Shown: piece after piece, positions 1 through 64,000 of the stretch
Position numbering within the stretch: the stretch's first letter is position 1
Layout of the letters: every line of letters begins with the position of its first letter
From: Eledone cirrhosa
Taxonomy: Eukaryota
Assembly: GCA_964016885.1 (NCBI GenBank)
Contig: OZ024743.1
Location: 151,652,001-151,716,000, forward strand
Direction: 5' to 3'
Length of the DNA stretch: 64,000 nt
Position numbers and translations under genes: made by a program
The notes under the pieces: model-generated
Told to the model about the DNA's origin: nothing
The model's input: the letters and a program-made list of their open reading frames with translations, nothing else
Database searches by the model: none

Positions 1-1062
1 AACATTTAGGGAATATGTTTCAACAAAGATAAGATTCTTGTGGAAAATGAACAAAGAAAGGCTGCCAAATTGATTACAACCCAAAGTGAGACTTAAGGCA
101 TTTGATTTGCTTTGAAAGCATGTTAATAGTTTAGAGAGTGGGGTCTGATATAAACCAATAAGATAAGATGGAAAAAAGTAAATCTGAACAATGATATCTT
201 GGAATTTGATCAATTAGAACATAAATTATTTAAGAGGTGATGCATCAAGCTAATGCAGTATCAAACATTATTAAAGATCTATGAAAACTAAAACTGATTT
301 CCAAAGAAGGTTGTCGATACAACCAACCAATTCAGGAATAGATTTAATAAATATTGGAAAAACATTAAATTTGAAACAGCCTTTTAATATCACCCTCTAA
401 AAAATGAACATTACAATCTAGTATTTATAGGCTTTGTCTATTAACCATTAAAAAGCTATAATTTTATATAATCTAAGGAATAAATCAAATTAATTCAAAT
501 TTTGTTATTTTGTGAAGCAAACCTACTGAATCTAGATATCAACTAAATATTTTATAAATCCATAAAACTGCGCAATATTTCAAAAATATACATTTAAGTA
601 ATAGATGTGCCTTCTGATTTTACTCTTTAGTCTAGATATTTAAAGAATTTCAGTCAATAATCTTGTTAACAATGAAAGAACTTGGCTAGCAGTACTAGTC
701 AATTGAGCTTGAGCAGGCAATGAATGATGCAAAGTACAAATTAAATTATCAAAATAACATTTCAAACAGAAGTCTGCAAGAAGACAATACATTGAACAAT
801 GGTGTATTCTATAATCATCCCCTTTTCTATAGTTTATAACATCAAGTTCATCTAAAATTACACTTAAAACAGCTAATCATTATCATTTCTTCATTAAAAA
901 CGTTTTATTGTTATCCAACATGCTAACGAAGAAAGTAGTGTGCTTCTTAGCATAATGCCAACAAGTGCAAGTCTGTTTATCAAAATGAAAACAGTACCAG
1001 ACAAAAGCTAACTAAATTATATACACAGTATTATAACTCAAGTGAAAACGGAATTGTTCTAT

Positions 1063-1063
<1 letters not shown>

Positions 1064-1126
<63 letters not shown>
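1064..1126. repeat. (CA)n microsatellite
   Basis: Pure CA dinucleotide run. Confidence 0.97.
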
Positions 1127-1129
<3 letters not shown>

Positions 1130-1159
1130 TTGTCTCACATTGAGACAGATAGCATGTGG

Positions 1160-1600
1160 ATTAGAAGGAAGAGGAGATAAAAGATATAGGAAAACAAGAG
1201 GGAGTGAAAATGAAAGAGGATGATGGAGGAGAGAAGAGGGTGGAGAAGGAGAGAAGGGGTGATGAAGAAGAAATAAAGAAAAAGATGATGGAGAAGGAGA
1301 GAAAGGGGTGATGAAGAAATAAAGATGATAGAGGAGAGAAGGAGGTGATGAAGAAGAAATAAAGATGAGGGAGGAGAGGAGGAGATGAAGAAGAAATAAA
1401 GGAGAAGATGATGGAGAAGAAGGAGAGAAGGGGGTGATGAAAAAGAAAAGAGAATGAACAATGGAAAATAAATAAATGAAGAGTAAGAGAATAAAATAAA
1501 TAGAATACAGAAATAGATGCTGAAAAATAAAAAGCAAATGATGAAAAAGAGAAAGAAGAAACAAATGGATATAAAACGAATGAAAGAATAAGAAGAAACA
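1160..1600. repeat. Purine-rich low-complexity tract with degenerate ~40-bp units (GATGAAGAAGAAATAAAG...GATGGAGAAGGAGAGAAGGGG)
   Basis: Almost only A/G on the + strand; recurring GATGAAGAAGAAATAAA motif. Confidence 0.85.
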
Positions 1601-1759
1601 GGAATAAATATGCCAGATGCAGCATATTTGCTGTGGAATATAAAACCTAAGAGAGCCAAGAAATATTTTGGCTTCTTAATAAACTAGCCAAATAAGACAA
1701 TGTAGGCATAAAATCAGCAAACTGTTTCACAAGTCACTATCAAATACATTATCAATTAC

Positions 1760-1797
1760 CTCCCTTAAAATCTTTTTACAGGAATTTGATGGCTCTT
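1760..1797 (-). CDS. Candidate small internal exon of an unidentified gene (EEPSNSCKKILRE in one frame)
   Basis: Minus strand tttgtgttcctag|AAGAGCC...AAGGGAG|gtaatt; no homology recognised. Confidence 0.25.
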
Positions 1798-2361
1798 CTA
1801 GGAACACAAATAATTCTAATGACGACAAAAGCCATTTAGTATTCCTAAGCTACTTCCTCCCCCTCCTTCTGAAATAATAATAATTGTAATTTAAATGAGT
1901 CAAAGCAACAATTCCTCAAAAAGAATAAACAAAATAAATCTTCATAATAAATATATAAGCTTTATTTTATGATATAACAACTGTTGTTACAAGATATGCC
2001 AGTACTTTTTATATCAGTAACATGATAAATTAGTCTATCTTATTTAAAAAGAACAACTAATATCTAACTGCTAATTCAGACAACTGTATTAGCATTTAGT
2101 ATTAGTTTTTACTTTCTTCTAGAGTTAATATTCATCCAAAAGAAATAACCATACACACACACACACACTCCTTGCGTTGATACCAAAGCATTTAACACAG
2201 GACTACAGTTTCCCATGTAAATGTAAAGAGTATTAATGCTTCATTAATGTTTATTACAAAGCACTTACAAATCAGAAACTTGAACTACAACAAAATACTT
2301 TCTTTAACTAATGTTGGCCAGAAAATCAAAAACTGAGAATTATTAATAGTTTCCTTGCCAT

Positions 2362-2550
2362 AATAATTGTTTCTACTTTTGGCACAAGGCCGGCAATTAC
2401 CCAGTACATTACTGGTACTTTATTTTATCAACCCTATAAGGATGAAATGCAAAGTTAACCTCAACAGGATTTGAACTTAGACCGTAAAGGGACGTAACTA
2501 TGCTGGAAAGCATGGCATCCGACCCTCCACTGATACTGCCAATTCTGCCA
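2362..2550 (-). mobile_element. SINE family A (tRNA-derived), diverged copy
   Basis: Reverse complement of the copies at 23834, 24035 and 49253 (GGCAGTATC...GAGTTCAAATCC B box...GGCCTTGTGCC..AAGTAGAAACAATTATT). Confidence 0.85.
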
Positions 2551-3974
2551 CAATAATATTAGACAATAATAGAATTTGATAATTTTTGAGTTGCACCTAG
2601 TTGGCAGGTGACTTGATTTTGATAAGATATATGATAAATATACAGTGAATATAGAAATAGTTTGTGTTTTTTTTAATGACACTTCCACAATATAATTAAA
2701 ACAAAAAAATTCAACAATATTTCTGAAATTTTACAAAAAAATAGACTCATAAATCTCTCTAAATTCTCAACAGTAAGATTTCAGACACTAAAGTTAATTT
2801 TCCTTTCAAACTCTGATGGAGTTTTGTAACCATATCTTGAAGAATATACAGACTTTGTGTATTAATGTTCATAATAATCAAAAAGTTGCAATTACCTAAA
2901 AGACAAATGTTTACCTACTAAATCTAACATTATCTTTCATGTATTAATGTGATTTTAATCCAACATTTAATAGAAGCAAATTTAGGCAGATTGATGTTGA
3001 ATGGGTCAAATTTTGATAGAGGTAATTGAATAAATAAATTTATTTGAATAATTTTAGAACTACAGTGGGAGGTGAGGTATGAATAGAATATTGCCCTAAA
3101 ATCTGGTTCTATAAAGCCATGCGAAACTGAGATAACAGTTGGAACTTCTTGTAAAGTATATAGTTAAGAAACAAGAAGGAAGATTAAATCTTGTTGTGAG
3201 TCCAGACTAAGGAAGAATTAAGTTATGTTAATAAGAACTTATATGATAGAAGACAGATTAAGTCATGTTATCAAGATTTCAACTGGATTAAAATGTATCA
3301 AATATTGCTTATAGCTGCATATCACAAAATCAGGGTCAGTTTGGTATGAAAAGGGTTAATATTTGCAAGGTATTTTCATATTTCTCTGCATACTCAGAAT
3401 ACAGAAAAGAAAATACTGTAGTATAAAACTAAGTAGTCAATTCACAATTTGTCATATAGAAAAAGATAGAAAAAAATAATTTCAAGCTGTCATGAGGAAT
3501 ATCAACTGAGATAGATATGAGCAGAAGTACAATAATATTTGACAAGACTGAGCTATAACAAACTCACAATATATGACAGCAATTGCATATGCAAAAATGA
3601 TAAATGTTATAAACTACAAAACTAAAAATTCAAAACATATTCTTGATATTTGCAACAAAAAGAACAGGTGTAACTATCTATATAGGAATATAAGATTGAG
3701 TATGTTGGCAACATTGGAAGTTTGTAGCTATGGTTCAGAGAGGTTGACAGAACAATTAGAGTTCCTGTTGATCTTTATGGGATTATATTCTTTTGCATAT
3801 GAAAATATATGAATGCTTGATAGATATGTCAACTGTGATATTATTGTTTTGCATCAAAGGCAGAAGAACCAGAAAAAACTAGAATTATATTACTATGACT
3901 TGTTAGATAATATAGCATAATCTTCAAAATCTTAACATAATACTTATATATTGAGTTCCCTTATTAAAATATCC

Positions 3975-4024
<50 letters not shown>

Positions 4025-4075
4025 TATATATATGTAAAACGGTGATGATGATGATGATGATATATATATATATAT

Positions 4076-4520
4076 ATGCAGTAATACAGAAGACCCACCT
4101 TCCCATGGGCATAGGCTGAAGCAGAAGAATATTTATGATATGCACCACCCCACCCCATCCCCCATAAGGACAGGCTGAAGCATACATCTACTGAAGCCTC
4201 CAGCCCACACTGTAAAGTGGTTGTGATGGTAACATGGCAAAAAGCCCCCAGCCCACACTGTAAAGTGGTCATGTAGGTGTTACCACAAAAAGCACCCAGT
4301 CCACACTGTAAAGTAGTCATGTAGGTGTCATGACAAAAAGCACCTAGTACTCACTGTAAATAAGGTTGGTGTTAAGAAGGGCATCCGGCTGTAAAAACGA
4401 AGCCAAAATCGGTTCTGTATGAGCAAGACTTGGTCACCTGACCTAGCATTATTCAGAACAGGACAATTCGTCTAACCCATGCTAGTGTGGGGAAATGGAC
4501 ATTGAACGGTGATGATGATA
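4076..4520 (+). mobile_element. Non-autonomous retroelement family C with ~3-4 internal ~48-bp units and RTE-like 3' tail ending (GAT)n
   Basis: Same 5' start (ATGCAGTAATACAGAAGACCCA), internal units (AAAAGCACCCAGTCCACACTGTAAAG) and tail (GGTTGGTGTTA.GAAGGGCATCC...AACCCATGCTAG...GATGATGAT) as the element at 39526. Confidence 0.8.
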
Positions 4521-4560
4521 ATATATATATCCTGAGTTATCTTTACCTATTACTAGTTTT

Positions 4561-4565
<5 letters not shown>

Positions 4566-4637
<72 letters not shown>
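4566..4637. repeat. (CA)n microsatellite
   Basis: Pure CA run. Confidence 0.95.
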
Positions 4638-4641
<4 letters not shown>

Positions 4642-4645
4642 TATA

Positions 4646-5530
4646 CAGGGTGCGGACGATATCTGTTTGCAAGATTACTGTCCAGGAAAAAATAACACAG
4701 TAGTTTTATTTTTTAAGATTTATTTATCAAACTTGTGTCAGTTTGTCTTCATGACTTGTTCTTTCGATCTCACTCGATAAACCCGCCATTGGCTTTGATG
4801 ACGGCCCCAAGGCGGCCTCGGAACCGGCTACAGGCCTTTGTCACTGTCCCCCGACTTAGGCCCCTAAAGGCACTTGTGACTGGCCTTCAGAACGTCTTTC
4901 GTATTGCAGCTAAATCTGTTGGTGTCTCGTTCCACTGCACCCCACACAAAGAAGACAAGGAGATTGCAGTCAGCCGAGTTGGAAGGCCAGATATCAGGTG
5001 AAGTGTGGTCGACGAAGTTCTCTGACAGCCAGGCTTGTGTCTTTCGGCTGGTATGGCAGAGTGCTGAGTCTTGCTGCCACACGTACGGCCTACCTGGTCG
5101 ATCCAGGGCTTTACTACCTCGCTCAGAACGCAGATGTAGCCATCGGTGTTCAGCTTGAGGCCCTCAGGGAAGAAGTGAGGTGGCATGACGTCACCGTGAC
5201 TGCTGACGACACCCAAGACCAATGTTGTCACTGGAAACTTTGTCACATCTTTGGAAACTCTGGGCACATCTTTGGATGAGACAGCGAGCCATCTGTTGTC
5301 TGGGAGTTGATCTTCTGGTCTTCTTTGTCCTCCCGGCGCAGACTCCAACAAGAACTCCGTGTCTCTTCCACAAATTTGTAGGTTCAAAATTATTCACAAT
5401 CAACCATTCCGAAAACAAATAATGGAAACACAGTCACTGTCTTTATGAAGACAAGAGTGACAAAGGAAGTAAAAAAATTTTGCATAAAATTAGCAGTTGA
5501 AAATTGCGAACAAATATCTACCGCACCCTG
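4646..5530 (-). mobile_element. Internally deleted Tc1/mariner transposon, maT (DD37D) type, with pseudogenised transposase
   Basis: TA flanks at both ends; imperfect TIRs CAGGGTGCGGACGATATCTGTTTGCAA / revcomp CAGGGTGCGGTAGATATTTGTTCGCAA; frameshifted transposase VLGVVSSHGDVMPPHFFPEGLKLN...WQQDSALCH...WPSNSADCNLL; 37 residues between QQD and the third catalytic position, now V. Confidence 0.88.
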
Positions 5531-5604
5531 TATATATATATATACATTATATTTATATATATATACATACATTATATATACATATATTATATATATATAC
5601 ATAT

Positions 5605-5917
5605 CTAGGGTGTGTAAAATTCCCGAGATCCATGGAAGAGTTCTCTCCAGCGGTCTCTGTTCCTCATTATCGCTGCCATGTCCTGCGTCTCCAACAGACC
5701 AGTGTCTGTCCTTAGGGCATCAACATACGTTAACCTTGGTCTTCCTCTTCCAGTGTACCCATGTAGGGGCTCCCACAAGAGCACTGAGTGCAATGTCAAT
5801 TCTGGATATCAGTGAGCATGTCTAGCTAACCTCAGTCTCCTCTGTGTCACTTTTGAGAGGCTCCCATACAGTTCTGAGTTTTTCATCCTCAGTGTATACT
5901 GATTAATATTCAGAGCC
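5605..5917 (-). mobile_element. 3' fragment of an RTE-like LINE
   Basis: Minus-strand translations RRLRLARH... and LLWEPLHG...GRGRPRLTYVDAL...RDRWRE, typical of the RTE ORF C-terminus. Confidence 0.7.
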
Positions 5918-6691
5918 ATATATATATACATATATATATATACATATATTATATATATATATATATATATACATACATATATTATATATACATACATATA
6001 TTATATATATATATACATACATATATTATATATATACATACATATATTATATATATATATATATATATACATACATATATTATATATACATACATATATT
6101 ATATATATATATACATACATATATTATATATATACATACATATATTATATATATATATATATATACATACATATATTATATATATATATATATACATACA
6201 TATATTATATATATATATATATATACATACATATATTATATATATATATATATATACATACATATATTATATATATATATATATATACATACATATATTA
6301 TATATATATATATATATACATACATATATTATATATATATATATATACATACATATATTATATATATATATATATACATACATATATTATATATATATAT
6401 ATATATACACATACATATATTATATATATATATATACACATACATATATTATATATATATATAAATACACATACATATATTATATATATATATATACACA
6501 TACATATATTATATATATATATATACACATACATATATTATATATATATATACACATACATATATTATATATATATATACATACATATATTATATATATA
6601 TACATTATATATAGATATAATATATGTATATATATATATATATATAATATATGTATATATATATAATATATGTGTATATATACATATATAT

Positions 6692-7039
6692 ATCATCATT
6701 CATTTCATCATTTCATTTTATGTCCGCTTTTTCCCTGCTTGCAAGGGTGGGACGGGAACTGATTCTGGCTTGATTTCTACAGCTGGATGCGCTTCCTAAC
6801 ACCAACCTCGTTTACAGGGAGTGCTGGGTGCTTTTTTTGCCATGGCACCTGCACGACCACTTTGCAGTGGAATGATATGGACCCCAGTCCCTATCATTTC
6901 ATTTCTACAGCTGAGTAAACTGGAGCAATGTGAAATAAAGTGTCTTGCTCAAGGAAACAACACATCACCCGGTCTGAGAATTGAACTCACAACCTTTTGA
7001 TTGCAAGGCCAATGCTCTAACCACTAAGCCATGTGCCTC
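6692..7039 (-). mobile_element. SINE family B: tRNA head, CORE-like segment, RTE-like tail
   Basis: Reverse complement of 43762-44107; A box TGGCTTAGTGG, B box GAGTTCAATTC, CORE-like CCTTGAGCAAGACACTT. Confidence 0.85.
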
Positions 7040-7043
7040 CATT

Positions 7044-7099
<56 letters not shown>

Positions 7100-7343
7100 A
7101 CATATATTATATATAAATATATTGTATATATATATATATATATTATATATACATATATTGTATATATATAATATATATATTATATATAATATATAATATA
7201 TATACATATATATATATATATAATATATATATTATATATATATACATATATTATATATAAAATATATTGTATATATATATACATATATTATATATACATA
7301 TATTGTATATATATATTATATATATATATATATATAATATATA

Positions 7344-7427
<84 letters not shown>

Positions 7428-7471
7428 ATATATATATATAAATATACGTATTATATATATATATATATATA

Positions 7472-7564
<93 letters not shown>

Positions 7565-7968
7565 GTATATATATATTATGTTATATATATATATTATACA
7601 TATATATATACATATATATATATATGTGTATATATATATACATATATATATACATATATTATATATATATATATTATATATATTATATATTAAATATATA
7701 TATATATATATAATATATATATATGTGCAGTATATATATATTATATATATACATATATATATATGTGCATATATATATATTATATATATACATATATATA
7801 TGTGCATATATATATATTATATATATACATATATATTATATATATATATATATAATATATATATATGTGCATATATATATATTATATATATATACATATA
7901 TTATATATATATATATATACATATATACATATAAATATATATATAATATACATATATTATATATATAC

Positions 7969-7999
<31 letters not shown>

Positions 8000-8383
8000 C
8001 ATATATTATATATATATATATACATATATATATACATATATATATACATATATTATTATACATATATATATACATATATTATATATATATATATATTATA
8101 TATATTATATATATTAAATATATATATATAATATATATATATATAATATATATATATATACATATATATTATACATATATATATATACATATATATATAT
8201 ACATATATATATATAATATATATATATACATATATATAAATACATAATATATATATACATAATATATATATATACATAATATATATATATACATAATATA
8301 TATATAATATATATATATACATATATATATATACATAATATATATATACATAATATATATATATACATATATATATATACATA

Positions 8384-8414
<31 letters not shown>

Positions 8415-8651
8415 ATACATAATATATATATATAATACATAATATATATATATACATATATATATCTATAATACATAATATATATATATACATATATATA
8501 TATATAATACATAATATATATATATACATATATATATATATAATACATATATATATATATAATACATATATATATATAATACATATATATACATATATAT
8601 ATATATATATAATACATAATATATATATATACATATATATATATATAATAC

Positions 8652-8684
<33 letters not shown>

Positions 8685-9276
8685 ATACATATATATATAT
8701 ATAATACATATATATATAATACATATATATATATATTAATACATATATATATCTATAATACATAATATATATATATACATATATATATCTATAATACATA
8801 ATATATATATATACATATATATATACATAATACATATATATATATACATATATTATATATATATATATATACATATTATATATATATATTATATATATAT
8901 ACATATATTATATATATATATATATACATATTATATATATATTATATATATATATACATATATTATATATATATATATATACATATTATATATATATATT
9001 ATATATATATATATACATATATTATATATATATATATATACATTTATATATATATATTATATATATATATATATACATATATTATATATTATATATTATA
9101 TATATATACATATATTATATATATATATATAATATATATACACATATATTATATATATATATATAATATATATATATATATATTATATATATATATATAA
9201 TATATATATATATATATTATATATATATATATTATATATATTATATATATATAATATATATATATATATATTATAT

Positions 9277-9322
<46 letters not shown>

Positions 9323-9459
9323 TATATATATATAATATATATATATATATATTATATATATATATATTATATATATTATATATATTACATATATATATAT
9401 ATTATATATATATTATATATATTACATATATATATATATTATATATATAATATATATAT

Positions 9460-9497
<38 letters not shown>

Positions 9498-9701
9498 ATT
9501 ATATATATATATATATAATATATATATATATATATTATATATATATATATATAATATATATTATATATATTATTATATATATATATATTATATATATTAA
9601 TATATTATTATATATATTACATATATATATATATTATATATATATATACAATATATATATATACATACAATATATATATATACATATATACATATATATA
9701 T

Positions 9702-9733
<32 letters not shown>

Positions 9734-10087
9734 CATTATATATATTATATATATATATACATATATATATATATAATATATATATATATACATATATATA
9801 TATACATATATATATAATACATATATATACATATATATATAATATATATATATAAATAATATATATATATAATACATATATATATATACATATATATATA
9901 ATACATATATATATATATATATAATACATATATATACATATATATATATATATATAATAACATATATATACATATATACATAATATATATATATAATACA
10001 TATATAATATATATATATAATACATATATACACACATATATATATATATATACATAATATATATATATATACATATATATATACATA

Positions 10088-10140
<53 letters not shown>

Positions 10141-10780
10141 CATAATATATATATATACATATATATATACATATATATACATATATATATACATAATATA
10201 TATATATATATACATAATATATATATATATATACATAATATATATATATACATATATATATACATAATATATATATATACATATATATATACATATATAT
10301 ATATATATACATAATATATATACATATATATATATATATACATAATATATATACATATATATATATATATACATAATATATATATATACATATATATATA
10401 CATAATATATATATATACATATATATATACATAATATATATACATATATATATATATATACATAATATATATATATACATATATATATACATAATATATA
10501 TATATACATATATATACATAATATATATATATACATATATATATACATAATATATATATATACATATATATATACATAATATATATATATACATATATAT
10601 ATACATATATATATATATATACATAATATATATATATACATAATATATATATATATAATATATATATATACATATATATATACATATATATATATATATA
10701 CATATATATATACATATATATATATATATACATAATATATATATATACATATATATATACATATAATATATATATACATA

Positions 10781-10829
<49 letters not shown>

Positions 10830-10943
10830 CATAATATATATATATATACATATATATATATAATACATAATATATATATATACATATATATATAATACAT
10901 ATATATATACATATATATATATACATAATATATATATATATAC

Positions 10944-10988
<45 letters not shown>

Positions 10989-11187
10989 ATACATAATATA
11001 TATATATACATATATATATAATACATATTATATTATATACATATATATATATATATAATACATATATATACATATATTATATATATATATATATTATATA
11101 TTTATATTATATATATATATATACATATATTATATATATATATATATTATATATATATATTATATATATATATATACATATATTATA

Positions 11188-11228
<41 letters not shown>

Positions 11229-12393
11229 TTATATATATATGTATATATATAATATAATATGTATATATATAATATATATATGTATATATATAATATATAT
11301 ATATATACATATATTATATACATATGTATATATATAATATTATATATATACATATATTTATATATATATATATATATAATATATATACATATATTATATA
11401 TAATATATATATATACATATATTATATATATATAATATATATATATACATATATTATATATATATATTATATATATATATTATATATATATTATATATAT
11501 ATATTATATAAATATATATACATATATTATATATATATGTATCTATATAATATATATATATACATATATTATATATATATATATAATATATATATATATA
11601 CATATATAATATATATATATATATAATATATATATATACATATATTATATATATATACATATAATATATATATATACATATATTATATATATATACATAT
11701 ATTATATATATATACATATATTATATATATATAATATATATATATACATATATTATATATATATAATATATATATATACATATATTATATATATATAATA
11801 TATATATATACATAATATATATATATACATATGTTATATATATATACATATATTATATATATAAATACATATATATATATACATATATTATATATATATA
11901 CATATATTATATATATATACATACATATATTATATATATACACATATATTATATATATAAAAACATATATATATATATTATATATATATATATACATATA
12001 TTATATATATATACATATATTATATATATAAATACATATATATACATATATTATATATATATATTATATATATATATTATATATATATATTATATATATA
12101 TATATACATTATATATATATATATATTATATATATACATATATTATATATATATATTATATATATACATATATTATATATATATATTATATATATACATA
12201 TATTATATATATACATGTATATATATATATACATATATTATATATATATATGTATATATATAATATATATATATACATATATTATATATATATATTATAT
12301 ATATATATATATAATATATATATATACATATATTATACATATATATATATATATAATATATATATATACATATATTATATATATATATACATG

Positions 12394-12432
<39 letters not shown>

Positions 12433-12464
12433 TTATATTATATATATATAATATATATATATAC

Positions 12465-12502
<38 letters not shown>

Positions 12503-12565
12503 TTATATATATATATATATATATATACATATATTATATATATATATATAATATATATATATACA

Positions 12566-12605
<40 letters not shown>

Positions 12606-12644
12606 CATATATTATATATATATATATAATATATATATACATAT

Positions 12645-12690
<46 letters not shown>

Positions 12691-12897
12691 TTATATATAT
12701 ATATATAATATATATATATACATATATTATATATATATACACATATATTATATATATATATATATAATATATATATATACATATATTATATATATATCAG
12801 GAACGATCGACTTTCGTCAAATCGGACCGAGGAAACAATGCTTTCATTGGTCCTTTCCAATTGCTAATACTATCTATCGGTCGCAACTCCAGTAGAA

Positions 12898-12990
12898 GGA
12901 GCAACGTGAAATAAAGTGTCTTGCTCAAGGACATAACGCATCGCCCGGTCCGGGGATCGAACTCACCATCTCACGATTGCGAATCAACAT
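12898..12990 (-). mobile_element. 5'-truncated SINE family B fragment
   Basis: Minus strand GATTCGCAATCGTGAGATGGTGAGTTCGATCCCCGGACCGGG...GTCCTTGAGCAAGACACTTTATTTCACGTTGCTCC. Confidence 0.8.
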
Positions 12991-13339
12991 CTCATCAGCA
13001 ATATTTACCTATCCTCGGCCTTTCTAGAGAATCGTAAAAGCACATATCGTTATATGCTTTTTCTATGAAAATTAGTAGTGGGCAGACTAATTTGCATAGA
13101 GCGTGAGTACGTACCGGTTCATCGGAGACGATAAAAACACATAACGAAACGAAATTAAATTTCGTTTCGTTTGTAACTCACTTTTGTATGACTGACGCTT
13201 AAACAATTAAGTTAAAAATGTACGCTCTATGCAAATTAGTCTGCCCACTACTAATTTTCATAGAAAAAGCATATAACGATATGTGCTTTTATGATTCTCT
13301 AGAAAGGCCGGAGGATAGGTAAATATGCTGATGAGATGT
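12987..13339. repeat. Long inverted repeat: ~118-bp arms (12987-13104 / 13222-13339) with an inner 14-bp palindrome (13143-13171)
   Basis: Arms are near-perfect reverse complements; inner AACGAAACGAAATT-A-AATTTCGTTTCGTT. Confidence 0.93.
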
Positions 13340-13368
13340 AACAACATCGAAACTAGTCCAATATTCCT
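13317..13368 (+). ncRNA. Minimal type I hammerhead ribozyme (copy 1)
   Basis: CTGATGA (13328-34), helix II GATGT/ACATC, GAAA (13349-52), palindromic helix III ACTAGT, GUC cleavage triplet (13356-58); helix I AATATG/CAATATT, which is a perfect AATATTG in the inverted arm. Confidence 0.8.
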
Positions 13369-13616
13369 GTCTGGCTTTCTGGAGAATAGAGGAAAGGTGT
13401 TTCCTCGAAAACCAGTATGACTCTAAAAACCGGTTTGTCTGTGTGTTTACATACAGAATAGCTGAACACTCACAGTAAAGTGTCCAGTGAAAAACTCGGT
13501 ACATCTACATATGTACACGTGCGTGTATTCATATGCATACTAGTATTTCAGTATACATATGTGGATGTACATTTTTAACTTAATTATACATTTTTAACGT
13601 ATATACATATATATAC

Positions 13617-13647
<31 letters not shown>

Positions 13648-13955
13648 CATATATATATCTATATACATATATATATATACATACATATATATACATATAT
13701 ATATATATACATATATATATATACATATATATATATACATATATATATATACATATATATAGTAATAATAATAAAATTGAAGACTAAAATCCAATGAGGG
13801 CTCGATAAGGAAAATATATATCAAATATATAAGAACCGAAGAGCACATATTTATTAAAATAACAGATTGAAGTTTAAGCAAAGAATCGCTGCTGTTTTTT
13901 GAAATATCCAGTACTGCGTTTACAGATTGACTTTATATATATATACAGATTGACT

Positions 13956-13986
<31 letters not shown>

Positions 13987-14483
13987 TATATACATATATA
14001 TACATATATTATATATATATATATATACATATATTATATATATATATATATACATATATTATATATTATATATATACATATATTATATATATAATATATA
14101 CATATATTATATATATATATATACATATATTATATATATATATATATACATATATTATATATATATATTATACATATATTATATATATATATATACATAT
14201 ATTATATATATATATATACATATATTATATATATATATATACATATATTATATATATATATATATTATATATATATATACATATATTATATATATATATA
14301 CATATATTATATATATATATATATACATATATTATATATATATATATATACATATATTATATATATATATATACATATATTATATATATATATATATATA
14401 TACATATATTATATATATATACATATATTATATATATATTATATATATATATATATATATACAATATTATATATATATACATA

Positions 14484-14519
<36 letters not shown>

Positions 14520-14556
14520 CATATATATATACATATATTATATATATATAATATAC

Positions 14557-14587
<31 letters not shown>

Positions 14588-14710
14588 CATATATATATAT
14601 ACATATATTATATATATATATATACATTTACAAAATCTATATATGTTATATGTGTATGTGTATTTTATCTGTCAATTTGTATATATACATATATATATAT
14701 ATACATATAT

Positions 14711-14760
<50 letters not shown>

Positions 14761-14965
14761 CATATATATATTATATATATACATATATATATATATATTA
14801 TATATATACATATAATATATATACATATATATATATATACAATATATATTATATATATACATATATATATATACATATATATATTATATATATACATATA
14901 TATATATACATATATATATTATATATATACATATATATATATACATATATATATTATATATATAC

Positions 14966-15048
<83 letters not shown>

Positions 15049-15180
15049 CATATATGTATATATATACATATATGTATATATATACATATATAATATATAT
15101 ACATATATGTATATATATACATATATATATATATACATATATATATATACATATATATATATACATATATATATATATAC

Positions 15181-15243
<63 letters not shown>

Positions 15244-15385
15244 CATATATGTATATATATACATATATATATATATATACATATATGTATATATATACAT
15301 ATATGTATATATATACATATATATATATATATACATATATGTATATATATACATATATGTATATATATACATATATATATATTAC

Positions 15386-15444
<59 letters not shown>

Positions 15445-15477
15445 CATATATATATATACATACATATATATATATAC

Positions 15478-15508
<31 letters not shown>

Positions 15509-15620
15509 CATATATATATACATATATATACATATATATATATACATATATATATACATATATATATATACATATATATACATATATATATATATATATA
15601 CATATATGTATATATATACA

Positions 15621-15835
<215 letters not shown>

Positions 15836-15944
15836 TATATATATATATATACATATATATATATACATATATATATACATATATATATATACATATATAT
15901 ATATACATATATATATACATATATATATATATATACATATATAC

Positions 15945-16049
<105 letters not shown>

Positions 16050-16076
16050 CATATATATATATACATATATATATAC

Positions 16077-16145
<69 letters not shown>

Positions 16146-16159
16146 CATATATATATACC

Positions 16160-16194
<35 letters not shown>

Positions 16195-16310
16195 CATATA
16201 TATATACATATATATATATATATACATATATATATACATATATATATACATATATGTATATATATACATATATATATATAATATACATATATATATATAT
16301 ATACATATAT

Positions 16311-16352
<42 letters not shown>

Positions 16353-16492
16353 ACATATATATATACATATATATATATATATACATATATATATACATAT
16401 ACATATACATATACATATATATATACATATATATATATATACACATATACATATACATATACATATATATATACATATATATATATATACAC

Positions 16493-16544
<52 letters not shown>

Positions 16545-16550
16545 ATATAC

Positions 16551-16615
<65 letters not shown>

Positions 16616-16745
16616 CATATATGTATATATATACATATATGTATATATATACATATATATATATATACATATATGTATATATATACATATATATATATAT
16701 ACATATATATATATACATATATATATATTACATATATATATATAC

Positions 16746-16808
<63 letters not shown>

Positions 16809-16895
16809 CATATATGTATATATATACATATATATATATATATACATATATGTATATATATACATATATGTATATATATACATATATATATATAC

Positions 16896-16952
<57 letters not shown>

Positions 16953-17013
16953 CATATATATATATACATACATATATATATATACATATATATATATACA
17001 TATATATATATAC

Positions 17014-17044
<31 letters not shown>

Positions 17045-17156
17045 CATATATATATACATATATATACATATATATATATACATATATATATACATATATA
17101 TATATACATATATATACATATATATATATATATATACATATATGTATATATATACA

Positions 17157-17398
<242 letters not shown>

Positions 17399-17463
17399 CA
17401 TATATATATACATATATATATATACATATATATATACATATATATATATACATATATATATAC

Positions 17464-17568
<105 letters not shown>

Positions 17569-17595
17569 CATATATATATATACATATATATATAC

Positions 17596-17670
<75 letters not shown>

Positions 17671-17683
17671 CATATATATATAC

Positions 17684-17718
<35 letters not shown>

Positions 17719-17791
17719 CATATATATATACATATATATATATATATACATATATATATACATATATATATACATATATGTATATATATAC

Positions 17792-17826
<35 letters not shown>

Positions 17827-17833
17827 CATATAT

Positions 17834-17875
<42 letters not shown>

Positions 17876-18015
17876 ACATATATATATACATATATATATA
17901 TATATACATATATATATACATATACATATACATATACATATATATATACATATATATATATATACACATATACATATACATATACATATATATATACATA
18001 TATATATATATACAC

Positions 18016-18067
<52 letters not shown>

Positions 18068-18099
18068 ATATACATATATATATATACATATATATATAC

Positions 18100-18131
<32 letters not shown>

Positions 18132-18153
18132 ATACATATATATATATATATAC

Positions 18154-18202
<49 letters not shown>

Positions 18203-18280
18203 TATATATACATATACATATACATATACATATATATATATACATATACATATACATATATATATACATATACATATACA

Positions 18281-18381
<101 letters not shown>

Positions 18382-18385
18382 ATAC

Positions 18386-18417
<32 letters not shown>

Positions 18418-18519
18418 ATACATATATATATACATATACATATATATACATATATATATATATACATATACATATATATATACATATACATATATATATA
18501 CATATACATATATATATAC

Positions 18520-18583
<64 letters not shown>

Positions 18584-18685
18584 ACATATATATATATATA
18601 CATATATATATACATATATATAATATATGTATATATATAATATATGTATATATATATAATATATATATATATATATAATATATAT

Positions 18686-18717
<32 letters not shown>

Positions 18718-18766
18718 ATATATATATATATATATAATATATATAATATATATATATATATATATA

Positions 18767-18937
<171 letters not shown>

Positions 18938-19160
18938 CATATATATACATATACATATATATACATATACATATATATATATATACATATACATACATAT
19001 ATATATATATACATATACATATATATACATATATATATATACATATACATATATATATATACATATACATATACATATATATACATATACATACATATAT
19101 ATATATATACATATACATATATATACATATATATATATACATATACATATATATATATAC

Positions 19161-19203
<43 letters not shown>

Positions 19204-19241
19204 ACATATATTATATATATATACATATATTATATATATAC

Positions 19242-19274
<33 letters not shown>

Positions 19275-20073
19275 CATATATATATTATATATACATATAT
19301 ATATATATACATATATTATATATATACATATATTATATATATATATATTATATATATACATATATATTATATATATACATATATATTATATATATATATA
19401 TTATATATATACATATATATTATATATATACATATATATTATATATATACATATATATTATATATATACATATATATTATATATATACATATATATTATA
19501 TATATACATATATATACATATATTATATATATATATACATACATTATATATATACATATATTATATATATATATATACATATATTATATATATACATATA
19601 TTATATATATATATATACATATATTATATATATATATATACATATATTATATATATACATATATATACATATATTATATATATACATATATATATACATA
19701 TATTATATATATACATATATATATACATATATTATATATATACATATATATATACATATATATACATATATTATATATATACATATATATATACATATAT
19801 ATATACATATATATACATATATTATATATATACATATATATATACATATATTATATATATACATATATTATATATATACATACATTATATATATACATAT
19901 ATTATATATATACATACATTATATATATATATATATATATATATTATTTACATATATATATATACATATATATATTATATATATATATATATATATACAT
20001 ATATTATATATATATATATATACATATATTATATATATATATATATACATATATTATATATATATACATATAT

Positions 20074-20575
20074 ATAAGTATGTACATGTACATACATATA
20101 TGTATACAGACGTACTAAGAGTGGGAAATAAAATTTCGTTTCATTATTTCCGTTTATCGTTTTTGGTGCACCCGGCCGATTAACCCACTCGATATGCAAA
20201 TTGGCCTACTCAGCCGTTAATATGCATAAGGTAAGTATATACGTTCAACAATCCGGCAGGAAGGTATACGTTGCTGACGATAGCTAATAAGCTTGAAACT
20301 AGTACAGCGTTCCTTTGTCAGTGTTGAACAAAAGGGCAACGATGGTTGCTAAACACTGTACGGCTTAATACGGGATGTTTGTTTACAAACAGACCGAGCA
20401 TTATAATAAATGTTCGGTGAATCTATACATACATATATATATATATGTGTGTGCATGTATATATATACTACTGTACGTCTGTATACATATATGTATGTAC
20501 GTGTACATACTTATCTTTAAGTAACAGCCGTACTAAGAGTGGGAAATGAAATTTCGTTTCATTTTTTCCGTTTAT
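20074..20575 (+). mobile_element. Penelope-like/retrozyme-type non-coding element: 418-bp monomer, 47-bp partial tandem repeat, 42-bp inverted 5' segment
   Basis: Direct repeat 20111-20157 = 20529-20575; inverted repeat 20074-20115 / 20473-20514; internal hammerhead. Confidence 0.7.
20261..20315 (+). ncRNA. Minimal type I hammerhead ribozyme (copy 2)
   Basis: CTGACGA (20274-80), helix II AGCT/AGCT with a U.U first pair, GAAA (20295-98), ACTAGT, GUA triplet (20302-04); helix I ACGTTG/CAGCGT extended by AAGG/CCTT. Confidence 0.75.
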
Positions 20576-20587
20576 ATACATATATGT

Positions 20588-20659
20588 GATGTGTTGGTGT
20601 AAATGGTGGCACAGTGGTCTGGATAACCAAAGATGTGGGTTCGACTCCCATGTACATCA
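20588..20659 (+). tRNA. tRNA-like gene, pseudogene or SINE head; anticodon GGA; short variable loop
   Basis: 72-nt cloverleaf: acceptor GATGTGT/GTACATC, D stem GTGT/GCAC, anticodon loop CTGGATA, T arm GTGGG-TTCGACT-CCCAT; T5 run at 20669-20673. Confidence 0.6.
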
Positions 20660-20748
20660 ATACTCATCTTTTTCCATTTATGTGAGGGTTTTAAACCCCA
20701 TTATCAGGCTAAAATTCCTTTAGTAAAATAATACGGTGAAAGCTATTC

Positions 20749-20756
<8 letters not shown>

Positions 20757-20782
<26 letters not shown>

Positions 20783-20787
20783 CATAC

Positions 20788-20875
<88 letters not shown>

Positions 20876-21115
20876 GACAGACACATATATATATATATAT
20901 ATATATAGTAAATGAAACATATATATATGTACATACATACATATATTATATATATATATATACACACACACACAGACAGACACACACAGACATGCACATA
21001 TATATATATATATATAGTAAATGAAACATATATATATGTACATACATTATATTATATATAGACGTTTCATTTACTATATATATATATATATATATATATA
21101 GTAAATGAAACGTCT
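20757..21115. repeat. TA/CA compound repeat with duplicated TAGTAAATGAAAC units and a perfect hairpin at 21060-21115
   Basis: AGACGTTTCATTTAC-(TA)n-GTAAATGAAACGTCT. Confidence 0.85.
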
Positions 21116-21182
21116 TTTTAAGAAATGGGTAATAAAGGAAAAGACCTATTTCTTTTCAAATCTGTATCTCTGAAGTGATTAC

Positions 21183-21278
21183 TTCTGCCATTGACTGCAG
21201 GGTTTTGTAAGGTGACAGTAGAATATGGAAGGAGGTAGAATATGAAGCTTTCGGTGAGAATTACAAGTAGCCATGGAT
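21183..21278 (-). other. Candidate exon of an unidentified minus-strand transcript
   Basis: tctttgttttag|ATCCATGGCT...GGCAGAA|gtaatc; open in two frames; no homology recognised. Confidence 0.25.
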
Positions 21279-21685
21279 CTAAAACAAAGATGTAGGTGGT
21301 GTAATAATAACAGAATATATGAAAAGATGGCACTTCCCTCAGGCAAGTTAAGTGTTGAAGAGTATATGAAGAAGAGGGGCGTGTTAAGATCATTGAACGC
21401 AGAGAGAACACAAAGAAAACTAGTTGAAGTCAAAATTTAGTTCAGAATATGATGATGGATTTCTATAAAATATCATTGCATACAGCACATGTTACCTCAT
21501 GTCGTTTATAATAAATCTTTAGATAAAATATTTTGCAATAAGCAGGTGAATTTTTCTACACAGGAAAATATTTACTCTTTTATTTATTTATTTACTGGTA
21601 TCAGTTGTTAGGGAACAACTTGTACTGGTATTTATTTCAACAACTTTGTAAAGATGGAAGGCAAAGTAGAGCTGGGTGTCACTAT

Positions 21686-21997
21686 CATTGTCATCATTTC
21701 TTTATGTTTGCTTTTTCATGCTTGTAAGGGTTGGACAGGTCTTTTCCAGCACACCATCCCTCCACTCAACATTCCATCGTCATCTCCTCCGTGAACTTCA
21801 GCAATTTGAGATCAGCTCTCACAACCTCACCCCAGTTCTTTCTTGGTCTCCTTCTAGTCCTACTTCCTTCTACTAGGACTTCTTGGCACATCCAACAGTT
21901 ATTAGCTATATGTATCACATGTCCATACTAACACAGTCATTGTCCCTGCACACTACACCTGATTCTTCTTATACCCAGCTTTTTCCTCAGCTCATTC
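21686..21997 (-). mobile_element. 3' end of an RTE-clade LINE including the 3' tail
   Basis: Minus strand encodes YGHV...VEGSRTRRRPRKNWGEVVRADL; tail AACCCTTACAAGCATGAAAAAGC...GATGA. Confidence 0.75.
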
Positions 21998-23369
21998 AGG
22001 TGATATGAACACAAAACACAAAGGGATATAACCAAATTCACAAGGATTTTATCCAATTCTCTCCTGATTTTGCCATATTTGATCATCATCAAAATTATTT
22101 AAAAGTGAATGGCTTATTTTCTATAAAAGACATAAAAAGTCAGCAGAACATAACTGACATAAAGATGGTGGAAATAAAATTTTTTGGGGGCACATTTTAC
22201 ATAAAATTATGATGAATCGCTTCAATTTAGTATGGAAAGAGTGTAACTAGTTTACTACCAAATTACCTGGAATGGCTCTTGGCTTTAGGATACAAAACTA
22301 TTTTTAAGAGTTTATATTTATCTGAAAACATTTTATAATTATATGCAAGAACCTTTAAGCTCTGCTCCAAACACCAATTAATTATATTACTAAATTTCTC
22401 CAAATTTTTTTATTTTAAAAATTCTTTAAAGATCATAGGCAATATATAAAAATTTTGCAGAGGAACATGATTATTTTCAGGATCCTTGGAGCCCTACATT
22501 CAAAATACAAGGGGACTGTGATTATTCTGAGGGAGGAGGGGAGCTTCAGATATTCACAGTGACCATTCTTGTCCTTTTGGGCCCTGGACTGGCTGACTTT
22601 CTCTTATAGGCAACTCTTTTAAAACCTTTCATGACCATACTTCAAGTAAAAATAACTGTCAATGTATTTCAATTAAATTTGAAAATAACGAAGAATTTGG
22701 AGAGATTTTATAAAATAACTATCTTTTTCATGCATAAACTGATATTTGTAACATATCATTACAAAAACAAACTTACAAAAATGATAAAGGAAGATTTTAA
22801 TTCAAATATGAATGCTTTAGAATGGGAAGTTTGTATCATAGAACAAGAAATGTCAAAAGATTTTTTTAAATAAGCTGATAATATATAAAAGAATTGTGGT
22901 CTCAGAAAACGAGTCCATAAATAGAGTTCCCATTCCCCATTTACATTCCAGACTCCTACCCAAAGTGGATGCACCTTCACTGTACTGCCAGATGCTGCTT
23001 CCTCACTCTTTCTCACCCACTCTCCAAAGCCACGCTACATCACAATATTCACTCTCCTTCCCTTCCGCCACAACTCACACTACCAGATTTATCCCTGAAT
23101 TTCCCTCCTCCTTTGTCCAACTGTGCCTGAATGGAAAGCTGGGCTCAACCCACAATACTGCTAGACATTACTCAATCCCCCCCCCCGGGGGGGGGGCTGT
23201 CCCACTCCTCTTTCCATGTGACAAGCAACCTAAACCCCACTTTTTATCCCCCCCCCCCCCCTCGCCCCTATCACTCACTTCCCAGCCTGGCCAAGAATAC
23301 AAGCACTAGCATCACATATAATGCACTCCGTGCTCAGCCCAGACTGAGTTGTGGAAGTGTAGTGTCACA

Positions 23370-23630
23370 ATAAAATGGACCCAAACCACTCTGTAAAGTG
23401 GTAGAGCTGCTGTGATAAAGATGAAAAAAAAAAGGGGGGGGGGCTAGATGAAAAAAAAGGGGGAGGATGTCAGATATTGCGAAGTAGTTGGTGTCAGGAA
23501 GAGCATCCAGCAGTAGACACCATGCCAAAATGGAATGTATGAGAAAGACAGTTGTCTGACATGACTTGTCTAACCTCAGAATGTGACAACTCTTTTAACC
23601 CATGCAAGTATAGAACATAGACAGATGATA
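23370..23630 (+). mobile_element. Degenerate family C element (3' part)
   Basis: CACTCTGTAAAGTGG unit, GTTGGTGTCAGGAAGAGCATCCAGC, AACCCATGCAAG tail. Confidence 0.6.
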
Positions 23631-23833
23631 AGAATGAAATTATGCTTACTAAAGAGAAACAAAAGACAAAATCGGCATCTAGTTGCCTCAACTAGTCAGA
23701 ATATATTTAGTAAAGGTTGAACTGAGGAAAAGATGTAGTTTTTAATCTAGAAATAAGTAGTCAAAATTGTTAAACCCTTTTTTTTTATTTTTTAAGAAAG
23801 AATAACTGAGAAGTTGACTTTTTAGCAACCATT

Positions 23834-24021
23834 TGGATTGGCAGTATCGGTAGAGGGTTGGACGCCATGCTTTGACGCATAGAGTTATGCCCCTTGCCAT
23901 TCTGAGTTCAAATCCCACCGAGGTTAACTTTGCCTTTCATCCATACGGGGTCGATAAAATAAAGTACCAGTAATGTACTGAGATAATTGCTGGCCTTGTG
24001 CCAAAAGTAGAAACAATTATT
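23834..24021 (+). mobile_element. SINE family A
   Basis: Near-identical to 49253-49445; B box GAGTTCAAATCC. Confidence 0.88.
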
Positions 24022-24034
24022 AAAACATCAACAA

Positions 24035-24270
24035 GGGCGGTGGATTGGCAGTATCGGTACTTTTCAGCATTGACATACGGCTCTTTCATACTTTTCAGCA
24101 TTGGCTTACGGCTCTTTACGGTCTGAGTTCAAATCCCGCCGAAGTTAACTTTCCTTTCATCCTTACGGAGTCGATAAAATAACGCACCAGTAACTTACTG
24201 GGGTCGATTTAATCGACTTTCCCCCTTCCCCCAAATTACTGGCCTTGTGCCTATACTAGAAATCATTATT
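24035..24270 (+). mobile_element. SINE family A variant with target-site duplication
   Basis: Flanked by ATTATTAAAACATCAACAA at 24016-24034 and 24265-24283. Confidence 0.88.
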
Positions 24271-24921
24271 AAAACATCAACAACTCAGTAATCAGACAAT
24301 TGGTTAATGTAAAATTAAATACACATAGAAAATAAAACATAACCAAAACTACAGCCACTTAAATATTTGTGTTTTGTTATCTTTTTTACTACTTGAAATA
24401 GCAGCGTTCACCTGACACCTGTAGTTTAAAACCACTTTGAATTTTATCAGGTGTTGTTAGGCTCTGTGTTTGTACGAGAGAGAGGTGGAGAGGCTTGAAA
24501 GTGAAGAAACAGGAAATGTTCGAATGTTAGTACCAAACATCGAAAGAAAGAGAGAGAAAGATAGACAGAGAAAGAAGTAGAGAAAGAGATTGAGAGAGAG
24601 AAAGAAGTAGAGAAAGATATATATATATATATATATACGAGAGAGAAAGAGAGGTATACCATTGCCATGTTAACGCACAACAATAACTAACAGGGAGCAA
24701 AACACACAAACGAAAGACAAATAGACTTTCACAGTAGTGGACAAAATTTCTTAAAATAAATGCGCAGCGGTGTACAGGTTGTATGTGTGTGTGTGTGTGT
24801 GTGTGAATAACGGTATTCTTTTGGTGTTTTTAATTCTTTATTACCATTAATGTTGTTATTGTCAAATTAATTTTGATAAGAATGACTATGAAACGATAGA
24901 GCCAACCTTATTATTTCAGAT

Positions 24922-25055
24922 AGGCGGCTAATTGGCAGAGTCGTTAGAACGTCGGCTAGAATGCTTTGTGGTATTCATTTCTGTTCTCCGAGTTCAAATT
25001 CCGCCGAGGTGAACTTTGCCTTTCATCTTTTCGATGAAAGTACTAGTCAAGTACT
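24922..25055 (+). mobile_element. SINE family A, truncated
   Basis: GGCGGCTAATTGGCAGAGTCGTTAG...GAGTTCAAATTCCGCCGAGGTGAACTTTGCCTTTCATC. Confidence 0.75.
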
Positions 25056-25439
25056 CCTCTATATCTCATTATCACTTTCACTCTCTCTAGAAGAAATCTG
25101 TAGTAATTAGACATAGAAAGGAGATGGGCTCCACTAGGTTTTAAAAAATGCCCTAGAAACACCGCTTGTCAGTCAATACGGCCCCACGACTCCTTCATGA
25201 GTTACAGGACCATGCATGTATATATTATTTGAGATATTTACCTTAACCCTTAACATCCTGTACTACATTAGCAAGATATTCTTGGAAATCACAAAACAAC
25301 ATTATGACTACATTAAAAATTAGTCTTTACTCTAATACTGAAAATTATCACTAATAAAGTTACTATAAACATTTGAATTAAGAAACCCATTTTGAAAATA
25401 TTTTCTGCTAAATTATTACAGTGTTATGAGTTAACGTGA

Positions 25440-26370
25440 ACTTGATACTACGACTCCGCTAGCAGTCAGTGGTTGATAATAAATAAAAGCAACGTCAGCA
25501 TCAGCGCGAGTTAAAACAACCACAGCGGGTTCTATTGTTTGTTGTCGAACATGTATTTTTATTATGTATTGAAAGAACAAACAAGAAAGAGACTTTCTTT
25601 AATTTCGTTTTAATTTTGGGATGTAAACACTAGCGGACATTTTAAATGTTTTCAATATTTTACAATAAGTTCAATGGACAAACGTTAAGATTAATTCAAG
25701 ACAGGTAAGAAACTAATTAAAACAGGTAGGGTATGAATGAGAAAGTTTAATTAGTATCCATGTAGCATGTAAAAGCTATCCATAAATATATAAACTAAGG
25801 ATATCAAGGGTATTGCGAAGTGGAATTGTTTATTTCGTCAATTTGATAGTCAATTTTTTTTCTTCACCCTTAACTGACCAACATTCATACATACCTATGC
25901 ACACACAAACACTCTATATAAGCAAGTGCGCAACATAACCAGCTGAAAATGAAAATTGTTTAATGCAATATTTAAATTCAAAGTATTAATGAATTACCTG
26001 AAATCTCTTTTATTGTCCGTCTACAACTTGCTGAAATACCTGCGTCATGATTCCATGCAACTGATGACATTAGTTGGTTGGCCGTTTCAAGCGGTCGAAT
26101 CTACAGTTACTTGTTGTGCAACCAAATAACCGATGAATCAAACAACGAGTCAACTGACCAACTCAACAACAAACAATAATCGATAGAAACCCCCAACAGG
26201 CAGTATAATATATATAGAGCGGCAAGAAATGCTTTTGATATAAACTTTTAGTAGATGGCATTAAAATAAAGTTAGTCGAGAATCGTGCAGTAGCAGTAAG
26301 CCGGCTTCTGTATCTGTAGTACGTAAAGGGACATGGTCTAAGGGAGGCAACTGTGTAAGTACTTTTTACC
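25440..26370. promoter_or_regulatory. Candidate (divergent) promoter and first-exon region
   Basis: Repeat-free and relatively CpG-rich; minus-strand donor-like sites (GCAG|gtattt ~26039; TCAG|gtaatt ~25997) and plus-strand donor TGT|gtaagt (~26355) point outward; AAGGGAGGCAACT motif at ~26340. Confidence 0.35.
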
Positions 26371-28255
26371 CTGACTCAGAAAATTAAGAGAAATGAAATA
26401 AAATAGAGTATTATTCTCGGAAAGAATTCACTTTCTTTGAAAATAAGTATTAATAAATAAGATGGCGAGAAATACGCCTATCCTAATAGATTTTATTGTG
26501 AAGCGAACAAAAATTTATCGAAGTAAAAGAAAACTGAAAAAGTAATAACATTTTCATTACTTAAGTAAATAAATTAAAATATACAAAAAAAAAAAAACAC
26601 AACAGATAATTCATTTGATTTTTATGTTATATTTATCTTTTATAAATGATCATTTAGGAATCGCAGTGACTGAATAAATAACGTGTAGATATCACAGCTG
26701 GAGATTATTGAGTTTGTATCGAGTCACATACGTTGTTTCATTACTGAGGTAAAGGTGCTGCTTGCTGCTGGACGATGCTTACTCATGAGCAACGATAAAG
26801 AAATGGAAATGTTTTCTTTCCTTTATTACTGTGTTTATGCATGACTACAACACACCAACACATATGAATGAATGAATAGATATATAGATTAATGAATAAA
26901 TGAATGGATGAACGAATGAATGAATGAAAGGATGGACCATACGTCGATCAAGGGAACCACACCTACACGTTATAGTATAGTGTAAGGGGCTGAGTACTTC
27001 TCAGGCAAACACGGTGTGACATAGTTACAGGTATAGCCCGTCCGGCGAGCTTTCAAATTTTGCTCACAAAGCACGGGTGGGGTCAAGTGTGCCGAGGACG
27101 GCATTTCCTCAATCTTCAATACACTAGGATCGAACCTGAAACCTCGTAATCGAGAAGGAAACTTTTATTAATTCAGTCATGTTCGCCGTTTCCATGCACA
27201 CACAGACAGATATATCGACATATACCACACACACTATCGATTTCATTTTCATTTGTCATGAATCTTTCCTCTTCTAGTCGGTGAATTTAATTTGCAATAA
27301 AAACGGAAAAAATTGGATTAGAATGCTTTTCCTTTATAAGGGTTTGAAAGATAAGATCATCATCATCACCACCATCATTAACAACATTTAACATCCGTAC
27401 TCCCTGTTAGCAAGGGTTGGACATTGTTTCAAGATCGTTGTTTTAAATACGCCCAAAGCATGAAGTTTTGCTTTCTTTTTACGAAGTTTTGTCATCTAAT
27501 TAAAACTACCCTTCTCTCTAATAAGAGCCAACTAAATACAACAATATAGAGAAAGAACAGAATAAAACCAACCAAATAATGTCTACATCATTTGCAGAGT
27601 TGTAGAATACAATTTACAAGTTTATAACACGATAAACTGTAATAGAGCCTTTATAAGGTGGCCCAACCTGCTAGAAATAACAACTAAATTTCCCAGGTAT
27701 CACATCTTATTGTTGGGAGACAAAGAAGGACTATAATTTAGTTCTAGATATAGCAGCCTGGAATAAATACAGAATCGGCCATGAGTGTACTTCACTCTGC
27801 TGATCTGAGGTGACACAATAACAACATAGTGAAAATGTTATATCAAAGGCATTGCAGGATTTACCATTGTGCTTAGATGTGCTTAAGTACTGGGTCCTGT
27901 TAGCCAGAGGGAGCCCATCTTCCTGTCCCAAATTTCTTTTAACTCCGTCAAGGCCCAAGTAAAGGGCCTCATAACTTAACTAGCACAGGGCCTCATTTGT
28001 CATAAATCTGACACTGCCCAAAGTCTCAAAAATTGTTAGCTTTTGTATCCCCAAATGCTATTTCAACTGTCAGCATTGTGCTACCCAGATATTAACCTTT
28101 ACGATCATTTTCTAGTTTATGCACCTGTGCACATACATTTATATTCTTGGTATGAACTACTACTCACAGCATGAAATATTTGTGCCTTCATCTTCATGTG
28201 AAGCAGAAAAAGTTTGGATAAAAAAGCATGTTCAAGTAAAATCAATAATGTAGAC

Positions 28256-28456
28256 CAGACATGTCAAACTGAGGGTTCCCCTAGGGCCACATGGGTCACA
28301 TATGTGTTGTATGAGGGCCACACATGACAACTAATTGCGCATTTATTTTATATTACGAAGATAAAACATGCTCGCACTGTAAAAACCTTCGTGCGGACCG
28401 CAGGTGTGCTTGTAAAGGGCCGCATGCAGCCGCGGGATGCACGTTTGACATGCCTG
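28256..28456. mobile_element. hAT (Charlie-like) MITE, 201 bp
   Basis: TIRs CAGACATGTCAAAC / GTTTGACATGCCTG; degenerate 8-bp TSD ATGTAGAC/CTATAGAC; internal GGGCCGCATGC.GCC motifs. Confidence 0.8.
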
Positions 28457-28880
28457 CTATAGACAGCCTCTTGTCAAACTTCACAACACTTTTTTAAGCA
28501 GAATAATAATACAAGTAATAATAAAAATGGCCATTACTCTAAGTCCATCACTATTATTTCACACACAGTTCCACTGACATGTAGCTTTTAACTATCACTG
28601 TATATCTTTGTATTTTCATCTATAAATCCCAATACATAACTATAACATTACGTGGTTATGTGGTTAAGAGGTTCACTTCCCAGCTAAAATGGTTTCAGGT
28701 TCTATCCCACTGCTAGGCAATTTTGGTGCATGTCTTGTGCAATAAGTCTTACGTTGGGTAATGCCTTCTGAGGGAAATTGGTAGATGGAAACTGTATGAA
28801 GCATACACACATTCACACACATATATATATATATGTATGTGTGTGTATAATCATACACATACACACATATATATATATAT

Positions 28881-29052
28881 ATATTTAATATAGAAATGGG
28901 TTCTACAGGACTAGAACTGTTTCATTCGAAAGAAATCATCAGGAAAGCCCTGATGATTTCCTTCAAATGAAACAGTTCTAGTCCTGTAGAAGCCATTTCT
29001 ATATTAAATATTTATACTCTGCTATGTATTGAGTACCTTACTTACTGTGGTT
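28881..29052. mobile_element. Palindromic element (63-bp arms 28881-28943 / 28949-29011) with hammerhead-like cores on both strands
   Basis: Near-perfect inverted repeat; each arm reads outward CTGATGA-T-TTC-loop-(G/A)AA-T-GAAAC. Confidence 0.6.
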
Positions 29053-29089
29053 ACCCCTGATTGGCCCTGGGATAAACACACTCATGCAT

Positions 29090-29120
<31 letters not shown>

Positions 29121-29904
29121 CATACGCACACACATATATATGTTTGTATGATGTATGTAAAATGTGTACATTCCTTATGAAGAAAAAGAAAAATAAGGTT
29201 TGACATTAAGAAGTCTATGTGTCCATAGTACTGTAATGCTACTATAATGCATATTATATGCCCTGCATTTTAGAGAGAAACATAAGTGTGTGTGTCAGCA
29301 ATTCTTCCAGCTTGTGTCAATAATACAGCTAACAAATATATATATATCTATCTGCTGGATATTTCCATCACAGCCAATGAGCAATTATAGCAGATCATTA
29401 TTTACTACACCCAATGCATGTGTCTATACTGCCTATCTACTATGTAAATGCACTTTAAATTTGCGTGAGAAGCTAGGCCTTTTGTACATCAGTTATATCC
29501 TTTATTTCTGTATATAATATTGTTAACTGAATGAAAGATAACACTGAATAAACTCACAAACACTATTCTTATCCTCAACTATAGTATGCGAATTATTTGG
29601 TTTTATCCTTCATTTACACTACTTCCAGTATTGAGTAGCTTGTTGTCTGTTTGTACAATTTTTGTTTTATAGTATATACATGGAACTTTATTCACAGTTG
29701 TATAAATAACATTACAAGTTGTTTATAATTCTTAAAGAATGGAAATATAAACACAAATATCAACACATAATAAATACAAATCATTATTGCTAGGGACACC
29801 ACAAATACAATGCACAAAATATATAATCAAATGAGAGAAAAAAAACAAACAAAAACAACCATCAATTCACCACCAAGTGCGACAATCCGCTGCCCACCAC
29901 AAGG

Positions 29905-30123
29905 GTCAATGGAAATTTTTGAGGCAAGCCAACATGCTTGCAGCATTACCGTGGGTGATGGTGAGGTTAAGGCGCTGGAACAACCAGGCACCCTCACAGG
30001 CATCACCTGACACCAGTATTTTAAGATTTTATTCAATTCGGCAACAAAAGCAGCGACCCTCACATTTACCATGGCATTTATGATGTGGGAAGGAGCAAAA
30101 GAGTCACTGACTGTGACATCCTG
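29905..30123 (-). mobile_element. 3' fragment of a CRE-like non-LTR retrotransposon (restriction-like endonuclease C-terminus), internally deleted
   Basis: Minus strand DVTVSDSFAPSH...AAFVAELNKILKY, then frameshift to GDACEGAWLFQRLNLTITHGNAASML. Confidence 0.7.
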
Positions 30124-30212
30124 TGGTTGTTATTGTACAATCATTTCTCTCTCATTTTCTTAAAGACTCCAATTGCATTTTAAAATTATTTTTCCTATAT
30201 TTTTACCCATGT

Positions 30213-30258
<46 letters not shown>

Positions 30259-30343
30259 TTACTTTCAAATATATATATATATATGCAGTAAACCAACATT
30301 CCAGGCAGCAGACTTGGCAATTGATGTGATATAATCATTCCAG

Positions 30344-30442
30344 CTCAAATCAGTGGAGGATAAGATCACCATACTAATGGAAAACAAAAGTGGTTCTCTA
30401 TGGCCATTAAAAGATTTCAGTTTAGTCTTAGAATCATTAAAG
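30344..30442 (+). CDS. Candidate phase-0 coding exon LKSVEDKITILMENKSGSLWPLKDFSLVLESLK
   Basis: taatcattccag| 99-nt open frame |AAG gtaata; product not recognised. Confidence 0.35.
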
Positions 30443-31671
30443 GTAATATGCCACTTCTTTCTCCACTCAACAACAAATTGAAGGTCATATCCAAGATCAG
30501 CTGCTACTGTATATTGTAAACTTATTTAAGATAATAGGGTGAAGATTGAAGAAAATTTGGTTGCTATAGCTAGCAAGCTCAGCGAAAGGCCTAGAAACAA
30601 GCTGCTCTTGGGATAAGTAACGTATTTGGAGCTATAGATCTGTGGATTACACTTTGTCATTTGCTAAACTACCTATGTGCCATGAATCTGTTCAATGAAG
30701 CCTGACCTTCGCCTGTTACGTAACAAGTTGGAAGACAATAAGGCTTGGTACTTTCATCAATAACATCCAAAAGACCTGTAGGAAGGTGGTAAAGAGGCAG
30801 AGTCATTAGTTTGCAGTATTTCTGCAGCACTCTCAGTTCAAATCCTGTTGGGATCCTCTTTGTATTTTATACTTTTGGGTTGATAAATACCATTCCATTA
30901 GTGGATTAGTGGGATTATTAGAATGATGGATGGGATGCCTCATAGTATTTGTTCTGGCTCTATGCATTCTGAGTTGAAAGTCCACCATTTATCACCGAAA
31001 AAAAAGCTTACATGATAGAACAGGAACCTCTATCATTAAATCCTCCTAGAAACTGCCTATGAGGTTACACCTCATAGGAGACCAGTTAAACCTAAGCAAG
31101 TGTGAACCATAACAAATGATCTGAAAGTGTATACATATATGTGCAACTGAAAACCAGACCACATTAGGACAAATCCGGAGATACTGACTTCTCAGATGAG
31201 CCAGGGGCCCACATCTCACATACATTCCTGCACTGTACAAAGTAAAATAAGCATATTTTATCATGGCACTATCACTAAGGAGGTTGTTATGTCTTTGACA
31301 GAACTGAAGTGTCCTCTTTACACTTTGTTTGACAGGTTTTCTATAGTTGGATGTCCTTCTGATTACCAGCCACTTTACAGTGTGGACTGGGACCATTTTA
31401 TTATGTCACCAACACTAGTGTTTGTTCACCCATTTTTTGCATGGTTTCTACAGCTGGATGCCATTCTTATCACCAACCAACTTACAGAGCATACTGGGTG
31501 GATATTGTCTGGCACTAACACTAGAGAGGTAATCTGAAGCATCCTTGGAAAATAATGTGTGATTTGAGGGAAATGTGGCTGTTACTTCTAGCAGAATTTC
31601 TCTTGTTGGGTCATTTAAGAGATTTACTTATAGATTGAATAGTTTGGCTTTTTGATGTATGATATGATGAT

Positions 31672-33668
31672 AATAATAATGAAATTATTGTGTACAGTGC
31701 TCAGGTGCACTACAACTCATCAAAGGTGCATGTATAGTACATAGAATAATATACAAATGTCAGGAAAATGAACAGTGTATGAGTCATGATATACACACAG
31801 AATATCAGGTGTAGTGTTGGCGAATTTTGAGAAGCATGGAGGTTTTGAAAGATGCAGTGTCCCGACAGCTAACAACTTATGCAGGTAGTTTGTTCCATGC
31901 TTCAGCAAGAAATACATGTGTGCGTGTGTATGGAGGGGGGACATCAGGTGTAGTGTTGGCGAATCTCAGGGAGCATGGAGGTTTTAAAGGATGCAGTGCC
32001 TTGATAGCTAATAACTGATGCAGTAAGTTTGTTCCATGCTTCAGCAACTCTGGGCATGAAAAAATGTTTCCGAAACTCATGGGAGCTGTGCTGTTTTCTG
32101 ACTTTGTAGGCATGCCACGTGTGTTAGACACATGGAATTCAAAAAGGTGTTCAGCGTTGTTGTTGGCAAGATGGTTAATAATTTTGTGGGTGTTTACCAA
32201 GTCAGTTGCTAGACATCGGAGCTTCAATGTATCCATTCCCAGGGAAGCAAGGCGTTCAGAGTATAGTAGGCCTGATGGAGGGTATTCAGTTGGCTGCATG
32301 TCTCTGAACAGTTTCCAGGAGGTCAATGTTCTGAGCAAGATAGGGGTTCCAGACTGGTGATGCAAATTCTAAGTATGGCCACACCATAGCTATATATATA
32401 GCTTTAAATAGATAGCTGGAGAGCGGCTGACAAAGGTCTTGCTGAGTGATGCTAAGACACCCTCGGCCTTCTTGACAATTTTAGAGATTTGCTTCATCCA
32501 ACGCAAATTGCTGGTGACAGTAATGCCCAGGTCGCGTTCACAAGAAGACTTCTTGATATTAGTGTTGTGGGGGGAGTATGTGGACGCTGGGTTTTTACTC
32601 CCAAAATGCATGATGGTACACTTGTCCACAGCCAACATGAGTTTCCAGTCTAGGATCCATTGTTGCATTGTGTCCAGGTTAGATTGCAGGAAAGATCTAT
32701 AGTGTTCAGGATCTGTCCTTTTTATCTCAAGGTACAGCTTGATGTCATCTGCATATTTCAGTACTGTGGCATTCTTTAAGTTGGCATCTATGTCATTAAT
32801 ATATGCAACAAACAAAATGGGGCCAAGAACAGATCCCTGTGGTACACCAGATGACATCTCATACGGTGAGGAATGCTGTCCTAGAATTGTGCCTACCTCT
32901 CTTTGACTGAGAATAAAGGACTTCAACCAGTTAAAAACATCATCCTTCACACCCATTGCAGAGAGTTTTGCCATAAATCTTTTGTGTGGCACAGAATTGA
33001 AAGCTTTAGCAAAGTCAAGGTAAAGAACATTCACCCATGAGCCGCCATCAGTGATCCGGGTGATGTCTTCAAGAAACTCGATAAGTTGATCACAGCAGCT
33101 AGAGTTAGGGATAAATCCAAATTGCGAGGGTCGGATAAGACTGTGAGAGTTCCAAAAGTTCCAAAGTGTTTCTCTGACACAGGATTCCATCAGTTTGGCA
33201 ATGCAGCTAGTAAGACTGACTGGATGATAGTTAACAGGTGATGTGCAGTCACCCTTTTTGAACAGAAGAATGACACTGGCAGTTTTCCACTGCTCTAGAG
33301 TAGCACCGTTGTTCAGACAGAATTGGAAGAAGCATGATAGCTGGTGCAGAAGAAAGTACCCACAACGTTTGAGAAGCAGGAACGTAACACCATCAAGATC
33401 AGGAGAGGTATGGTTGTGTTTATTTTTAAGGTGGCATCGCAACATTGCAGGTGTAAATTTCATAGTTGTAATAGAATCTGATGTCAGAGGTGGTGGAGAC
33501 GGTACACTCTGGTCTTCAAGAATGAAAATGCCTGCATAACATTCAGCAATGAGTTCTGCACATTCCTTGGGGTCGTCAGTAACCTGGCTTGTGTGGGGAT
33601 TGCGAAGAGGACCAACTGGAGAGTGAGGCCTCTGCTTTGAGTGAACCTACTTCCAGAACACCTTACTG
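31672..33668 (-). mobile_element. 5'-truncated CR1-clade LINE with a duplicated 3' segment and (ATT)n tail
   Basis: RT ORF plus frameshifted C-terminus (YSERLASLGMDTLKLR); 3' block repeated at 31804-31908 and 31944-32047. Confidence 0.9.
32390..33463 (-). pseudogene. Reverse transcriptase domain of the CR1-like LINE (fragment)
   Basis: Motifs NYHPVSLTS, QFGF, YLDFAKAFNSVPH, GVPQGSVLGPILF, KYADDIKLY, ERDLGI. Confidence 0.92.
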
Positions 33669-34870
33669 GTTTGAATAAAATTTAATTAGATATTACAGGA
33701 ATTTTTTTTATTACAGTTTAGTTAAGGAAGAAAGGTTAGTACCCATGGCCGTTTTCAGGGTCTCTGGGAGTGGTGGAGGAGGAAGGAGAAAGGTATCCTC
33801 AAACCAGAGACCTGCTCTAAATGCTTGCAACATGGTGAACTCTACTAAAGGCACCAAAGAGCCAGTTTTGGTGTTTTAAGCCAAGCAACCAATTAAGTCT
33901 ATATCAGTGTGTTGTTATTTAAAATCAGGTCAGTCTATATACACCAGATCTATAATCAAGGTCATTCCAGCCATGACCATCCACTTTTTCCACATATGCA
34001 GTGTATCTTAAACTACATTATCCAATTTGTCCTTTTTTAAGATAGTAGGCTGTGATCTAGGGAGATTTGGCTGCTATTTATAGCAGTTCACACGACCAAG
34101 AAGAGGCTTCTGTTTCCTCTTGTCAGAGTATGTATGTGTTTGATTTAGTATTTTGCCACTTATATCTGTTTATGTTAAAAATGTTAATGATAAACGCAAG
34201 ACACATGCAATACCAATAACCTTAGACCTAAAATACACACACCTGCACATACACACACACATATGTATATATTATTAAAAAAATAAATAACGGTTAAATT
34301 CACTATACATTTATCGTTTATTTCAGGGTGTCAGCATTTTCACTACACTTTTTGTGACTCAATCACTGACACAATTTTATTATATAAGTTGTAACAAAAA
34401 ATGTTGACAACATTAAAAGAAATGATAAATGTAAAATGGATTTTAAAACCAATCCTGAAAGCACTCATGATTCTATAATGAAAACTACTTGTTTTAAAGT
34501 GCTCATATTTAAATTTAAACCTTCCATTATAATTTTATATAGGAACCATTTCTGAAGTTATGTTTTAAACATAAACTTTTTAACAGGAAAATAAGTTATT
34601 TACTAAATTTCTTTAAATTTTTGATTATTTTAAAAATTAATTGAAAATTATAGACAGTACATTATTTCCTTAGGAATATGGCTATAAAGGTGTTAAGAGA
34701 TCTTGTTATTTTTTAATGTCTAAAATAACACTTCATTGATGTAATTGCTAAAAAATAAAAAAAATAAATATTGGCACAAATAAAGACTCTAAACTAACAA
34801 GATAAAGATATAAAAATTGGTGAATTCTTGATTTAAGATAAAAATAACTGAAATCTTATGGTGGAGCTAA

Positions 34871-35150
34871 TCATCATCATCATCATCATCATCATCTTCG
34901 TTTAAACATCCATCTTCCACGCTAGCATGGGTTAGATGGGAGTTGTCCCTCTTGAGGCAAGGTAGGTCGAGTGACCGTGTCTCGCTCATATAGGACTATC
35001 TGGCAGGTTTTCGACGGCTGGATGCCCTTCCTAACACCAACCACGTTTACAGTGTGGAACTGGGAACTTTTTACCGCGTTACCTACACAACCACATTACA
35101 GCGTGGACTGTGTTTTTTTTTTTTCTTTTTGTCGTGACACCTACATGATC
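34871..35150 (-). mobile_element. Family C element
   Basis: Reverse complement of 51770-52030; (CAT)n tail. Confidence 0.8.
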
Positions 35151-36084
35151 TCAATCTCATTATCTCATTTATTTGGACTGGTTGTTGTGGTACCAACGTT
35201 ACAGAGAGAGGGTGGTGTTGGTGGGAGTGGGAGGATAGGGTAGGGGTAGTGGATTGGGGTGTATATTTGGCTATTAAAATGGTTGAATCATTTGTTACTA
35301 TATTTCTAATGAAAAACATAGCCTGTGATTTTCAAATAATTTTGAAAATTAGAATGCACAGAGCAAAACAGATATCACAAAGCTACAATTGTACCAATCA
35401 GCCACTTCTGGACTGGTACTTTATATATCAACCCTCAGTTCAGAGATCCGGGGAGCCAGAATAAATACTGAGATATTTAATCCAATGCTCTAACAGCTCT
35501 GCCAATTTATTAATTAAAATAAACAAGCTAAAAATCAATAAGGTTACAAAATGGGAACCTCATTAATATCTTTAGACTGAACAGATATTTTGAAATGCTT
35601 GCAATAAGATATTTATAATAACATGAGATAACTTAGAAGTAATATACAAGAAACCATTCTTTATTTATTAGTATGATGTAAAGTCATTTGAAATGAAGAA
35701 ATTAACTGAAATCACAAGACAGTTCAAATTACTTACTATCAGTTACAGGAAACCTTCACATTACAAACACATTTAAATTTTACATATTAATTCAATTAAT
35801 GAGCTAGTCAGCAGAAGTAACACAATGCCCTTGTAAGTTTCCCCAGACTTATGAGGTTAATATAGTTGATATTCATCTTAAATTTCTATCTGCTTCTTGA
35901 TAAGGAAAAATATGGGAATGAAAGTTTGGGAAAAGAGTTCAATAATGACCAGCAAGGGGAAACAGTAAAGATGAGGAGAGTGAAGATGTATTTCATAATA
36001 TGCTGTTGGTAGGGTCAGATGAGCAGTGACAGTTGTAGTAGTGGTAGAATGAACAAATAATGGAGAAAGTGTATCATAATTGTC

Positions 36085-36385
36085 ATTATCTTTTTATCTT
36101 TGCTTTCCATGTTGGCATGGGTTCGACAGGTTTTCACAGTCTAAGATTAGTTAGGTTGGAACAACCCCATCTTGCGGATATATTCTATATTTGGTATGCT
36201 TTCTATGCCTTGATGCCCTTCCTAATGCCAACCACATTACAGAGTGCACTGGATGCAAAATTCATTGCACCAGCACAAACACTTTACAGGGTGTACTGGG
36301 TGCATTTTATCATGGCACTATCACTAACTCTTTACAGGGTGTACTGGGTGCATTTTATCATGGTACGAGCACTAGAGAGGTTATC
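36085..36385 (-). mobile_element. Family C-like element with internal ~42-bp duplicated units
   Basis: GATGCCCTTCCTAATGCCAACC and two CTTTACAGGGTGTACTGGGTGCATTTTATCATGG units. Confidence 0.7.
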
Positions 36386-36439
36386 ACATGCTAAACATGA
36401 CTGAAGAATCTTCTCAAACCCTTTACTGTCTCCAATCAT

Positions 36440-37227
36440 CTAATCAGTTATCAAATACTGTAGCCCCTGTACTCTCACCATGTTTTATTGTTACAATGCT
36501 TGTATTGGTGGATGGTTCTTATAAGTATGGTACATTGCTGGACAGTCAATCCTTTGTTATCTCCTTTGTGATGTTCAGTTTCATAAAGCCATTCTTCACA
36601 TATTTGTTCCATGTCTTTCCTGGTCTCCATCTCCACTGCAAGTGCTCGGCACTCTTTTTATACAACTATCGCTCTCCTTCCATATCACAAGACCATACCA
36701 GTGCAATCATCTCTCTTGCATGCTAAATTGAATTCATCTTATGTTCACTTATGCTTTGTTGTGCATGCATGCCCATTTCTTTCTAGCCCCCAGAAATCTT
36801 CTGCACTCAAAGCCCACATCTCACTGCAGCATTGCAGTTCAAACATATGTATCATGTATAATTCAGTGAACCTTCTGAACTTTTGAAAGAATTCATTACT
36901 TGAGTACTCTGACTGCTCACTATTTCTGTGCATCTGCCATATACAATCTATTTTTCCTGTCATCCTACATTTGACCCCACAACATCTCTAGTATGTCCAC
37001 AATCTACATTGGATACACCATATGGAATTCTTACCTACTCCTTTTCTACACATTAAACCCAGCCATTTTTTTGCTGGTAGCAGAGTCCTATTCTTTTTTC
37101 TCCTGACTAAAACTTTAGTTTTTGCTAGATTTACTTTGAGGCCCTTTGTTTCCAAATTTTGCTTCCATGTTTGAAACTTCTCTAGTTTCATTGCTTTAGT
37201 TATGAGGGCTAGATCATCAGCATAAGT
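36440..37227 (-). mobile_element. Degenerate RTE-clade LINE fragment
   Basis: YADDLALI...ETKGLKVNLAKTKVL...CRKGVGKNSIWCIQCRLW, then QER*LHWYG and RPGKTW motifs. Confidence 0.8.
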
Positions 37228-38511
37228 ACAGCATATTAGTGGGATAAGGTTAATGAAATGTTAGTCATTGAAAGTTTGTCTATCAGACAGATGGTCTTAT
37301 TTGGATGCAGTTTTTATTTCTATCTGCATGTATGTGTTTATGAGGATAATACATTGAAGAATAGATATAGAATAAAACTCTATTTACAAATTAAATTGTC
37401 ATTGGTGTATGTATGTGTGTGTATGTGTATGTATGTATGTATGTATGTGTGATATAAATTAACAATAAAAAGCCCATAATTTCTGAGTCTTTATTTTATT
37501 TTGTCAGAAGCCATCATTTTTAGTCATAAATCAATGTTTAGTGATGAACCCCATTACTCAGTGATAATTCCCCATTACTTACTTATAAATCCGTACTGTT
37601 ATAAACCATCATTGTTTAGTCCTAAATCACCATTGCATAGTTATAAACAATTGCTGCTTAGTCATAAAGCTTCATACTACCATAATATTATTGAGTTTTG
37701 TTAAAGGTTGCAGAAAGTAAATAGTAAAGAGAAAAGGTCAACTATTTCCTGTGCATAAATAATATTATGAGAAGATACAAAAAGGATTTTTGTGAATAGT
37801 ATATACTATTTGACTTTTAGCAAGACTACCAGTAAACTTTATGGATATGCTACATGGTGGTTGACAGACCATGTTTATATTTGGTGAATATTAAGTAAAT
37901 AAAAAATAAAATATATTTAAAATAAGTTACAAGGATTATAAAGATACTAAAAGAGAGAGAGACAGCTCAATATTAAGATTGAGAAACATTACTAGAAGTC
38001 TTGAAACGCTAGTAAAATTTAGAAGATTTGCATTTCTGCACCTTTCTGCATGTTTTGATCCTTGAGACTTAAAGTTCAAATGCTTCAGGTAATTATTTTT
38101 TCTAAACCTTTACTTGATTTACCATAGCTGTTTTAATGTTGACACATTAATGAATGGAAATGTTTCCCTCAATATGCACCTTCCATTTGCATTCTATAGC
38201 TGAAACAGAAAAGTCACTTTTATATCAACTAAAATCTGTGATGCCCATTTTGTAATCTATACTTTAAAGATGTTCCCAGCTACTTTACTTTTTCTTTTAG
38301 TTTGATCAATTAACAGCTTGTGCGCACCATACGATGGTCAGATATATCAAGAGTGTTAAGAACAGTGCTGTCTAATATGCTTAGTCTTTCTAAAGATTTT
38401 CTTGCTAACATAAAGTCTACTTGATTCTTAGTTATACTGTTTGGTGATATCCAAGTAAACAGGTTTTTCTATTGAAATATTGTGTTGATGATCTGTATAT
38501 TGTTCTTCGTA

Positions 38512-38740
38512 CAAACTATACAGTCATATAAAAAGATCAACTCATGGTGTGAGTAGGTTATGCCTGGAAGGAAGGTTGGCAGGTAGGAGAAGCAGAGGTT
38601 GGCATCCAAAACGCTGGCTTGATAATGTCAACCTATGGGCTGGACTTGATCTTGGCTTTTTAACTCTGCTGTTGTTGATCAAACTTTGTGAAGAAAAAAT
38701 TTCATGTTGATGTGCAGTCTGCAACTGGTGGAGTTTAGTG
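38512..38740 (+). mobile_element. 3' end of a second RTE-like LINE (copy 1)
   Basis: LEGRLAGRRSRG.HPKRWLDNV; homologous to 58325-58552. Confidence 0.7.
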
Positions 38741-38970
38741 TCAAAGTAGTATAACAGCTTTTAAACAATTAACTAGTGCTCAACATTCCTTAATAGCTAA
38801 CATTACACATTGAAGAATCATACTGAGTTTATCTGAGGGCACAAATAAATTGCTATGGCTGTCACTTGTGAAGCCCCCCCCCCCCACTGCAGGGTGCCCA
38901 GGACAATTGTCTCCGTTGCCAGTTATTAAACCTGGCCCTGCCCCATTGTGCTCACTTCTCTTTCTAACTC

Positions 38971-39066
38971 TACATTTACCAGATTCATAAAGAAACAATA
39001 GACTCTCTTCTTTCACAGTTTCCTCTAGTGCAAGGAATCCTATCAAAGGCCTATTTTCTACATTGA
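38971..39066 (+). CDS. Candidate terminal coding exon IHKETIDSLLSQFPLVQGILSKAYFLH*
   Basis: Branch-point-like CTAAC and tttaccag acceptor followed by an open frame; no recognised homology. Confidence 0.22.
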   Translation, partial: YIYQIHKETIDSLLSQFPLVQGILSKAYFLH

Positions 39067-39525
39067 TAAATGCAACAGAAAAGAATGTTTTTGCTAAGAA
39101 CTTCTCTCAGAAATATTTCATCTATAACTCCACAACATTCATTTACATGAGTTACTATGTACCAATTTCTCTTTGGGTGGTCGCTTCACTTGTTAGAAAA
39201 AGTAAACCACACCTTGGCATCTTAAAAAATGTACAAATTGGATAATATAGCTTGATGTAAACAATGCCTGAAAACAAATGACAGAATGGTCATGGCTGGA
39301 ATGTCTTTGATAATAACTCTATGATGCTAAACAACAATAAACATTAACTTCTGAGAATTCTTTCAGTCTATCAAAAAGATGAAAAACATGAATTAAGCAT
39401 TAGCTTTGGTATAGGTTGCTTGAACAGGGTAAATCTAACATTTTCTCTGACCTAAGAAGACTTGTAATGAGGTTATAAAACCTGAGCTTGCACAATTACA
39501 CCCCTTGAAGGGGATCTCTGGCGTT

Positions 39526-41149
39526 ATGCAGTAATACAGAAGACCCATCTTCCCATGTGCTTGGGCTGAAGCATACATCTAGTATGAACCACTTACCCTT
39601 CTTCCATACACCTCCTATGTCATAACACTCCACCCACGTCATAACACTCCACCCATGCCCTAACACCCCCACACTCATCCACGTCACTACACTCCCACAC
39701 TTCACCAAATAAGCCCCCCCCCCCCATAATCCCCAATTGTAAAGTGGTTGTTTTGGTGCCATGACAAAAAGCACCCAGTTCACACTGTAAAGTGGTCAGG
39801 TAGGTGTCACAACAAAAAGCACCCAGTTCACACTGTAAAGTAGTCATGTGGGTGTCACAACAAAAAGCACCCAGTACACACTGTAAAGTGGTCAGGTAGG
39901 TGTCACAACAAAAAGCACCCAGTTCACACTGTAAAGTGGTCAGGTAGGTGTCACAACAAAAAGCATCCAGTCCACACTGTAAAGTGGTCAGGTAGGTGTC
40001 ACAACAAAAAGCACCCAGTTCACACTGTAAAGTGGTCAGGTAGGTGTCTCAACAAAAAGCATCCAGTCCACACTGTAAAGTGGTCAGGTAGGTGTCACAA
40101 CAAAAAGCACCCAGTTCACACTGTAAAGTGGTCAGGTAGGTGTCTCAACAAAAAGCACCCAGTTCACACTGTAAAGTGGTCAGGTAGGTGTCTCAACAAA
40201 AAGTACCCAGTACACACTGTAAAGTGGTCAGGTAGGTGTCACAACAAAAAGCACCCAGTTCACACTGTAAAGTGGTCAGGTAGGTGTCTCAACAAAAAGC
40301 ACCCAGTACACACTGTAAAGTGGTCAGGTAGGTGTCTCAACAAAAAGTACCCAGTACACACTGTAAAGTGGTCGGGTAGGTGTCACAACAAAAAGCACCC
40401 AGTTCACACTGTAAAGTGGTCAGGTAGGTGTCACAACAAAAAGCATCCAGTCCACACTGTAAAGTGGTCAGGTAGGTGTCACAACAAAAAGCACCCAGTT
40501 CACACTGTAAAGTGGTCAGGTAGGTGTCACAACAAAAAGCACCCAGTTCACACTGTAAAGTGGTCAGGTAGGTGTCTCAACAAAAAGCACCCAGTTCACA
40601 CTGTAAAGTGGTCAGGTAGGTGTCAACAAAAAGCACCCAGTTCACACTGTAAAGTGGTCAGGTAGGTGTCACAACAAAAAGCACCCAGTTCACACTGTAA
40701 AGTGGTCAGGTAGGTGTCACAACAAAAAGCACCCAGTTCACACTGTAAAGTGGTCAGGTAGGTGTCACAACAAAAAGCACTCAGTTCACACTGTAAAGTG
40801 GTCAGGTAGGTGTCACAACAAAAAGCATCCAGTCCACACTGTAAAGTAGTCAGGTAGGTGTCACAACAAAAAATGTACCCAGTACACACTGTAAAGTAGT
40901 CATGTGGGTGTCACAACAAAAAGCACCCAGTACATACTGTAAAGTAGTCAGGTAGGTGTCACAACAAAAAGCACTGAGTTCAAACAAAAAACACCCAGTT
41001 CATACTGTAAATGTGGTTGGTGTTAGGAAGGGTATCCATTCATAGAAACCAAGCCAGAAACATTTCTGTACAAGCAAAACATGGTCATCTGATCTGGCTT
41101 GTCTCACAACAGGACAACTTGTCAAACCCATGCTAGCATGGAAAAATGG

Positions 41150-41182
<33 letters not shown>

Positions 41183-41183
41183 C
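39526..41183 (+). mobile_element. Family C element carrying an expanded minisatellite
   Basis: Same head and tail as 4076-4520. Confidence 0.85.
39738..41010 (+). repeat. 48-bp minisatellite, ~25-26 copies (CACAACAAAAAGCACCCAGTTCACACTGTAAAGTGGTCAGGTAGGTGT)
   Basis: Head-to-tail near-identical units with no spacers; 16-aa periodicity in the ORF track. Confidence 0.95.
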
Positions 41184-42017
41184 TAGAAACATAAGTCAAA
41201 TACCAAATGTCTCAAAAATATATAACGTATTGGTAGAAAATTTATTCTATTCAAAACATATGGAAGAACTATTTATTAAAATTATGTAAGTTTTTCCTTC
41301 CATCTACTTTAAGAACTCTTGCTAAAAAGTATTGTATACTATATTGTTTCAAATAAATATTATTGTTATTTGTAACTAAATAAGTTGAATATCATAAACA
41401 CAAGGGAAGACAACAGCAATAACGAAATATCAAAGAATAACACTGTTCTAGTTTTACTCAAGCTTCCTCAAATAGTTTTAACAAAATGTTCAGAGATAAG
41501 TCTATAATTTAGAAATTATGTAAGTTTTCCATATAAAGTATAACTCTTTCTAATATATGTTGTTTGCTTCTTAACAGATATAAGAAATGTTTATAAATGA
41601 ATTCTAAAGATATCTTTTAATGCAAATATTTACTTTTGTTTCAAATTTTATTTAAAACAAATTCAATTAATGCTTGACTGAATTCAATATAGAACAACAG
41701 GCAAGAAATGAAGAATGAAACTGTATATAAAATACATGCATAGAATTTTTAAATGCATGGATTTTCTTAAAATCTTATTAAGCTGATGTAACAAGCACAT
41801 ATAATCAATTTAGCTTATATCAGGCAATTTCTATTGGAAGTTTTGCCCCCTCAAATTAATCAAGATTATGCATTCTTTTTACCAATAGAAATCACTGTGT
41901 CACCAAACTTCTCTGATATATAATGCTAATATATTCCTTGTAATTATATTTTCAATTAGACTATTTTTTATTTTTGTATTTCAACATGTATACACAGATA
42001 GACTGTAGAAATGTTAC

Positions 42018-42053
42018 CTTCTTCTGCAGAATTAGCCCATTCTTATCATATTT
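42018..42053 (-). CDS. Candidate 36-nt exon KYDKNGLILQKK
   Basis: tctttcaatag|...AAG|gtaaca; only phase 0 is open. Confidence 0.3.
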
Positions 42054-42973
42054 CTATTGAAAGACATTGATTATGATTTTAAAATCATTTTGAAAATGGT
42101 CAAGAATTTGAGGGGTTTAGTAAAATAACTAACTTTCTCATTATTAAGCTGATGTGTGGAGCAGTTCTTACAGAAGTTCTTACATAATTTTATGATGGGA
42201 AGGTTTTAGATAAATATAAACATCATTAAATAAACAGCCTTGTATCATAGAATCAAAGGCAGCTTGGTGATGAAAGGGTTAAAAAGCATCTCAACATTTC
42301 TGCTGATATACAAGACTTAGCGTAAAGACCTCCAAAATAACTGGTTTCAAACATTACTGAACCATACAATATACCAAACATTGCTTGGAAATTGTATTGA
42401 TTATATTGCTTCAGTTTTCTTTCAATACATCCTTGGAAAAGGAAAATGTTTGACTGAAAAATAACAGTTCTTATGATTATTTTTTCTTTTTAGTTTAGTG
42501 TCATTGATGTTTATTTTGAAGGCTAATAGATGGATAGAAATATTGTACAGACACTGAATAATAACAATGTAGTCAAAAGCAGAAATAATTGGAAAAAAAT
42601 CTTTAGCACATTATTTGAAAAAGGAAGACAAAATGTGTGAGTATATATACATGTATGTATGTGTGTGTGTTGGCGCATGTTCTTACTGTTTAGCTTTAGG
42701 TCAGCCCTAGCCAACCAGGCATGTGATCAAAGGTATTTGAGCCATGATCAGCCTGTTATTTTAGCTATAGATTGTTTCACAAACTACATTATCCAATATG
42801 TTCTTCATTTCTTTTTAAAGAATGTGCTGGCACATTAGCAGAATCATTAGAACATTCAATAAAGTGCTTCACAGTATTTGTTCTAGCTGCCTGTGTGCTG
42901 AGTTCAAATCCTGCTGAGATTAATAAATAAAGCACCAGTTTAATCAACTCTTCCTCTATATCTCTTTCTCAAT

Positions 42974-43073
42974 TCATCTCTCATACATCAATACACATCA
43001 TCTCTCATACATCAATACACATCATCTCTCATACATCAATACACATCATCTCTCATACATCAATACACATCAT
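42974..43073 (+). repeat. 24-bp tandem repeat x4 (TCATCTCTCATACATCAATACACA)
   Basis: Four perfect units. Confidence 0.92.
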
Positions 43074-43761
43074 ACATGACTCAGTCCTTGGCTGGATGTG
43101 CAGAGTAATTTGAGAGCGATTTGGCTGCTATTTCTAGCAGGATGATTATCTACATAGAAGCTCATTTATTGACTTATCAAAATATTTGTGCATGTGTGTG
43201 TGTGTGCACATGTGGTGTGTTTTTGTGTGTATGCATGTGTGATGTACTTCTGCGTGTGAATGAATATGTGTGTATACATTTTAATGAAGTGTATACCTCT
43301 CTAAGTGTGACAAAATATAAGGCTAGCACATCATGAGGATTTAAATAGAAACAAGGGAGTGTATTGCAGAGTGCAGAGTGGAAATGCATCTGAATTTGGC
43401 AGGATTAAAACTCATTTCAGCTCTTTGAGTTTTAATCCTGCCAAAGTCAACTTTCAAGGTCAAATAAAAAAAAAAGTACCAGTCTCTCACTTGCCATCCT
43501 TCTTTGCAAGAAATCTGGTGTGTTCAAACCTGGAGAGGAGATGGGATTTTTTTATGGGATCTTTTTCTGATATTTTGGTTTGATATTAATGAGAAAAGGA
43601 CCAGTTGAGGTGAAAAAAAAAAATTTGTGTTGTAATGTTGTTATGAAATGCTAGCTCAGTTTTTGTAGTGGATGAATATCATGGGAACCAAGTAAATGTC
43701 AACATCATTTAGACGATGCCAATGGAATATTTTCCATATCATACAAATAAATATATATATA

Positions 43762-44107
43762 GAGGCACATGGCTTAGTGGTTAGAGCATTGGTCTTGCAA
43801 TCGAAAGGTTGTGAGTTCAATTCTCAGACCGGGTTATGTGTTGTTTCCTTGAGCAAGAGACTTTATTTCACATTGCTCCAGTTTACTCAGCTGTAGAAAT
43901 GAGAATGATAGGGCCTGGGGCCCATATCATTCCACTGCAAAGTGGTCGTGTAGGTGACACGGCAAAAAAGCACCCAGCACTCACTGTAAATGAGGTTGGG
44001 GTTAGGAAGGGCATCCAGCTGTAGAAATCAAGCCAGAATCAGTTCCCGTCCTACCCTTGCAAGCAGGTAAAAAGCGGACATAAAATGATGATGATGATGA
44101 TGATGAT
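43762..44107 (+). mobile_element. SINE family B, full length
   Basis: tRNA-like head with A/B boxes, CORE-like CCTTGAGCAAGAGACTT, family C unit and RTE-like tail with (GAT)n. Confidence 0.88.
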
Positions 44108-44574
44108 ATTTATATAAATTGCATTATAACTTCACTATTTCATTTCCAGCACATACACATTATCTGCTCTCATGTCTACACAAACGCATCTGTTCTTAAA
44201 CATAGCTGCTTACACACAGACACGCATATACACATTATTGGTTCTCACACATAAACATTTATATATATTTATATAAATATACATCACCACTACCATGATC
44301 ATCACCAAATGTATATAAATATGTGTGCGTATATATATATATATACACACACACAAACACACAAAGTTTTCACAATTTCATTCCTGAAACACATATATAA
44401 ATACACACACACACACACACACAAACCTTTCAACCTTTAATTACAGAGATCCCACCCATGCTAGCTTGGAAAATGGACATTAAACGATGATGATGATGAT
44501 GATGATGATCTCAGAAATGGTGATGACATGTTGGAATAAATGTCTGAGAAAGGCCAACAATTTCTTTATCTCAC

Positions 44575-44579
<5 letters not shown>

Positions 44580-44634
<55 letters not shown>

Positions 44635-44642
44635 TCTCTCTC
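44580..44642. repeat. (CT)n microsatellite
   Basis: Pure CT run followed by CTAT units. Confidence 0.93.
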
Positions 44643-44788
44643 CATCTCTTTCTCCTTGTATAAACCTCTTGAAACTGCAAAGTCAACAGACATAAGAACT
44701 GTGTCTGTAGCCATCTTCTAATTGCTGAGTCAATGAACAATTAGAAAGGACTTAGCAAAGGAATCAAAATGAAGACCACAATGACTAG

Positions 44789-45683
44789 GATGGTGGTGGT
44801 GGTGGTGGTGGTGGTGGTGGTGGAGGTGGTGGTGGTGGTGGTGGTGGTGGTGGTAGCAATGGTTATGATAATGATGGCGTTGGTGGTGGTGGTGGTGGTG
44901 GTGGTGGTGGTGGTAGCAGTGGTTATGATAATGATAGCATTGGTGGTGGTGGTGGTGGTGGTGGTGGTGGTGGTAGCAGTGGTTATGATAATGATGGCGT
45001 TGGTGGTGGTGGTGGTGGTGGTGGTGGTAGCAGTGGTTATGATAATGATAGCATTGGTGGCGGCGTTGGTGGTGGTGATGGTGGTAGCAGTGGTTACGAT
45101 AATGATGGCGTTGTTGTTGGTGGTGGTGGTGGCGGTGGTAGCAGTGGTTACGATAATGATGGCGGCGTTGGTGGTGGTGGTGGTGGTGGTGGTAGCAGTG
45201 GTTATGATAATGATGGCGTTGTTGGTGGTGGTGGTGGTGGTGGTGGTAGCAGTGGTTACGATAATGATGGCGGCGTTGGTGGTGGTGGTGGTGGTGGTGG
45301 TAGCAGTGGTTACGATAATGATGGCGTTGTTGGTGGTGGTGGTGGTGGTGGTGGTGGTGGTAGCAGTGGTTACGATAATGATGGCATTGGTGGTGGTGGT
45401 GGTGGTGGTGGTGGTGGTGGTGGTGATGGTGATAGTGATAGTAATGATGATGTTGTTGTTGTTGGTGGTTTTGGTAGCAGTGGTTATGATAATGATAATG
45501 ATGGTGGTGGTGGTGGTGGTGGTGCTTTGGAAATAAGGATAATGATGTGGGTGGTGTCGATGATGATGGTAGTGGGACTGATGGTGATGGTGGTGGTGGT
45601 GATAGTGGTAGTAATGATGATGATAGTGTTGGTAGTAGTGGTTTTGGTGATGGTGATGATAATGGTAGTAGTGGTCGTGATGA

Positions 45684-45715
<32 letters not shown>

Positions 45716-45822
45716 ATGGTGCTGGTTGTGGTGGTGGCGCTGGTTGTGGTGGTGGTGCTGGTTGTGGTGGTGGTGGTGCTGGTTGTGGTGGTAGTGTTGT
45801 TAGAGTTGGTGGTGGTGATGGA
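44789..45822. repeat. (GTG)n/(GAT)n compound repeat with a ~55-60-bp higher-order unit
   Basis: About 10 units of (GTG)n-GTAGCAGTGGTTA(T/C)GATAATGATGGCGTTG. Confidence 0.92.
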
Positions 45823-45906
45823 GACGATGCTAAAAACTATTTTGTAAGAGGCAAATAATCCAGGAAATCAAAACAAATATTTATATTATTAGAGTTTGTT
45901 TGTTTT

Positions 45907-48900
45907 TGGTGTGGTGTGGTGTGGTGGTGGTGGTGGTGCTGTGGTGGTGGTGTGGTGTGGTGTAGTGGTGGTGTGGTGGTGGTGGTGGTGCTGTGGTGGT
46001 GGTGTGGTGTGGTGTTATGGTGTGGTGTAGTGGTGGTGTTGTGGTATGGTGTGGTGTGGTGGTGGCAGTGGTGGTGTTGTGGTGGTGTTGTGGTGTGGTG
46101 TGGTGTGGTGTGGTGTGGTGGTGGCAGTGGTGGTGTTGTGTGGTGTGGTGGTGGCAGTGGTGGTGTTGTGGTGTGGTGATGGCAGTGGAGGTGTTGTGGT
46201 GTGGTGGTGGCAGTGGTGGTGTTGTGGTATGGTGTGGTGTGGTCGTGGCAGTGGTGGTGTTGTGGTGGTGTTGTGGTATGGTGTGGTGGTGCTGTGGTGT
46301 GGTGTGGTGTGGTGGTGTTGTGTGGTGTGGTGGTGGCAGTGGTGGTGTTGTGGTGTGGTGATGGCAGTGGAGGTGTTGTGGTGTGGTGGTGGCAGTGGTG
46401 GTGTTGTGGTATGGTGTGGTGTGGTCGTGGCAGTGATGGTGGTGGTGTTGTGGTGTGGTGTGGTATGGTGGTGGCACTGGTGATGCTGTGGGGTGGTGTG
46501 GTATGGTGGCAGTGGTGATGCTGTGTGGTGTGGTGTGGTAGTGTTCTGTGGTGGTGCTGTGGTGTGGTGTGGTGGAAGTGGTGGTGCTGTGGTGCTGTGG
46601 TGACAGTGGTGGTGCTGTGGTGTGGTGGTGGCAGTGGTGATGGTGTGGTGTGGTGGCAGTGGTGGTGCTGTGGTGTGGTGTGGTGGTGCTGTGATGTGGT
46701 GTGGTGGTGGTGGCAGTGGTGGTGCTGTGGTGTGGTGGTGGCAGTGGTGGTGTGGTGTGGTGTGGTGTGGTGTGGTGGTGATGCTGTGGTGTGGTGTGAT
46801 GGTGACAGTGGTGTGGTGGTGGCAGTGGTGGTGCTGTGGTGTGGTGGCAGTGGTGGTGATGTGATGTGGTGGTGGCAGTGGTGATGGTGTGGTGTGGTGT
46901 CGTGTGGCGTGGTGTGGTGTGGTGATGGTGCGGTGCGGTGCAGTGATGGTGTGGTGTGGTGTGGTGTGGTGTGGTGTGGTGTGGTGTGGTGATGGTGATG
47001 GTGTGGTGGTGATGCTGTGGTGTGGTGTGGTGATGGTGATGGTGTGGTGGTGGTGGTGGTGTGGTGTGGTTGTGGTGTAGTGTGGTGTGGTGATGGTGGT
47101 GGCAGTGGTGACGGTGTGGTGTGGTCGCAGTGGTGGTGGTGGCAGTGGTGATGGTGTAGTGTTGTGATGGTGGTGGCAGTGGTGATGGCGTGGTGTGGTG
47201 ATGGTGATGGTGGCAGTGGTGGTGCTGTGGTGTGGTGGTGGTGGTGGCAGTAGTGATGGTGTGGTGTGGTGTGGTGATGGTGGTGGTGGTGGCAGTGGTG
47301 ATGGTGGTGGCAGTTGTGGTGGTGGTGGCAGTGGTGATGGTGTGGTGTGGTGTGGTGATGGTTGTGGTGGTGGCAGTGGTGATGGTGGTGGCAGTGGTGA
47401 TGGTGTGGTGATGGTGTGGTGACAGTGGTGGTGCTGTGGTGTGGTGATGGTGTTGTGGTGGCAATGGTGATGGTGTGGTAGTGGTGGTAGTGCGGTGTGG
47501 TAGTGGTGATGGTGTGGTAGTGGTGTGGTAGTAGTGGCAGTGGTGATGGTGTGGTGGTGTGGTGATGGTGGTGGTGGTGGCAATGGTGATGGTGATGGTG
47601 TGGTAGTGGTGGTAGTGCAGTGTGGTAGTGGTGATGGTGTGGTAGTGGTGTGGTAGTAGTGGCAGTGGTGATGGTGTGGTAGCGTTGTGGTAGTGGTGGC
47701 AGTGGTATGGTGTGGTGTGGTGATGGTGGTGGCAGTGGTGATGGCGTGGTGTGGTGATGGTGATGGTGGCAGTGGTGGTGCTGTGGTGTGGTGTGGTGAT
47801 GGTGGTGGTAGTAGTGATGGTGTGGTGATGGTGGTGGCAGTGGTGATGGTGTGGTGCGGTGATGCTGTGGTGACAGTGGTGGTGCTGTGGTGTGGTGATG
47901 GTAGTGGCAGTGGTGATGGTGGTGGCAGTGGTGATGGCGTGGTGTGGTGATGGTGATGGTGGCAGTGGTGGTGCTGTGGTGTGGTGTGGTGATGGTGGTG
48001 GCAGTAGTGATGGTGTGGTGTGGTGTGGTGGTGGTGGTGGTGGCAGTGGTGATGGTGTGGTGTGGTGGTGGGAGTGGTGATGGTGGTGATGGTGGCAGTG
48101 GTGATGGTGGTGGCAGTGGTGATGGTGATGGTGGTGGCAGTGGTGATGGTGTGGTGTGGTGATGGCGGTGGTGGTGGCAGTGGTGATGGTGTGGTGTGGT
48201 GATGGTGGTGGTGGTGGCAGTGGTGATGGTGGTGGCAGTGGTGATGGTGTGGTGACAGTGGTGGTGATGGTGGTGGTGGTGGCAATGGTGATGGTGATGG
48301 TGTGGTAGTGGTGGTAGTGCGGTGTGGTAGTGGTGTGGTAGTAGTGGCAGTGGTGATGGTGTGGTAGCGGTGTGGTAGTGGTGGCAGTGGTGATGGTGGT
48401 GGCAGTGGTGATGGCCTGGTGTGGTGATGGTGGCAGTGGTGGTGCTGTGGTGTGGTGATGGTGGTGGTAGTAGTGATGCTGTGGTGTGGTAACAGTGGTG
48501 GTGGTGGTGGTGGCAGTGGTGATGGTGTGGTGTGGTGATGGTGGTGGTGGTGGTGGTGGCAGTGGTGATGGTGGTGGCAGTGGTGATGGTGTGGTGATGG
48601 TGTGGTGACAGTGGTGGTGCTGTGGTGTGGTGATGGTGGTGGTGGCAATGGTGATGGTGGTAGTGGTGGTAGTGCGGTGTGGTAGTGGTGATGGTGTGGT
48701 AGTGGTGTGGTAGTAGTGGCAGTGGTGATGGTGTGGTAGCGGTGTGGTAGTGGTGGCAGTGGTGATGGTGTGGTAGTGGTGCTAGTGGTGATGATGTGTG
48801 GCAGTGGTAAAAGCATGGTATGGTGTGGTGTATTAGTGGGGATAGTGGTGATGGTGTGGTGTGGTAGTTGTGATGGTGTAGCAGTGGTGATAGTGTGGTA

Positions 48901-49146
48901 GTGGTGGTAGTGGTGATGATGTGGTAGTGGTGGCAGTGGTAATTGTGTGGTAGTGGTGGTAATGGTGATGATGTGGCATTGGTGGTAATGGTGATGATTT
49001 GGTTTGGCCGTAGTGATAGAGTGGTATGGTAGAGGTGGCAGTGGTGATGGTGTGGTGTGGTAGTGGTGATAATATGGTGTGGTAGTGGTGTGGTAGTGGT
49101 GGTGATGGTATGGTATGGTAGTGGTGATGGTGTGGTGTGGTAGCAG
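45907..49146. repeat. 3.2-kb GGT/GGTGT/GGCAGT complex satellite
   Basis: G/T-rich + strand built from GGT, GGTGT, GGCAGTGGTGAT modules. Confidence 0.95.
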
Positions 49147-49252
49147 TGAGCTAATCTTGGATTAACATTTAATTTTGAAATAATATAAGCAACAACCATA
49201 ATAACAATTACATTGTAGGAAAATGTGACTAAAATATCATTATTTAGAGAGA

Positions 49253-49445
49253 GGGCAGTGGATTGGCAGTATCGGTAGAGGGTCGGACGCCATGCTTTGG
49301 CGCATTGAGTTACGGCCCTTGCCATTCTGAGTTCAAATCCTACCGAGGTTAACTTTGCCTTTCATCCTTACGGGGTCGATAAAATAAAGTACCAGTAATA
49401 CACTGGGTAATTGCTGGCCTTGTGCCTAAAGTAGAAACAATTATT
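49253..49445 (+). mobile_element. SINE family A, full length with TSD
   Basis: ATTATTTAGAGA on both flanks; B box GAGTTCAAATCC. Confidence 0.9.
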
Positions 49446-50779
49446 TAGAGATAGTTGATTCTGTTAAGACCTTCTGGAAGGTGTGTCTGAGGACTCTGCC
49501 TTCATAGCCCTCTATAGGAGGAGAAGGAGGTGGAGAAAGAGGAGAAGGAAGAGAAGGAGGTGGAGATCGAGGAGAAGGAAGAGATGGGGAGAAATAATAG
49601 TGGTGGTGGTAGTAGTAATAGAAGTTATAAAGAAATTTATAAAAATAATAAAATTAGTAACTAGATGGATAAACAGATAGATATTTAAAAGAAAAAACAG
49701 AATATTTAGAGAAATTACATAAAAGGATTAAAATGAAAAGCAGCATTATATCGAAATGTTTGATAATAGCAATATAACCATCATCATCATGACAACCATT
49801 ACAATCATCATCATTATAAGAGCAGTATAAATCATCATCATTATCAATATAAAATCAGTGGGGGAAAAAAAGTATTTTTACTAATTTTCTGAAAACAAAA
49901 TAAAATAAATTATATTAAATGAATTAAAATACAAAAATAAAAAATTAAAAATTAAAAACCTAACAAAAGTATTGCTAGGCAATCTGCTGACATTGTAATA
50001 ATCCAAACAAAATCAATGATTTAGTTGTTAGAGAATTAACGCTAGCTAGACCAAGAGTGCCAAGGATGGTTTACCTATAAACTGGTGCTACCTTAAAGGA
50101 ATCACTGAGCTAGAAAGATCCAATAATAATAAAAATGTGAGGAGAGTTTGTTGGTTATCACCACCTCTCACTATATATCTCTTTCTCTACTTCAATGTTT
50201 CATATATATATATAAGCAAGAATATACACACGACACACATATTCTAGATGACATCACACTGGACATAAATAGGAATCGTAGACAACTGGGAATAATAAAT
50301 GATGCAAATCCAAAAGAAAAAAAAGTGATCAATCGATATTTGAATAAAAATTGCTATTTTATCAATAAGTTAAAATCAATATATATATATATATAGAGAG
50401 ATAGATAGAGAGAGCGATGTACATACATACATATGTGTGTATATATATATATATATACACACTCACATAGATATATATACTGTATATATATACATATATG
50501 CATGTATGTACATCTCTCTCTCTTTATTTATATATATAAATGTATGAATATGTGTTTCTGTCTGTGTGCATATTTAGACACACGCATCATACTGCAGCAG
50601 CCTCTTTAAGGATGGAAGCAAATAGGTTTTACCACAAAAATAGCTCTTACATCTAATCAAGTCACATTGTTTTCTATTATGATAGACTGTACTAAGAGAC
50701 CACACATACACTCACACACCACACACACACATGTGTGACACAAAGATACTCAAAATGAAAAAAAACCACAAGAACATAC

Positions 50780-50797
50780 CAGGTATATAGTTTGTAG
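50780..50797 (-). CDS. Candidate 18-nt microexon
   Basis: atttcctgtcag|CTACAAACTATATACCTG|gtatgt; phase-compatible with 51260-51296. Confidence 0.25.
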
Positions 50798-51259
50798 CTG
50801 ACAGGAAATCTAACCTTACAGTCTCTGCTTCTTCATATACATGTACAATCCCCACAAACACTCAGACATTAAAATATACCAGAACACCAAAACAATATCT
50901 TTCTAAAAATGGTAGTCATAGGTGCATGGCTATGAGGTTAAGGAGTTCGATAAACAAAGATGTTTTCAGGTTTTGTCATACAGTGTGGCATCTTCAGTAA
51001 GTATCTTCTGCTATAGCCTTAAGTTGACCAATGCCTTGTGACTGAAATTTGGTAGACTGAAACTATATGGAAGCCTATAATATATGTGTGTGTTTATGTC
51101 TTGTAACTTAGCAGTTTGATGTGGGGCTGATACAATTGATTAAATCTCTTCATGGTCACAGTCTAATAACTGAAACTAGTACAAGATTAAAGCAAATATC
51201 CCCCTCATTCAGTTTAGACAAACATGCAAAAAAGAAAAGAAATAAACAAACAAACATAC

Positions 51260-51296
51260 CCACAAATTTAACAGCACCATCAGTAAATTCATTAAA
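51260..51296 (-). CDS. Candidate 37-nt exon FNEFTDGAVKFV
   Basis: caatctttag|TTTAATG...TTTGTGG|gtatgt. Confidence 0.28.
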
Positions 51297-51769
51297 CTAA
51301 AGATTGTACTAGGATGTACAATATCAGTGATTTATACCGAGAAACAGCAACTATTATGTTCTGAGTTTGTCACACCCTTTCTTACAAGAAAAATGTTTAC
51401 ATGGTTGTTGACTCCGTTATAAAGAAGAGCCAAATCTCTCTCAAATACAGTCTACTGTCTTAAGAACAGAAAGACATATTAAATAATATAGACCAAGATA
51501 CAATGCTTTGAAAATAAAGTTTCAAAATGATGGATGGTGACAGTTGGAAAACTTCTAATGATAGATTCTACATGATGAGAACAGACTTAACATTAAAACA
51601 AACATACAAAAACAAACTGGATACTGATAAAAAAAAAAATGCTCAGACCTCTATATTGACTTACTCCTTCTATAATAACCCCCTACACTCCACAACATTT
51701 TGGAAAGCTTAGTATGGGCCTTAGGAATGGAGGGGTATGGTATATCTGGAATTATCCAGGCCGAAACAA

Positions 51770-52030
51770 ATGAGGTCGTGTAGGTGTCATGACAAAAAAA
51801 CACACACAGTCCATGCTGTAATGTGGCCGTGTAGGTAACATGGTAAAAACCTTCCAGTCCACACTGTAAACGTGGTTGGTGTTAGGAAGGGCATCCAGCC
51901 GTAGAAAACCCGCCAGACAGTCCTATACGAGCAAGACAACCAATCTTGCCTCAAGTGGGAGAATTCCCGTCCAAACCCATGCAAGCGTGGAAGATGGACG
52001 TTAAACGATGATGATGATGATGATGATGAT
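51770..52030 (+). mobile_element. Family C element
   Basis: Internal units, GGTTGGTGTTAGGAAGGGCATCCAGCC, AACCCATGCAAG, (GAT)n. Confidence 0.82.
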
Positions 52031-52031
52031 A

Positions 52032-52340
52032 CACGGTGTGTCAGAAAAGAAACAGGACTGCAGTTGCAAAAAAAACATATTTCAAGTCCAAACTACAAGT
52101 TTTTCCCTTTGAAATAATCCCCCCCCCCCCCCACACACTTTTTCATCCTTCTCTGCCATGCCTCCATACACTCTGGAAAGGATTCTCCACAGCTCCCTCG
52201 TCATGGCCCTCTTAGTGGCTTTGACATCTGGAAAACGAATCGTACTTGAATATCCATGACTCGTCACTGGTGATGAGTAAATCCAGATATAGAATGAAAT
52301 GTGTGAAAGAAGCTTTGATTGATTCATCAAGCTGGAAGAC
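52032..52340 (-). mobile_element. Deleted mariner transposon fragment (3' end)
   Basis: ITSDESWIFKYD (first catalytic D motif) and C-terminal ECMEAWQRRMKKCV...GDYFKG; TA-CACGGTGTGTCAGAAA terminus. Confidence 0.72.
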
Positions 52341-53723
52341 GAATATGAGGAAGATGAGTGTATTGATAAATAGGACGAATATCAATGACCAATACCAATG
52401 TATCAATAAATAGTGAAAATATCAATGTACAACAGGAGCATCAAAGTTGATTTGAACTCAAAGAGTACAGAGCCAGAACAAATAAGGAGACAATTAATTT
52501 GATGCTCTAATGACACTGTTATTAGCTGTCTTAAAAAGAAGAAACAGTGCATCCAGGGTATTTTTTTAAATGCAGTGTAGTCAAATGGTTAAAAGGTTTG
52601 CCTCATAATCATAAGACCCTTGGTTTGGTCCCTCTGCATGCAATCCTGGACAAGTGGGTTTTTTTTTATCATACCCCAAGTCAACCTGAGCTTTGTGAGT
52701 GAAATTCAGTAGCTGGAAACTGTTTGAAAATGTACCACACTGAATCTTCCTGAGAATTACATTAGGAGTTCACATGTCTGTGGAACACTAAACGACTTAG
52801 ACATTGATCTAACAAATACATTGTTCCATTGACCAGATATCTAGTTTATTTATACCCCAATCTACTACAATCTTAAACAGATAAGATGATCAGAGTTTCA
52901 ATTAATGCCTTTGTTAATAGGTTTGCTTGAACAGGGCTACTCTGGGTTTAAACAACAAGAAGAACAGCTTGGAAAATTGCAATTCAAATAAACACCTTAG
53001 AAAATATCACAGACATTTATTTTATGTCATTTTCTTGGTTTCATAGCTATTGTGCTTTCATGAAAAATGAAATTTGTTTCCTGTTCGAAAAAACTCAATA
53101 AAAAAAAACTCTTTGAATCAGTCAAAAAAGTTATAGTATTGTACAGCTGCTAAGAAAAAACCCAGACATATAGTGATAGAAAACCACTCCATTTTAAGTG
53201 ATTAGAAACAACTATGAATATCTGGTCAATAAAAATAGTAATTTAGATTTAGCTATATTAGTAATAAAAAAAAATGTCATTTCTATTATCATCTCTGTGG
53301 GGTAGCAAGTTACATTACTAATATTGACAAATTTACATTAATAAAACCACTTACTAAATGAGTTTAGCACTTGAAACCAGACAAAGCTAGGATCACATTG
53401 TTTTAATAGTGAAATACAAGGATGTAAAAGTTATAGATAGCAATCTAACTGGGTAAAACAAAAATTCTAGTGATATGGAAACACACTGCTTCTTTCTCCA
53501 CTTTCTGTCTCTGCAAGAGTAATTCTTTGAAGAATTCACAATAGAATAGGATAGTATTTAAAATAATTATATACTTTCATTTCAGATAAGTTGTTAGCTG
53601 TAAGATAATGTAAATAAAAACACTAGACACATCTTTCATGCACTGAAAATTATATGGAGAAAAATACTGGCATTTCAATATCACACATTTGTCTTTAGGA
53701 TAGAACATGAGATAAGCATTTTA

Positions 53724-53764
<41 letters not shown>

Positions 53765-55565
53765 TATACACACACATATATATATATATAAAATGTATAT
53801 ATATATAATGAAAAAATCTGATTCATATTTACTACATACTAGTTTCTCATATTTCCACAGTAGAGTTTATAACACAGCAGACGGTGAGAAAGATCAGTGT
53901 TTATCTTTTCAAGCAGCAAACAGAGACCACCATCGTCATCACCACCTTTATCATAATCATCATCAATAACAACAGTTATTACATCTATTTTCTCATGCTG
54001 AAATAGTTTACATAGGACCGCAATACAGCATCTTCTCAGCTTCAGCTGCCTCCAGGCCTGATCAATTTTTCGAAAGGATTTAGTTTTCATTTATGACATA
54101 AAATCTTCAGCTGTCATTGTTTAGCCCCAGGCCATCTATGATCAAGCAGACATGAAATCCAAACCATTTTAGCTGTAACCATCCTACCTTCTTAAACAAA
54201 ATTTATTGTAGCATATTTTTCTATAGGATGCAATTGGAAAGAGATTTAGCTGCTATTTCTTGCATTTTGAATGGCTATGATTAGACACGCTTACTGGCTC
54301 ATCTTCTTTAATACCTTGATGGGAAATTAAGTTAGCACAGACATAAGAAAGAATGCTGAAATACTAATAAGTAGTTCAAATTTCATCCAAAATTACTTTA
54401 CTTTTCATACACCTGGACTTGAGAAAACAATTTCTATGTGACTCAAATTATAGATTGACAGAAATTATAGATACTAGAGCTGGTCTGTATTGACAAGAGT
54501 TCTCTCAGTAAGAAGATAAGGAAGGTACTTTGGTGTGTTGTGAGACCAAAACTCAAAAATTTTGGATAAAGTATAACATGGAAAATTTGGATAAAGTGTT
54601 TTAACTTAGATGTTATATTTCCACTATCTTAGTGAACTAAAATTAGATTCAAATATATGGAACTATGGACTTGCAATTTTGATAGCTCACCTCTTCGATT
54701 TTAAACTGTGTCAAAATAATCCCCAGGAACTACCTGGGAGAATATGCAGAGCTATTACTGTGTCACTAGCAGTATTGATCTGGTTCACTGAACTCTGAGT
54801 TCACATTCTGCCTTGTTTTTTATCTGTTCAGAGTTAATAAAGTACAAGTCTGGCACTAGAATCAATTTATCTTCTCTGATTCTGTTTGGAAAAAATTAGC
54901 TGCAGTTAGATCTAGAGAGGAAAGGGATCTGCCATATGTTATGATGGCGCTCGTACATCCCCGTTGGGTTTTGAGAGCTTAGATAAAGAAAGAAAGAAGG
55001 TAAAGAAGTGAGATACTTCAATAACAATTGCATTATAAGTAAAATGCATATTTTTTCAATAAATAATCAATTTATTATAAAATTGCGACCATACTAAACA
55101 ATAGCCTGGGGAAAAATGGGAAAATATGAGAAGAAAAAAAATACAAATTCAGAATTTAAGGAAAGAACCAAATGTTTTCTGAGAATTGTTTCTGAAGCCA
55201 TAATACCTACCAAAATAACATAAGTGTTCATGTGAAAACTGATTTAAAGTGACTTTAAAATTATATGTTAACTTTTTCTTTGAAAGCTTTTGTAGTTCTA
55301 AACTGTTGCAAAGTTAAATGTAAATACCTGGATATGTGATGTAAGTATTGTTTAACAAAGTACATAACTATAAGGACAATCTATCAAACTTCCTTCCAGC
55401 CAACCCAGTTTATTATTTATTCAATCTGACAAGTAAAATAACTAATTGACAATAAAACAATATGACACTGTTTTGTCACTCAACCCCAGGTCTGTTTTTA
55501 TTGAGAAAATTAAAAACTTTCCAGCCAAGACCACATTACCTTATTTTCAGAACTACATTATTTTA

Positions 55566-55845
55566 GGAGCATGGCCTAGTGGTAAGGGGGTTGGATTTAC
55601 GATCATAATGTTGAGGGTTTGATTCCTGGGCTGGGCTGGGTTGCGTGTTGTGTTCTTGAACAAAGCACTTAATTTCACGTTGCTCCAGTATATTCAGCCA
55701 AAAATGAGTACCAGCAACAGTACTGCAATGGACTGGCATCCTGTCCAGGGGGGAGTCTTTTACTCTCAGTTGCTTCAAGTCATGAAACTGGGATAAGCAC
55801 CGGCCTAACGAGCCTTAAATGGCTTAAGACAGACAGACAGACTCT
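55566..55845 (+). mobile_element. SINE family B-related element (tRNA head, CORE-like segment, different 3' part)
   Basis: TGGCCTAGTGG A box, GGTTTGATTCC B box, TTCTTGAACAAAGCACTT, (ACAG)n tail. Confidence 0.75.
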
Positions 55846-56340
55846 TTTCGAAGATCTTCAGATTTCAAATTGGCAGGGGCATGAGAGTATCATGTAGAAT
55901 ATCTTGTGGTACTGGTTCTTTGTACTCTAAGCTCAAATCCTGCCATACCCAGCTTTGGCTTTTACTCATTTGGTATTAATAAAATAATGCAGTGGACTGG
56001 CATAATTCCTATAGCCTTGTAGTGTCTGTTCCACAATTTGCATACTGAGTTTAATTTCCATCTAGAGCTTCAAATCTCACTAATAGCCAGAGCTAATCAT
56101 CTGAACATGGAACCACAACTGATTATATAAGCTGCAATGAGCAAAGGAAAATTGTGGCTGTCTTCTACTGCATTTAAATGATGACGATGATATGAGGGAA
56201 ATTGGGCTGTTATGTTTAGCAAGATGAATTATCACATACTTCTTATGACACAGGAATATACTGTACCTATTTTAAACCAGATACATGTATCATCATCACA
56301 TCATCACCGTTTTATGTCCATTCTTCCATGCTAGCATGGG

Positions 56341-56855
56341 TATGTATGTTCTTTTGGTTTTATAATTTCACAAATTTTTTCCAATAGAGAGTCAGTTTCT
56401 AACATAGTTACAAGACTCTCTCATTGGAATTTATACAAATCAACTAGGTAGATATGTCTGCATGTCTGCATGCATGCATGTGTATGTATGTATGTATGTA
56501 TGTATGTATGTATGTATGTATGTATGTATGTATGTATGTATGTATGTATGTATGTATGTTCTTCTGGTTTTATAATTTCACAAATTTTTTCCAGTAGAGA
56601 GAGAGTCAGTTTCTAACATAATTACAAGACTCTCTCATTGGAATTTATACATCAACTAGGTAGATATGTCTGCATGTCTGTATGCATGCATGTGTAGGTA
56701 TGTATGTATGTATGTATGTTCTTCTGGTTTTATAATTTCACAAATTTTTCCCAATAGAAAGAGAATCAGTTTCTAACAGAGATACAAGACTCTCATTGGA
56801 ATTTACACAACATCAACTAGTTAGTTATGTCTGCATATCTGTATGCATGCATGTG
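56341..56855 (+). repeat. Three tandem ~140-bp units separated by (TATG)n
   Basis: TTC(T)TGGTTTTATAATTTCACAAATTTTT...CAAGACTCTC...CAACTAG repeated 3 times. Confidence 0.9.
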
Positions 56856-57064
56856 TGTGCAGGTATGGATGTTATTTTATGTGTGGATGTGTATGTTTTG
56901 AGTTGTATGTGTGCATATGCTTTGAATCTGTACAAGTGTATATGCAGTTATTAGATGCAGAATTTTTGGAATGTTTTACATATTTTTACTGTTCCATTAA
57001 TGGATTGTTCTTGTAATTTCCTAACTAGTCATTATGTATGTATATATGTATGTATGTATATGTG

Positions 57065-57280
57065 TTTTATATCTGGAGATCTCTCTGCACTTGTCGTCAC
57101 ATGGTACCATGAGCACCAGCACTATGTGTCGATAATTGTCACAAGTGTAGTGTTTGTACCAGAGTTTTCAAGTCGCTGGCTGGACTAAAAAGTCACACTT
57201 GTTCAACGCATCGGTAGGGGGTTCTCCTACATGAATATAAAGTAATGGCCGTACTCGAAAACGAGTTGACAGCCGCCATG
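57065..57280 (+). mobile_element. 3' end of an RTE-like LINE with a C-terminal zinc-finger-like motif and (TATG)n tail
   Basis: HKCSVCTRVFKSLAGLKSHTCSTHR*. Confidence 0.6.
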
Positions 57281-57489
57281 TATATGTGTATGTATGTATG
57301 TATATGTGTATATATGTATGTATGCATGTATATGTATGCATGAATGTATGTATCTACGTACATATGTATGTATGTATCTATGTATATATGTAAGTTTGTA
57401 TGCATGTATGCACAGGGACACAGAAATACTCGGTTTGGTGCCTGAGTGCGTTGTTAGCCCACTGGCAGTGAGAGACCCTTAGTTCCTGT

Positions 57490-58178
57490 TAGAACATCAT
57501 TCTAGAAGAAGGAAAACTCTGATGTAAAATCTGTGACTTGATAGCAGCCAATGATGTTGATCTGTTCTTCTTTTTGAATACCTGTCAACCTTTTTCAGAG
57601 AGTGAGATTGGTCCAGTGCAAGGTCTCTTCACTTAAAAAAGCTTCAAACACAGGCATCGCTTGATCTAAATGACTTTCACTTGTGTTGCACGAGCGTGAC
57701 ATTTTCTTTCTTCTTTTGCTGCAGCAATATTCAGAAAGGAATCCAAGTCCTTGGCCAGGCTAAAAAGTCATATTCGCGCTACTCATGTATGAGAAAATGT
57801 TCATGGTCAGGTTGTCAGTGACTAAACCGGCAATCCCACCAAGCCAGCTTGGTAAGGAGGGTGATATTTGAACACCCTGCAGGATGAAATACAAGACCAG
57901 GCAAAGGGTGGAGGAGCTCAGCAGAGTCAATGCCCACCATCCAAATAGTAGTTTTTTTTTGTTTTTTTTCCACCTGGGAGTGAAAGGCCTCCAGTTGTTG
58001 ACACAACACCTTTCTAAGAGAGGGAAACTTTGAAAGAAAACCTGCGGCTTCGGAAGCACCAATGATGTTGACTAGTTCTCCTTTTTGGGTAGTGTTTTCG
58101 ATGCTCAGAGAGTGGAATTGGTCGAGTGCAAGGCCTTTCCCCACTTAAAAACCTTCAAAGCACAGGCATTGCTTGTTC
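57490..58178 (+). mobile_element. Two diverged copies (~57490-57665, ~58005-58178) of an RTE 5'-UTR-like segment
   Basis: Shared CTA(G)AAGA.GG.AAACT.TGA...CCAATGATGTTGA...CAGAGAGTG..ATTGGTC.AGTGCAAGG...CACTTAAAAA..CTTCAAA..CACAGGCAT. Confidence 0.5.
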
Positions 58179-58324
58179 AGGATATGTTACAGGTTCGTGT
58201 GGCTGGCCATAGCCTAAAAGTGTACCAAACTCTATAATCTGACAAGCGATTGCAATACTCTTAGCAGAGTTTGCAGCCATCATGTATGTATGTATGTTAC
58301 ATCAGTTGTCAATTCAAGAGTACT

Positions 58325-58552
58325 CAAACTATATGGTCATATAAAAAGATCAACTCGTGGTGTGAGTAGGTTATCCCTGGAAGGAAGGTTGCCAAGTAAG
58401 AGAAGCAGAACTGGCAGCTAAAACGATGGCTTGATAATGTCAACATATGGACTGAACTTGATTTTTGCTCTTTAAACCCTGTTGTTGGTGATCGAACTTT
58501 GTAGAGAAATATGTCATGTTGATGCACAGTCTGCAACTGGTGGAGTTTAGGT
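58325..58552 (+). mobile_element. 3' end of the second RTE-like LINE (copy 2)
   Basis: Homologous to 38512-38740. Confidence 0.7.
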
Positions 58553-58686
58553 CTGGATATATGTATGATGTGTATGTATTTATGTATGTATGAATCATGT
58601 GTGTGTGTGTGTATGTATGAATATATGCATGTATATGTATGTATATATGGTGTGTGTGTATGTATATATATATATATGTATACACA

Positions 58687-58865
58687 CTATAAATGAGGTT
58701 GGCATAAGGAAGGGCATCCAGCTTTAGAAACCAGGCTAAAATCAGTTCTGTATGAGCAAGGCATGGTCACCTGACCTAACATTGCCCACAACAGGATAAT
58801 TCGTCTAACCCATGTTAGCATAGAAAAATGGATGTAAAACAGCAATGATGATGATGATGATGATA
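58687..58865 (+). mobile_element. Family C 3' tail
   Basis: Matches 4352-4520 and 41002-41183. Confidence 0.8.
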
Positions 58866-59803
58866 TCTTATTAATAGGAACAGAAATATTTTAGTTGCAA
58901 AAATGGAATGGATTTGTCTTTTCTGTTCTAAAATGCCAATATAACCTAGGGGTACAAGTGAACATTTCAAGGTAGCACATGTTTAATTAGAGATTAATGA
59001 AAAAGAATTGACAACAGGTGTAAGGGAAGAAGTAATAAGAGTAACAGAGAAAAAGGTATTCAGAGGGAAGTAACAGGAAAAGGATCAAGTGATAGGAAGA
59101 GTAAAATTTAAACAAGAAGAGAAGAACATGCACACATGTACAAACGCACTCACCTTCACAAACACAAACCCCCCACAGACTCATCTCAACCCTGCTTTTA
59201 AATATAATATTCCCATTCTTTCAACATGATGTCATATTAAATAATATTCTGTTGATAATTTGAAATGTATTTAAGGATGAAGAAAGAGATGAGATTAATA
59301 ACATTGGAACCCAAGGCAGTATTTTTGAATTAAAGAAGAAAAGATTGGAATAAATCAAGTTTTCAAGAGAATTGGGAGAAAAAAAAAAACGTAAGAGAGA
59401 TATTTAATGAAGTATGAACATTTACTCATGAAGATCTTTTAAAGGTTTTGAAGAAGAAAACTCATATGCACACATACACACACAATATTATGGAAATAAA
59501 AATGGTTTACGGAGAATAAAAGAAATAATTAACAATCAACATAAAATCACAAATTACAACTTCCAACTTTCAAATTTGGATGAGGAATATCTTTCATTTC
59601 AAAAGTTGCCCCCAAGAATTATTTATGAATTATAAATATAATGGGAAAATAATGTGATGAAATTTGCAATTTGGATATGCTTTGCAATCATTTTAAAAAT
59701 GGGATCTCTTAGAAAAGAAAATATATTAATGGGCATGAGAAAGATGGCAATCAAAGAAAAATGTAATGGTTAATAATTAGCTAGGGGAAATAAAACACAA
59801 GAG

Positions 59804-59873
59804 GAAGATTCTTCACAAGTGTCATGGAATTGATAGAAGAAGATTCTTCACAAGTGTCATGGAATTGATAGAA
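59804..59873 (+). repeat. 35-bp tandem duplication
   Basis: GAAGATTCTTCACAAGTGTCATGGAATTGATAGAA x2. Confidence 0.92.
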
Positions 59874-60091
59874 AGTTATCGAAAGTAGAGATATGTTCAC
59901 TTCTTGGACAGTTAGGTTTCAAGAGGAATGTTTTCATTCAACTAGAATGATTGGAGGTTGAAAAGTAGTATTTGAAAACTTGGCTTCAGCATCTAACAAT
60001 ATTCAATTACCTATTGAGCAATGGATAGCGTTAATAAAAACCAGAATCCAAAGAAATTAACAATTGAGCAAATATATTTAGTAAATTTACA

Positions 60092-60233
60092 AATAAGGAT
60101 AAATTTTTTTATAAGGTTGGGAAATGAAGGTACGGATATTTTGAGCAAAGCCCTTCTTGAGAAAGAGAAAATTATTTTCAAAACCCATTTTCTCAGTGCT
60201 ATCATAAACATTTAAAAACATCTCTCTCTCTGC
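60092..60233 (-). CDS. Candidate coding exon (AEREMFLNVYDSTEKMGFENNFLFLKKGFAQNIRTFISQPYKKIYPY)
   Basis: attctcatttcag acceptor, open frame, possible gtaaat donor; no recognised homology. Confidence 0.22.
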
Positions 60234-61965
60234 TGAAATGAGAATACTCTCATCTTCACATAGTATACATGAGTTATGTTTTCGTAAACATAGTAAGAAG
60301 ATATAGTAAATCAAAATAAATTTTTAATGCTTACTTGTAAGCAAACTCAAGGAAAGATTACCTAGAACTTACTACAAATGAGATTTAGTATAAGACACTA
60401 TCAAATTTTACCTTTATAATATATTGTAGTTTTATCTTAGAACCCATGATATACAAGATGAAGTAGATAGAGAAACAAACATACATATATAAAGACAATA
60501 AAGACAATAGACTCAGATTTCAAATAAACCAATGGTACAGTAATAATATTAGATAAGACAATTAACAGATAGAAAGTTAATAATGGTTTTAATATATATT
60601 GAGGACAGAATAGATAGAAAACACAAAGTGGTATTTCATTACATTGTTTTATATGCTAAGTTCAAATCCAGCCAAGGTAGACAGTCTTTCATCTTTCTGG
60701 GAGCAATAAAAGATTGGAGATGGAGAGATGGAGAAAGGAGTCCTCTTCACCCTTTCTTGGCACAGTTTCAACAGCTGGGTGCCCTTCCTATCACCAACCA
60801 CCTTACATGATGTACTGGGTGCATTTACTGTGGCACTGGCACTAGAGAGGTTGTTATCTTTGACTCGAGTGAATTGAACTCTCTACCCTACTGGTAGAGT
60901 GGAATGTATACCATGGGAAGGTGCAAAAGGAATGAAAAAAGAAAACGAAGATAGCAATAAATGGTGAAACCAAGACATTGAGAATACTCAAATGTAAAGT
61001 GAAATGCTCAATTCCTGATTATAATCAAATCTGTCACTTAAAAAGGGAAATTAATCGATTACTAGTTTCAACTTTACATTGTATATTCAGAAATCTCAAT
61101 ATAAACTGCTTTTAGTAAAAAAACAAAATTGGACTAAATAAAGTAATGTAAAAAAGAATAAACACCCAGTGTTTCCATTGAGATATTCCATCATTTATAG
61201 AAATGATAAAGCTTTGCTGTGCTACAGTTACAGAAAAATGTCCAAACCAGTAACTTTGAGCAAGACAAACTTTTAAAATAATGGTTAGGCTTATTTTCAT
61301 TCTGAATAAATAAACAGATATAATTTGATGATGCTAAGACAATACAGTTTGAGGAGACATCTGTTTTCCTTGAGAAGATTGAAGAGTGAGACAGAGATGG
61401 GGGGAGGGGGTATGGAGATGGAGAGATGGAGAAATATGGGTGGAAGAAAATAGGATAGAAGAAAATAGATATAAAGAGAATAACTAATAGCCCTAACTCT
61501 CTCTCTAACTCTATCTATTTGTTTGTCCCCCTCTCTTTAACACTATTACTCACTATTTTCACTCAATTACACACAGATTCATTACAGTCATTCTCTCACT
61601 TACTCTTTTGTCTCTCTCTTTCTCACTTTCTCTCTTTTCCTTTCTCTCCTCTGTCTTAATCTTTCTTTCACACTAATTACACATACATACATTCATACAC
61701 AACACACTGTCTCTCAAGCCAACGATGAAGAGAGGATTCTACCTGGTAATTCGAACAGCTAGAAATAGCAGCTAACATCTCTCACACACAGCACCCTACC
61801 TTCTTTAATTAAAAAAAAATGTACATTATATAATGTGTTTTAGGACACCCCGAATCTGAAAAACAAAAAAAAAGACAAAAATCGAAATGATCACCTTAAA
61901 TTCTGTCTGTCTGTCTCTCTTTTTCTCTCTCTCTCAACCTTTAACTCTGTCTATCTTTCTTTCTC

Positions 61966-61970
<5 letters not shown>

Positions 61971-62033
<63 letters not shown>
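61971..62033. repeat. (CT)n microsatellite
   Basis: Pure CT run. Confidence 0.95.
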
Positions 62034-62037
<4 letters not shown>

Positions 62038-63838
62038 TTCAATCTGTCAGTCTGGTAATGTAACAAATATTGCTTTAAAAAAGAATATCAAATCTTAAAT
62101 GAGATGATATAGACTCAATGCTAGATTTATAAACCATCATTATTGTACATCAGGAGTACGTAGGTTTGATTTATTTATTTTGAGTCTCTTTTTATTGGTA
62201 TAGATTTATGCAAAAAGAAGCTGATCCCATTACTTACATTCAACCAATGAGACAAGTCAATAATCCCCGTAGCATATCAATAAATGCTTACTATATCTCG
62301 ACATTTCAAATATCGGAATAGTTTTGTCCGGTCCATATTGGTTAAATTAGCCTTTTACAGCCCAAAAGAGTTGAGTAGTATATTTTCTGGCCAGTTTTTA
62401 AATAGCTTAGAGATTAAATTATATGAAATATCAACATTAAATCTGGGGAAAATACAATGTTTTTTGGCAAGAAACCCATAAGAAAATAATTTTGCTACAA
62501 AAAGTACTTCTGAAATTATTTCTTTATTGTTCATTGACTGTAACTTCTTTCCACATGTGTATGCACATACATGGCCACACAGGTATACTCGTACAGAAAA
62601 CATATGCATAGACACATAAATATAAAATATGAAGCTTTTTCACATTGATGAAGACTAACTTTTTGGTTTCACACACAAGCATATACATGACACATGTATA
62701 TACATGTACATTGTATACACACACATCCATACACATACACATACATGAACACACGTTAAAACAATGAAGCAGTGCTCCACTGCAGAATACTGGGGTTTTG
62801 GCTTTATTTCTGCTCCATTCTAAAGCAGGCGATTCAAACGCATCGTTCACGGACCACATTTGGCCAGCAGACTACTTTTCTATAGGCCACAGCAGAACAA
62901 TTTTCATAACTATTTTATAAATATTTTCATAAAAATTGGTAATTTGTCCCTCACCCCCTTGTTTCTTGATCTGGATTTTAAAAAGATCACAAAATTTTGT
63001 TGAAGACATTTCTTTAAATGTTATAAAACTTTGAATTTTGCTTTTATTTTCCATTTTAATAATATTTATAATAAAATTTGTTGCAATTACCCATGAAATA
63101 CAATAAAATGGAAAAAGTGGAATTTATCAAAAGTGAAAATGATAAAAAAAGGATTTTACCAATGGTAAAATCAAAATTAAGGAAAATTTGAAATGAAAAA
63201 TTCATCTCCCACATATTATACTGATTCACATATCCCATTTACTATCATGTGGGTATTCATTTTGATGAAAAAATAATAAATATCCAATCAGCTGCATTTC
63301 AGATTAGCATTATAACTGGTGGAGATCACACCCACTCCACTCATCTCACTGTTAACCAACTGTGCCTCTCTCCCAGGACATAATGGTCCTTTTGAGTTTG
63401 AGATCCCTGTTCTAAGGCATGTGAAGCAAACATTGCAAGAGATGTCAACTGACTGAAACAAAAATAGCTGTATGAGGAGCATGCTCAACTGGGATTTCAA
63501 CTTGTCTTGCAAACATGATGACATCTTGGAAGTTTTCCATCACAACCCCTTTTAGCATTTAAACTGGCCATCTTCGGCCAGAATTCTCTCACCTCTTTCT
63601 GTTCAAACCATCCATAACCATCCATTCATACTGATGTTAAGGTATTGTTCTCAAAATAAATAATATCAAAATCACATAGATTCGATATTATGTGAGATAA
63701 TTATGTGAGGTAAAGCCTTTACTGTAAAAATATAATATTAAATATAGAGTAATGTAAATGCTAAAGAGTTAAAGTGTATAGGTACATGCATTATATATTG
63801 TTTTATTTCTTTGTATTTTATCATTTAGTTACAAAATA

Positions 63839-64000
63839 GGGTGGCGAATTGGTAGAATCATTAGTGACATTTGTTCTGACTCATTATATTCTAAATTCAA
63901 AACCTGCCACAGTCATCTTTATCTTCAGAGTTTCATTCAGGGTCGTTTTAATCAACTTTTCCCCCTCTTCCCAAACTACTGGCCTGCTGCCTAGATTAGA
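63839..64000 (+). mobile_element. Degenerate SINE family A copy
   Basis: GGGTGGCGAATTGGTAGAATC...AAATTCAAAACC...CCCCCTCTTCCCAAACTACTGGCCT. Confidence 0.55.

Follow-up and report, generated by a model that had tools for sequence, protein, structure and literature searches.

The window analysed here, a 64,000-nt stretch of DNA from Eledone cirrhosa, contains what is, with good confidence, a truncated insertion of a 465-nt, ORF-less hammerhead tandem repeat of the non-LTR retrozyme type; an autonomous Penelope-like element likely supplied the enzyme that copied it into TA microsatellites. The repeat is young, very abundant and non-coding; the window element is a damaged, truncated copy of it, with the greater part of one arm and a single helix I base gone. 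The family adds a new member to the non-LTR retrozymes already known and carries, in its insertion footprint, direct evidence for mobilisation of the Penelope type; it is likely a passenger of Penelope-like retrotransposons because its insertions show two fixed ends and mirror-image arms.

The window element and its hammerhead

The element occupies positions 12987-13585 and is built of two head-to-head arms that form a long inverted repeat; the first-pass annotation had set its limits at 13140 and 13600, overlooking that the unit is tandem, that one arm is inverted and that the ends are fixed. Unit position 1 is the first base 3' of the predicted cut, and the reference is a natural 465-nt unit from locus L012. 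The short-ended arm (13222-13585, forward strand) is 5'-truncated, runs through unit positions 328-465 and then 1-227 at 98-99% identity to the reference, and terminates at the short end site of the family. The inverted arm (12987-13223, reverse strand) covers unit positions 209-446, tail region included, and breaks off inside helix II of the second hammerhead; its remainder, together with its (TA)n flank, has likely gone through later deletion. The two 5'-truncated arms meet head to head at 13222-13223 with 2 nt of microhomology. A long hairpin with a counterpart in the sister subfamily (13499-13570, forward strand) lies immediately upstream of the short end site, and a perfect hairpin (13143-13171, reverse strand; unit 261-289) is situated in the ~70-nt tail, 12 nt ahead of the long end site at 301. 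The right flank (13586-13780) consists of a 12-nt repeat of element sequence followed by a TA-rich tract, the target; on the left, a tRNA-derived SINE-like repeat lacking its first ~30 nt (12799-12986, reverse strand) abuts the truncated inverted arm and is a neighbour outside the element.

As read from the sequence, the hammerhead combines CTGATGA (13328-13334), GAAA and the palindrome ACTAGT (13352-13357, forward strand), with C17 at 13358; it is of type I and canonical build (13313-13372, forward strand; core 13328-13358), with a cut predicted 3' of C13358. Helix II is GATG(T)/(A)CATC, helix I pairs AATATG (13322-13327) with CAATATT (13359-13365) and is extended by a distal stem, and the palindromic helix III is predicted to pair between two ribozymes; all parts of a type I hammerhead (CUGANGA, GAAA, UH, helices I and II) are present in the window element. 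The pattern CTGANGA-N8-30-GAAACTAGTH occurs twice in the window (13328 and 20274) and in none of 100 shuffles, which bears out the complete CUGAUGA/GAAA/GUC core with helices I and II, and the palindromic ACUAGU helix III, noticed at first; the accompanying label "minimal" does not hold, the build being canonical, with a helix I of 6-7 bp and a conserved internal loop, a helix II of 4-5 bp (4 bp in the count set against that label) with a hexaloop UAAYAA, and a short palindromic helix III.

The Rfam model HH9 matches 13311-13380 over its full length at 25.7 bits (E 6e-4) and an intact genomic unit at 34.2 bits (E 7e-7), both under a gathering score of 52, which is to be read in the light of HH9 modelling another family with a longer helix III; the Rfam comparison suggested earlier is thus positive as an alignment and negative as a score. 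An Rfam scan of the whole window gave no hammerhead among the 150 of 316 matches listed, which comprise TA-repeat look-alikes and tRNA-like matches. One T of the helix I 5' strand, present in the family and in the element's own inverted arm, is missing from the window hammerhead; the 1-nt deletion is private to this copy, which is a poor substrate for a cleavage test because that base is lost. The folding stability of a 71-nt window fragment alone is unremarkable (z -1.3).

The motif is predicted to be self-cleaving from its sequence features. Among 13 representatives, 8 of the 11 pairs in helices I and II are changed on both sides; the covariation score is 0.53 vs 0.20 when shuffled and at most 0.16 when slid, a score inflated by kinship in a set of related sequences picked by hand. 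The letters of loop 1 and the UAAYAA of loop 2 are retained across the representatives while the stems vary. Within family A, to which the window element belongs, inherited variants occur at 0 of 15 core sites vs 62 of 440 other sites, a core avoidance that is not significant (p 0.11) at loci some of which had been chosen by their core; private variants arise at similar rates in the core and the rest (0.18% vs 0.31%), as would be expected for decay after insertion. The preferential conservation of the core proposed as a check thus fails to reach significance among the copies of family A; across subfamilies, helices I and II covary. In the minimum-energy cofold of a dimer, under a model with tertiary contacts outside its scope, neither an intermolecular helix III nor a double hammerhead formed.

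Several other repeats lie in the window. At 28853-29075, an autonomous Penelope-like family has left a head-to-head stump of its terminal repeat (84-89% to L264), which displays two hammerheads with a helix III loop AGTTCTA, one short end and one long end. A tRNA-like sequence at 20587-20660 (ARAGORN: Ser, GGA), 12 nt past the long end of the subfamily B copy, is probably a SINE head. Judging by their motifs, positions 4887-5393 (reverse strand) presumably hold a transposase-like remnant and positions 32390-33646 (reverse strand) what we take to be a LINE reverse transcriptase remnant; a stretch at 44700-49400 is presumably a long GT-rich simple repeat.

The 465-nt family and its relatives in the genome

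A DNA search of the 3.0-Gb host genome returned 55 matches from 40 scored among 1,076 candidates; identity is 98-99% for the majority, and a spacing of 465 nt recurs between many of them. Units measure 463-470 nt and arrays reach ~30 units. Exact cores of the window variant number 1,633 genome-wide (reversed control 0) and those of a sister variant with a compensated helix II 5,212, while a loose core that takes in the wider family is found 40,389 times (control 10); the copy number asked about in the first-pass annotation is thereby supplied, and of its small family of self-cleaving-RNA type the element type stands, as a prediction, and the word "small" does not. Hammerheads with other spacers were counted 224 times at 16-40 nt (control 46) and 128 times at 7-13 nt (control 15), and a palindrome pattern without T at the second position gives 20,028 further cores. 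The JGI metagenomes hold 0 exact matches to the core.

The unit has no protein-coding capacity, its longest stop-free stretch being 57/68 aa when circularised, in agreement with the earlier remark that no ORF lies nearby. Folded as a circle, unit A reaches z -9.0 (0 of 60 shuffles equally stable) and unit B z -7.1, and in the circle fold of the unit helix I continues over the cut site. On sequence grounds, the 465-nt tandem units with a type I hammerhead, no coding capacity and a stable predicted circle fold place the element among non-LTR retrozymes.

Sister subfamily B is present in the window as a single arm (20006-20575, forward strand; unit ~418-430 nt) with its long end at 20575; the hammerhead core of this copy (20274-20304) features a U.U at the helix II base and an A at position 17. 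The genome search gave 2,098 candidates for B, and natural units of A and B are collinear end to end, with 296 of 409 positions identical (72%; score 193 vs a shuffle maximum of -11), which confirms that the 20.1-kb copy is a diverged relative. One relative of B with ACATGT replacing ACTAGT was seen (L280:1114-1400), and G000:C1:441885251 is an apparent chimera in which the hammerhead of a 758-aa Penelope-like family runs into subfamily B at a common CTAGT.

Family D (units of 310-311 nt, palindrome ACGCGT; e.g. G000:C1:1239700-1244500, L282-L295) supplies 95 of the first 100 matches listed among the 20,028 further cores and may comprise up to ~20,000 cores; its units are 100% identical within an insertion and its ends lie at 140 and 166. 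Family D is a very young retrozyme and is barely alignable to A beyond the ribozyme.

Insertion ends, arms and their origin

Ends were scored in 86 insertions, 47 from a first sample and 39 from a new one, at loci chosen by similarity or core match and, for many of the new sample, because both strands matched; ends at unit 295-303 are classed as long and ends at 220-247 as short. Both ends lie at defined sites in 56 of the 86 insertions and every one of these 56 joins one long to one short end, two alike ends (long with long or short with short) being found in 0 of the 56; the other 30 are uninformative, being one-armed, irregular or at a locus edge. The first sample contributed 27 long-short insertions (no long-long, no short-short) beside 13 one-armed and 7 irregular ones, the window copy among the latter; the new sample contributed 29 (none alike) beside 6 with a single arm, 2 that are irregular and 2 cut by the edge of a locus. 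Long ends fall exactly at 301 in 34 of 36 cases of the new sample, and 227 and 232 are where the short ends gather. Subfamily B (8 two-ended insertions, read by eye), family D (2 insertions) and 3 of 3 head-to-head pairs of an autonomous 887-aa Penelope-like family of this genome have asymmetric ends of this kind too.

The long-short rule corresponds to the "tail at one end" footprint of Penelope-like elements. An inverted, 5'-truncated copy with the tail at a single end is seen in all 56 informative insertions of the 86, and a TA-rich flank of the microsatellite or AT-rich kind is seen at 127 of 141 defined ends (62/73 and 65/68), a raw count in a genome that is itself TA-rich; together with the retrozyme features of the unit, this footprint upholds the link to Penelope-like elements and retrozymes drawn at the outset. 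At position 301, loose TA ends are visible in one of four sequencing runs compared as contigs, a run that may be the source sample. The flanks of two insertions beside a Penelope-like ORF do not rejoin into a clean empty site. At L121 and L129 the flanks carry a small palindromic TA-flanked element, and an ACTC...GAGTAC motif is common to its tail and the tails of several autonomous families.

The arms overlap by 0-5 nt at 18 of 36 junctions, and most of the remainder carry a short filler or a palindrome effect. The two arms of an insertion vary in length without correlation (rho 0.14, p 0.33, n=50). Variants private to an insertion are common to both arms in at least nine cases, at L002, L020, L055, L058, L060, L065, L066, L069 and L070, and at L069 two private sites are carried by every covering segment of both arms; such common haplotypes could also be explained by gene conversion between inverted arms. 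Mixed haplotypes inside one insertion (L067, L053 and L022) are at odds with a single monomer circle. 5' stops fall at the cut site in 2 of 58 cases vs 2.5 expected, and a cut linear monomer as template is unsupported in that this site is not enriched. A collision of the L1 twin-priming type was rejected: by eye, long-arm 5' stops in the first sample lay near the short start site in ~13/27 vs 4/27, whereas in the new insertions an interval of unit 205-300, fixed before they were tested, held 7/29 vs 10/29 (p 0.88). A fold-back artefact of the assembly was also rejected, because the arms have different fixed ends and unequal lengths.

Mobilisation by a Penelope-type enzyme might still have produced the inverted arm as a fold-back copy of the first cDNA through self-priming, an idea proposed for inverted Penelope repeats in the text of PMC3846280 and in keeping with the haplotypes common to both arms, with three junctions at the 261-289 palindrome and with the 23 of 50 insertions in which the short-ended arm is contained in the long one; however, the short-ended arm extends further 5' than the long-ended arm in 27 of 50 insertions, it has no tail and so cannot template the long arm, the two arms of L111 (60-226 vs 248-301) have no common sequence, and the long arm of L316 is tail only (235-301). 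Self-priming fails as a general account because neither arm can copy the other in L111 and L316, and as the source of the inverted arms it has little probability; the common haplotypes and independent arm lengths fit two cDNAs primed from two target ends, not a fold-back. A slightly larger chance, though still a poor one, attaches to the unit being the pseudo-LTR of an undiscovered autonomous Penelope-like element, which would make the window element an ordinary truncated end fragment: the end architecture equals that of the autonomous elements in the genome, Xenopus retrozymes match pLTRs according to the text of bioRxiv 10.64898/2026.07.22.740005, and the sample takes in just 86 of thousands of insertions. 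Against this, unit directly adjoins unit in the sampled arms with no coding sequence, the autonomous families seen bear different hammerheads, and the unit is modelled to fold as a closed circle with helix I spanning the cut site.

Growth at the DNA level does occur in the family: L054 displays a later period-4 block duplication, whole B insertions are tandemly duplicated at ~2.27 kb in L052, and a long A array at G000:C1:95.65-95.68 Mb has a 6-unit higher-order repeat (C1:95.67 Mb). A satellite spread by such processes (unequal crossing-over, circular DNA), with the hammerhead as an inherited passenger, is nevertheless very improbable, as the insertions are dispersed and TA-flanked, their 3' ends are exact to the base whereas their 5' ends are random, their end pairs are asymmetric in 56 of 56, and the ribozyme helices carry compensatory changes; satellite processes are strongly disfavoured as the origin of the insertions.

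On the favoured reading, that of a retrozyme mobilised by a Penelope-like enzyme, arrays would likely be transcribed as multimers, the hammerhead, probably acting as a dimer held by the ACUAGU palindrome, would cut these into monomers of 465 nt, and ligation would turn the monomers into circles; the cleavage and circle steps are proposed because of the covariation, the folding and the precedent of other retrozymes. A Penelope-type GIY-YIG/RT protein would then cut both (TA)n strands and prime one cDNA per DNA end, presumably at unit ~301 and ~70 nt upstream, the ends themselves being observed; by our inference, the two target ends prime separate cDNAs, from sites that differ, and joining comes afterwards. 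The arm structure indicates that both cDNAs pass the ribozyme cut site, with a variable number of units and independent stops. Because both run through the cut site for variable units, the template would be a circle, given somewhat better than an even chance, or an uncut multimer, given somewhat worse. The cDNA ends are joined head to head, as observed, at 0-5 nt of microhomology or with short fillers, and arrays may later enlarge through local duplication. A broader and tentative proposal, which is probably too bold, is that the ~60,000 canonical hammerheads of this genome are spread over three or more retrozyme families, that these families persist as circular RNAs, and that their insertions are a record of reverse transcription by rolling circle, in which a Penelope-type enzyme primes both broken DNA ends on one and the same RNA at two different fixed sites; if true, they would be an in vivo record of the origin of both retrozyme arrays and the inverted one-tailed Penelope-like structure.

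Penelope-like elements of the genome and known systems

Penelope-like candidates are plentiful in this genome, with 10,597 for GIY-YIG and 56,031 and 13,722 for two protein queries; intact long frames of 758 aa (L264, hammerhead-flanked) and 887 aa (L267) are present, and the atlas neighbours are RT, GIY-YIG and HTH_animal families. In 110 loci, retrieved through their similarity to GIY-YIG from tens of thousands of candidates, no autonomous element with the terminal repeat or tail of A or B came to light, nor was there a partner beside 18 atypical ACTAGT cores; the two protein queries and the hammerheads with other spacers likewise led to none. The search for linked RT/GIY-YIG ORFs recommended in the first-pass annotation had a divided outcome: within the arms of the sampled insertions, where unit abuts unit with no coding between, there are none, though the genome holds Penelope-like ORFs. 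The autonomous Penelope-like families seen have hammerheads that differ from those of family A. In the 758-aa family the tail is ~68 nt long and the hammerhead is similar to that of family D, which makes this family, by resemblance, a lead for the driver. Tails in other families of the genome measure about 26, 41, 61 and 68 nt, that of family A ~70 nt, and the latter resembles the tail of another family by eye.

The insertions can be set beside those of endonuclease-bearing Penelope-like elements as given in the text of Craig et al. 2021 (PMC8557442), Arkhipova et al. 2013 (PMC3846280) and Frangieh et al. 2024 (PMC11167929). The hallmarks described in the first of these are an inverted truncated copy, a tail often at a single end and a (TA)n bias; according to the text of the last, AT-rich DNA is the substrate of a Penelope-like protein that cuts its two strands and extends both of them, reverse transcription starts at two internal RNA sites bounding the tail, in vitro the same for both strands, and hammerhead cleavage is unnecessary for insertion of PAc. 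The likeness extends to 5' truncation, tandem units, the inverted truncated copy, the one-end tail, microsatellite or AT-rich targets and two initiation sites bounding the tail; in contrast, the present element has no ORF, its tail is ~70 nt rather than the usual 30-40 nt, and its hammerhead is canonical, not minimal. The minimal hammerheads of metazoan Penelope-like pLTRs, described by Cervera & de la Pena 2014 (text of PMC4209133) as having a helix II of 7-8 bp, a helix I of 4-5 bp and a poorly defined loop 1, have in common with it the type I topology, a palindrome for a stable helix III and predicted dimer activity, but differ in helix sizes and from its canonical, conserved loops 1 and 2. 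Non-autonomous elements of Chlamys such as MRC1 (text of PMC8557442) are likewise Penelope-like derivatives with multicopy head-to-tail insertions, but they are green algal, of a clade mostly without hammerheads, and have 3' similarity to an autonomous partner; none was found here.

Units of non-LTR retrozymes measure ~150-450 bp, and up to 972 in the 2026 survey of Li, Clavereau & Pollet (10.64898/2026.07.22.740005). Cervera & de la Pena 2020 (PMC7229834) named Penelope-like elements as a candidate for animal retrozyme mobility, and the 2026 survey supports this in vertebrates; the link in the text of these papers is one of co-occurrence and pLTR homology, and head-to-head arms, one-sided tails or (TA)n targeting are not given there for retrozymes. 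Here, the footprint is direct and pLTR homology was not found, and circular RNA, shown for known retrozymes, is a prediction for this family. When retrozyme dimers from Xenopus were put to a comparable test in vitro, just 1 of the 9 cleaved, according to the text of the 2026 survey. The literature searched holds no account of this family or of tail and inversion footprints in retrozymes; related families from invertebrates may be among the supplementary data of the papers of 2020 and 2021. The insertion footprint bears on the question of how animal retrozymes move and points to Penelope-type target-primed reverse transcription, while the one-long, one-short rule (56/56) and the independent arm lengths bear on how the inverted Penelope structure is formed; with a young 465-nt unit, base-exact start sites and intact 758-aa and 887-aa ORFs in one genome, both questions are testable in vitro.

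The 887-aa family (L267:1554-4214; L251/252, L255/256, L258/259) is autonomous, Penelope-like and young: it offers many open frames of 887 aa, and its targets are TA; its ends are 41 nt apart, and the hammerhead-like core in its terminal repeat is no more than a deviant one (TTGATGG...GAAATATT). At L051:1575-7084, the junction of a family A insertion is interrupted by a nested head-to-head insertion of ends of the 758-aa family, which has a LINE-like element inside.

Follow-up and report, generated by a model that had tools for sequence, protein, structure and literature searches.

Non-LTR retrozymes of metazoans have been described by Cervera and de la Pena 2020 (PMC7229834) and by Li, Clavereau and Pollet (bioRxiv 10.64898/2026.07.22.740005), both cited here from excerpts. 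According to excerpts of PMC11167929, reverse transcription by an Anolis Penelope-like element (PLE) begins at two internal positions, which delimit the genomic tail. In the same excerpts, the minimal template of Anolis PAc extends from +20 to +172 of the ORF, and the hammerhead is cut at +26. That PLEs drive animal retrozymes has so far been proposed because the two co-occur and because of pLTR similarity; the insertions described here carry the PLE tail signature itself. For squid, the excerpt of PMC6962438 only counts hammerheads. Our literature search found no description of the present clade, of a covarying retrozyme fold or of tail-type retrozyme ends, and supplements and repeat databases may hold such repeats.

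The window is a stretch of 64,000 nt from contig OZ024743.1 of Eledone cirrhosa. All positions are in window numbering, and genome-wide searches were made over the 3.0-Gb assembly. An earlier note on this DNA had marked a region directly 3' of two hammerhead cleavage sites as a covarying multi-hairpin RNA domain.

Two copies of a retrozyme clade

Copy 1 is a fold-back insertion of subfamily A with a 465-nt unit (12987..13585, no strand assigned). Its antisense arm (12987-13223) is cut short within the hammerhead and adjoins another repeat, and its sense arm (13222-13585) ends at the putative reverse transcriptase (RT) start site II. Copy 2 is a complete fold-back insertion of subfamily B with a unit of about 420 nt (20074..20575, no strand assigned), and its left inverted arm is 20074-20115. 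Each copy in the window has a single hammerhead. The core of copy 1, with a short palindromic helix III, lies at 13328..13358 (+), with cleavage predicted after 13358, and that of copy 2 lies at 20274-20304, with cleavage predicted after 20304. Both cores are type I, and the hairpin region is 3' of a hammerhead in both copies. A short palindromic helix III suggests cleavage as dimers (PMC4209133, excerpt).

There are at least 1059 candidate relatives of copy 1 in the genome, the best 40 at 99-100% identity, and at least 1043 of copy 2, the best 40 at 95-100%. Units of the two types, 465 and about 420 nt long, respectively, occur in arrays both head-to-tail and inverted, and tandem periods across arrays are 465, about 420, and 466-469 nt. 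Further subfamilies are C, D (5310 pattern matches), and F (1151 candidates, the best 30 at 99% identity). The hammerhead-core pattern that they share has 39,203 intact matches in the genome, and its reversed control has 0. Full-unit alignment, on which the homology of the lineages rests, splits the units into A/D/F and B/C/G, with 59-63% identity between lineages (about 61%) and 80-96% within them. The 119 distinct monomers are 415-551 nt long, with a typical unit of 420-500 nt, and arrays on one contig exceed 30 units. The GC content of the unit is 0.36-0.37, below the 50% retrozyme criterion. The units contain no protein-coding ORF, and the frames in the flanks belong to other insertions. 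Nor is there an LTR around a unique body: units run on into the next unit or stop at two sites. The tandem units, type I hammerhead, and lack of an ORF thus fit non-LTR retrozymes as defined in the excerpts of PMC7229834 and bioRxiv 10.64898/2026.07.22.740005, and on sequence grounds we assign both copies to one young, high-copy clade of these elements. In two of the seven arrays examined (L085 and L064), two unit variants follow each other in strict alternation, a periodicity expected from copying round a dimeric circle, which unequal crossing-over could also produce.

The search for a further clade with this domain gave six candidate matches, all of which are mutated B copies, and at 28 loci with dispersed hammerheads no model match was found 3' of the ribozyme. 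The genome also contains old, dispersed single hammerhead-like cores with a palindromic helix III and without a common 3' domain, and a 104-nt tandem repeat, unrelated to the retrozyme clade, with a hammerhead core in each of its three units.

The fold 3' of the hammerhead

All 12 motifs quoted in the earlier note are present, starting at 13371, 13407, 13389, 13438, 13462, and 13479 in copy 1 and at 20319, 20352, 20336, 20376, 20394, and 20409 in copy 2. The 5' arm of the outer stem that the earlier note drew around the hairpins, which we call X (13371-13379), is part of the helix I 3' strand and its extension (13359..13385, +). In copy 1, X is predicted to pair with an upstream arm, U (13296..13319, +), with a probability of 0.99, and thereby to extend helix I of the hammerhead. 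The alternative partner, arm D (13407..13415, +), is eroding, and its pairing with X is predicted only without U (0.07-0.42). The corresponding segment of copy 2 (20244..20328, +) comprises U (20244-20264), the core, the helix I 3' strand, and X (20319-20325), followed by D at 20352-20358 (+). The predicted probability in uncleaved copy 2 is 0.74 for X:U and 0.00 for X:D, and X:D reaches 0.81 in the freed 3' product. For six subfamily monomers, in both circle and precursor, the predictions are 0.89-1.0 for X:U and 0.00 for X:D.

Variation gives the same picture. Among 39 distinct B-lineage sequences, 0 of 7 outer-stem pairs change on both sides. In the control set of units described below, the outer-stem pair is kept in 3 of 10 spread variants and 4 of 14 one-site variants, none of them two-sided. 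In subfamily F, X and U have changed together in a compensatory manner, leaving X:D with 5 of its 9 pairs. The outer stem, at a predicted 0.00 in uncleaved and circular contexts, is outcompeted by the extension of helix I, and its variation is that of a neutral sequence. Because this stem fails, with X predicted to pair with U instead, no two-sided change within lineages, and disruption in subfamily F, the flagged region is part of a conserved whole-monomer fold and not a free-standing motif.

Folding of A, B, C, and D monomers as circles gives one predicted architecture, and most further monomers show the same. The order is a long helix I, hairpin H2, a long-range stem L enclosing hairpins H3 and H4, an AT-rich hairpin and a small hairpin, and then further hairpins. 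Stem L was missing from the earlier note; the hairpins sit inside it, and its partner strand lies 180-220 nt downstream. In subfamily A its arms are GTATGACT/AGTCATAC, in B they are GTACGGCT/AGCCGTAC, and in C GTATGGCA/TGCCATAC, and the arms co-vary both between and within lineages over a span of 170-220 nt. RNAalifold recovers the stem and shows changes on both sides in 3 of its 6 pairs. The 5' arm in copy 1 is at 13415..13422 (+); its partner would lie beyond the end of the sense arm and is present on the antisense arm (13186-13193). In copy 2 the arms are at 20358-20365 (+) and 20526..20533 (+), the latter downstream of site II (about 20514) and upstream of site I (20575). The last part of copy 1 (13499..13585, +) contains the long AT-rich hairpin (13499-13570), the start of the small site II hairpin, and the junction to TA-rich DNA. 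Compared with shuffles, the local fold has z scores of −2.55 and −3.10 on the plus strand, and also −3.88 and −3.19 on the minus strand, while whole monomers give −6.3 to −10.0 (4 tested, 30 shuffles each).

H2 of copy 1 is at 13389..13406 (+). H3 (13438-13457) and H4 (13462-13487) follow within a possible three-way junction (13429..13500, +), which has a weak closing stem (13429-13436 with 13492-13500, +; 70% paired). The hairpin region of copy 2 (20335..20424, +) has H2 at 20336-20349, H3 at 20376-20391, and H4 at 20394-20417. Both partners have changed in 6 of 9 H4 pairs, 2 of 6 H2 pairs, 2 of 5 H3 pairs, and 2 of 4 pairs of the weak closing stem; these counts come from 39 distinct B-lineage domains aligned to the model and lean toward it, and the H3 count is partly alignment-dependent. 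The claim of covariation is thus strongly upheld for H4, moderately for H2, and little for H3, and falls for the outer stem. Between lineages MAFFT loses the stem register, and the pairs were therefore read by hand. The deep covariation rests on a single contrast, that of the two lineages, and the subfamily changes are not independent of one another.

An internal control is provided by 677 units, taken from 46 sites of the A lineage and 80 of the B lineage, a non-random sample of best hits and the first places on one contig. In H2, H3, inner H4, and L, the pair is kept in 14 of 23 spread variants (8 two-sided) compared with 13 of 58 singletons (Fisher p 0.002), where spread means three or more sites, singleton means one, and variants found at exactly two sites are not counted. 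Among wobble changes fixed at seven or more sites, which are non-independent events, all 5 in these stems have their G-U on the hammerhead strand, as do 2 of 8 in the outer stem. The three hairpins and the long-range stem, without the outer stem, are thus a real, selected RNA fold: the pairing kept in spread variants and the sense-strand G-U bear out selection on the hairpins, but not the discrete domain with the stem originally drawn around it.

The order of the helices is conserved across lineages. However, loops and spacing are less fixed than the earlier note had claimed: the H2 loop is GGTG, GATG, TGTG, or GTG, the H3 loop is TTTA, GTTA, or TTGA, and the domain measures 130 nt in copy 1, with 103 nt for that of copy 2. 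Likewise, the trailing TGAA is present in both window copies but is TAAA in several subfamilies. H3 varies from 5 to 10 bp, H4 has several sequences, and arms lengthen by short duplications. Folding of the junction is soft in the A lineage, with H4 predicted at 0.42-0.77.

At the gathering score, Rfam gave only tRNA-like matches and none over the flagged region; below it, there were weak miRNA-type matches on the AT hairpin. A SECIS-like reading was dropped, since the core motif is absent. With a covariance model of nine B-lineage domains, copy 1 is the second match in the window, at 22.5 bits against 11.1 for sequence only. However, unrelated DNA reached 25.7 and 26.9 bits, and this match is therefore not used as evidence.

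Insertion ends and Penelope-like elements

When array boundaries are mapped onto the unit and a 3' end is assigned to a site if it lies within 8 nt, two fixed sites account for 157 of the 188 3' ends, with 81 at site I and 76 at site II. Site I is at +301 in A, +273 in B, and +310 in C, and site II is at +227, +214, and +248, respectively, so that the sites are 59-75 nt apart. Only 3 of 53 5' ends are at either site. TA repeats flank 133 of the 157 site ends; the insertions end in (TA)n, where a target-site duplication cannot be read. Fold-backs make up 62 of the 111 insertions seen whole, with one end at each site in 42 of the 62 and both ends at one site in 0. Copy 2 fits this pattern, with 20074 at site II and 20575 at site I. 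In contigs of sequencing runs X3 and X5 there are 56 and 4 loose TA ends at site I, respectively, and X3 may be from the assembled individual.

The insertions thus combine two fixed 3' ends, an inverted, 5'-truncated arm, and a microsatellite target, which are features of the PLE type. Judged from the insertion sequences, two 3' ends in (TA)n together with fold-backs are the 'tail' signature of Penelope-like elements, which is new for retrozymes as far as the literature searched shows. Other repeats abut the two copies: a dispersed repeat, found at one further genome locus, adjoins copy 1 at 12800-12987, and a tRNA-like sequence (46.5 bits) adjoins copy 2 at 20588-20659. These are probably SINEs that share TA-rich targets.

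Intact PLE frames of 758 codons are present in the genome, with RWR, DKT, CxCx5C, CxxC, and CxH motifs that match the TA-targeting Hydra clade (PMC8557442, excerpt). Many genome copies of these Hydra-type PLEs have open 758-codon frames with RT and, at the C terminus, GIY-YIG. The retrozyme unit is not itself an autonomous PLE, as no RT/GIY-YIG ORF was found in it. In the 28 Hydra-type loci compared, the only sequences shared with the unit are TA-like stretches and one nested retrozyme. At 28942 (−) and 28950 (+) the window has a fold-back pair of a different hammerhead, which belongs to the Hydra-type PLEs. A second high-copy hammerhead element (1021 candidates) has two fixed 3' ends in TA repeats, one at about +50 and one at about +137, and forms fold-back pairs; no PLE frame is attached to it in 25 loci, and its first end weakly resembles retrozyme site I. 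It was rejected as a driver, as it has no convincing sequence in common with the unit. A 357-codon frame at 32390-33463 (−; RVT_1, E 8.7e-36) is an unrelated non-LTR retrotransposon fragment.

Function of the fold and comparison with known systems

The flagged region extends from +13 to +142, between the cleavage site and both putative RT starts, the interval equivalent to the minimal template RNA of Anolis PAc (PMC11167929, excerpt). In the folding model, stem L would bring this region next to the hairpin that holds site II. We suggest, by analogy with the Anolis element and at a probability of about 50%, that the hairpins belong to a selected whole-monomer fold that helps a Penelope-like RT to bind the RNA and to start at two internal sites. 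RT recognition would then be the likeliest job of the flagged region. Of the three functions suggested in the earlier note (RT recognition, ligation or circularisation, and stability), it is the one to which the map of insertion ends lends indirect support.

In the mechanism that we propose, the arrays would be transcribed, U would pair with X to give the long helix I, the hammerheads, probably as dimers, would cut out monomers, and a host ligase would circularise them. Stem L may close H3, H4, the AT-rich hairpin, and the small site II hairpin into one multibranch domain, adjoining the hairpin before site I. A PLE protein would nick (TA)n on both strands, and copying would proceed round the circle from site I on one strand and from site II on the other. 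Such copying from both sites would give tandem units with fold-back ends.

The putative RT starts, however, lie 70-170 nt downstream of the flagged hairpins and outside them, which counts against RT binding by the hairpins. It is possible, though we would not call it probable, that the hairpins are selected only for a compact, nuclease-resistant, ligase-ready circle that does not mispair with the hammerhead, and that RT reads only the two downstream sites. The free turnover of stem sequence, with only short loop motifs kept, also fits a generic role in stability, as do the wide variation in the lengths and sequences of H3 and H4 noted above and the strong self-pairing of the whole unit (z of −6 to −10), and the circles of animal retrozymes are generally predicted to be highly self-paired (PMC7229834, excerpt). 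Yet two lineages that are 61% identical still share the order of helices, the positions of branching, and the H3 loop region, which is beyond the needs of stability.

Less likely, X could be a switch, pairing with U for cleavage, after which D displaces U and so releases the products or holds back re-ligation. In each lineage, U and D are both complementary to X, the alignment shows two two-sided X:D differences between lineages, and X is almost invariant in the B lineage. In the freed 5' end alone, the six subfamily monomers give X:D predictions of 0.00-0.94, with 0.81-0.94 in some subfamilies. However, forcing X:D in the uncleaved window copies costs 14.6 kcal/mol in copy 1 and 4.5 kcal/mol in copy 2, two-sided X:D changes are absent within lineages, and the pairing is disrupted in subfamily F, which is young, while the commonest B form has a shortened version of it. 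The complementarity of X and D is real, and an old or minor switch is possible. Finally, we consider it improbable that the covariation is a mutational by-product, in which template switching during fold-back copying corrects quasi-palindromes without selection on RNA structure: inverted duplications are routine (62 of 111 insertions seen whole) and hairpin arms do lengthen through short duplications, but correction would not favour the hammerhead-strand G-U seen in all 5 fixed wobbles, and stem L covaries across 170-220 nt.

A bolder form of the RT-recognition reading, which we hold to be rather doubtful, is that a protein-free circular RNA parasite evolved a modular RT-recruiting domain, in which the covarying multibranch fold docks a Hydra-type Penelope enzyme and presents two starts, and an X/U/D switch times cleavage, release, and circularisation. 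If true, this domain would be the first recognition element to be defined that ties animal retrozymes to their PLE driver. With intact PLE frames in the same genome, which RT copies the retrozymes and what RNA it recognises can be tested in vitro, and the several young subfamilies are a natural series of compensatory mutations.

Among described ribozymes, Rfam Hammerhead_HH9 (RF02275) is similar in being type I with an extended helix I, and its match (13311-13380) takes in X. However, the match scores 25.7 bits against a gathering score of 52, and the family has nothing on H2-H4. Like non-LTR retrozymes, the units are short, non-coding, tandem, and high in copy number, with a type I hammerhead, GC below 50%, and a predicted self-paired circle in which the hammerhead is free to fold. 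They differ in that the unit of 420-500 nt is at or above the 150-450 range of PMC7229834 (excerpt), and in being known here from DNA alone. Undescribed in the available parts of the retrozyme papers are the subfamily-level covariation of a whole-monomer fold, the two fixed ends assigned to RT starts, the fold-back arrays, and (TA)n targeting. Unlike the PLE pLTR/tail system (PMC11167929 and PMC8557442, excerpts), the units have no RT/GIY-YIG ORF and do not match in sequence the pLTRs of those PLE-type families of the genome that we examined, and their tail is 59-75 nt rather than the 30-40 given in those papers. Like that system, they have a hammerhead followed by a structured region and two putative internal starts, ends that differ by the tail, an inverted and tandem arrangement, and AT-rich targets.

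Follow-up and report, generated by a model that had tools for sequence, protein, structure and literature searches.

A two-armed Penelope-type insertion of a non-autonomous, retrozyme-like hammerhead repeat in Eledone cirrhosa

INTRODUCTION

Short non-coding repeats that carry a type-I hammerhead with a very short helix III occur in dispersed or tandem form as the SINE-like repeats of flatworms and as satellite 2 of newts. In L1 twin priming, two primers from both target strands copy one RNA, and the inverted 5' part is joined by microhomology. Craig et al. 2021 (PMC8557442) describe insertions of Penelope-like elements (PLEs) as 5'-truncated, with partial tandems that form pseudo-LTRs and a 30-40-bp tail that is often found at one end only; at the 5' end there is an inverted copy, which is itself 5'-truncated. 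For Naiad and Hydra elements a bias toward (TA)n is reported, and palindromes where the inverted copy is joined are described both there and in Arkhipova et al. 2013 (PMC3846280). A lizard PLE acts in vitro on AT-rich sites, where both strands are cut and extended, and reverse transcription (RT) starts at two adjacent internal sites, the interval of which is the tail; start-site use is alike on both strands, and the RNA is used unprocessed, ribozyme cleavage not being required (Frangieh et al. 2024; PMC11167929). The transposition cycle of PLEs is understood in part only, and what their hammerhead does is an open question.

Animal non-LTR retrozymes, as defined by Cervera and de la Pena 2020 (PMC7229834) and by Li, Clavereau and Pollet 2026 (bioRxiv 10.64898/2026.07.22.740005), are argued to be non-autonomous PLE derivatives copied from circular RNA. 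Among the papers listed by a limited literature search on retrozymes in cephalopods, octopus or squid, none contains the term retrozyme, and PMC7229834 mentions neither octopus nor cephalopod. In this study, we analyzed a 64,000-nt stretch of genomic DNA (the window), in which the segment 20074-20575 is a two-armed Penelope-type insertion of a non-autonomous, retrozyme-like hammerhead repeat. Everything seen falls inside the published PLE/retrozyme frame; it adds to the known picture and opens no new one.

MATERIALS AND METHODS

The unit is 20158-20575, and the unit coordinate u is the window position minus 20157. Copies were collected from the 3.0-Gb genome to which the window belongs, with a 305-nt core query (sample 1), which spans the unit junction and is thus biased to longer-than-unit copies, and with u148-258 (sample 2), which is less biased. 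For the census of ends, both samples were pooled (54 loci, 94 arms), and the unit was mapped onto each locus. These 54 loci and the approximately 19 loci of the sister family described below are top-scoring matches and not a random sample.

Removed as duplicates were L011, L022, and L023 (the 2.27-kb higher-order repeat of L010), L026 (the same as L025), L079 (the same as L078), and L051 (the window copy itself). Removed as noise were matches within the microsatellite-like u240-376 at <85% identity, matches of <50 bits, pieces of <=70 nt within u260-345, and sister-family copies in L013. The boundaries of both window arms, of the 5' end of the plus arm of L006, and of the minus arm of L008 were set by hand. 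In the sister family, the plus arm of L098, which runs past the locus end, was left out, and the minus arm of L106, which is whole in L107 and ends at b409, was added.

RESULTS AND DISCUSSION

Structure of the insertion

The segment consists of two head-to-head arms in TA-rich surroundings (Table 1). The long arm measures 465 nt, or 1.11 units (u372-418 followed by one full unit), and has its tailed end at 20575, while the 42-nt short arm has its tail-less end, at u357, at 20074. A repeat search returned 20106-20157 and 20524-20575 as a direct repeat of 52 nt with 94% identity and a spacing of 418, the 47-nt version of which (20111-20157 and 20529-20575) is 95.7% identical. The inverted 42-nt piece, 20074-20115, is the reverse complement of 20473-20514, and when extended it pairs 20065-20115 with 20473-20523 (51 nt, 92%). 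These repeats are not due to chance; the 418-nt unit recurs across the genome. The original prediction, made from the letters of the window, had described the unit, its 47-nt terminal redundancy, and the inverted 42-bp piece of its own 3' part, all of which were recovered here. Its summary of the segment as a monomer with terminal redundancy is right in that the copy is longer than one unit, but the segment is better read as two arms, each from a fixed RT start site, joined at a GTAC palindrome.

Identical copies of ATACATATAT lie on both sides of the insertion, at 20064-20073 and 20576-20585; the pair is a weak candidate for a 10-bp target-site duplication, and the left flank is a TATACA-type microsatellite. 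The unit lacks coding capacity: no stop-to-stop frame in a trimer of the unit exceeds 53 aa, no open frame for an RT-endonuclease (RT-EN) is found in the unit, and its GC content is 0.37.

Table 1. Features of the insertion and of its hammerhead-like motif, in window coordinates
Feature	Position	Strand	Basis
Left copy of candidate 10-bp target-site duplication (ATACATATAT)	20064..20073	.	Identical to 20576-20585
Short inverted arm, u316-357; outer end is the tail-less 3' terminus (u357 class)	20074..20115	-	97.6% over 42 nt to 20473-20514
Arm-to-arm junction, CGTAC microhomology containing the GTAC palindrome	20111..20115	.	9/10 match to both arms over 20106-20115
Partial upstream unit u372-418, 47-nt terminal redundancy, pseudo-LTR equivalent	20111..20157	+	95.7% to 20529-20575
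Full 418-nt unit, tailed 3' terminus u418, ...CCGTTTAT	20158..20575	+	Alignment of unit copies
ATGCAAAT octamer (20194-20201) and TATATA (20236-20241)	20194..20241	+	Conserved with the 465-nt sister family
Type-I hammerhead-like motif	20262..20314	+	Pattern match, sub-threshold Rfam alignment, compensatory pairs
Helix I of the motif, plus outer AGG/CCU	20268-20273 with 20305-20310	+	
Core CUGACGA	20274-20280	+	
Helix II, U.U at base	20281-20294	+	
GAAA	20295-20298	+	
Helix III, two pairs inside the ACUAGU palindrome (20298-20303); predicted cut	20304/20305	+	
Internal microsatellite-like TA/TG-rich segment, u255-350	20412..20507	+	Many low-identity matches to flanking microsatellites
61-nt tail between both 3'-end sites, u358-418; predicted 12-pair A/U-rich hairpin at 20541-20567	20515..20575	+	
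Right copy of candidate 10-bp target-site duplication	20576..20585	.	Read from sequence

The 418-nt family and its sister

The 305-nt core query gave at least 2355 first-look candidates, and all 40 of those scored are 95-100% identical; the second query gave 710, and the 40 scored are 96-100% identical. Judged from these matches, the 418-nt unit is best described as a young, abundant, dispersed non-coding repeat family. Among the runs recorded as RNA, none contained the sequence. Contigs from the sequencing runs X8-X11 (library kind not given) include the tandem joint that steps back 417/418, and approximately 11,000-12,700 short pieces per run match the repeat in X8-X10; they reflect the repeat as such and have no bearing on expression, ends, or circles.

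A second family, with a unit of 465 nt, aligns with the 418-nt unit along its whole length at roughly 65-70% identity (1085 candidates; 40 scored, 97-100% identical). Its anatomy is the same in kind, with ends at b465 and b386-409, head-to-head pairs, and a tail of about 75 nt. Another segment of the window, at about 12986-13590, had been taken for a further copy of the 418-nt repeat; it belongs to this sister family. It is a two-armed insertion as well, in which the plus arm ends at the tail-less site (about 13588) and the minus arm breaks off inside the hammerhead, beside a tRNA-like SINE fragment at about 12900-12985. Together, the two families amount to thousands of short insertions with base-readable ends, which is a clean natural data set on PLE priming.

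The ATGCAAAT octamer, the TATA-like element, and the tail hairpin are all conserved between the two families. The octamer and the TATA-like element upstream of the hammerhead possibly form an internal promoter. The tail hairpin (-13.8 kcal/mol, z -1.84; z -1.90 for the equivalent hairpin of the sister family) may be a protein-binding element. The order of an octamer-like and then a TATA-like motif upstream of the hammerhead, at 20194-20241 in the window copy, is found in both repeat families, and it is similar in the coding PLE family L084, at about 4390-4450 (-).

Ends of the copies

The 3' ends of the copies are largely confined to a few positions. As many as 42 of the 91 readable 3' ends lie at u411-418 (...CCGTTTAT) and 37 lie at u352-366 (...ACATACTTAT); i.e., 79 of 91 belong to two fixed classes, u418 and u357, which are 61 nt apart and cover 23 of the 418 positions. 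The other 12 lie elsewhere, and 3 further arms are cut by the locus end. The DNA flanking the 79 canonical 3' ends is strongly AT-rich: 10 or more of the 12 nearest bases are A/T in 75 cases, and (TA)4 or longer follows the end directly in 59.

The 93 readable 5' ends are scattered across all bins of the unit, and many 5' boundaries are blurred because the segment u255-350 is microsatellite-like. Only 3 of the 93 lie within u140-156, near the predicted ribozyme cut at u147/148, against approximately 3.8 expected if the ends were evenly spread. In u362-382, 11 were counted (approximately 4.7 expected), and a single one falls in u381-418. Half of the arms in sample 2 (25/50) are longer than one unit. 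The longest arm overall measures 3.9 units, and arrays of 2 to >4 units are present among the mapped loci, as are partial tandems and head-to-tail multimers, one example being the 47-nt redundancy of the window copy.

The copies are thus 5'-truncated products of reading from two fixed starts, and often exceed one unit in length. They are not circular permutations of a monomer, an arrangement for which the original prediction had proposed to look, because the 3' ends are fixed at two sites, and the insertion ends give no sign that the hammerhead had cut the template RNA. The earlier view of a greater-than-unit insertion, moved in trans and belonging to a non-coding family with partial tandems of the Penelope type, is supported. 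At u391 (G vs A/T), a base other than G is found in 1 of 21 terminal tail copies and in 9 of 37 internal copies, a difference that we regard as suggestive.

Pairs of arms and their junctions

Among the 54 loci, adjacent arm pairs are oriented head-to-head in 31 cases and tail-to-tail in 1. Where both outer ends are canonical, one end is of the u418 class and the other of the u357 class in 19 of 20 pairs (binomial p 2e-5 vs 0.5), the exception being L025, with ends at u411 and u417. In the sister family, all 12 pairs have one end of each class, both before and after the two corrections made by eye, which brings the mixed pairs to 31 of 32 over both families. In 9 of 19 pairs, the tailed arm exceeds the other in length. 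The inner junction is different at every locus; the arms overlap by 1-18 nt in 21 of 29 head-to-head pairs, and otherwise 0-38 nt of filler is present.

Subfamily variants, scored in sample 1 only, are shared by the units and arms of one locus: concordant pairs number 43 of 50 at u194 (0.47 expected), 54 of 55 at u235 (0.69 expected), and 42 of 50 at u200 (0.71 expected). L010 is a discordant locus and may represent two separate events. The divergence between copies (same arm, 235/8574 or 2.7%; other arm, 170/5427 or 3.1%; different loci, 13925/390924 or 3.6%) does not discriminate for or against a single template, since a star-like family yields the same values.

Two simple models of how the arms arise were considered. 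The model of one RNA with a second enzyme following the first fails for the window copy, whose tailed arm measures 465 nt, compared with 42 nt for the other. The model of twin priming, in which the long arm halts beside the start of the short arm, fits the window copy and L077 but fails at most loci. The long arm of the window copy halts 14 nt before a u357 site, which is the geometry expected for two primers side by side on one RNA and resembles L1 twin priming; this geometry fits only some loci of the 418-nt family and is not general. The two outer ends also differ from those of L1 twin priming, since here both are specific internal RNA start sites rather than a poly(A) tail and a chance internal site.

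The insertions provide genomic confirmation of the two internal start sites observed in vitro for the lizard element. On the other hand, 31 of 32 pairs combine the two start sites, one for each arm, whereas the strands did not differ in vitro (PMC11167929). The strictness of this rule and the lack of ends at the ribozyme cut go slightly beyond the cited papers. Models of PLE priming are constrained by three observations, namely that the two arms of an insertion nearly always differ in start site, that they carry the same RNA variant, and that ribozyme-cut template ends have left no trace. One tentative reading, which we consider possible but doubtful, is that one dimer of a Penelope-like RT-endonuclease grips the tail hairpin of a single RNA and starts cDNA from both cut strands at once, each protomer being locked on its own start site. 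If it were true, a single coordinated double priming event would underlie both the tail and the inverted pseudo-LTR, and this tiny, abundant, young, non-coding 418-nt family would be a natural minimal substrate for reconstitution.

The hammerhead motif

The pattern CTGANGA...GAAAC has one match in the segment, at 20274-20299 (+), in keeping with the one hammerhead per unit of the original prediction, and six in the whole window, where 0.07 are expected. The motif, which occurs once per unit with its core letters intact, scores far below the Rfam threshold: a 106-nt search with Hammerhead_HH9, for which the gathering score is 52, yields 19.7 bits (E 0.006), in a register that puts the cut after A20304, which agrees with the predicted position A20304/C20305. 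No Rfam hammerhead family reaches its gathering score in the whole window, and none appears at E<=10 in a 1.7-kb search of 19500-21200.

Nevertheless, the named structure is well kept between the families. In six sequences, three per family, 96.8% of the cells pair, vs 30.5-50.6% when the 3' partners are slid. Compensatory changes between the families affect four of the 16 pairs (two each in helices I and II), although they stem from one evolutionary comparison and represent at most four independent events. The minimum-energy fold of 20262-20318 is not a hammerhead and is no better than shuffles (z -0.05), as expected of a minimal motif. At the base of helix II, an axolotl retrozyme hammerhead likewise has a U.U pair (PMC7229834).

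Self-cleavage at 20304/20305 is a prediction and is graded as such because the Rfam score is far below the threshold and helix III has 2 bp. Minimal PLE-type hammerheads are reported to cleave poorly alone (PMC7229834) or to need protein (PMC11167929). Since it holds a single hammerhead-like motif, the window copy could not itself release a monomer.

Two of the six pattern matches belong to a near-perfect palindrome at 28886-29010, with CTGATGA...GAAAC on both strands. We rejected it as a hammerhead pair of the 418-nt family; it looks like a hairpin element, and related sequences lie near the PLE loci L081 and L086. Two more matches, at 5203-5238 (+) and 37185-37220 (-), have long spacers.

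Comparison with known elements

The features shared with endonuclease-bearing PLE insertions (PMC3846280, PMC8557442, and PMC11167929) are 5' truncation, the pseudo-LTR, the head-to-head inverted copy, palindromic microhomology, a tail that lies between two fixed RT start sites and is confined to one end, AT-rich or (TA)n targets, and a minimal type-I hammerhead-like motif. Unlike PLEs, the 418-nt family has no RT-EN open reading frame, and its tail is 61 nt long, vs the published 30-40 bp.

The metazoan non-LTR retrozymes are similar in having a non-coding, low-GC (0.37 here) unit of a few hundred nucleotides with one type-I hammerhead (a hammerhead-like motif here), in ranging from monomers to multimers, and in co-occurring with PLEs. 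They differ in that the hammerhead here is of the minimal PLE kind, with a two-pair helix III in a palindrome, and not the canonical kind with loop-loop contacts. Also, most copies here are dispersed insertions of 0.1-2 units with inverted arms rather than long arrays. By description, the family also resembles the flatworm SINE-like repeats and newt satellite 2.

Mobilizing machinery and template

PLE genes are plentiful in the genome: a search for GIY-YIG/PLE genes gave 10,596 first-look candidates, all 150 of those scored are above the Pfam cut-off, and long RT-EN frames of up to 1096 aa with typical endonuclease C-termini are present. A search for a partner among 28 PLE loci (20 GIY-YIG and 8 long-frame loci) found no nucleotide similarity to the 418-nt or the sister unit beyond TA-rich stretches. 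The sole RT frame in the window, at 32393-33646 (-) (418 aa; RVT_1, E 1.2e-35), was rejected as a PLE and is LINE-like, because its relatives carry PF03372 and PF14529 (apurinic-type endonuclease).

In our preferred reading, the 418-nt hammerhead repeat at 20074-20575 was probably put there in trans by the RT-endonuclease of a PLE, from a longer-than-unit RNA. The endonuclease would cut both strands of a (TA)n-type target, and each free 3' end would prime cDNA at one of the two internal start sites flanking the 61-nt hairpin-bearing tail. The template RNA, longer than one unit, would most likely be transcribed from a tandem source copy as a multimer and used unprocessed, and the hammerhead would be part of the copied RNA. 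Both cDNA ends would then anneal via palindromic microhomology, and host repair would complete the insertion.

The principal alternative keeps the same machinery but takes as template a hammerhead-processed and ligated 418-nt circular RNA, reverse transcribed in rolling-circle fashion from the fixed start sites. Arms of up to 3.9 units, often exceeding one unit, are natural for it, as is the presence of the same variant in all units and both arms of a locus, and 5' ends that do not pile up at the ribozyme cut (3/93) fit an endless template. Arrays with at least two hammerheads that are able to release monomers do exist (L013, L028, and L057), and circular RNAs of such repeats are documented in coral, mussel, and axolotl (PMC7229834). 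We would add that, if there were no means to regrow multimers, 5' truncation would presumably shrink the copies over generations. However, a homogeneous tandem copy whose multimeric transcript stays uncut would give each of these features equally well, so that a circle joined at 20304/20305 is not required, and the motif, with its two-pair helix III, is of the kind that self-cleaves poorly as a monomer; the single hammerhead of the window copy also counts against a circle. We favor the linear multimer by analogy, because one biochemical study (PMC11167929) finds that unprocessed RNA is sufficient and that ribozyme cleavage is not needed, and we consider the circular template unlikely, although it deserves some weight.

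It is quite improbable that the repeat is a solo end-piece, i.e., a pseudo-LTR of an autonomous coding PLE, and not a separate non-autonomous family. PLE pseudo-LTRs do carry hammerheads and promoter motifs (PMC8557442 and PMC3846280), and the 3' region of the coding family L084 has a similar order of TTGCAT, TATAAAA, and a minimal hammerhead-like motif, followed by a TA-rich end that is a TATACA-type microsatellite. However, none of the 54 loci runs on into coding sequence, the arrays consist of the 418-nt unit alone, its longest open frame is 53 aa, and the 28 PLE loci share no nucleotide similarity with it. Fixed ends attached to a long coding element had been named in advance as an outcome that would speak against a circular RNA; the ends are indeed fixed, but no copy is attached to such an element.

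A satellite-like repeat that owed its spread and rearrangement to DNA-level events in a fragile microsatellite (unequal crossing-over, replication slippage, or fold-back repair) is strongly disfavored and barely credible: the element does sit in long TA/TACA microsatellites, L010, L011, L022, and L023 lie in a 2.27-kb higher-order tandem duplication that includes the element, and unit pairs of L013 with 0 differences in 318 sites fit a later duplication, but copies on many chromosomes share two exact 3' ends and have variable 5' ends, the inner junctions are unlike at every locus, the arms are head-to-head by 31 to 1, and one end of each class is found in 19 of 20 pairs.

Other features

The four loci L010, L011, L022, and L023 (G000:C3, about 294.909-294.919 Mb) lie where the element, together with its flanks, recurs at least 4 times with a period of approximately 2.27 kb; here, a two-armed insertion was included in a later tandem duplication at the DNA level.

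Directly to the right of the insertion, 20586-20755 is an unrelated 170-nt SINE with a tRNA-Ser(GGA)-like head at 20587-20660 (ARAGORN; Rfam tRNA, 46.5 bits). It has at least 1764 first-look candidates, its full-length matches are 92-95% identical, and some copies have short inverted pieces alongside. A second, weak tRNA-like match of 30.5 bits is located at 43770-43827 (+).

The tracts 13878-20118 and 44730-49361 are several kilobases of TATACA/TA/CA-type microsatellite that are open in all reading frames, and these tracts are the preferred landing sites of the repeat families.
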